Positions 1 to 34,964 of a DNA stretch of 34,964 nucleotides are shown piece after piece (the first letter of the stretch is position 1; each line of letters opens with the position of its first letter). The stretch lies in the IMG/VR virus record IMGVR_UViG_3300016466_000672, positions 1 through 34,964 of that record; one strand, 5' to 3'. The translations under genes and the position numbers were made by a program. Source of the stretch: a virus. Lineage: Duplodnaviria > Caudoviricetes. Below the pieces are notes generated by a model. The model searched no databases. It worked only from the letters and a program-made list of their open reading frames with translations, and was not told the DNA's origin.

Positions 1-602
1 ACAGACAGCGTTCCATGCGACATCAATGGTGCGCCACCGGCACCGTGGAAGTACTTCAGCGCAAGTCCGTATCTCTCGCCGTTGATTCGCGTCCAGAACC
101 TCACCCAGCCTCCGTATCCGCCGGGATACACCTTGCTGCCGGACTGCTGGCTCATGCGCTCGCAGAGTCGTTCGGTCAGGTCTGTCTCGCAGTTCTTGAG
201 AATCGCCGACTCGTGGTTGCCCCTGCCGATGACCACGAAGTTCTTGGCGTACGGCGTGTAGAAGTCCGAGGCGTGGCGAACTAGGGAATCGAGGTAGTCC
301 GCAGCCAGTGCATGCTCTTCTCGAATGCCCGCCTTGTTGCGGCGAGGATCGAACTTACCCTCCATCGCGCAGAACAAATCACCGACATCAATGATGCCGG
401 CATTTCGTCGAAGTGCCTCGTCAAGATGTGCTTTCTCGAGGTCATGGTCAGCGTGGGGATTATCGTGGTGGCGGTCCCCGGACAGTAGGAACCACCACTC
501 ATCCGTTCGCGCGGTGCAATCGAGATCGACGAGGTGGATGTTCCTCGACGCTGCCCTCACCTGGAACGGTGCCTTGAGATGCGATCCCAAGGGTGTGGTC
601 AT
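1..602 (-). CDS. Calcineurin-like metallophosphoesterase (truncated at window edge; not in ORF track)
   Basis: Hand translation from ATG 602: MTTPLGSHLK...LLSGDRHHDNP...IDVGDLF...IGRGNHE...KYFHGAGG. This gives DxH, GD, GNHE and H motifs in the canonical order. The frame is open to position 1 and is coupled to the upstream ORF by a TAATG overlap. Confidence 0.85.
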   Translation of the reverse strand, partial: MTTPLGSHLKAPFQVRAASRNIHLVDLDCTARTDEWWFLLSGDRHHDNPHADHDLEKAHLDEALRRNAGIIDVGDLFCAMEGKFDPRRNKAGIREEHALAADYLDSLVRHASDFYTPYAKNFVVIGRGNHESAILKNCETDLTERLCERMSQQSGSKVYPGGYGGWVRFWTRINGERYGLALKYFHGAGGAPLMSHGTLS

Positions 603-721
603 TAGAGCTTCGAGCCGTGCTTCTTGCAGAGGTACCAGCCGGCCACGAAGCCGACGACACCGAGCAGGGCCGCGAACCACAGGCTACCGAGGAACGAAGA
701 GAAATCAGCGAGAATCATCAT
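602..721 (-). CDS. 39-aa single-pass membrane peptide (holin/antiholin-like; not in ORF track)
   Basis: MMILADFSSFLGSLWFAALLGVVGFVAGWYLCKKHGSKL: one hydrophobic helix and a basic tail, with an ATGA overlap upstream and a TAATG overlap downstream. Confidence 0.7.
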   Translation of the reverse strand: MMILADFSSFLGSLWFAALLGVVGFVAGWYLCKKHGSKL

Positions 722-1218
722 GAACCTTTCTTGTGAACTTTCCGCCACGCAGCGTCAAACGCAGGGTCCGATGCTCGCCGCGCAGCGATGTACTCGCGAG
801 CATCTTCTGGTTTAGAGGGGTCCAGCATGCCGGCCGCGAGAGACGCGTCCTGCACCGTTCGGCGCGGGATCCAGCCAACGGCAACCCGGATGGCTTGGCC
901 CAATCCGGTCTGCCACAGGATGACCGCCACCGCCAGGGCAACCACGGCTGCAGCCACCCACCAAAGTGTCGATAACCATGCTGGCGTGCGATCCTCCAGA
1001 TGAGGAATGCTGCCGTGAATGTCACCAGCAAGACCGTTGATGCGTTCGGCACGGGTCACCACCTCCTTGTCACCCACGGCCATGCCGTGGTCGATGAGGG
1101 ACTGGGACTCGGCTTGAATGGCGGTTGCGTTGCGGCTCACCTTGGCAAGCTCGCTGCACCCCACCAGCAGGTCAACGAACAGAATCAAGCTGGCGCTCGA
1201 TCTTGTCCAGCCGTGCAT
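718..1218 (-). CDS. Lipoprotein-signal protein with a second transmembrane helix (spanin-like candidate)
   Basis: Lipobox-like LLVG-C at residue 21, an amphipathic helical segment, then a TM segment LWWVAAAVVALAVAVILW. It overlaps the upstream membrane gene by 47 nt. Confidence 0.55.
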   Translation of the reverse strand: MHGWTRSSASLILFVDLLVGCSELAKVSRNATAIQAESQSLIDHGMAVGDKEVVTRAERINGLAGDIHGSIPHLEDRTPAWLSTLWWVAAAVVALAVAVILWQTGLGQAIRVAVGWIPRRTVQDASLAAGMLDPSKPEDAREYIAARRASDPAFDAAWRKVHKKGS

Positions 1219-1372
1219 TGATTGTCTCCTGTTGCGTGACTAGCTTCATCAGCAACCGGTCGTGGTGCAGGAACGCGCCGAGCACCGCACCGCTTAGTGC
1301 GAATGCAAGGCTAGCGAGTGCGATCCAATCCCGCGCCGACAGGCGCACGATGTTGTTCCGCTCTAGGGTCAT
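1172..1372 (-). CDS. Small membrane protein with coiled-coil tail (holin or i-spanin-like)
   Basis: TM segment WIALASLAFALSGAVLGAFL followed by the heptad-like TINARLDKIERQLD. Confidence 0.6.
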   Translation of the reverse strand: MTLERNNIVRLSARDWIALASLAFALSGAVLGAFLHHDRLLMKLVTQQETINARLDKIERQLDSVR

Positions 1373-1373
1373 G

Positions 1374-2927
1374 TCAAAGATTGTCTAGAAGGGCCCTTGC
1401 AATCATGTCGGCAACGACGACATATCCATTGTTGGGAATCTGCGGAATGCAATCAAAGTCCGTGCTGTAGTAGAACCCCGGGGTTCCAGACGTGACGTTG
1501 TTCTGGCTGCCTTCCTTATAGGTAATGCTTGAAGCCCCGAACGGCGGCGAACGAAGATGAGATTCGTTCTTGCCATTCTGAAACACCTGATAAAGATTGC
1601 GTCGGCTGAGTTCCGCCGCACTAATCAGCGCTCCAATGTCGACAAGCGTGACTCCCGAATCTGCGAATCCGTTGTTGCCATTAATCCAATTCACGGCAGC
1701 AGCAAGAACACGGGTCCGCTCCTGGCTCCAACCACCATCTCCAGTTGCACCAGCGTTGGTGGGGTGAGTGGGAGACATGACAAATGCAAGATCAGCTTCC
1801 GGGTATCCAAGGGAAGCCCACACCTGCTTCACTTTGACGACGATCTGCTGAGCTGAAGAAACCCAACTTGCGGGCGTTTCTCCCCCCATGTTGATTCCGG
1901 AATTGTGCCACCAGATCACACGGCCAGTTCCACCTGCAGCAATCTGGCGCTCACGAATTTCCTTGATGTAACTTTCGAGGCTCTTGCCTCCTGCCACAAC
2001 GGAGTTTGCAAGTGCCGTTGACGTTGCACCCCCGTAGTAGTTGAGACACGATACGCAGTGACCCTTGTAGTTTCTGCGAATCACCGACTGCCAGATGAAT
2101 GCAACGGGTCCTACAGGAGTCCAATCCCCAAGACGGTTGTAACCATCGAAGCTGCAGATGACCTTCGAGTTCTGGGTTGCTGAAGCAGGCGAGTTGAAGT
2201 CAAGCGTCGCGGTTGCATAGATGTGGTTTCCAAGCCCGGCAGGAGTATCTGCACTGATGTCAGAGGAAGACCCTGCAATCAGTGTGTTGACACCCCGAAG
2301 TGCCTGAAGCCTGAACTTTCCGCCCGCACCCTGGAATGTTCCGTAAACAACCCGATACTGAAGTTCAACACCCCCCGCTCCCCCACCGATGACCATTGGA
2401 TGACCGGCATTGATCCAAACAGCTCCACCATTTGCGGGAGAAGTGTAATTGTCTCCTGAAGCAATAAATGCGACATCGTATGTGAACGATCCCGGCTTGA
2501 TTCCAAAAGCAGAAATGTCTCCCATGTACGCATCAAAGGAGATCGCATCCGCATTGGCCGCTGCAACCGCAGTGGAGATGTTCGAGATGCTTCCCGTACC
2601 AGAAACACCAGCAGTTGAAGTGCCATAGAAGATCGTCTTGACAAAGTCACCGAACAGACCCCCTGACCTGTTCTGCGATGCTGCTTGATCCATGTGAGAT
2701 GTGATCTGCATTGGCGTCGCGTAGACCGGAATGCCCAAGTTGGTGAGCGCTTGCGCCCAACCTTGGGTGTACCCCGTCAGTGCATCGCTTCCTGCATTGG
2801 AGTCACCAAAGACAATGACATCAAGGGAGTTGGCCCCAGACGTCGCATCCTTGATGAATTCAGCGGCTCGATTGCTGCCGTAGATTGCTCGGGAGTTCTT
2901 GTCGGTGACGGGATAAGCAGTAGTCAT
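1374..2927 (-). CDS. SGNH/GDSL-hydrolase-like virion or tail-associated protein
   Basis: Block I VIVFGDSN, block II-like YYGGATS, block III-like NSGIN and a C-terminal ESHL. G/S/T/A-rich with lower GC than the early region. Confidence 0.6.
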   Translation of the reverse strand: MTTAYPVTDKNSRAIYGSNRAAEFIKDATSGANSLDVIVFGDSNAGSDALTGYTQGWAQALTNLGIPVYATPMQITSHMDQAASQNRSGGLFGDFVKTIFYGTSTAGVSGTGSISNISTAVAAANADAISFDAYMGDISAFGIKPGSFTYDVAFIASGDNYTSPANGGAVWINAGHPMVIGGGAGGVELQYRVVYGTFQGAGGKFRLQALRGVNTLIAGSSSDISADTPAGLGNHIYATATLDFNSPASATQNSKVICSFDGYNRLGDWTPVGPVAFIWQSVIRRNYKGHCVSCLNYYGGATSTALANSVVAGGKSLESYIKEIRERQIAAGGTGRVIWWHNSGINMGGETPASWVSSAQQIVVKVKQVWASLGYPEADLAFVMSPTHPTNAGATGDGGWSQERTRVLAAAVNWINGNNGFADSGVTLVDIGALISAAELSRRNLYQVFQNGKNESHLRSPPFGASSITYKEGSQNNVTSGTPGFYYSTDFDCIPQIPNNGYVVVADMIARALLDNL

Positions 2928-2930
2928 TGT

Positions 2931-3518
2931 TCAGAGTCCTGCGCAAAGAGCAGCGAATTGATCGAGATTAGCACCCGCCTGGGTGAAATGGAATTCAACA
3001 AGTTCGGTTCCGATGGTGTCGATCAGGAAGTGACCACCACCTCCGCTTGAGAACGACTGATACAGACGTGATTCTCCACGATAGGGAGTCGTATCAGGAG
3101 CGGTTCCGGTCGCCCCGTACTGGAAAATCTCACGAACGGTTCCGACTCCTGTCCAGTTGACTGAAGCGTTGGCGACGACCGACACAGTGCCCGGCTTCAA
3201 TGAAGAAAGAAGACGAGCTTCCCACCATCCGGTGCTGAGTTCCCGGCTCCACCCAAAGACGTAGAACTGCGGTATGTTCTGGAGCGCGGTGTTATTTCGG
3301 GTTGTCAGGAACTTGATCCGCAGGTAGTTCAGGCTGCTCCCGATGAACAGGGAGTTGGGGAACGCCGTCGCATCCGGCTTGGTCGCTTGGGGAAAGTGTG
3401 CTGACGGGGTGTCCGCAGCAAGGTTCGCTGCCGTGACGAACTTTGCACCACTTGCATCCCCCGTCGTGGTCGCGAAGTGAGATGAACTCGTGTTTGTGTA
3501 GATCTGGACGGAGCTCAT
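2931..3518 (-). CDS. Hypothetical beta-rich protein, probably structural
   Basis: 195-aa S/T/G-rich ORF tightly coupled to the SGNH gene (3-nt gap). Confidence 0.6.
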   Translation of the reverse strand: MSSVQIYTNTSSSHFATTTGDASGAKFVTAANLAADTPSAHFPQATKPDATAFPNSLFIGSSLNYLRIKFLTTRNNTALQNIPQFYVFGWSRELSTGWWEARLLSSLKPGTVSVVANASVNWTGVGTVREIFQYGATGTAPDTTPYRGESRLYQSFSSGGGGHFLIDTIGTELVEFHFTQAGANLDQFAALCAGL

Positions 3519-4011
3519 GCTGGCGTTCCTGGCTGATGAGCCACCTCAGCGCCCATTCCCCTGCGGCCCTACGCTGGCCGGTCGTGCTCAGGGGCATGAG
3601 GATGAGCGGCAATCCGAACACCCCGATGATATCCAATAAAGCGTCTGCCGCAACACCTGGATGTGGGAGTCCCGCCCTTACCTCGAAGGCCCCCACCTGC
3701 CCCTCGAACAGGAGGCATGCCGTGCGGCATTCGTCCCGTAGCCGCTTGCAGCAGTCGGTGAATCGTCGATAACCGTCGACCGTGAGGCAGTTTCCCGCGA
3801 TCTCCTCGAAGCTGCCCTTGCGTTCAATGGCGCTGCTGCCCCCCACCAGCCGGTAGTCACCTGTCTTGAGGGTCTGGGTTTGAGTGCGGACCGTCAATGT
3901 GCGTGACCGACCGGTGGTGGGAAGGCGGCTCCTGTCCAGCACCACGAGGTGGGCGGGAAAGGTTAGTGGTTTCTTCTCTCGGCTGTCGATGATGAGGTCG
4001 ACGTGGGACAC
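3292..4011 (-). CDS. ERCC4/XPF-type nuclease (candidate resolvase)
   Basis: IIDSREKKP, LKTGDY and IERKGSFEE match the ERCC4 (V/I)DxRE...GDY...ERK signature. About the last 75 aa overlap the downstream gene. Confidence 0.8.
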   Translation of the reverse strand: MSHVDLIIDSREKKPLTFPAHLVVLDRSRLPTTGRSRTLTVRTQTQTLKTGDYRLVGGSSAIERKGSFEEIAGNCLTVDGYRRFTDCCKRLRDECRTACLLFEGQVGAFEVRAGLPHPGVAADALLDIIGVFGLPLILMPLSTTGQRRAAGEWALRWLISQERQHELRPDLHKHEFISLRDHDGGCKWCKVRHGSEPCCGHPVSTLSPSDQAGCDGVPQLPVHREQPELPADQVPDNPK

Positions 4012-4023
4012 GCCGCCATCCTA
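4012..4023 (-). promoter_or_regulatory. -10 element TAGGAT 6 nt upstream of the ERCC4 GTG start (leaderless promoter candidate)
   Basis: Minus strand reads TAGGAT-ggcggc-GTG, with no SD in the 6-nt spacer. Confidence 0.45.
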
Positions 4024-4027
4024 TCGC

Positions 4028-4435
4028 TCAACCTTCGCCCTTGTACAACTCGTGGGCCAACGTCCTGCGAAGTTCCTCGACCGGACTGGTCTCCTTCTGC
4101 TCTTGGCCCGGCTTGGTGGGGACCTTGTTCATGGCGGGCACCAGCATCATCTGGCTGAGCCACCAGTCCGGGCTGGGCAGGAAACCCATGTCCTCCATCA
4201 CATGCTGCTCCGCGATCACGCGGACGGGGATGTCCTTGCCATCGGAGTTGCGGAGAGTGGTGCCAAACTTATCCTCGCACCAGAAGATGCCGGCGGTGTG
4301 GTGACGTAGGGCACGGTGCCTGGCGTCGCCGAAGTACTGCTTGGTCTCGTCGAACCAGTTGTGGATGTATAGGTAGTCAGAGTGTTCGCCGCCGTGCTTC
4401 TTGGCGGATGAGAGGGCGTGGTGGTAGGGGTGCAT
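4028..4435 (-). CDS. DUF6915-like protein
   Basis: HPYHHALSSAKKHGG...IHNWFDETK...HRALRHHTAGIFWCE..FG...VRVIAEQHVMEDMG, recognised from memory as the His-rich DUF6915 pattern. Confidence 0.75.
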   Translation of the reverse strand: MHPYHHALSSAKKHGGEHSDYLYIHNWFDETKQYFGDARHRALRHHTAGIFWCEDKFGTTLRNSDGKDIPVRVIAEQHVMEDMGFLPSPDWWLSQMMLVPAMNKVPTKPGQEQKETSPVEELRRTLAHELYKGEG

Positions 4436-4839
4436 CAGAAGGTGACCTCCTCGTCGGGGCTTTCGTCCCGCTCGTCGTTGTAGTCGATGTAGTGATTCTG
4501 GGTGATGCGACTTGTCTTGCTGTCGATGATGAAGTACCCGTGGCTGCCGATGACGTGGCCATCGCCGATCTCCCAGCCCGGGAAGCGGGACTCAAGCAAA
4601 CGGTAGAGTTCTTCGTGAATGGCGGATGGGTTGTCTCCGACGATCCCGAACGCGACCTTGGCCTTACCTGATTCGTCGTCGATGCGGTTGCCGCTGCTGT
4701 CCTCGAACCAGTAGTCCTCGAACCAACCGCTGTCGTCGGAACCGTTGTAGGACACGACGAGGCGGAAGCCCTCTGGCAAGACGGTACGGAGGTCGTTGAT
4801 GATGGTTCGGATGGTGGGGTACTTGGAGGTCGTGTTCAT
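4435..4839 (-). CDS. DUF6878-like protein (start reassigned to ATG 4839)
   Basis: VSYNGSDDSG...YRLLESRFPGWEIGDG...G pattern. ATGA overlap with the upstream ORF and an AAGGA SD. Confidence 0.7.
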   Translation of the reverse strand: MNTTSKYPTIRTIINDLRTVLPEGFRLVVSYNGSDDSGWFEDYWFEDSSGNRIDDESGKAKVAFGIVGDNPSAIHEELYRLLESRFPGWEIGDGHVIGSHGYFIIDSKTSRITQNHYIDYNDERDESPDEEVTF

Positions 4840-5165
4840 CTTGATTCCTTTGCCTGAAGAGTGATGTCGGATTCGAGCGTTTCCTTGTATCTCTCGAACG
4901 CGTTTGCAATGACAGGCGGCATGTTGTCTCCATAACGCCATGACGTCTCCGTATCGTCCTTGTCGAGGAACGAAGCGGAGATCGGGTAGTAGTCGATCCA
5001 TTCGACCAATACATCCTTCGGCTCATGTCGTGTTGCAGGTATCTCCGTGATTGTGAACTGGCACTCGAACGTGGCCGTGAACGTGGTCCCGTTCCGGTCG
5101 ATCCACACGGTGAAGTCCTGCTTACGAACTCGTTCGTCGTCACTCATCGTCGTCTCCATGGTCAA
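4836..5165 (-). CDS. Hypothetical protein
   Basis: About 109-aa acidic ORF in the coupled operon; start uncertain (ATG 5159 or 5147 possible). Confidence 0.6.
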   Translation of the reverse strand: MTMETTMSDDERVRKQDFTVWIDRNGTTFTATFECQFTITEIPATRHEPKDVLVEWIDYYPISASFLDKDDTETSWRYGDNMPPVIANAFERYKETLESDITLQAKESR

Positions 5166-5451
5166 GTGCGATCTCGTTTGCGTCGGGGCTGAAGCGGATG
5201 CGCCACGCCTCCCACTTCAGGTCGAATGCTGCGTTGTCCCCCACCTGCCTGGCGTATCCGTATTCGTGTGCCCAATGGTTGAAGAGGATGATGTCGGCGA
5301 GGCGGGCTCGGTTGATGGGGTCTGCGTGCGCGGCGGACAGGTGAGCCTTGTCCTGCATGACGGCGGACAGGAAGCTGCCCGGCGGATTGCCTGTTCGGTA
5401 GTGGTTGTAGAGGAGGTGGAACGTGTGTGGCGGGACTTGGATCTCGGCCAT
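5140..5451 (-). CDS. Hypothetical protein
   Basis: 103 aa, starts 3 nt after the polymerase stop; contains a PGSFLSAV segment. Confidence 0.65.
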   Translation of the reverse strand: MAEIQVPPHTFHLLYNHYRTGNPPGSFLSAVMQDKAHLSAAHADPINRARLADIILFNHWAHEYGYARQVGDNAAFDLKWEAWRIRFSPDANEIALDHGDDDE

Positions 5452-5454
5452 GGG

Positions 5455-7545
5455 TCACTCGTAGATGAGGGGTGCGTGGTGTCCTGAACGATTGCAGAGA
5501 TGGTGCCAGTATCCGGCAGTGCCCACGAACTCGACGGCGGCAAACATCAGGTCACGGGCGTGCTGCTCCGTGCCGGGCGGGCAGTCCAGGTAGATGGCGT
5601 CGTAGACCTGGAGGAACAGGTGCGGCTGGCGGTGGCTGGTGGGGGTGGTCAGGGGACCGAGCGAACGGTGGATGAAGTTCTGGATGGCGAGCATCACGTT
5701 GCCGGCGGTTGCCTGCACGGGGAAGTTGCAGACTTCGGAGATCATGGACTTGCCGCCCTTCCCCACCAGCTGACGGAGCTCACGTCGGGAAGACCATGCC
5801 CGTTCGTCGAGTCGGAAGTTGGTGAACGTGCGGGTGTGGCCGGTGTACGGCAACTCGATGTAGCCCTGCGACTCCGCCGTCTTGCAGAGCGAGTACTGCC
5901 ACTCGACGAGGCGCGGACGCTGGGCGTGACGGGATGCGGCGATTCGCTCGAAGAAGGGTAGTGGGTAGAGAGTGCCGGACATGTCGAGGACGGATCGTTG
6001 CAGACGGGCAGGCGATGCGCCGAAGAGGTCGGCGAAGTTCACGGTCTTGCCGATCTGTCGAAGGGCTTTGAAGTCGGGGCGGGATTGTGCGTCCGTGCCG
6101 AAGATGGCGAGCGTGCGCTGGGTGTGCAGGTCCACGCCTTCGTTGAACGCGGCGAGGAGGGTGGGCTCGCCGGACAGAATGGCCGCGACGCGCAGCTCGA
6201 TCTGCGACAGGTCGAAGGACACGATGGTGCCGCCGGGGAACCGGCTGGTCTCGCAGTCCTTGATTGCGGCGGGGAAGGTCTGGGCTGCCGGGTTCTTGCA
6301 GGTGATGCGGGCCTGGATCGTGCCGCCTTCAGAGCCTGAGTCCTTGGGCACTGACGGGACCGTGTACCAGGTGGGGTAGGCAATGCCGATGCCGGGAGAA
6401 TCTGGCCGGCTGAGAAGGACAGATGAGCGGTCGGTCGGCTTGGTGCGCCGGTGCCGCAAGAGCGGATGTGTGTAGGAAGACACCAACTTCTGTGCCGTGC
6501 TGTGTTTGTCGGCACACTCGAAGATGGTGCGCGCTGGATGCGAGTCGGGCAGGTGGCTCGCGATCAGGCGTCGGTTCTCGCTGGACCATGAGAGCTCGCG
6601 CGCTTTCTCGGTGTAGGTGAGGAGGGGGTGGGAGAGGAAGTCGGGGTTGGTTGGGAGGATGTCCTCGATGCAGCGGTTCATGAACTCGCGCTGGGACTGG
6701 ACGGAACCTTCGCCTTCGATGAGTACCCCACCAGCAGCGGCGCAGTTGGTCGCGTCCTCCGCCTGCTTCAGCAGGTCCTGCTCGAGTGCGGTGAGGGCGG
6801 GGAGGGAGAAGGGGATGCCCGCCTCGGACATGCGTATCGTGGACCACAGGGTTTCGCTGAAGTGGTGGACGCTGTAGGAGCCAAGCTTGTCGGTGTTGGG
6901 GTAGTCACGCTGGATGCGGCGCGCGAGGTGCGCGACTGCGAGCATGGTGTTGTGCGTGTCCTGCGCGTTGTAGGAGTGGAGGTCCGGGCAGGAGGGGGAA
7001 GGGAACCGGCGACCGTCCTTGAGGGTGGCGTCGTCACGGTAGGAGTGGGTGCCGAGCACGGGGCCAAGCGACTTGAGGCTTCGCTCGGGACGCAGTTCGG
7101 AGTGCAGGAAGTTGACGACGGACAGGTCGATGAGGGTGTGCCGTCCGTTGAGGGCGAGGGAGAGGGCGGGGCTGAATGCACGGAGCCAGAGGATGTCGAA
7201 CGGCAGGTTCATGCCGACGATGGTGTGCGCATGGCGGAGCCAGGCCAGCAGGATCTGGTGGGTGGTGGGGTCGGTGAGGTTGAGAGTGAAGGTGGGACCG
7301 GGCACGAGTGCGGCCACGCCGTCGAGGTTCCACGAGCCGGGCACGTTGGCTGGTGTGGGCTCGGCCGCTGCGACCGTGATGGCGCATGTGAGTACCAGGT
7401 CCTGGCGGGCAACGCCGTCCGTGGCGATGGCCCGTGCAGGGTGAAAGACCGTCTGTGCCGGAAGCATGGTGCCCTTGCCGTTGGTTGCGGCAGCGCCGTA
7501 GGTCTCGATGTCGAGGGAGATGACGCGGGGGCTGGTGGGGTTCAC
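5455..7545 (-). CDS. polA: Family A DNA polymerase with 3'-5' exonuclease
   Basis: Exo I DIET, Exo II NLPFD, Exo III YNAQD; motif A DLSQIELR, motif B RQIGKTVNFADLFG, NFPVQATA, motif C QVYDAI. Confidence 0.93.
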   Translation of the reverse strand: MNPTSPRVISLDIETYGAAATNGKGTMLPAQTVFHPARAIATDGVARQDLVLTCAITVAAAEPTPANVPGSWNLDGVAALVPGPTFTLNLTDPTTHQILLAWLRHAHTIVGMNLPFDILWLRAFSPALSLALNGRHTLIDLSVVNFLHSELRPERSLKSLGPVLGTHSYRDDATLKDGRRFPSPSCPDLHSYNAQDTHNTMLAVAHLARRIQRDYPNTDKLGSYSVHHFSETLWSTIRMSEAGIPFSLPALTALEQDLLKQAEDATNCAAAGGVLIEGEGSVQSQREFMNRCIEDILPTNPDFLSHPLLTYTEKARELSWSSENRRLIASHLPDSHPARTIFECADKHSTAQKLVSSYTHPLLRHRRTKPTDRSSVLLSRPDSPGIGIAYPTWYTVPSVPKDSGSEGGTIQARITCKNPAAQTFPAAIKDCETSRFPGGTIVSFDLSQIELRVAAILSGEPTLLAAFNEGVDLHTQRTLAIFGTDAQSRPDFKALRQIGKTVNFADLFGASPARLQRSVLDMSGTLYPLPFFERIAASRHAQRPRLVEWQYSLCKTAESQGYIELPYTGHTRTFTNFRLDERAWSSRRELRQLVGKGGKSMISEVCNFPVQATAGNVMLAIQNFIHRSLGPLTTPTSHRQPHLFLQVYDAIYLDCPPGTEQHARDLMFAAVEFVGTAGYWHHLCNRSGHHAPLIYE

Positions 7546-7682
7546 AGGCAGGACTTGAGGAAGAAGGCGATGAGGAACGCGAGGAGTGCGACTGGAGCAA
7601 GCCAGAACAAGAGCGCGAAGATGATGAGGACGAGGCCTCCGATGAAGTTCACGATGGGGTTGTCATTGTTCACGGACTTCAT
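7542..7682 (-). CDS. 46-aa membrane peptide (not in ORF track)
   Basis: MKSVNNDNPIVNFIGGLVLIIFALLFWLAPVALLAFLIAFFLKSCL; GTGA overlap with the polA start. Confidence 0.7.
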   Translation of the reverse strand: MKSVNNDNPIVNFIGGLVLIIFALLFWLAPVALLAFLIAFFLKSCL

Positions 7683-7971
7683 ACTCCTGGATGCGTGAGA
7701 GGTACATGGTGTTGCGTGCCTTGGCTTCCTTCAGTTCCTGCCGTAGCGTGACGATGATCTCAGTCTGCCTGTTGATCTCGCCAACGCAGCGGAGGAAGGT
7801 GGACATGAGCGAGCGGGTCGGCATTCCCTGCGGCGTGCCGTACCACGACTGCCAGTTCATCCAGTACACCATTGCCTCGCCGAGCGGGGTGTCGCTGGTG
7901 GGTGTGCGGCTCTTGTAGTTGTGTTCCGTCGCCGGGTCATACGGATCGTGGTCGGGCGCAGCGTCGGTCAT
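7663..7971 (-). CDS. Hypothetical protein with C-terminal coiled coil (start reassigned to ATG 7971)
   Basis: MTDAAPDHDPY...; ATGA overlap with the upstream ORF. Confidence 0.65.
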   Translation of the reverse strand: MTDAAPDHDPYDPATEHNYKSRTPTSDTPLGEAMVYWMNWQSWYGTPQGMPTRSLMSTFLRCVGEINRQTEIIVTLRQELKEAKARNTMYLSRIQEYEVREQ

Positions 7972-8249
7972 TTCTTCAGCTCCTTTAACTTCTTGACGTA
8001 TCGGTCGATTGATTCCTTGAGTCGGTCGTTCTCGAACTTGCGACGGTTGCCCCACTCATCAACCAGGCGGTAGTTGTCGGCGATTTCCTCCATCAGGTCT
8101 CTGCTCAGGCAGATCCATCCTGTGGCATCGGCCACGCCCTTGAGGTAGAGGAGATAGTCCTTCACGGACATGTTGTTCTCGACTTGGTAGACGGGGACGT
8201 TGCCGTCGCAACCGGCCGGTGGGAGCATGTACTTGACGTTGTCATTCAT
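7968..8249 (-). CDS. Hypothetical protein
   Basis: 93 aa with ATGA overlaps at both ends. Confidence 0.7.
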   Translation of the reverse strand: MNDNVKYMLPPAGCDGNVPVYQVENNMSVKDYLLYLKGVADATGWICLSRDLMEEIADNYRLVDEWGNRRKFENDRLKESIDRYVKKLKELKK

Positions 8250-8416
8250 CGCTTCGCCTTTTTCTTGGCAGCGTGGTGCATGTAGAGACCGAGCCGCTGG
8301 TTAGTGCGAGCGAGTTCCCGCTTCAGTTCCTCGATGCGACGGGCCGCGATCATGGGGACGCTGTGCCCACGGCAGTCCATGCGCACGAGGTATTCGACGA
8401 GGTGCTGGTCAGTCAT
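8246..8416 (-). CDS. Small hypothetical protein (start reassigned to ATG 8416)
   Basis: MTDQHLVEYLVRMD...AARRIEEL, a common phage early coiled-coil pattern; GGAGGA SD. Confidence 0.65.
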   Translation of the reverse strand: MTDQHLVEYLVRMDCRGHSVPMIAARRIEELKRELARTNQRLGLYMHHAAKKKAKR

Positions 8417-8621
8417 CGGTGGGGTCCTCCAGCTCTGCGGAGTAGTGGGTCTCGGCGCGGTCGACGGCTTTGCGCACTTCGTCCCTACCAAGCAGGTGCA
8501 TGGCGTCGGCGAGGAAGTCGGAGAGCGTGCACTCATCGAGGATGTCTGCGGCGAATGACTCGAGATTCATGTAAGCAACGAGTGTCTTGCGGGCACGCTC
8601 TGCCCTTTCCTGATTGCTCAT
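8409..8621 (-). CDS. Small hypothetical protein (start reassigned to ATG 8621)
   Basis: MSNQERAERARKTLVAY...LSDFLADAMH...AETHYSAE; AAGGAG SD and ATGA overlap. Confidence 0.7.
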   Translation of the reverse strand: MSNQERAERARKTLVAYMNLESFAADILDECTLSDFLADAMHLLGRDEVRKAVDRAETHYSAELEDPTDD

Positions 8622-8851
8622 GTGCCGTACTTCTCCTTCTCGATGGTGAGGAAGCCGGGGCCATTGCCTTCGGGATCGCACTGGATGCGGCAGAAGAGTT
8701 GGTGCTTGGTGCCCGGCTTGCGGAGGATGAGCGCGTAGGTCGGCTCGGGTGCGTAAGTTTCATCCTCCTCGTCGATGGACACGATGTGTGAGACGGTCCA
8801 CCCCACCAACTGGTTGAGGTGCTTGAGTTCGTAGTCGGTGTCGTCAGTCAT
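8618..8851 (-). CDS. Small hypothetical protein
   Basis: 77 aa with a DPEGNGPGFL motif; coupled overlaps. Confidence 0.7.
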   Translation of the reverse strand: MTDDTDYELKHLNQLVGWTVSHIVSIDEEDETYAPEPTYALILRKPGTKHQLFCRIQCDPEGNGPGFLTIEKEKYGT

Positions 8852-9221
8852 GGAGGTTCTCTTTGAGGGCGGCGGCTTCGCGGGCGAGTTGGCGGTTGCG
8901 GAAGTCGTGCATCTCCTGCATCATGGCCATGGCGATGTCGCGCATGTTGCTCATGGCTTCGGCTGCGGATGATGCTTCGTGGTCGGCGAGCTGCTTGGGA
9001 TCGTCGAGGTCCACGTCGAAGCGGAGGTACTGCCAGCCGACTGCGCCGCCCGTCCGGTGATAGCAGTCCTTGCCGAATTCGTCGAGGGTGTGGCGGATGT
9101 TGCAGACGCAGATGTTGACGGAGTGGTCGCAGCCGCCGGTCTCGTCGAGGTACTGCTCGAGGAGCTGGATGACTTCGTTGAGGAGGTTGTTGCGGTGTTC
9201 GAGGTTTTGTTCCATGGTCAT
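8844..9221 (-). CDS. Hypothetical protein with CDH...C-x-C motif (start reassigned to ATG 9221)
   Basis: MTMEQNLE...GCDHSVNICVC; ATGA overlap with the UDG stop. Confidence 0.65.
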   Translation of the reverse strand: MTMEQNLEHRNNLLNEVIQLLEQYLDETGGCDHSVNICVCNIRHTLDEFGKDCYHRTGGAVGWQYLRFDVDLDDPKQLADHEASSAAEAMSNMRDIAMAMMQEMHDFRNRQLAREAAALKENLHD

Positions 9222-9892
9222 GTGGTCACCGGGAGGAATGGTGTGCGGATGGTGGGGGCAGACGGGCGTGCGAGATCGCCGGTCAGGAAGGATGAGAGCA
9301 GGGCCATGTGGTCGGCGACCGGGTGGATGAGTCCGGGTTCGCGGAGTACGGCGGCCGGGTGGTAGGTCGCGAAGAGGTGGGTGCGAGGGAGGGTTGGGAT
9401 GGACATGCCCTGCACGCGGAACGCGTCCTGCTGGGACAGTGCTTTCTTCTGGAACGTGCGGGACAGGTAGGTGACCGGATCTGCGCCGGCGCACAGGATG
9501 GCGCGGGCGGAAGCGGGTGCATGGTGGTCCAGGATGGCTGTGATGTCAAGCAGGGTGTTGGTGAAACAGGTGCGATAGTAGGCGGGCTTGGGCTTGCCGC
9601 CTGGCGACACGCATCGGGCCACGTTGCAGAGGTAGACCGTGGCGAGGCTGGTGATGGTTGAGCCTGTGAGGTACGGGCCGGACAGGAGTTGGCCCGAGGG
9701 TCCGATCCAGCACTCGCCTTGCCGGTCCTCTTGGGTACCGGGGTTCATGCCAATGACGATGACCACGGGGTTGGCCGGGTCAGGCGGCAGGCTGGTAGGT
9801 AGGTGGCGGGACGGGATGCCGACGTTCTTGGCGGCGGAATGGAGATCGCAGCCCACGCAGGTGGGCTTGGCCGGGAGAAGGTTGAGTTGCAT
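9218..9892 (-). CDS. Uracil-DNA glycosylase superfamily protein (family 4/5-like, Fe-S cysteines)
   Basis: CVGCDL, IGMNPG..ED..G..WIGPSG..L, NVARC, a later Cys, and TYHPAAVLR. Confidence 0.85.
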   Translation of the reverse strand: MQLNLLPAKPTCVGCDLHSAAKNVGIPSRHLPTSLPPDPANPVVIVIGMNPGTQEDRQGECWIGPSGQLLSGPYLTGSTITSLATVYLCNVARCVSPGGKPKPAYYRTCFTNTLLDITAILDHHAPASARAILCAGADPVTYLSRTFQKKALSQQDAFRVQGMSIPTLPRTHLFATYHPAAVLREPGLIHPVADHMALLSSFLTGDLARPSAPTIRTPFLPVTT

Positions 9893-9895
9893 GGG

Positions 9896-10348
9896 CTACC
9901 TTTGCTGGGATCGGATGAGTTGGATCAGGCGGCCGAGGTGGTTGAGTCCTTCGCCGCTGGGTGTCATGCCCCAGAAGCGGTCGTAACCACGTGGGTCGAT
10001 CTCAACGATGGGCTGGTCGCCTGTGGAGAGGAGAGCTTCGCGGAACCGGGGCTGTTCGAACTTCTTTCGGAGCAGGTATTCCATGATTGCGAGGCGACGG
10101 TCATTGAAGCCAGGCTCCATGGTGACTCGACGGCCAGCGGACTTGGCGGGCAGGCCAGCCCATTGGGGGTCGGCGTTGAGCAAGGCAGCGAGTGCCCGGC
10201 GTTGTGCCAGGTCTTCGGTCTTGGCTGCTTGGTATGCGTGCTCGACCGTGCGGTAGGGGATGCCGTGCCTGTCCACGATAGGGGTATCGAGGAGGTGCAT
10301 GTTCGACAGCAAGCGGTTGAGTGCAGTGCGTGTGTCGATGCGTGGCAT
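9896..10348 (-). CDS. NADAR family (YbiA-like) protein
   Basis: TVEHAYQAAK, AKSAGRRV, KFEQ..REALLSTGD..IVE, DRFWG and GLNHLG; GAAAGGA SD. Confidence 0.9.
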   Translation of the reverse strand: MPRIDTRTALNRLLSNMHLLDTPIVDRHGIPYRTVEHAYQAAKTEDLAQRRALAALLNADPQWAGLPAKSAGRRVTMEPGFNDRRLAIMEYLLRKKFEQPRFREALLSTGDQPIVEIDPRGYDRFWGMTPSGEGLNHLGRLIQLIRSQQR

Positions 10349-10361
10349 GGCGTTCCTTTCG

Positions 10362-10637
10362 CGTGAGTAATGTACCCCACCAGCCAGAGCCTTAGCGTGG
10401 TGATGGATTAGTGTGCATGACTGTGCGCGGATATCACGGCAGGGAGTCAGAGGCGTTCCATGCTCAGAGGCGGATGGATGGCTGGGGGATACGACGTGTC
10501 CCTACACACTGCTGTACGGGCAGTGGATCTATGGGACGCGCCAATTGCCGAGCACCGGACTGCATGCACTCACCGGTTCACATCGGCATTGGTTTGGTGG
10601 GGACGGGTCACGACACATGACACCTCAACGAGAGGTG
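10362..10637 (-). ncRNA. Candidate structured non-coding RNA or 5' leader
   Basis: No credible ORF here. Long-range closing pairs (10362-66 with 10608-12; 10375-82 with 10595-602) enclose two compound hairpins (10498-10537, 10547-10587), and there is an extra hairpin at 10621-10637. Strand is assumed from the flanking genes. Confidence 0.45.
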
Positions 10638-10646
10638 GGCATTTCG

Positions 10647-11273
10647 TCAGAGAATCGTGCCCGTCCCCGTGGGTGCGGGAAGGGTGGAGTCGCGGCACTG
10701 GAGGATGCCGGGAGTGGAACAGATGGGACCACGCGTGGTGGTCGGGTTCGGCTGGAAGGAAGGGGCAACGGCGCAGGAACGGAGGAGCTTGCCGAGCGGG
10801 TAGTCAAGGTCGAGCGGGTGCAGGCAGTCGATGAACTCGGCGGCCTCGGAGGAGGGCGGCATCAGTCGGGTCGGTTCGTCGAGGATCTTGTAGTAGAGGC
10901 GGGCGTAGAGGTCGGAGTCGGTGAGGTGGTTGGTGTTGAAGAGGAAGATGCCGACCATGGACAGGGCCTCGATGACGGTCCACAGTTCATCGTGCAGGCT
11001 GGTGGGGTCCGACAGTTCCTGGGGCGGGACGGGGATGATGCCGTGCTCGAGGAGGCGCTGGCGTGCGGTGACGGTGGGCGCGTGCTCGAGGTCGTACACC
11101 ATGGTCCAGTAGAACTCGTCGGGTTCGTGGGGGTTGTCGCGCAGCATGTCGGCGATGCAGGTGCGACGGGTTGCGAAGTGCTGGTCACGCAGCGCGATGG
11201 CGTCGGCCTGGAGGCGCGAGATGGGGTGCGGGCTGGTGTAGGGACGGGTGCGGACTGCGGTGGTGTTAGGCAT
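10647..11273 (-). CDS. Hypothetical protein resembling a conserved bacterial family (start reassigned to ATG 11273)
   Basis: LWTVIEALSMVGIFLFNTNHLTDSDLYARL...EP..LMPP...ID; overlaps the upstream stop by 8 nt. Confidence 0.7.
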   Translation of the reverse strand: MPNTTAVRTRPYTSPHPISRLQADAIALRDQHFATRRTCIADMLRDNPHEPDEFYWTMVYDLEHAPTVTARQRLLEHGIIPVPPQELSDPTSLHDELWTVIEALSMVGIFLFNTNHLTDSDLYARLYYKILDEPTRLMPPSSEAAEFIDCLHPLDLDYPLGKLLRSCAVAPSFQPNPTTTRGPICSTPGILQCRDSTLPAPTGTGTIL

Positions 11274-12054
11274 GGGCGGGTTCCAGTTCGGTGATGAAGG
11301 AGTGTGCTGCACGGAGACGGTCGGGCGTGGTGAGGGCGTTGAGGGAACGCTTCTCCACCTCGGTCACGGCTTGGAGGAGAAGGCCCTTGGTGAGACCGGC
11401 GGCACGGTGGGGGAAGAGACCGCCTGGACCGGCGGGGTTGGCGAGTTCACGGCGCAGGTGCGGGACGTTCTGCCAGAGGATCGCGCCGTTGTCGGCGAGA
11501 GCGCAGGCCGTGGTGTCGATGAACTCACGGGTGTCTGGCAGGGGCACGGCGTCGAATGCGTTGGTCTCGTTGACGAACGTGCGGGCCTGGGTGATGAAGT
11601 TCACCATGCACGAGGCGATGGTGGAGTCGTAGGAGGATGCGAGACCGGGCGTGTTCTTGCGGTGGAAGGAGATGGTGTCTCCGCCTGACATGGCGAGGTT
11701 GTCGCAGACGAACGTGCGCAGGGACATGGTGCCTGATTGGGCGAAGGACTTGTCCCAGGAGGAGCGGAAGCCGAAGCCGACGAGGCCGTCGTGGTTGGGG
11801 AGTGGGATGAGGGGATGCTCGAACTCGATGAGGCCGAAGAACTTGTCGGCGCCGGTCTTGCCGGGCTTGATGGCAAGGGACTCGGTGCGGAGGGTTGCGC
11901 CCATGAGGGTCAGGGCGGAGCGGATGGCGGTAACGAAGGAGGAGTGGGGGATGGGGTGCCACGAGTCGGTGGGCTCGGGCGGACAGATGCAGGACAGGTC
12001 ATCGAATGCGATGTCGTGTGCGCCGCAGTGGAGATAGAGACGGTTGCTTGACAT
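11266..12054 (-). CDS. DUF932/DUF945-like phage/plasmid protein (start reassigned to ATG 12054)
   Basis: LHCGA...PEPTDSWHPIPH...FFG...GFRSSWDKS...FVCDNLA...HRK; GAGGA SD. Confidence 0.7.
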   Translation of the reverse strand: MSSNRLYLHCGAHDIAFDDLSCICPPEPTDSWHPIPHSSFVTAIRSALTLMGATLRTESLAIKPGKTGADKFFGLIEFEHPLIPLPNHDGLVGFGFRSSWDKSFAQSGTMSLRTFVCDNLAMSGGDTISFHRKNTPGLASSYDSTIASCMVNFITQARTFVNETNAFDAVPLPDTREFIDTTACALADNGAILWQNVPHLRRELANPAGPGGLFPHRAAGLTKGLLLQAVTEVEKRSLNALTTPDRLRAAHSFITELEPAHA

Positions 12055-12056
12055 GG

Positions 12057-12317
12057 TCAGTCCTCGAGTTCGGGGTTGATGGTGTGGGCTGAGACGCCGA
12101 GTGCACGGCAGGTGGTGCGGAGTGCGGAGGCGTTGGCCTGCCACGAGCGGAAGGCCTCGGTGAAGGACGGGGTGGAGATGATGAGGGAGACGGAGCAGGT
12201 GTCCGGGTCGGGATAGTCGGTGGCGATGACCTCGGGGAAGTGGTGGGCTGGCGTGCCCCAGACCTGCATGGGGCGACCGTAGGGATTGAATGCGACGAAG
12301 ACTGAGAAGTTTGGCAT
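12057..12317 (-). CDS. Small hypothetical protein (start reassigned to ATG 12317)
   Basis: MPNFSVFVAFNPYGRPMQVWG..., 86 aa, starting just after a hairpin. Confidence 0.6.
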   Translation of the reverse strand: MPNFSVFVAFNPYGRPMQVWGTPAHHFPEVIATDYPDPDTCSVSLIISTPSFTEAFRSWQANASALRTTCRALGVSAHTINPELED

Positions 12318-12334
12318 GGTGGTCGGTGGGAAGT

Positions 12335-12375
12335 CCCCACGGGGCGGGGACGCGAAAGCGGCCCGCCCCGTGGGG
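12335..12375. repeat. Intergenic hairpin, CGC-loop-GCG family copy 1
   Basis: CCCCACGGGGCGGG-ga-CGC GAAA GCG-g-CCCGCCCCGTGGGG, 14-bp perfect lower stem. Confidence 0.85.
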
Positions 12376-12387
12376 TGCTGAAAGGAG

Positions 12388-12978
12388 TCAGGTGTGTGCC
12401 CAGGCGATGCGGCGGTCGAGTCCGCCGATGGTGGTCCAAGCGGAGTCGGGGTCACGTGCGAGGCGACGGGTGCGGGCGCAGCGGACGACGCCGAGACGGC
12501 GGTACAGGCGGGCGCGCATGTCGGATCGGCGGGATGAGGCGAGGCCGAGTTCGATGACGGCTGGTGGGGGCGGTGCGGGAGGCGTGTGGATGACGATGGG
12601 CTCGTGCTGGGCGTAGCGGTGTGCTCCGCCTGCTGCCATGGAGAGGCGGTGCTCCTCGGAGAGCTTGCGGTTCCATCGTCGGTAGGTGGACCGCCATGCG
12701 GGCGGCAGGGATTCGAGGGAGCGGGTCAGTTCCCACGCGGAGCGGAAGGAGAACTCCTCGACGGTGGAGCCGTCGTCCTCGCCGGGGAATGCGGCTGGCT
12801 CGATTGAGTCGTGGGTGGGGGCCGAGAGGTAGGGCCGGTGGTCCTCTGCCATGGGCAGATTGGGCAGGCAGGACTGGGTGTTGGCGTCGATCTCGGAATG
12901 GCGGACGATCCAGGAGGAGAAGGGCAGTGGGACGAGGAGTGCGGAGACGGTCAGTGATGGCAGACTTGGGTGGGACAT
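12388..12978 (-). CDS. Hypothetical protein (start reassigned to ATG 12978)
   Basis: GAAAGGA SD 5 nt upstream; 196 aa with an Arg-rich C-terminus. Confidence 0.6.
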   Translation of the reverse strand: MSHPSLPSLTVSALLVPLPFSSWIVRHSEIDANTQSCLPNLPMAEDHRPYLSAPTHDSIEPAAFPGEDDGSTVEEFSFRSAWELTRSLESLPPAWRSTYRRWNRKLSEEHRLSMAAGGAHRYAQHEPIVIHTPPAPPPPAVIELGLASSRRSDMRARLYRRLGVVRCARTRRLARDPDSAWTTIGGLDRRIAWAHT

Positions 12979-13003
12979 GCAGTTCCTTTCAGCATGGTGC
13001 CCG

Positions 13004-13041
13004 TCCCCCACCAGCGTGCAGATGCAGAGGCTGGTGGGGGA
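13004..13041. repeat. Intergenic hairpin
   Basis: TCCCCCACCAGC / GCTGGTGGGGGA 12-bp stem with a TGCA-ga-TGCA apex. Confidence 0.8.
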
Positions 13042-13057
13042 TTGAGGGCGATGGGGC

Positions 13058-13654
13058 TTAGCGGCGGACCTTGGTGAGCTTGCGGCGGGGGGCGGTGCGC
13101 TCCATGTCGCAGTCGTCGCCGGTGAAGGAGGCGGCGGGGTCCGACTCGTTGGCGGCGGAGATGTAGGACGGGCTGGTCTTGGAGCCCTTGACGTTGGCGT
13201 ACTGGCCGTCGTCGGTCCAGCAGATGTTGGGGGCCACGCGAGTGCCCGTGAAGGTGGCGGCGATGGCGGCGAGGGCAAGGAAGGCGTCACGGATGCCCGT
13301 CTTGTCGCCGGTCTCGAGCGCGGTGTTGAGGGTCTTGCAGAGCCCGTACGTCTCGTCGCGGTCCATGCCGGCGAGTGCGGCGAGGTCGCAGAAGACGTTG
13401 GCGCCCGACCACATGAAGCCGTTGGGCCCGGTGAACGAGACGAAGTCGTTCAGCCGGAGCTGCGGGCGGTTGGGGAAGGCGTCGACGGTGATCTGGACCT
13501 GGAACCGGAGGCAGAACTTGCCGGACTTGTCGGCCGTCTGCGGGACGACCGCCGTGATGGTGGCGGAGTAGCGGCCCGACGGGTAGTCCGAGGGCGTGGC
13601 GCGTGCGAACTTGGAGGTATCGAGCGAGGCGAGCGAGTCGAACTTGATGTCCAT
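13058..13654 (-). CDS. Putative ssDNA-binding protein (DUF669-like OB fold)
   Basis: PSGRYSATITAV....KSGK..LRFQVQI N-terminus, a strong AGGAG SD, and position in the early replication region. Confidence 0.5.
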   Translation of the reverse strand: MDIKFDSLASLDTSKFARATPSDYPSGRYSATITAVVPQTADKSGKFCLRFQVQITVDAFPNRPQLRLNDFVSFTGPNGFMWSGANVFCDLAALAGMDRDETYGLCKTLNTALETGDKTGIRDAFLALAAIAATFTGTRVAPNICWTDDGQYANVKGSKTSPSYISAANESDPAASFTGDDCDMERTAPRRKLTKVRR

Positions 13655-13707
13655 TGTGGACTCCTGTGGAAGAAAGAAAGGAAAGAAAGGAATAAACGAG
13701 GCGTAAC

Positions 13708-13747
13708 CCCCGTGCGGGGGGCGCGAAGCGACTCCCCCCGCACGGGG
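13708..13747. repeat. Intergenic hairpin, CGC-loop-GCG family copy 2
   Basis: CCCCGTGCGGGGGG-CGC GAA GCG-act-CCCCCCGCACGGGG, 14-bp lower stem. Confidence 0.85.
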
Positions 13748-13762
13748 TGGTGAGAGAGGGTG

Positions 13763-13897
13763 TCAACGGGAGAGGCAGGAAGGGCAGAACTGGAGTGATT
13801 CGATGTTGCCGTCGGACTCCGTGTAGTTGCAGATGGTGATGAGTTCGGGATCGAAATCCTTGTCGCAGCCATCGCAGGATTCGGTGGTGGGGTCCAT
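13763..13897 (-). CDS. 44-aa Zn-finger peptide (not in ORF track)
   Basis: MDPTTESCDGCDKDFDPELITICNYTESDGNIESLQFCPSCLSR: two CxxC pairs and a GAAAGGA SD. Confidence 0.75.
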   Translation of the reverse strand: MDPTTESCDGCDKDFDPELITICNYTESDGNIESLQFCPSCLSR

Positions 13898-13908
13898 GGT
13901 GTGTCCTT

Positions 13909-14133
13909 TCAGGAGGGTGAGCCGCAGCGGGTGCAGCGGAAGTCGGCGTCGAGTTCGAGGTCGTGGTGGCAGGTGAGGCAGTGGCGGCCGGCGTCCCGGT
14001 CGTGGTTGTCGGGGTGGTCGAGGTCGGCCTGCGTGAGGTTGTCGAGTGCGGACTGCATCTCCTCGATGAGCGGCTGCTCGGGGACGCGGGAGAGACGGCG
14101 GGCGAAGTCGGACTTGTTGGTGGGAGCGGACAT
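13909..14133 (-). CDS. 74-aa protein with C-terminal Zn ribbon (start reassigned to ATG 14133)
   Basis: CLTC...CTRC; GAAAGGAGG SD. Confidence 0.75.
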   Translation of the reverse strand: MSAPTNKSDFARRLSRVPEQPLIEEMQSALDNLTQADLDHPDNHDRDAGRHCLTCHHDLELDADFRCTRCGSPS

Positions 14134-14206
14134 GGGGGGCCTCCTTTCAGGCCTGGGGACGGGATGGGATTCCTCGAACCCGGCAACGCGCCGGGTCACG
14201 AGAGAA

Positions 14207-14242
14207 GCACCCCCTCCCCACGCAGAGCGGGGGAGGGGGTGC
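14207..14242. repeat. Intergenic hairpin, CGC-loop-GCG family copy 3
   Basis: GCACCCCCTCCCC-a-CGC AGA GCG-GGGGAGGGGGTGC, 13-bp lower stem. Confidence 0.85.
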
Positions 14243-14255
14243 GAAGGGGCGGGCG

Positions 14256-14636
14256 TCAGAACGGCGCCTCGGGTGCGGACGCAGCGGGGGCCGCGGGTGC
14301 CGCGGGGGCCTTGGCGGGGATCGCCTTGACGCCGTCGCGGGTGGGCTTCAGGTAGCAGCCCGTGCCGACGCGGTTGCGCAGGGCGAAGGAGCCGTTCTCG
14401 AAGAACGCGATCTCGTGCCCGGCGGGGAGCGTGATGGGCTCGCCGGTGCGGTTCTGGAGCGTGACGTAGGTGGTCTCGTTGCCCGTGCTGGGGTCGCGGT
14501 GGACGTGACGGGTCAGCACGAACGGGTCCGGTGCCGCGGTCGGGCGGGCGGCGAGACGGGCGTTTGCCTCGGCGAGCGCAGCGGTCTGCTGTGCGACGAG
14601 GGCTTCGAGGGCGGCGATGCGATCAGCGATCTTCAT
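14256..14636 (-). CDS. First early gene: N-terminal coiled coil and Ala/Pro tail ending in PF
   Basis: GAAAGGAG SD; the C-terminus APAAPAASAPEAPF resembles SSB-type tails. Confidence 0.75.
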   Translation of the reverse strand: MKIADRIAALEALVAQQTAALAEANARLAARPTAAPDPFVLTRHVHRDPSTGNETTYVTLQNRTGEPITLPAGHEIAFFENGSFALRNRVGTGCYLKPTRDGVKAIPAKAPAAPAAPAASAPEAPF

Positions 14637-14691
14637 GACATGCTCCTTTCAAGAGCGGTAACCGGAAACGACGCACACTGCAACACGCAGG

Positions 14692-14725
14692 TGAGTCCTT
14701 CCTTCGCAACGCGAGGAAGGACTCA
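14692..14725. repeat. Hairpin in early leader, CGC-loop-GCG family copy 4
   Basis: TGAGTCCTTCCT-t-CGC AAC GCG-AGGAAGGACTCA, 12-bp lower stem. Confidence 0.85.
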
Positions 14726-14923
14726 ACGCACACACCGGGCTCACGGCCAAGCGCACGACCGCAAGACAACGCGGCGCGCCCCGGCTTACGATGCGGCGAC
14801 AGCGTGTGGAGTCCGATAGCCAGCGGAGCCGGAGAGCCGGAGGGGGGGTCAGGCCCCCAGCGGAGGTGCAACCAGAAGAGGAAAGGCCCTCTCCCTCTCA
14901 AAATTCCCCCACAAACCCCTAAC

Positions 14924-15017
14924 GAGTACCAGGAATACCAACCTTTCTTTCCTTCGTAGAGAGAGATATATATAAAGAATAGAACGCACAGGTCAAACCG
15001 GTACACCCGGTATTCCC
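14924..15017. other. Putative replication origin (inverted short repeats around an AT-rich core)
   Basis: GTACC-aGGAATACC on the left, AGAGAGATATATATAAAGAATAGAA in the centre, and GGTAC-accc-GGTATTCC on the right. Lies downstream of the helicase operon. Confidence 0.55.
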
Positions 15018-15026
15018 ATAACATAA

Positions 15027-15057
15027 CCCCCCACCGACCTTACGGCCAGGTGGGGGG
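15027..15057 (-). terminator. Probable intrinsic terminator of the helicase operon
   Basis: CCCCCCACC / GGTGGGGGG stem, followed on the minus strand by TTATGTT, 15 nt after the stop at 15073. Confidence 0.5.
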
Positions 15058-15072
15058 CATGAGAGGAGTCTG

Positions 15073-15324
15073 TCAGTCCATTTCGCCGAGGAAGTGCAGT
15101 CTCAGGTAGTGCAGTGCGGCTTTCCGGGTCTCGTGCTCTCCATCCAAAGCCTTCCGCCCCTCCTGCCGAACCGCACCCCGGTCAGTCCCAATCCAGCGGG
15201 GACCAGTGACCCCTTCCAGCCAGTCCAGATAACGCAACGCAGCGCATGCGCGGGGTGTGATGTCGCTCATCACCACACCCATCACCTGCTCTTCCACCCG
15301 CTCGTCGCGATCCGTTGGGTCCAT
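15073..15324 (-). CDS. Hypothetical protein
   Basis: 83 aa with an AGGAGG SD, directly after the helicase gene. Confidence 0.7.
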   Translation of the reverse strand: MDPTDRDERVEEQVMGVVMSDITPRACAALRYLDWLEGVTGPRWIGTDRGAVRQEGRKALDGEHETRKAALHYLRLHFLGEMD

Positions 15325-15332
15325 CAGGCCTC

Positions 15333-16748
15333 CTAGTGCTCATCATCGTACTCCTTCCGGAGACTCATTCCCGAAATTCCACGCTCGTGGCCCTGCGACT
15401 CGCTCAGCCGCACCTGCCTCAAGTCCCAACTGCTGCCCTGCACCACCTTCAGCGGAAGCATGTTGTTGGCAATGTGCATCCTGATTCTGTTTGCCTTCGT
15501 CCACGCATCCCACTGCGACCTCACCATTCCGTTCGACACAAATCCGTCACGACGCCTCACAAATCGAGCCTCAAGAAACGCGTCGAACGGATTGTTCTGC
15601 AAGTGGTACATGTGCACGGCACGCTCAGCAGCCTTCGGCACCGGCCACCTGTCGCCAGCCTTGCTGTTCTCCAACCTGTTCGCACCGGCTACGGCCCACG
15701 CCGCAATGCCAGCCAACTCCTTGCTCAGCTCGCCCTCCAGGTCCAGGTCCTCCTTGCCCTCAAAGCTGACCTCGAACGGCAACACAAGCATCTTCCCGCT
15801 CAAACCCCTGCCCTTGTTCGGCAGGACCGGGATCTCGTTGCTCTGCATGATCACCGCCGCGTTCACCACCACGTTCCGCTGCTGCCTCATGTACTTCGCG
15901 TCCACCGTCATCGGATCCCGACCCACGATGTTCTTCACCACCCTGCACACCCGCTCACCGCTCTTCCCGTCCAACTCGCTCACCTCGTTGATGCTCAGCA
16001 CCTTCGTGCGCTCCAGCCCGTCCATGCCGAACCCGCCAGCCAAATCCTCAAGGCTCGCACCCATGAACGCGTCACGACCCACCAACCGCCGGATCACGCC
16101 GCTGATCGTGCCCTTTCCGCCCCTGATCTTCCCGTACATCAGCATCCAACGCGCGTACTTCCGGTTGCCCATCAGGCAGTATCCAACCCAGCGAGCAAGC
16201 AATTCCTCCCACACAGGGTCGCCTTCCCCCCATTCAGAAACAGCCTGCTTCCACCTCGGGCACACCGCATCCGGCTTGTAATCCACAGGCAGAATCGCCG
16301 TGTCAAACCACCGCGCCGGCCTCTCCATCGTTTCCAGCGTCCGCACGTTGACCAGCCGATCCCTGAACGCGACCGTCTCCCCCGTGGGAAACCGATCATC
16401 CGGCTCGTCCAGCCAAAGCGGAACCTCCTCCGCATCAATCCGCACCAATGCCTCAAGAGCACGAACTACCCCGTCAACCTTCTGCTTGTCAGGGCTGTAC
16501 CTCACGATCACCGGGCCGTTCTGGGTCTGCCGCTCGTAGAGCGCATCCTCCAGCACCAGCCATACGCGATCCCGGATGCGCTCCTCGTCGAGCACATGCC
16601 ACGTCCCGGCCTCCCAGGCCCACCAGTCATTCTTCCATCTCCACAATCCGCGCATCCCGCCAGGCGCGGTAAACTGTCTCTGCAGGATCCTCCTCGCGAC
16701 CTTCACGGGCTCGAGGGACTGCAGCGGGTTCTGCATCCATTCGGTCAT
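15333..16748 (-). CDS. P4/D5-family SF3 helicase (no N-terminal primase domain)
   Basis: D5_N-like FRDRLVNVRT...PVDYKPDAVCPRW, Walker A GKIRGGKGT, Walker B INE, motif C QSN; GAGGAG SD. Confidence 0.85.
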   Translation of the reverse strand: MTEWMQNPLQSLEPVKVARRILQRQFTAPGGMRGLWRWKNDWWAWEAGTWHVLDEERIRDRVWLVLEDALYERQTQNGPVIVRYSPDKQKVDGVVRALEALVRIDAEEVPLWLDEPDDRFPTGETVAFRDRLVNVRTLETMERPARWFDTAILPVDYKPDAVCPRWKQAVSEWGEGDPVWEELLARWVGYCLMGNRKYARWMLMYGKIRGGKGTISGVIRRLVGRDAFMGASLEDLAGGFGMDGLERTKVLSINEVSELDGKSGERVCRVVKNIVGRDPMTVDAKYMRQQRNVVVNAAVIMQSNEIPVLPNKGRGLSGKMLVLPFEVSFEGKEDLDLEGELSKELAGIAAWAVAGANRLENSKAGDRWPVPKAAERAVHMYHLQNNPFDAFLEARFVRRRDGFVSNGMVRSQWDAWTKANRIRMHIANNMLPLKVVQGSSWDLRQVRLSESQGHERGISGMSLRKEYDDEH

Positions 16749-16771
16749 GTTGTCTCCTCTCTGAGATCACA

Positions 16772-16799
16772 ATTATGGCAACTCCAGTCTCTCCGTCAA
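16772..16799 (-). promoter_or_regulatory. Sigma70-type promoter for the helicase, embedded in the start of the divergent gene
   Basis: Minus strand reads TTGACG-N16-CATAAT with an extended -10 TG. Confidence 0.55.
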
Positions 16800-17773
16800 G
16801 CGCCTACTTGACTTCTGCAACCGATTTCCGGGGTATTCCGATTTCGCAACTTCTTGCCGCCATCGGTTACTACGAGCCAACGCTTGCTGACGTGCAGGAA
16901 CAGCAGCGCCGATATCACGGGACCCCCTCGCGCCACGCGTCGTCCATGGGCGGCGCGCCGTCGAAGTCCGACCCCCGAAAGCGCGCGAAGGCATCCCGAC
17001 TTGAATCAGAACGCAGAGCAAGCGAACGATTCAAGGAAACCATGAAGGCTCGAAAGGAAAAGGCGCAGACCGCCGCAGCCGAGAAGAAGGCAAAGAAGGC
17101 AACGAGTGCCATCATGGGGCTGGTGGGGTCCATCACCGGTGGAGGCCCCGCCACCAAGAAGGCAACGTCCAAGAAGCCGTCTGAGCGGTTTCCGATGACC
17201 GTCGACGAGGCATCCGGTGCGATGATGCCGAGCCGCGCATACGAAGACCGGAGAACCTACTCCTCGAAGCCTGGCTACGTTGCGCCGGTCCGTGAACAGG
17301 AGCCCGTGTTTGAACGCGGACCAACCCCCACCCAGCTGATGCAGGCGACGCCTGAGCAGGTTTCGGAGGCTTCCGCACGGGGTGAGGAATGGGCCAGAAA
17401 GTACGCGTTCGGCGACGTCGACCTTCTCAAGCAGGGACTTGCCGAGCGAAGGGGTGAGTTCGGTCCTTCTCCCTATGCCCGTGGCTCGATCCCCGAGGAA
17501 CGTGCGTTCAACGAAGCAGCGAACCTTGCCCGTGACGTCGGATATTCCGGGGCCATGAAGGGACTGGAGATCCAGACGGAGAAGGCGCAGCGCGACTTTG
17601 AACGCGCACAGGCTCGTCTTCGCGACATTCAGCGTGCCGCGGACGCGCAGAGGCAGGCCGAGATCCAGGCGCAGATCGAGGGGATTGAGGCGATGCCGAC
17701 CGGAATGTTCGGCAACCTTACCCCGTCGAGCGTCTTCAATCCGAAGAAGCCCAGGCCCGCATACGTTCGGTGA
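16775..17773 (+). CDS. Hypothetical K/A/R-rich helical protein
   Basis: 332 aa with a histone-H1-like KAQTAAAEKKAKKATS / ATKKATSKK stretch; GTGA overlap with the next gene; start uncertain. Confidence 0.7.
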   Translation: MATPVSPSSAYLTSATDFRGIPISQLLAAIGYYEPTLADVQEQQRRYHGTPSRHASSMGGAPSKSDPRKRAKASRLESERRASERFKETMKARKEKAQTAAAEKKAKKATSAIMGLVGSITGGGPATKKATSKKPSERFPMTVDEASGAMMPSRAYEDRRTYSSKPGYVAPVREQEPVFERGPTPTQLMQATPEQVSEASARGEEWARKYAFGDVDLLKQGLAERRGEFGPSPYARGSIPEERAFNEAANLARDVGYSGAMKGLEIQTEKAQRDFERAQARLRDIQRAADAQRQAEIQAQIEGIEAMPTGMFGNLTPSSVFNPKKPRPAYVR

Positions 17774-18303
17774 CTCAGCAGCACGTCATCAGCTTCGGGC
17801 GCGGCGTCCGCTTGATGAGCGAGGCGTACTACATCCAGGAACTGCGCGCGTTCGGAATCGACAAGCCACGCGCGTTCCGCGCGCTGTGCCGCGCAATATG
17901 CTGCCCGATCATCGTGTTCGGAAGCACGGCCTTTGTTGATCCAGCCGTGTTCCAGGTGTGCATGAAGAACCTGTCTATCCCCGGCAGCTTCGACTTCAGC
18001 GCCCCGAACTCAAATGCGAAGCTGGACCCAAAGAAGCGTCCCTATGTCCGCAAGCAGGTGCCTGCAAAGGAAGTGAAGCGCAACTGGAGCGCCGTTGTCC
18101 GGGCAATCGTCGATTCGAGGCGGATGGCTGGCCTGCATTCCCCTCCGGCCGAAAAGGCCGCAATCAAGAGCGCTGCCGCCGAATTGACCCGTTTCGTGCT
18201 TACAATGATCCCGTCCAGCGAACAGGAGCAACGGGATGGCGCGAAAGACACAGGCACCGCTCAGTCCAATCGGCGAGATGCCGAATGCCAAGGAAGTCCT
18301 TGA
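17770..18303 (+). CDS. Hypothetical protein, possible winged-HTH N-terminus
   Basis: RAFRALCRAICCPIIVFGSTAFVD loosely resembles an excisionase-type helix plus wing. Confidence 0.6.
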   Translation: MTQQHVISFGRGVRLMSEAYYIQELRAFGIDKPRAFRALCRAICCPIIVFGSTAFVDPAVFQVCMKNLSIPGSFDFSAPNSNAKLDPKKRPYVRKQVPAKEVKRNWSAVVRAIVDSRRMAGLHSPPAEKAAIKSAAAELTRFVLTMIPSSEQEQRDGAKDTGTAQSNRRDAECQGSP

Positions 18304-19582
18304 TGTCCTCGATTCACTAGGGGGAACCTCGAACTCCGAGGCATCGGAGATCCGCGCTGCAATCTCATCGCTGGCAGAGAAGGGCAAGGTGCGACCGTCT
18401 GTTGCTGACAACCTTGCAACCGCCGTTGTCTACGCGCAGGATCAGATCCGCGGGGTGAGCAGCGCAACGTCCTTCAAGGGCGGAAGCGAGGGTCTGCAGG
18501 AGCGGTTCTTCGAGGGCCCGGAAGAGGCTCGTTCCGCGCTACGTCCCAAGTTCTCGAGCCGCAAGCAGCTCCGTGCCGAATACCGTTCCGCGCTCCCGGC
18601 CGAATACCGGAACCTGATGCGCAAGGTGTTCACCAGCAAGCGCGGCCGCGACCTCGCGACCCGCGGATTCGAGAAGCGAGTCGAGACCGGCGAGTCCCCT
18701 GCCAACGTCCGCGCCGGTGAACGTCTTGCGACCCTCCGCTCCGCTGCTCGGTTCGGCGGACGCGTGCGTGAGCCCGGCACAAAGCCGGACGCTCCGAAGC
18801 CTGGCATTGCAGGACTGCGGGCGTTGTTCGTCAACCCCCGCCAGCGCGGGGAGGTGGCTGGTCTTCGCGTGACCCGCGGCGGCAAGGAGATCTCGACCAT
18901 CAAGCCCGTGGCTGAGCCGAGTGCGCGCTCCGTGAGCGAGGCGATGAAGCCGGTGCCCGAAGCCCCGCGCCTGCCGGGTCGCGTCGAGAATGCGCCGCTT
19001 GACCGCCTGCGCGCGACCGCCAACGATCCCAAGCAGCCCAAGCAGGTCCGTCTCATGGCCCGCAAGCTTGCCCGCGTCATCAGCGAGAGGCAGGCGGCGG
19101 AGTCCGCTCGTTACGGCAAGCGTGGTTCTGCAGCCGGTGAGGCATCAGCCATGAGCCGTGGCAAGCGAATCAAGCCACGCGTTCAGGAAACCAAGCCTGA
19201 GATGATCGGCGGCAAGATGCAACCCCGCAAGGTCGCGGTTATTGCGCCCCCCAAGTCTGAGGCGGCCCAGCGGATGCGGGCTGCAAACGAGGACCGGGAG
19301 ATGAACGAGTCGTTGATTCTTGGTGCGTTTACCGGCAAGCGTCGTGGCGCGATCAAGGGCGGAGGTGGTCTTCCTGGTAGGGGGAAGGAGGCGCTTCGCA
19401 TGCTCATGAAGCTCGAGGGCGCCCGCGTCCCGACCTACGAGGCAGACACCAAAGAGTTCAGTGAGGCCATGGACCGAAGGCGTCGCGCGCGTGCGCTTAC
19501 GGCGATGATGGTGGCCGCACGTGCGAAGGGCAAGACGGCTGCTCAGCAGATGCGAGGTATCGTGCGGAGGAAGAAGCGTTGA
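18236..19582 (+). CDS. Large Arg/Lys/Ala-rich basic protein
   Basis: 448 aa, very R/K-rich, ending GIVRRKKR; TTGA overlap with the next gene. Confidence 0.75.
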   Translation: MARKTQAPLSPIGEMPNAKEVLDVLDSLGGTSNSEASEIRAAISSLAEKGKVRPSVADNLATAVVYAQDQIRGVSSATSFKGGSEGLQERFFEGPEEARSALRPKFSSRKQLRAEYRSALPAEYRNLMRKVFTSKRGRDLATRGFEKRVETGESPANVRAGERLATLRSAARFGGRVREPGTKPDAPKPGIAGLRALFVNPRQRGEVAGLRVTRGGKEISTIKPVAEPSARSVSEAMKPVPEAPRLPGRVENAPLDRLRATANDPKQPKQVRLMARKLARVISERQAAESARYGKRGSAAGEASAMSRGKRIKPRVQETKPEMIGGKMQPRKVAVIAPPKSEAAQRMRAANEDREMNESLILGAFTGKRRGAIKGGGGLPGRGKEALRMLMKLEGARVPTYEADTKEFSEAMDRRRRARALTAMMVAARAKGKTAAQQMRGIVRRKKR

Positions 19583-20007
19583 GAAAGTTGCCTGCAGTCC
19601 CAGGCGAGGAAGTAATCCGCTCGTACTTCGGGCTCGATGGGGTTGCGCTCGCGCTCCAGCAGTCCAATTGGGAGGTGCGGGAGGAGGTCGAGAGGCTGGT
19701 GGAGTTCAGCCGTGACTCCGACCCGAAGGTTGCCATGGCGGCGATGAAGCAATTGAGGGGCGTGGTGCGCGAGACGGCTGAGATCAACGGTATCATCCAG
19801 AGCCAGAACGCCGAGATCACGCATTCCGAGGGCAACCAGACCGTCAAGATCAGCGCATCGGCAAAGCTGGTCCAGTCCCTGAAAGAGACCACCAATCATG
19901 TCAAAGTCCCAGACAGTCTTCCCTTCGCAGCCCAGTTCCTCCCCGCCCGAGATTCCGGACCACCTGCTTCGGGTGTTCGAGACGATCAGCAACCTCGCGC
20001 CAAGTGA
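19579..20007 (+). CDS. Putative terminase small subunit
   Basis: Position shortly upstream of TerL, and the helical ERLVEFSRDSDPKVAMAAMKQL pattern. Confidence 0.4.
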   Translation: MRKLPAVPGEEVIRSYFGLDGVALALQQSNWEVREEVERLVEFSRDSDPKVAMAAMKQLRGVVRETAEINGIIQSQNAEITHSEGNQTVKISASAKLVQSLKETTNHVKVPDSLPFAAQFLPARDSGPPASGVRDDQQPRAK

Positions 20008-20236
20008 GTGCTATCGGCTGGGCGGCGCAATTCTTCAGGACATCGGGATTGCGGAGCCAAGTCTTTTCCGGAAGGCGGAACCGCAGGAAATCGGTGAGAT
20101 GTTCAGGCAGAACATCAAGCCGGATGCTCATTGGCTGTCGGTGTGCTCCGACCTCTCCCGTTTCATGAATGATCCGAGGATGATGGCTGTTGCGCTGCTG
20201 CGCATCTCTGCGATCAGGCTGGTGGGCAAGGGTTGA
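19898..20236 (+). CDS. Hypothetical protein (start uncertain)
   Basis: Fills the gap before TerL with a TTGA overlap. Confidence 0.55.
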   Translation: MSKSQTVFPSQPSSSPPEIPDHLLRVFETISNLAPSECYRLGGAILQDIGIAEPSLFRKAEPQEIGEMFRQNIKPDAHWLSVCSDLSRFMNDPRMMAVALLRISAIRLVGKG

Positions 20237-22176
20237 GCGTCGTCCGGATCGAGCGCAACGGCAACGATTTCTACCCGCTTCCGCCGGACTACCTGGATCT
20301 GACGCCCGAGGGCCAGCGCATGGCCCGCGTCAACGCATGCAGGCAATGGCTGGTGGGGGGTGAGCCGAACGAGCGCGCCCATGCGCTCGCGGCAGCGATC
20401 AACTTCTTCGACCGCTACTACCTGTACCCGGACTGGGACGAGGAGTTCAACCCGTACTTCTACGACGATGATCCCATCGAATCACCGCTGGGGCACTTCG
20501 CCATCTACCGGCTTTGGGCGCTTGCGTCAAGAAGCGTCGCGATTGCCCCGCGTGGCTTTGCCAAGAGCAATTGTTTCAGGAAGTCGGCACTCCTTCAAAT
20601 GGTTAGCCGCCCGGCTTACTCCTTCATCTACGCAACGAGCAGCATCGACAACGCAGAGCAGACGAGCCAGGTCCTGAAGACGCAGTTCATCGCGAACCAG
20701 CGGCTCATCGACGATTGGGGACCGGAGTTCCCCGACGGTCGGCTGACGCCGAAGAGGGGTGAGCGTTCGTTCGGCGTGGAGATGATGTACCTGAACAACG
20801 GCAGTTGGTTCCGGGCCATCAGTGCGGAGAGCCGTCAGCGTGGCGGTCGTCCCCGCGTCTACGCGCTTGACGATCCGGAGTACGACCCGAAGGCCAGCAC
20901 CAGCATGAGCGTGTTGCGTTCATACATGGAGCGGCTGCTGTTCAAGGTTGTCATGCCGATGGTCACGCGGCGCGACACGAGCGTTCGGTGGCTAGCCACG
21001 TTCGTGAGCCGTCGCCACTATGCGTGGCATGCCATGGAAACGGTCCCGAGTCCGTCTGGCCCGGTTGCGAAGGATGCTCGTTTCGACCAGTGGGCGCGCT
21101 TGGTGCTGAAGGCGGAGTACGAGGAAGATGGCATCCGCAAGAGTTGCTGGCCCGGGATGTGGCCGCTTGACCGAAAGTCGCGTGATGCGGACCCGAAGCT
21201 GAAGGGGCTCGTGAGCCTGGAGGAGATCCGGGAGCTGATCGGCACGCACAACTACCTGGCCGAGTACCTGGCGCAGCCCGGCGAGGCGGAGGACATGCAC
21301 TTCGGCGAGGTGACGACCGAGAAGCATGGGTGGTGGTTGGAGCAGCCTGACGCGGAGTTTGACCTTGAGCCACGCAACAGCAACGCCACGATCTGCTGGC
21401 GAGGCAAGGGCGGGGTCGAGGAGAAGATGCCGGTGCAGCAGTTCCTCAAGGACCGGGTGCGGATGTTCATCACGGTCGACACCAGCTACACGAACACGAG
21501 CGACAGTGACTACAAGGTCTGCACGCTGCTGGGCTACGACCCCGTTGACGCATGCCTGTTCGTGTTGGACACATGGGGCGCGCAGTGCCGTGAGCAGATG
21601 CTGATCGAGAAGTCGTTCGCGATGGCTGGCAGGTGGGGGTGCCCGACGATCCACCCCGAGGTGGTCAGGCAGTCGTTTGGCCTGTACACGGCCATGGAGT
21701 CAATGGTGCGCCAGAAGGCATCGGAAGTGACCGGGTTGACCCCACCACGGATCATCCCGCTGCGGGTGGGCACGCTGGACAAGACCAGCAAGATCAACGC
21801 CCTGCACTACCGGTTTGAGCACGGGCTCATCAAGTTCCCAACGTGGCGCAGGGGCCAATTGCCGTGGCGCATGCTGTTCGACCAGATCGAGCAGTTCAAC
21901 CCGGATGCCGACAGTGGCGGCTTGCAGCACGACGACTTTATCGACACGGTGGCGATGAGCATGTTCGTGGTCCGTGGTCGGCTTGACCGGCAGAACCCCA
22001 CCAACGGTTCCGAGGGCATGGACTTTGAGCGGATGCTTGAGGACGGCAGCATCCGCGACAATATGGCCGGTGGGGTCCCCGCGGTCGAGGCGATGGATTT
22101 CAGCAGCATGTCGATGGACTCGCTAATGAACGCAATGAGAGAGGAAACCAATGCAAAACGAGGTTCGCGCGTCTAA
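20233..22176 (+). CDS. terL: Terminase large subunit
   Basis: Walker A APRGFAKS, RGGRP..YALDDPE Walker B, nuclease acidic residues ITVD, SDY and HDDFID. Confidence 0.93.
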   Translation: MSVVRIERNGNDFYPLPPDYLDLTPEGQRMARVNACRQWLVGGEPNERAHALAAAINFFDRYYLYPDWDEEFNPYFYDDDPIESPLGHFAIYRLWALASRSVAIAPRGFAKSNCFRKSALLQMVSRPAYSFIYATSSIDNAEQTSQVLKTQFIANQRLIDDWGPEFPDGRLTPKRGERSFGVEMMYLNNGSWFRAISAESRQRGGRPRVYALDDPEYDPKASTSMSVLRSYMERLLFKVVMPMVTRRDTSVRWLATFVSRRHYAWHAMETVPSPSGPVAKDARFDQWARLVLKAEYEEDGIRKSCWPGMWPLDRKSRDADPKLKGLVSLEEIRELIGTHNYLAEYLAQPGEAEDMHFGEVTTEKHGWWLEQPDAEFDLEPRNSNATICWRGKGGVEEKMPVQQFLKDRVRMFITVDTSYTNTSDSDYKVCTLLGYDPVDACLFVLDTWGAQCREQMLIEKSFAMAGRWGCPTIHPEVVRQSFGLYTAMESMVRQKASEVTGLTPPRIIPLRVGTLDKTSKINALHYRFEHGLIKFPTWRRGQLPWRMLFDQIEQFNPDADSGGLQHDDFIDTVAMSMFVVRGRLDRQNPTNGSEGMDFERMLEDGSIRDNMAGGVPAVEAMDFSSMSMDSLMNAMREETNAKRGSRV

Positions 22177-22399
22177 TCCCCTGTATGTCACGATTCCTTT
22201 CGTATACTTCCAAATGCTGGCCCAGGCGTATTATGGGCAGCACGAGGCGGACGAGGTGCAGGCAACCCCCACTGACCAGAAGGTTCCGATGCCGGATCCG
22301 ACTCCGATGTCTTCGTTCAACCTCAAGGGCGTTCAGCTCTTCGAGGAGATGCCGCCCGGATGGAAGCCGCTGAGGAAGCGAAAGACCAATGGCGAGTGA
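22151..22399 (+). CDS. Small hypothetical protein between terminase and portal
   Basis: GAGG SD; overlaps both neighbours. Confidence 0.65.
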   Translation: MQNEVRASNPLYVTIPFVYFQMLAQAYYGQHEADEVQATPTDQKVPMPDPTPMSSFNLKGVQLFEEMPPGWKPLRKRKTNGE

Positions 22400-24398
22400 C
22401 GCATACACGCTGCCAACCGACAAGCGACTGCTTGGTCGGATCATCGACCAGCATGTCGAGCGCGAGCTGTCGAAGCTGACGTATCGGCGCACTCTGTGGA
22501 TCCTGGCGTGGTACTACCTGAACGGCTTCAGGCGTTTTGACGTCTTCGATCCGCGTACCGCCCGCGTTGTGCCGTACTACCTCGACGAAGAAGGCAACAT
22601 GGAGTTCCAGAGCACGGAGCTCTTGTCCATCGTGGACAAGACGACCGCGCGACTGAATACCATGGATCTCCGCCCGAAGGCACTAAGGCAGGGATACAGT
22701 CTTGCAGGGATTCGGGAGCGCAGCGTCGCGCAGCTCGTGGCAGATGCGGTTGTGAGCGATCAGCAACTTGAGAAGGTCAAGCGGGAATTCAACTACCTTT
22801 TCTCCCTGCTTGGCAGTGCCGGCATCACGGGCCACATTGTTGATCACCCGACCATCGGACTGACCAGCGATCTGGAGGTTGTGCACCCTAAGGAACTGCT
22901 TCCGTTCCCGAGCCTCGGCATGGACCACACGAAGACTCGCGGATTGATCCGCCAGCGCGTCGTGCCGATGACGTTCCTGCAAGAGCGTTTCGGGAAGGCA
23001 AAGCTCGAGAAGAACAAGGAGCAGATGGATGCGTGGAGCTGGGAATACGGACATGACATGGAAGAACCCGCCGACAGTCCGGGCAACGGGTACGTCCTCA
23101 ACTCGGCGAGCACGGGGGCGCTGAACGGCGTTCCAGGCTCGAACGAGATGGAGGTCGTGAAGGTGCGGGAACTGTGGATGGACGGTCCTCGCGGCACGGT
23201 CAGCCGATACGTTGTGTCCAGCGGGGACGTCGTGCTCGAGGATCGCGACCTGAGCGAAGTCGAGACATACTGCCCCATCGGATTTGCGCGGTTCATGGAC
23301 AACGGCACGTTCCATGGCGCAGGCCTTTTCGACCTGATGTTCGGCATCGTGCGCGAGATGGAGCGCATGCTGAAGAGCCTGTTCAACAACGTGCGTGACA
23401 TCGACAAGTACGGTGTTCTCGTCATGCCGCAGGGCACGTTGAACGAGCGCGCGGTGATGCGCGACATCGGAAAGGGACTGCGGTACGTCAACTACAGCAA
23501 GGACGCGCTGCTGGGCGACGACTTCCGGCCGCTGGTGATTCAGCCATTCAATGCGGGTGACGTGCCCGGAAAGGTTGCTCAGTTCGCCAAGAGCATTTCC
23601 GACGGACTGAGCCCCGTGCAGGACCTGATCGCTGAGAAGGGTCGGGTGGACAGCGCAAGCGGACTTCAGTTCCTTGACGAGCAGATCAGCAAGGCGATGA
23701 CGAACCCCACCAGCGGGGTGCAGGCCGCTTTCGGCGGGATGTACAAGAGCCTTGTGGCGAAGGCGAGCCGCGAAATGCTGTTGAGCGACCGTGCCCTGCC
23801 AGTCAATCGACTGACGCTTGAACTTGCAGGTGCGGTGATTGATCCCGAAGAGGGGACGGTCAACTTCAAGAAGAACCCGATTCCCAACTTCAGCCAGATC
23901 TCATTCACGGTGCGGGACACTGCGCCGAAGAGCGAGGTCGTGCGCAAGCAAGAGGCGATGGGCATGCTGCAGGCAGGCATGACCGACCCCGAGGGCGTGA
24001 AGCTGTTTGCGCTGAAGGAGGGAATCGACTTCGCGCTGTGGATGGAGGAGGAGAAGAGCGCTTACGAAAGCGTGATCCGCAACATCCTGCTGTTGTACGG
24101 CGACGGCACCACGACGCAGCAGATTGTGCTGACCCCGCACACCACTCGTCCTGATCTGCAGCTCAGGGTCCTGAGCGCGTTCATGGCAAACCCGATCATG
24201 GCATTGGCAAGTCCTGCGGTGCAGGATGCGTTCAAGGCCTACCGTGAGTCCCTGATCTCGTTCATGGGACAGTCCCTACCCGCCATGGTCCCGAATCCCG
24301 ACGACGTCGCCATCGTGGCTCCCCAGCAACAGGCTGGTGGGGTGGCAGGTCGGATTGGTCCCATGGCACAACCACCTCAAGGAGCGATGAATGTCTGA
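22389..24398 (+). CDS. Portal (head-tail connector) protein
   Basis: 669 aa in the canonical position between TerL and scaffold; FHGAGLFD, GRVDSASG and a Q/P-rich tail typical of podovirus-type portals. Confidence 0.85.
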   Translation: MASDAYTLPTDKRLLGRIIDQHVERELSKLTYRRTLWILAWYYLNGFRRFDVFDPRTARVVPYYLDEEGNMEFQSTELLSIVDKTTARLNTMDLRPKALRQGYSLAGIRERSVAQLVADAVVSDQQLEKVKREFNYLFSLLGSAGITGHIVDHPTIGLTSDLEVVHPKELLPFPSLGMDHTKTRGLIRQRVVPMTFLQERFGKAKLEKNKEQMDAWSWEYGHDMEEPADSPGNGYVLNSASTGALNGVPGSNEMEVVKVRELWMDGPRGTVSRYVVSSGDVVLEDRDLSEVETYCPIGFARFMDNGTFHGAGLFDLMFGIVREMERMLKSLFNNVRDIDKYGVLVMPQGTLNERAVMRDIGKGLRYVNYSKDALLGDDFRPLVIQPFNAGDVPGKVAQFAKSISDGLSPVQDLIAEKGRVDSASGLQFLDEQISKAMTNPTSGVQAAFGGMYKSLVAKASREMLLSDRALPVNRLTLELAGAVIDPEEGTVNFKKNPIPNFSQISFTVRDTAPKSEVVRKQEAMGMLQAGMTDPEGVKLFALKEGIDFALWMEEEKSAYESVIRNILLLYGDGTTTQQIVLTPHTTRPDLQLRVLSAFMANPIMALASPAVQDAFKAYRESLISFMGQSLPAMVPNPDDVAIVAPQQQAGGVAGRIGPMAQPPQGAMNV

Positions 24399-25296
24399 AG
24401 AACAGAATCCCCAGAACGAAGAAGCGATTGACCTCGACACCGAGTTGGAGTTTGAGGACGGAACGACTGCCACGCTCGGAGAAATTCTCCGGGCACAGCA
24501 GGAAGCGGCTGAAGCTGCCGAACAGGCTCAGCAGCAGGTGATCGGTCTTGAGCGTTTCAGGGAGAACGCGACCCGTCTTATGCGCGGCGAGGGCGCCGAT
24601 GAGCAGGCTGCGTACGAGGTTCTTCGTGGCGCCGGATTTAGCGACGAAGAAGCCAAGCAGTACGCCATGGAGTACGTGAATGACGAGACTGGCCGGAACG
24701 AGGAGACCGACATGGAGGATGACGTTGACGAGGCCCAGATTGAGAAGATGCTGAGGCGGACTACTGCCAAGGCTGAAAGTCAGGCCGACGCCGCCATGCG
24801 GGAGGCTCGTGACCTTCGGCTTCGGCTTCTGAAGGAAGAAATGGATCGTCGGGTCGTCGAGAGCATTGACAGGAACCCCGAGATCGTTAAGATGCTGGAA
24901 ACGCTCGACAAGACCCGTGGCCGCGAGCACGCGGCGGGTGCCTGGCGAGCTCTGCAGGAGCAGGTCCGCGAGGCCACCCTGAAGAACCTCTACAGCCGGC
25001 GAGACGCCGAAGGTGGACGGTTCAACGAGGATTGGGTCGCTGACGAGGCTGCGAAGGCAGCCAGCGCGATTGCAGGAAATTATCGCACGGTCATCGGCGA
25101 CATTGATGCCCTCGGGCGGTCGCCGGAAACAGATGGCGAGCTCGAGACGTTGCGTTCGCAGAAGCCCGTGGCACCGCCCGAATACAAGAAGGGCATGGAC
25201 CGTGGGGCTGCAGATGCAGCTGTTCGTAGTTTCAATGTTGACGCGTTGAGCCGCCTTGCCCTCGAATCAGAGGCTGGTGGGGAAACGAAGGTCTGA
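24391..25296 (+). CDS. Capsid scaffolding protein
   Basis: Highly acidic, helical 301-aa protein immediately upstream of the capsid gene; AAGGAG SD. Confidence 0.75.
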   Translation: MSEEQNPQNEEAIDLDTELEFEDGTTATLGEILRAQQEAAEAAEQAQQQVIGLERFRENATRLMRGEGADEQAAYEVLRGAGFSDEEAKQYAMEYVNDETGRNEETDMEDDVDEAQIEKMLRRTTAKAESQADAAMREARDLRLRLLKEEMDRRVVESIDRNPEIVKMLETLDKTRGREHAAGAWRALQEQVREATLKNLYSRRDAEGGRFNEDWVADEAAKAASAIAGNYRTVIGDIDALGRSPETDGELETLRSQKPVAPPEYKKGMDRGAADAAVRSFNVDALSRLALESEAGGETKV

Positions 25297-25336
25297 TCCA
25301 TCGCACACCGTGCCGTCCTAAGGACGGAGAACAATA

Positions 25337-26863
25337 ATGGCTTACATCAACACTGCAGGCACGCTCTTTGGGGCGCAGTCTGCTCGGATCCAGGAGATCC
25401 TGAACAAGAACATCGAGGTGTTCCTCCCGGCCCTCGATCCGGCGTGGCGGGATACCACGGTCACCAGTCAGGGCGTCGGTCAGGCCAGCCTCATCGGCCG
25501 AGACATGAAGATCCTCAAGATCTACATGGGCTCGATGGCTGGCGTGTTTGAGGGTGGCGCAAATGCCAACTTCACCATGCTTGGCGACACCGTTGCCAAC
25601 GTCGGCGACAAGATGCAGCGTCAGAGCATCACGCAGACGTGGCCCGATGCCACGGATGGTGCAATGGCTCGTCCGTACCGCCTTGGCATTCAGATGAAGG
25701 CCATGGTCTCCAACCTGCTTGTCACCCTTGGTGAGATGCAGGCCGAGGCCACCCCGGCATTCATCGGCGAGGTCATTGCGCCGAAGCTTGAGGGTCACGC
25801 GCGTCTGATTGCGCACACGCTCTGCAACTACTGGTATATGCAGGACAATGCCAACTTCAAGATTGGCACTATCTCTGCAATCACCGGGCTTGCCTTCTCC
25901 ACCGACACGACTTTCAGCTTTACCCCCTCTGAGCTGAACATTGATCGGTACGCGGTTGGCATGCGCATTGACATCTACGATACCACTGGTGCCACCCGTC
26001 GTAACGAGAACGCAGGTGTTCGTACCTCTGCGTACATCACGGCTGTTGACGAGATCAAGAACCTGGTTTCGGTGCGTGTTGTTAATCAGGATGTGACCGG
26101 TACGGTGATCAACACCGACACGATCCGATTCGCCAACAGCGCAAACAGCTCGCCTGCTGGTTTTGGAATCGCCGGCATCAACAGCTGGCTCCGTTACGCT
26201 GCTGGTTCTGGTGCCGATGCGTTCCTTCTTGGTGCGGATCGCGATACCAGCAACGAGATCAACGTGAACACCCACCCGGAGTTCAAGTCGTTCTACAAGA
26301 GTGGCGTCGGCACCCTGACGGAACACAAGCTCCGCCAGTACCTCCGTGGCTTCCACCGTGCGAAGGAGAAGTACGGTCAGTACGTTGACTGCCTCATCGC
26401 CAGCGATGGCGTGTGGCTCAACTACGAGGCGCAGAAGATCGGCCAGTACATGCTGGACCGCACCAACCGCCTCTCGAGCCTCACGAGCGAGGGCAGCCAG
26501 GAAGGCTTCAAGTTCACCTTCGACGGCCGCACGTACACCGGCTACACCTCAAACTACATTGAGTCTGGCACGGTCTACGGCATCCGAAAGGGTGGCTCGA
26601 ACTGGAAGAAGTACGTGCCCCCGTCGCCGAAGGGCACCCAGAAGTTCGACAAGGCCGAGTCCTTCATCCCCTTCGAGTTCGTCGCCCCGGCGCTGGGCTA
26701 CTCCAGCGTCAAGGTGCCGATCACCAAGGCGAGCGGAAGCGGCACGAGCCTTGTGACGGAAGGCGCTCAGATGCCGGGCATGCTGCGCATGCAGCTCGTT
26801 CCGGATCAGCCCGCTGGCATCCGTCTCGATGGCGTGACCGAGGACCGTCAGTACGGCGCTTAA
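25337..26863 (+). CDS. Major capsid protein
   Basis: 508 aa after the scaffold, GGAG SD, strongly biased codons, followed by a strong terminator. Confidence 0.85.
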   Translation: MAYINTAGTLFGAQSARIQEILNKNIEVFLPALDPAWRDTTVTSQGVGQASLIGRDMKILKIYMGSMAGVFEGGANANFTMLGDTVANVGDKMQRQSITQTWPDATDGAMARPYRLGIQMKAMVSNLLVTLGEMQAEATPAFIGEVIAPKLEGHARLIAHTLCNYWYMQDNANFKIGTISAITGLAFSTDTTFSFTPSELNIDRYAVGMRIDIYDTTGATRRNENAGVRTSAYITAVDEIKNLVSVRVVNQDVTGTVINTDTIRFANSANSSPAGFGIAGINSWLRYAAGSGADAFLLGADRDTSNEINVNTHPEFKSFYKSGVGTLTEHKLRQYLRGFHRAKEKYGQYVDCLIASDGVWLNYEAQKIGQYMLDRTNRLSSLTSEGSQEGFKFTFDGRTYTGYTSNYIESGTVYGIRKGGSNWKKYVPPSPKGTQKFDKAESFIPFEFVAPALGYSSVKVPITKASGSGTSLVTEGAQMPGMLRMQLVPDQPAGIRLDGVTEDRQYGA

Positions 26864-26885
26864 ACGCCCCTGCCAGTCTGAGTCA

Positions 26886-26920
26886 AAAGGGGTGTGGTCT
26901 TCGGGCCACACCCCTTTCTC
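26886..26920 (+). terminator. Intrinsic terminator after the capsid gene
   Basis: AAAGGGGTGTGGTC-TTCG-GGCCACACCCCTTT then CTCTT; cUUCGg tetraloop. Confidence 0.85.
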
Positions 26921-26921
26921 T

Positions 26922-26936
26922 TGCTAAAATGCCGGC
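26922..26936 (+). promoter_or_regulatory. Extended -10 TGcTAAAAT 6 nt upstream of ATG 26937 (leaderless promoter candidate)
   Basis: TG-C-TAAAAT-gccggc-ATG right after the terminator; no SD. Confidence 0.55.
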
Positions 26937-27563
26937 ATGGCAAAGCGAATCAAGGTCAAAGGCAAGGCACCCCGCGGACTCAGCAAGGCCCAGCGGATCA
27001 AGATTGCCCCGCTTCAGCGAAAGCTTAATAAGATTAGCAGCTCAGAACGAAAGCGAGCTGATCCGGGAGGCGTTTCTGAAAGCACTTTGGATGCAATTGA
27101 TCGCTACCAGTACATGATCGATGAAATTGCAGAACGGCCTGACATTTCATCCGGTGCGTCGTCCGAGCGCAAGAAGCTGGTGAAGGAAGGCAACCCCAGG
27201 TTCATCGGCCCGCGCCAGCTTGAAGAGTTTGATCCTTGGAAAGAGTTTGAGATTCCGGAAGGTTCTTGGACTCCACGAAGCCAGCACGAAGCATCAAGAG
27301 GCTTTAAAAAGCGAGATAGGAGGGAAGATGATAGGCGTTGGGCTGAGGGCCCCATGGACAGACTTCCCAGCTCTCGTTCTTGGCGAAAGCCATTTACGGA
27401 AAAGTTATCTAAGCGCGACGTAGAAGAACTTAAGAAGGAAATCCTTAGGGAGGCGGGTTCTAAGGAAGGTCGCTTGTTGTACAAGATGCTTATTAGAAAT
27501 CCTCAACTCCGGGAGCGCTGGGCTCGTCGGAAAGAAGATCGCAAAAACCAACCTCCTTTCTAA
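26937..27563 (+). CDS. Charged hypothetical protein with N-terminal MAKRIKVKGK motif
   Basis: 208 aa, lower GC, TAATG overlap with the next gene. Confidence 0.7.
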   Translation: MAKRIKVKGKAPRGLSKAQRIKIAPLQRKLNKISSSERKRADPGGVSESTLDAIDRYQYMIDEIAERPDISSGASSERKKLVKEGNPRFIGPRQLEEFDPWKEFEIPEGSWTPRSQHEASRGFKKRDRREDDRRWAEGPMDRLPSSRSWRKPFTEKLSKRDVEELKKEILREAGSKEGRLLYKMLIRNPQLRERWARRKEDRKNQPPF

Positions 27564-27811
27564 TGGCGAAGAAGCGATTCCAGTTCAAGGCGAAGCACAA
27601 GAACCCCGCTGGTGGGCTCAGTGAGCTTGGCCGCAAGGCGTACAACCGCGCTACCGGCGGCAACCTGAAGAGGCCGCAGCCCGAGGGCGGGTCGCGGCGG
27701 AATTCGTTCTGCGCCCGCATGCGTGGGATGAAGAAGAAGTTGACCAGCGCAAAGACGGCGAACGATCCGAATTCACGCATCAACAAGAGCCTTCGGGCAT
27801 GGAATTGCTAA
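27563..27811 (+). CDS. DUF6321-like small basic protein
   Basis: NPAGGL...GRK.Y...NLK.PQ...RRNSFCARM.G...DPNSRINKSLRAWNC pattern. Confidence 0.75.
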   Translation: MAKKRFQFKAKHKNPAGGLSELGRKAYNRATGGNLKRPQPEGGSRRNSFCARMRGMKKKLTSAKTANDPNSRINKSLRAWNC

Positions 27812-27882
27812 TGGCAAAGAAGATCAAGGTCAAAGGCTGCAAGAAGTGCAGCATGGGCAATTGCAGCGGTTGCTGCAAGTGA
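27811..27882 (+). CDS. 23-aa Lys/Cys peptide (not in ORF track)
   Basis: MAKKIKVKGCKKCSMGNCSGCCK; TAATG coupling. Confidence 0.65.
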   Translation: MAKKIKVKGCKKCSMGNCSGCCK

Positions 27883-27888
27883 GGAAGC

Positions 27889-28035
27889 ATGTACGGCAAG
27901 AAGAAGTTCAAGGTCAAGGGCAAGAACCCAATGGCTGGCTACAAGGTCGGCCCTGATGGTTATCGTGTTGGAAACAGTTCTCGAGGCATCCCGTTTGCTT
28001 CACTTGGGCGTAAGCCTGGTTCCGTGAAGCGCTAA
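27889..28035 (+). CDS. 48-aa basic peptide (not in ORF track)
   Basis: MYGKKKFKVKGKNPMAGYKVGPDGYRVGNSSRGIPFASLGRKPGSVKR; GAGGA SD. Confidence 0.7.
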   Translation: MYGKKKFKVKGKNPMAGYKVGPDGYRVGNSSRGIPFASLGRKPGSVKR

Positions 28036-28044
28036 GGAAACACC

Positions 28045-28224
28045 ATGGAAGAAAAGAAGAAGATGAAGATCAAGGTCAATGGCACTAATCCTCTCCTCAA
28101 GAAGAAGCAGTCTGGCCTGTACGGTCGCGCCCGTGGGGCGTCCCGTTCTGGTTCTGCAGTTCGCGTTTCTGGCTTCAACACCGTGCCTTCTGAGGGTCTC
28201 GGCAAGGGCGGCGGCGGACGCTGA
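28045..28224 (+). CDS. 59-aa basic peptide (not in ORF track)
   Basis: MEEKKKMKIKVNGTNPLLKKKQSGLYGRARGASRSGSAVRVSGFNTVPSEGLGKGGGGR; TAAGGA SD. Confidence 0.7.
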   Translation: MEEKKKMKIKVNGTNPLLKKKQSGLYGRARGASRSGSAVRVSGFNTVPSEGLGKGGGGR

Positions 28225-28226
28225 GC

Positions 28227-28355
28227 ATGGGACCAAATCCACTCAAGGCCCTGAAGAAGCGCATCCAGCGAATGACCAAGAAGTCTCTTGGCTTCAAGTC
28301 TTTGAAGCCGAAGAAGTTTGGGAAGCGCAGGAAGTCGAAGGTCTTCAAGCTCTGA
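28227..28355 (+). CDS. 42-aa extremely basic peptide (not in ORF track)
   Basis: MGPNPLKALKKRIQRMTKKSLGFKSLKPKKFGKRRKSKVFKL; no acidic residue. Confidence 0.65.
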   Translation: MGPNPLKALKKRIQRMTKKSLGFKSLKPKKFGKRRKSKVFKL

Positions 28356-28370
28356 CCACGAGGACCACTT

Positions 28371-28428
28371 GAGGGTGGGCGGGCTGGGACTCCCGCAGGG
28401 GCAGGTCGTAACCGGCCTGCCCCACTTT
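28371..28428 (+). other. Intergenic compound hairpin
   Basis: GAGGGTGGGCGGGCTGG pairs with CCGGCCTGCCCACTTTC using G.U pairs, enclosing GAC-TCCC GCA GGGG-CAG-GTC. Confidence 0.6.
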
Positions 28429-28442
28429 CGATAAGGACCGCC

Positions 28443-28817
28443 ATGGCGAAGGACGCGTGCTACAGAAAGGTGATGGCCTCGTACGGCAAGTGGTCGGCGC
28501 GCGCAGCGCAGGCCACGGCGAAGTGCCGCAAGAAGAGCGGCAACGTACGCAAGACGCAGGCCGGCGCGAACCTGAAGCGGTGGACGGCAGAGAAGTGGGT
28601 CGACACCCGGAGCGGCAAGGCATGCGGGGCTGGTGGGGCCAACGAGTACTGCCGACCCAGCAAGCGCGTGAGCAGCAAGACGCCGAAGACCAGGGGTGAG
28701 ATGACGAGCGGGGAGTTGGCGAGGAAGAAGGTGGAGAAGAGCAGGGTCGGGATGCAGGGTGCGTTTGGAAAGAAGGTTTCGCCGCTCAGGCGGCTAAGGA
28801 GGCTGAGTCGTGGCTAA
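28443..28817 (+). CDS. DUF5872-like small basic protein
   Basis: DACYRKV...KWSARAAQ...KCRKK...LKRW..EKWVD...CG...YCRPSKRVS.KTPKT..EM; AAGGA SD. Confidence 0.75.
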   Translation: MAKDACYRKVMASYGKWSARAAQATAKCRKKSGNVRKTQAGANLKRWTAEKWVDTRSGKACGAGGANEYCRPSKRVSSKTPKTRGEMTSGELARKKVEKSRVGMQGAFGKKVSPLRRLRRLSRG

Positions 28818-28980
28818 GAGCCCCACCAACTGGATCAGCAAGGTTCGCGCAAGCATCAAGCGGCGCGGAACCGAGGGTGTATGCACGGGCGATAAGTTCG
28901 GTGGCCCAACGTGCAAGCCCGGGAGCAGGCGGTACAACCTGGCAAAGACCTTCCGGAAGATGGCGAAGAAGAAGTCATGA
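28810..28980 (+). CDS. 56-aa basic peptide (not in ORF track)
   Basis: MAKSPTNWISKVRASIKRRGTEGVCTGDKFGGPTCKPGSRRYNLAKTFRKMAKKKS; AAGGAGG SD and GTG start. Confidence 0.75.
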   Translation: MAKSPTNWISKVRASIKRRGTEGVCTGDKFGGPTCKPGSRRYNLAKTFRKMAKKKS

Positions 28981-29231
28981 AGCCAAAGAACCGGGAATGG
29001 CTGCTGAAAATGATTGCGGAAGCGCCTGACACGCCTCCGACCCCGGCACCACGTCCATTGCCAAGACCAATTCCGAAGAAGCAGGACCGCGGAGATCGGT
29101 CCAGGAAACTTACTTCGGGGGAGCGCAACTTCTTCAAGCGTAAGTTTGGGGAGATGCCCCCGGATAACATGACATTGGGGGAGTTCAGGTCCCGAATCAG
29201 AAATGCACGCAAGGAAGGTGGCTTCGATTGA
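28977..29231 (+). CDS. 84-aa basic Pro-rich protein (start reassigned to ATG 28977)
   Basis: ATGA overlap upstream and TTGA overlap downstream. Confidence 0.65.
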   Translation: MKPKNREWLLKMIAEAPDTPPTPAPRPLPRPIPKKQDRGDRSRKLTSGERNFFKRKFGEMPPDNMTLGEFRSRIRNARKEGGFD

Positions 29232-29779
29232 GCGAGATGGAGATCACGTTTGATCCCAAGTGGGAGGCTGCGTGTGCAGGTCTTGCCATCGGCGAGGAGC
29301 ACGAGGTTTGCCCCGATGGCGAATGGATCAGGTATGCGCGCAGGCTGACAGGCATCAAGGATCTTTTTGTCTACCACCACAAGAAGGCTGGTAGCTGGGT
29401 CCTTGCGAAGTGGATATTTCCCCCCACCAGCACCGATAGTCCGGTCGCTCTGGAGCTCGAGGCCATGCCGTTGCCTCCGGACATGCCCGGAAGCGGAAGG
29501 CTGGTGGGGGACTCCTTGATCTCTCGCTGCAAGCCGGTTGACGAGATGGTGGATGCAATGAAGGCAAGGCTCCGCCGAGCAAGCAGCCATCGAAAGTCCA
29601 TGATGGACGAACGAATCCACAGCAAGAAGAACGCCGTCAAGTACATGAGAAAGCATGGCATGGACCACGGCGCACATCTTCTCGAGGAAGGCGTGTCCAG
29701 CTGGGCTGCACCAAGCGAGTGTAAGAACCAGTACAACCAAACCGTGAGCGAACTCATGGCAATGGCAAAGGCAACCTGA
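29228..29779 (+). CDS. Hypothetical protein (head-completion region)
   Basis: 183 aa, coupled at both ends. Confidence 0.7.
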   Translation: MSEMEITFDPKWEAACAGLAIGEEHEVCPDGEWIRYARRLTGIKDLFVYHHKKAGSWVLAKWIFPPTSTDSPVALELEAMPLPPDMPGSGRLVGDSLISRCKPVDEMVDAMKARLRRASSHRKSMMDERIHSKKNAVKYMRKHGMDHGAHLLEEGVSSWAAPSECKNQYNQTVSELMAMAKAT

Positions 29780-29780
29780 C

Positions 29781-30710
29781 ATGGCAGACTCAAGCAACAG
29801 CCTCCTGAAGACTGCGGTTGAGCGAATCAGGGGATACCTGGACGATCCCGATCTTGAGGCCAAGTACACGGACGATTACATCGTCCGCCATGTGTTCCAG
29901 CCTGCTTTCGCTACTGTGACGAGCAGGCTGAACAACAGCGCAAGCAACCCCGTGCTGAAGCGCCTTACGTTTCCCCTGGTGAAGAACCAGCAGTATTACC
30001 AACTGCCCCCTTGCGTCGGAGAGGTGTGGCGGCTGGCAATCGTTGACACCACCGGAAACGTGACGCAGGAGGCGGTTCCTCGGGGCCTTTACAGCTATCG
30101 TGGTCCAAACTGGCAGATCGAGGGCAACATGCTCTCGTTCCTTCCGTACCCGGACACGAACTATTCCTCCATCGAACTCTGGTACTGCCCAAGCGGAGAC
30201 TTCCAACCCGTCTACTGCACAACTGGCACCGGTGTCACCATCGGTGGTTCAAACACACAAGTCACCATCAATATCTCATCCGCAACAATCGGTCTTGGTT
30301 CTTTTGACCGCCGACCTTCTGCCTATGTTGGTCAGATTTTTAGGTTCATTGGTGGTTTGAGCAGCAATGTTGTCGAAGAGCGGATGATCGAAACTTGGGA
30401 AAAGGGCGTTGGTAGTTTTGATTGGATCGCCACTTTTCGTAGACCGCTTGTAAACAATCTAAGCCCAACGGCTTTTGAGATTTCACCCGAAGGAAGTGAG
30501 TCTTTGTATGAGGCAGTCGCGTGTGCAGGGGCGATGAAGCTTGCCGGATATCGCAAGACAACTGGCGACCACTTCATGATGATCCAGGCTCAGTACCGTG
30601 ACTCAATGAAGACGCTCATGGACCGCAACTCGAACATGCAGATGAGGATGCCGAAGTCCTGGCAGAAGGACACTGTGGACAACGAGCTTGGTCAGTCCTG
30701 GAGATTCTGA
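29781..30710 (+). CDS. Putative head-tail adaptor / tail tubular protein A-like
   Basis: Helical N-terminus (VERIRGYLDD...YTDD), QQYYQLP and WQIEGNMLSFLPYPD, typical of podovirus adaptor proteins; lower-GC internal insert. Confidence 0.55.
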   Translation: MADSSNSLLKTAVERIRGYLDDPDLEAKYTDDYIVRHVFQPAFATVTSRLNNSASNPVLKRLTFPLVKNQQYYQLPPCVGEVWRLAIVDTTGNVTQEAVPRGLYSYRGPNWQIEGNMLSFLPYPDTNYSSIELWYCPSGDFQPVYCTTGTGVTIGGSNTQVTINISSATIGLGSFDRRPSAYVGQIFRFIGGLSSNVVEERMIETWEKGVGSFDWIATFRRPLVNNLSPTAFEISPEGSESLYEAVACAGAMKLAGYRKTTGDHFMMIQAQYRDSMKTLMDRNSNMQMRMPKSWQKDTVDNELGQSWRF

Positions 30711-31453
30711 TGCCGATTGGAGATCCAAATGACTTCCGGACCCCGACGTTCATGCACGTCGAGCGGTTCCCCGGATTCTCAGAACGCGGTGGCGTTGGTT
30801 CTGGCTTTTTGCCGTCGTTTAATCCGCCGGCTGGGGCTTCCAGTCTTGAGTTCCCGAACCTGAACTTGCCGAACATCGAAGGAAGCTCCTTCAACTACAG
30901 CTTCCCGCAGATGACCATTAACCCGCCGGCCATCATGACTCCCCCAATCGGAGAGGGAGCGGCTGGTGGGGGAGGCGGGCCGAGTCAAATCACGGTTGTA
31001 GATGGAAATGCCCCGACCGTATTCAGCGGCATCGACACGATTGTGTTTGATGGAGCAGGTCTTGCATCTGTTTCAAACACAGGCACAGGGCAAGTCACTG
31101 TCACCATTAATGGCGGCGGAGGCGGTGGCTCAACAATTGAGTATGGGTACATCACTGGGTACACAAAAGACCCAAACGATCCAATTTGGCAATACACCGT
31201 ACAGAAGGTAGCAAACGGAACCAACAGTGGATCTCCTGTTGTTGCATATAACCTTCTTGAGATTTCAAATACGGCGGCTATTGCTTATGGAATTTCAGTC
31301 AACGGGGCTGGTCATAAAATTACAGGAACGAATTTCACTTTTGGCCCTGTTCCTGTAGATACATATGTTCGCATGGAACAGACAAATGACCCGCTTGGCG
31401 CAAATGACTATTGGTTTAGTGCGCCAAATGTGATTTCTGGGAGTTGCGTGTGA
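30710..31453 (+). CDS. Putative tail/fibre-associated protein
   Basis: Pro-rich N-terminus, Gly linkers, a TIVFDGAG..VSNTG.GQVTVTI repeat-type segment and a beta-rich C-terminus. Confidence 0.6.
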   Translation: MPIGDPNDFRTPTFMHVERFPGFSERGGVGSGFLPSFNPPAGASSLEFPNLNLPNIEGSSFNYSFPQMTINPPAIMTPPIGEGAAGGGGGPSQITVVDGNAPTVFSGIDTIVFDGAGLASVSNTGTGQVTVTINGGGGGGSTIEYGYITGYTKDPNDPIWQYTVQKVANGTNSGSPVVAYNLLEISNTAAIAYGISVNGAGHKITGTNFTFGPVPVDTYVRMEQTNDPLGANDYWFSAPNVISGSCV

Positions 31454-33126
31454 TCCCCGGGGTTACTCAAGCTGCATATTGCGCTGGGGCTCAAAGTGCC
31501 TGCGGCACGAGTAATGATTCATACCCCCCACCTCCATGTCCAGTCTCTACAGCAACGACCGAAGTAAACGAGCAGATGTCGACAAGCGGTCAGTTGTCTT
31601 ATATCGAATCAATTGTCAATATGCCGTTTGGCACCACGCCAAGCCTCAGTAACCCGGGATACGTTTCTCTTCCAGTTCACACAAATAATGCGTGCAATTG
31701 TGGGGTGGAGAGCTCCATAAACGCCGTTCACCTTTCAAATTTCAGCGCATCTTGGTCAAAGTCGTCTGAATCTGAAGTTTCAGTAACTGGAAGCAAGACA
31801 AGAAATGGCATTGTTGTTGCAAGTGCAACATCAAAAGCAACGCAGGCTGTCTTTAATTTTAGCGGGGGTGAGTGGTCTTATACATATGGGACCAATTGCA
31901 ATTGCTCTGATGTTTCTTACATTTTTGGTGAATGCAATCTCTATAACCTTATTTCTGAAGGATCAGTATCCGGCGGTCAAACCATTACTAATGTTTACAC
32001 GCCGGGGACAAGGCCTGCGTTTATCCAAGCGTCATTTACGCTTCGATGGGTTCCAAGGTCCCAAATAAACGTAACCGGATTTCAAATTAGTCTAACAGCA
32101 GCGGCAGCCGCAATTGGACCGTGGACTGTCAGTACTGGTTCTGGTCTAACGATTACAAATGGATCTATCTCTTACAGTTACTCGGCAGACACAAAACTAG
32201 ACTTGGTACCTAATACCACCTATTTCACTACATTTAGGCCAATTGGGGTTTCAAGCCAAGCTGAACTTCAAGACCTTAAATCCAAGTCAATGGTTGTTTA
32301 TGGGCAAGACACGGTTTGTTTTCTAATTATCGAGAAGGGTGAAATACTGAGTCCAGTCGGGGTGGTTGGTATTTCAAATCACATTTTCAAGCAAGAAGCT
32401 GTTCAACTTGGTGGGTATTCAGAAGACGAGGCAGGAGCTCTTGCGTTTCTAAACGCATCTGTTTCTCCAAAATACCCCCAAAACCTTCCACCCAACTTCT
32501 GGACTGGACAGGGTTGTCCTTATGGTTCAAGAGCCCCTGGTTCTTGTAATTATTCAAACGGTCCTGGATTCATTTTCCCAATTGGAGCAGACACTTTTGG
32601 AACCGGTCCTGCTTTTCTAACTCCTTGGTCGTTTACAGGTGGTGTCTCGAGTGTCACTTCGGTGTTCCAATACCCTACACAACAAACAACATTTAATATT
32701 GGCCTCGGCCCCCCACAGCCTTTTGGCACGCCGTGCCCTCCTGAACTTCAAGATGGGTATGTGCCTGGAATTCTTACTTGTGGGATCTTTGACGATCCAT
32801 TTCAATGCGAGTGTAGTTATTACACTGGCGATACTGCTAATCCTGACATTGTAGAGGTGTTTGCAACACTAGTTGTTAGTGGTGGCGAGATCCCGTGCCC
32901 ATTTGACCCAACCATTGTTAGTTGTTACCAAGCAACCGTTCCAACAAGAAATGGATGTTGCCAAATTGGATCTATTGGAGCAATTGTTGATTCTGCCTAT
33001 CAAATAGTTTCAGTTCAAGGAAACATAAGGTGTTGGGGGGCCGGGTCTACAACAACTGAAGTAGAAAACGGGTCTTTGTCAGTCACGCTTACAAAGTCTC
33101 TATCTGGGAATTTCTCAATCTCATGA
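31444..33126 (+). CDS. Cys/Ser/Thr-rich putative receptor-binding or tail protein
   Basis: About 560 aa, markedly lower GC, many Cys; the real start may be GTG 31450 (GTGA overlap). Confidence 0.6.
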   Translation: MRVIPGVTQAAYCAGAQSACGTSNDSYPPPPCPVSTATTEVNEQMSTSGQLSYIESIVNMPFGTTPSLSNPGYVSLPVHTNNACNCGVESSINAVHLSNFSASWSKSSESEVSVTGSKTRNGIVVASATSKATQAVFNFSGGEWSYTYGTNCNCSDVSYIFGECNLYNLISEGSVSGGQTITNVYTPGTRPAFIQASFTLRWVPRSQINVTGFQISLTAAAAAIGPWTVSTGSGLTITNGSISYSYSADTKLDLVPNTTYFTTFRPIGVSSQAELQDLKSKSMVVYGQDTVCFLIIEKGEILSPVGVVGISNHIFKQEAVQLGGYSEDEAGALAFLNASVSPKYPQNLPPNFWTGQGCPYGSRAPGSCNYSNGPGFIFPIGADTFGTGPAFLTPWSFTGGVSSVTSVFQYPTQQTTFNIGLGPPQPFGTPCPPELQDGYVPGILTCGIFDDPFQCECSYYTGDTANPDIVEVFATLVVSGGEIPCPFDPTIVSCYQATVPTRNGCCQIGSIGAIVDSAYQIVSVQGNIRCWGAGSTTTEVENGSLSVTLTKSLSGNFSIS

Positions 33127-33524
33127 GCACTCACAAGACAAGAATTCAATTTGGACCTTGGCGATTCTTCATTGTTGTTGACATTGTGAATGGAACTCTT
33201 CAGGTAGAGAAAACAGAACACGTCAACATTGTGCGCAAGGCAGGTGAATACTTGCTGGCCGAGACAAGCAGGTTTACAAAGTCAATCACGCTTGCGCAGA
33301 TCGAGGAAAGGTCTTCAATCTGTTCTTCTTGCGATTCCATCAACAAGAAGTCTGAAGATGAGTGGTACTGCAAGGGATGTGGTTGTCCGGAGTGGACTCG
33401 AAGCAAGCTTCAAACCAAGTGGTCAATGCCTGCTGCAAACTGTCCGCTTCAGAAATGGAAGAAGATCGAAGAGGGAGATCCTGCCCCTGCGAATACAGAT
33501 TCCCCTGAAAATTCAATAAGGTAA
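33123..33524 (+). CDS. Small Cys-rich (Zn-binding) protein
   Basis: R..IC..C...C..CGC...K......CP..KW pattern (DUF6171-like from memory). Confidence 0.7.
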   Translation: MSTHKTRIQFGPWRFFIVVDIVNGTLQVEKTEHVNIVRKAGEYLLAETSRFTKSITLAQIEERSSICSSCDSINKKSEDEWYCKGCGCPEWTRSKLQTKWSMPAANCPLQKWKKIEEGDPAPANTDSPENSIR

Positions 33525-33533
33525 GATTCTGCG
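33522..33533 (+). promoter_or_regulatory. -10 element TAAGAT 6 nt upstream of ATG 33534 (leaderless promoter candidate)
   Basis: TAAGAT-tctgcg-ATG; an AAGG slightly further upstream could alternatively serve as a weak SD. Confidence 0.4.
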
Positions 33534-34964
33534 ATGCAAGTCCCTGAGACCGACATTATTTGGCCTTACTCGCTACTTAAGGTAAGCGAGAACAAGTCCA
33601 CCTCGCGCACCGGCATTCCAATCGGATCCGCTTATGAACTCATTGGGGTTGATGGTTCAAGCGACGGCGGGCTCAAGCCATTTCCTGGGTTCCGTGAGAT
33701 GCACCGGTTCCAAATGGTGAATGCGCCGGTGTTTCCCATTGCTGGATTGAACCCGTACGCGGGGCTCAGGCATCGGACCAAGGTGATTGATTTCTGGTCC
33801 TTCAGCGTGATCGCTGGTGCGAATAAGCGGGTGTGGGGATTCGTGTATGTCGCGAAGCGACCAAACGACATGACTCCTGGGTCTGAATCCTGCAGCAGCG
33901 TTTTTGACCTGATGATGGACTACTACGCTCCGCAGGGCGCAGTCTCAAGTTGGAGCTCCATCGTGCTTCAGGAGTCGATGAGCGATGCTGGTGTTCTTGG
34001 GACTGACGACTCAAAGAACAATTCAGTGATGTCGGTCGAGACGACTGGACGAATGCTGTACATCTTCCGTCGTGGCGTTGCCCCGGTAAGCGTGTTCTTC
34101 AAGTACGCAACCTCTCCTGTCTCGACGACCCCGATCATCAATGAGTCTGCTGGCCCGGGAAAGAAGCCGACGGTCGGGATGTATCAGCAAGGTTCTCCTG
34201 CTGTCGATACGGACTTTCCTGCAACAACCTCGGCAACAGAAGGACACATCTCCGCGTCGTTCCCTGACCCCACCAGCGCGGCCAATGCTCCAGGCAGCGT
34301 CGTGTTCTGCAGGCTTGATCCAGCAGTGACCGCTGCGGGAACGGCCATCTCGAATATCGGCACCGGAAACCAGTTTGATGCAGGGACTTACTCCCTTGCC
34401 GTGCAGTTCGAGGACAGTCGAAGCGGTCGAAAGAGCCAGTTCAGCCAGAGCGTTGAGTTCACGTTTACTGGCACCATTACGAAGAAGTTGTTTGTCGATG
34501 GCATTTACGACAGCAGCAAGTTCGACGTGGTGAACATCTACCGCAGCGTTCGTACCCAAAATGCGGCCGGTGCGTACACCGGCGGGATCATGCAGCTTGA
34601 AGCACGCGTGACCCTGTCGAGCTACGACGTCGCGACCTTGCCGATGCGAACGGCCGCGACGCTGCCGAGCGGCGGAAACATCAAGTATTTCCGATACGCT
34701 TACCAGCTCAAGGACTCTGCGCTCGTGATGCAGGACGTGTTCCTTGATCGTGCCGCCTTCTACGAAACGATGCCAAAGGGCGGCGCCGGTGCTCTTCTCG
34801 ATGGGACCATGCTGGTGGGGAACATCAGCGAGGAGCCGGGTGACCTCACGGGAACAGGCGAGACCCGCTGGAGTTCGAGCACCGAGACCAGCGTTGAGAT
34901 GTTCACCGCCAAGGGTCAGTACCAGCCCCCGAGCGTTGGTGATGCCGTGACCTGCTTCCGTCGG
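33534..34964 (+). CDS. Putative tail tubular/nozzle (P22 gp10 / tubular B-like) protein, truncated; not in ORF track
   Basis: MQVPETDIIWPYSLL...DGGLKPFPGFRE..., open to the window end. The GxLxxxPG early motif and beta-propeller-like composition fit nozzle proteins. Confidence 0.6.
   Translation, partial: MQVPETDIIWPYSLLKVSENKSTSRTGIPIGSAYELIGVDGSSDGGLKPFPGFREMHRFQMVNAPVFPIAGLNPYAGLRHRTKVIDFWSFSVIAGANKRVWGFVYVAKRPNDMTPGSESCSSVFDLMMDYYAPQGAVSSWSSIVLQESMSDAGVLGTDDSKNNSVMSVETTGRMLYIFRRGVAPVSVFFKYATSPVSTTPIINESAGPGKKPTVGMYQQGSPAVDTDFPATTSATEGHISASFPDPTSAANAPGSVVFCRLDPAVTAAGTAISNIGTGNQFDAGTYSLAVQFEDSRSGRKSQFSQSVEFTFTGTITKKLFVDGIYDSSKFDVVNIYRSVRTQNAAGAYTGGIMQLEARVTLSSYDVATLPMRTAATLPSGGNIKYFRYAYQLKDSALVMQDVFLDRAAFYETMPKGGAGALLDGTMLVGNISEEPGDLTGTGETRWSSSTETSVEMFTAKGQYQPPSVGDAVTCFRR

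What the first reader, a model, noticed from the sequence alone, without database searches (positions are those of the whole stretch)
10362..10637. About 275-nt multibranched structured RNA candidate upstream of the NADAR-UDG-PolA operon
Seen: the largest ORF-free gap inside the otherwise tightly coupled early arm. CGTGA (10362) pairs with TCACG (10608), and CCCCACCA (10375) with TGGTGGGG (10595). These close a domain holding GTCCC-CACTGC/GCAGTG-GGGAC and GCCGA-ACCGG-TGCATGCA-CCGGT-TCGGC hairpins plus a direct repeat TCAGAGGCG. The closing stem ends right beside the NADAR SD (GAAAGGA). It does not match tRNA, tmRNA or RNase P hallmarks that I can recognise. Inference: a novel phage ncRNA (for example a decoy or antitoxin-mimic RNA) or a regulatory leader controlling the counter-defence and replication genes.
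Basis: partly seen in the sequence, partly recalled or inferred. Interest (0 to 1): 0.7.

Follow-up and report, generated by a model that had tools for sequence, protein, structure and literature searches.

The report
Modular kissing-loop RNA of lake phages
A group of freshwater phages carries a conserved 300-base non-coding element, matching no known RNA family, that is predicted to fold into four stem-loop modules and likely acts as a free RNA that would pair with copies of itself and might imitate one host tRNA.

Summary
The element runs 10372-10668 and most likely reads on the minus (operon) strand. It has four modules: D, B2, B1 and A. There are 38 distinct versions in one phage clade, whose host is likely freshwater Phycisphaerales; I found it in no distant phage or host genome searched and in no Rfam family. 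The D stem covaries strongly (7 of 14 pairs change on both sides, 99% paired) and ends in an unpaired ACCA, like an RNase P substrate. B1 and B2 are swapped between phages. The B2 loop switches among about ten different palindromes, a sign of RNA-RNA kissing. The element is not tied to NADAR: the next gene is UDG in 14 of 38 versions and NADAR in 4. RNA-seq contigs from four studies cover it, but cannot show strand or ends. Its conserved motifs match the anticodon loop and 3' end of the putative host's tRNA-Gln(CUG) better than those of any other host tRNA tested. Best reading: a new self-associating phage ncRNA, probably a decoy. The tRNA-Gln link is a post-hoc lead.

The parts
10372..10668 (-). 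Whole candidate ncRNA: four tandem stem-loop modules, D-B2-B1-A in the 5' to 3' direction
10599..10668 (-). Module D: 9 bp + 5 bp stem (10668-10655 with 10613-10599) enclosing the conserved UCUCUGACG motif and a variable hairpin; present in 32 of 37 measurable versions
10595..10598 (-). Unpaired ACCA directly 3' of the D stem (stem plus ACCA = 74 nt); predicted RNase P recognition end
   Evidence: invariant in 19 of 19 distinct D sequences
10646..10652 (-). CUCUGAC, identical to the anticodon loop of tRNA-Gln(CUG) of the putative host; in the window it also holds the orfX stop codon
10541..10592 (-). Module B2: swappable long hairpin; loop palindrome UGCAUGCA at 10561-10568
10495..10540 (-). 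Module B1: swappable hairpin with GUAC loop palindrome (10514-10517); a three-way junction in other phages
10372..10492 (-). Module A, the conserved core: closing helix 10492-10479 with 10386-10372, near-invariant CUCUGAGC and UAAGGCUCUGGCUG, inner hairpin with GAUAUC loop (10430-10435)
10479..10487 (-). CCCCAGCCA, identical to the mature 3' end of the putative host tRNA-Gln(CUG); paired inside module A
   Evidence: exact in 20 of 29
10647..11273 (-). orfX, about 205 aa, no Pfam or PHROG family; always directly upstream; homologs in Planctomycetota genomes
9896..10348 (-). NADAR gene (PF08719), the variable downstream cassette in this phage; SD at 10354-10360
9218..9892 (-). UDG gene (PF03167), the commonest direct downstream neighbour in relatives

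Best explanation
The element is a conserved four-module phage RNA, likely transcribed with the early replication operon, predicted to be cut free behind orfX by host RNase P at the D stem, and likely to pair with copies of itself through palindromic hairpin loops so that it would act in trans as a multivalent decoy. Shown here: conservation, covariation of D, modular swapping, palindrome switching, lack of coding constraint, and presence in RNA libraries. Inferred: strand (about 0.8), release as a discrete RNA (about 0.6), kissing-loop oligomers (about 0.6). The most specific candidate for what it imitates is host tRNA-Gln(CUG), so it would soak up a host factor that acts on that tRNA, such as an anticodon nuclease (about 0.25, untested).
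For: D helix: 7 of 14 pairs change on both sides, 99.2% of cells paired, 0 of 500 shuffles as high, slid controls 34-49% (19 distinct sequences). ACCA after the stem is invariant. The stem starts 4-9 nt after the orfX stop in 28 of 30 versions where both could be measured. E. coli RNase P cuts hairpin substrates including phage CI and C4 RNAs (PMC5499578, passages). Loops: 20 of 44 distinct confident loops hold a palindrome against 8.9 +/- 2.5 expected; for 6-9-nt loops 13 of 19 against 7 of 42 in coding DNA. B2 loops show GGCC, CUGCAG, UGCAUGCA, CACGUG, UUGCAA, GCUAGC, CUAG, ACGU and UACUAGUA. Kretsch et al. used such palindrome switching as evidence for cross-chain bridges in OLE and GOLLD (10.1101/2024.12.08.627333, passages). 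The downstream gene varies freely. Contigs of RNA runs X1, X4, X5, X6 and X7 lie on the element. Of 45 host tRNA signatures, only Gln(CUG) has its 7-nt loop conserved in the element (27 of 29), and it has the longest 3'-end match, 9 nt.
Against: Module A is too conserved to covary: 2 of 28 pairs, 33 of 500 shuffles as high, so its inner fold is not established. Strand evidence is moderate: G.U-valid mismatches 9 against 5, and 8 against 3 by a second, non-independent skeleton; z is better on minus in 7 of 9 versions but better on plus in the window itself. D is missing in 5 of 37 versions. The one sharp contig end seen, 10575-10576 in one study, is inside B2, not at the predicted 10668 cut. 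In X1, contigs run past both the ACCA and the 3' end of A. Loop counts are not independent, and one B2 type has no Watson-Crick palindrome. The tRNA-Gln match is post hoc. The 3'-end copy is exact in only 20 of 29 and is paired. The loop copy is not closed by an anticodon-like stem, and L174 changes its first base. The host is inferred from one gene.
Confidence: 0.45

Rival explanations
1. A cis-acting leader that controls the downstream UDG/PolA genes. Uncharged tRNA-Gln would invade the UGGCUG strand of the module A closing helix, or a tRNA-Gln-binding protein would bind the CUCUGA motifs, tying phage replication to host nitrogen status.
For: Always sense to, and close upstream of, a gene with its own SD. 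UGGCUG is unchanged in 29 of 29 while its partner strand takes wobble changes (13 UDG-found loci were not selected on this motif). It is complementary to the tRNA-Gln 3' end.
Against: No terminator there. The SD is outside all supported helices and varies without compensation. The downstream gene is interchangeable, and an extra stem module intervenes in 11 of 38. No invariant unpaired CAG specifier. GlnRS is under the family cut-off in 5 of 5 incomplete host genomes. Self-complementary loops are not explained.
Confidence: 0.22
2. A self-associating phage ncRNA of the GOLLD/ROOL/ARRPOF type whose partner has nothing to do with tRNA-Gln; the matches are chance.
For: Same anatomy as the best explanation. 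My rough chance estimate for the loop match alone is about 0.06 per strand (23 conserved 7-mers, about 40 loops).
Against: The same tRNA also ranks first of 45 at the 3' end, and 3 of the 4 conserved loop-like 7-mers are CUCUG-based.
Confidence: 0.2
3. A single-stranded DNA or primer-RNA element of the replication origin, or a recombination anchor for gene cassettes, that folds as DNA.
For: It lies in the replication arm near PolA. Covarying stems and palindromes can also be DNA features. The site just downstream is an insertion hotspot. ARRPOF lies in a plasmid replication region (PMC5737381, passages).
Against: RNA-library contigs lie on it. UUCG and CUUG tetraloops occur on the minus strand. 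Related phages with the same PolA-UDG module lack it.
Confidence: 0.1
4. A conserved small ORF, or a chance fold.
For: Plus-strand ORFs overlap the gap in the window.
Against: Lengths fall in all three frame classes and stops are scattered; strong covariation.
Confidence: 0.03

Closest known systems
GOLLD, ROOL and OLE RNAs (10.1101/2024.12.08.627333, passages seen)
   Same: Phage-encoded (GOLLD, ROOL) multi-stem RNAs of unknown function; loops that switch between palindromes mark cross-chain kissing; conserved 3' region and variable 5' region as in GOLLD
   Different: About 300 nt rather than 550-800; no Rfam match; four tandem modules, no shown pseudoknots; no tRNA gene in the window or in one complete relative; confined to one clade
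ARRPOF RNA (PMC5737381 and PMC12990946, passages seen)
   Same: Similar size (255 nt), mobile element, homodimer through kissing loops
   Different: No sequence or model match; Fusobacterium plasmid replication region, not a phage operon
Phage P1/P7 C4 and P4 CI antisense RNAs (PMC5320573, PMC5499578, passages seen)
   Same: Module D is 74 nt (C4 about 77), starts with GG, sits inside an operon transcript and looks like an RNase P hairpin substrate
   Different: No C4 model match; no complementary target for its conserved loop on phage transcripts; it stays linked to three further modules
T-box leaders and the E. coli thrS operator (recalled, no call)
   Same: Use of tRNA 3'-end pairing or anticodon-loop mimicry by an RNA upstream of genes
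   Different: No specifier loop, terminator or SD occlusion found; the genes downstream are not amino-acid genes

Membership tests
Any Rfam 15 family | Covariance model match at the gathering score | tested here: not met
   Window: one E 0.13 hit elsewhere; five homolog loci: no hit on the element up to E 5
tRNA / tmRNA | Cloverleaf with T loop, or tRNA-like domain plus tag ORF | tested here: not met
   ARAGORN finds none in the window or in complete relative G003; no T loop in D
GOLLD / ROOL / OLE / ARRPOF | Family sequence-structure model | tested here: not met
GOLLD / ROOL / OLE / ARRPOF | Loops that covary as palindromes | tested here: met
   counts not corrected for relatedness
GOLLD / ROOL / OLE / ARRPOF | RNA-only dimer or cage in vitro | not testable with these tools
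   needs native gels or cryo-EM
C4 / CI antisense RNA | Stem starting GG with a 3' CCA-type end, about 75 nt | tested here: met
C4 / CI antisense RNA | Conserved loops complementary to targets in phage transcripts | tested here: not met
   No sense-strand target of the 8-9-nt conserved motifs shared by the window and G003
C4 / CI antisense RNA | Cleavage by RNase P | not testable with these tools
   contigs cannot show ends
T-box leader | UGGN strand complementary to the tRNA NCCA end | tested here: inconclusive
   UGGCUG unchanged in 29 of 29 but paired in the closing helix
T-box leader | Specifier codon loop and terminator or SD switch | tested here: not met
Retron msr-msd / DGR | Reverse transcriptase in the same genome | tested here: not met
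   PF00078 in 0 of 5 near-complete relatives

The most novel reading that the evidence does not exclude
A phage RNA that copies both identity ends of one host tRNA (tRNA-Gln CUG: anticodon loop and 3' acceptor end) without being a tRNA, and polymerises through kissing loops into a multivalent decoy or sensor for the host's tRNA-Gln machinery. This would be an RNA counter-defence against tRNA-targeting immunity, or a nitrogen sensor, in a Planctomycete phage.
Probability: 0.2. Interest if true: 0.85.

Novelty: new variant of a known kind. Interest (0 to 1): 0.6.

Why it matters
The function of large phage ncRNAs such as GOLLD and ROOL is an open question. This one is small enough to synthesise, comes with natural module swaps and loop variants that serve as ready controls, and offers a specific ligand to test (tRNA-Gln CUG). 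It also marks an insertion hotspot for NADAR, DprA-like and DUF4326 cassettes in phages whose likely host is a freshwater Planctomycete. If the tRNA-Gln link fails, it is still a new structured RNA class of narrow range.

Tried and rejected
NADAR-specific leader: of 80 NADAR loci only L001 carried it. Small ORF behind a plus-strand GAGGAGG: frame not kept. Repeated promoter or operator: short extra BLAST matches did not reproduce as copies of the core motif. Hammerhead, group II domain V, TPP, FMN, pistol and SRP likenesses were judged by eye from recall and dropped; Rfam found none. Antisense targets in the phage: none shared. Host homologs: 0 of 5 and 1 weak hit (E 0.048 for A, E 0.0098 for D) among 151 genomes of the putative host order; not found in those searched. 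Distant phages: no hit in 60 PolA-centred loci, which are not whole genomes; loci with orfX at 32-37% identity lack it. The D pattern scan had too short a gap; its 120 hits are chance (60 checked by ARAGORN; 80 by model). Earlier scan findings: none. Literature: 8 searches showed no description of this RNA. In PMC10690425 the core motif was absent from 4 of 6 held supplement files; two zip files and three large files could not be read, so it may be among that paper's candidates.

Full report
Setting. The window is a 67% complete virus record with PolA, UDG, NADAR, a D5-like primase, a terminase and an SU10 adaptor. The gap lies on the minus-strand early arm between orfX (ends 10647) and NADAR (starts 10348). 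Complete relatives are 51-54 kb. orfX homologs occur in 25 genome loci, 22 titled Planctomycetota (mostly Phycisphaerales) and 3 titled Chitinophaga, and match Phycisphaerales DNA at 72-76% over 250-310 bp. The host assignment is an inference from this gene.

Observation. Rfam and ARAGORN find nothing on it.

Homologs. All 13 loci found with UDG carry the element. Motif scans gave 22 IMG/VR contigs and 29 metagenome hits. Of 40 distinct sequences, 2 were dropped as chance, leaving 38 including the window. It is in 19 of 21 loci found with orfX; the two without are 37% identical. It was not found in 60 PolA-centred loci, nearly all of more distant phages, nor convincingly in 151 genomes of the putative host order.

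Structure. Homologs fold into four tandem modules. D (10668-10599) has a 14-pair helix with 7 pairs changed on both sides and 99.2% of cells paired, followed by an invariant ACCA. It starts 4-9 nt after the orfX stop in 28 versions; in the window and one near twin orfX reads 22 nt into it; it is missing in 5; 3 could not be measured. B2 and B1 come in several unrelated sequence types that are mixed between phages. A (10492-10372) is the conserved core; its closing helix has one double change and several wobble changes, but its interior is too invariant to test. No reading frame is kept. The strand is probably minus: G.U-valid mismatches 9 to 5 and 8 to 3, better z in 7 of 9 versions, UUCG and CUUG loops; the window itself folds better on plus.

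Loops. Palindromes are in 20 of 44 distinct confident loops (8.9 +/- 2.5 expected). The B2 loop takes about ten different palindromic forms, with one type lacking any (four were read by eye where the energy fold closed the loop differently). The counts are not corrected for kinship. Kretsch et al. took palindrome switching as evidence of cross-chain bridges in OLE and GOLLD (passages).

Context. The gene after A is UDG in 14, NADAR in 4, DUF4326-like in 3, DprA-like in 2 and unknown in 2 versions; 11 have a further stem module first, and 2 end at the contig edge. The SD is outside supported helices and no terminator was found. This argues against a NADAR-specific leader but cannot exclude a leader for the operon.

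Expression. Nine runs held small shares; 7 were laid. Contigs from X1, X4, X5, X6 and X2, X7 lie on the element, at up to depth 81 in X7; X9 gave none; X2 and X4 appear to be one data set. In one study three contigs stop at 10575 and one passes from 10576 into what I recall as an Illumina adapter, an end I cannot explain. X1 contigs cross the ACCA and the 3' end of A, and also touch neighbouring genes. Contigs cannot show strand, ends or level, and DNA may be present.

tRNA-Gln likeness. The putative host's tRNA-Gln(CUG) has the loop CUCUGAC and, after CCA addition, the end CCCCAGCCA. Among 45 distinct tRNA signatures (30 of 43 and 30 of 33 tRNA loci of two genomes, plus Gln loci of three more), it alone has its loop conserved in the element (27 of 29) and it has the longest 3'-end match. 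My rough joint chance is about 0.003, computed after the fact. Against this: the end copy is exact in 20 of 29 and paired, the loop copy has no anticodon-like stem, and GlnRS is below cut-off in 5 of 5 incomplete host genomes, so GlnRS is an unlikely partner.

Mechanism. I commit to a trans-acting RNA, released from the operon transcript at the RNase P-like D stem (hairpin substrates: PMC5499578, passages; C4 RNA: PMC5320573, passages), that self-associates through loop palindromes and serves as a decoy (0.45). Rivals are a tRNA-Gln-sensing leader (0.22), an oligomeric RNA with an unrelated partner (0.2) and a DNA-level element (0.1). Release, oligomers and ligand are all untested.

Known families. 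It works most like the small end of the GOLLD/ROOL/ARRPOF group (PMC12990946 and PMC5737381, passages) but matches none of their models, and fails the target test for C4/CI and the RT test for retrons. 10.64898/2026.07.01.735769 was seen as abstract and outline only. Eight paper searches showed no description; parts of the PMC10690425 supplements could not be read.

Verdict. A real, previously uncatalogued structured phage RNA of narrow range, with a testable oligomer and tRNA-mimic hypothesis. Interest 0.6.

Noticed in passing
L106, L108, L115, L176, L184, L099, L101, L110, L163, L179, L180: 10-80 nt downstream of module A: A fifth covarying stem ('module C', about 12 bp, flanked by CCUUUCUGCCCA and AUGG, inner ACGACGG) in 11 of 38 versions; absent from the window; in L116 it lies about 370 nt from A, with a small ORF between.
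   Followed up: partly
window 13660-13750, minus strand: Conserved covarying G/C hairpin followed by a long U-rich tract, just upstream of a gene: an intrinsic terminator or attenuator; similar hairpins near 14200-14245.
   Followed up: partly
window 16772-16799, minus strand: The only sigma-70-like promoter (TTGACG-16-CATAAT, extended -10) in 9500-17500, at the head of the early arm.
   Followed up: no
window 10349-10371 and equivalents: Insertion hotspot: NADAR, DprA-like, DUF4326 and unknown genes replace each other between the RNA and UDG, several with the same GAAAGGA SD leader.
   Followed up: partly
window 10647-11273 (orfX): Family-less 205-aa gene, 45-65% identical to chromosomal genes of freshwater Planctomycetota; probably host-derived; close copies always travel with the RNA.
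   Followed up: partly
window 25000-26750 and 34500-34750: Tiles with strong folding z-scores (down to -4.0 and -4.4), inside late-gene ORFs.
   Followed up: no
L481, L489, L491, L495 (PolA): Some element-bearing phages have a PolA only about 30% identical to the window's and a different gene order, so the orfX-RNA unit has moved between genome types.
   Followed up: partly
window 10575-10576: Shared contig end in two RNA runs of one study, inside the B2 internal loop; possible processing site.
   Followed up: partly
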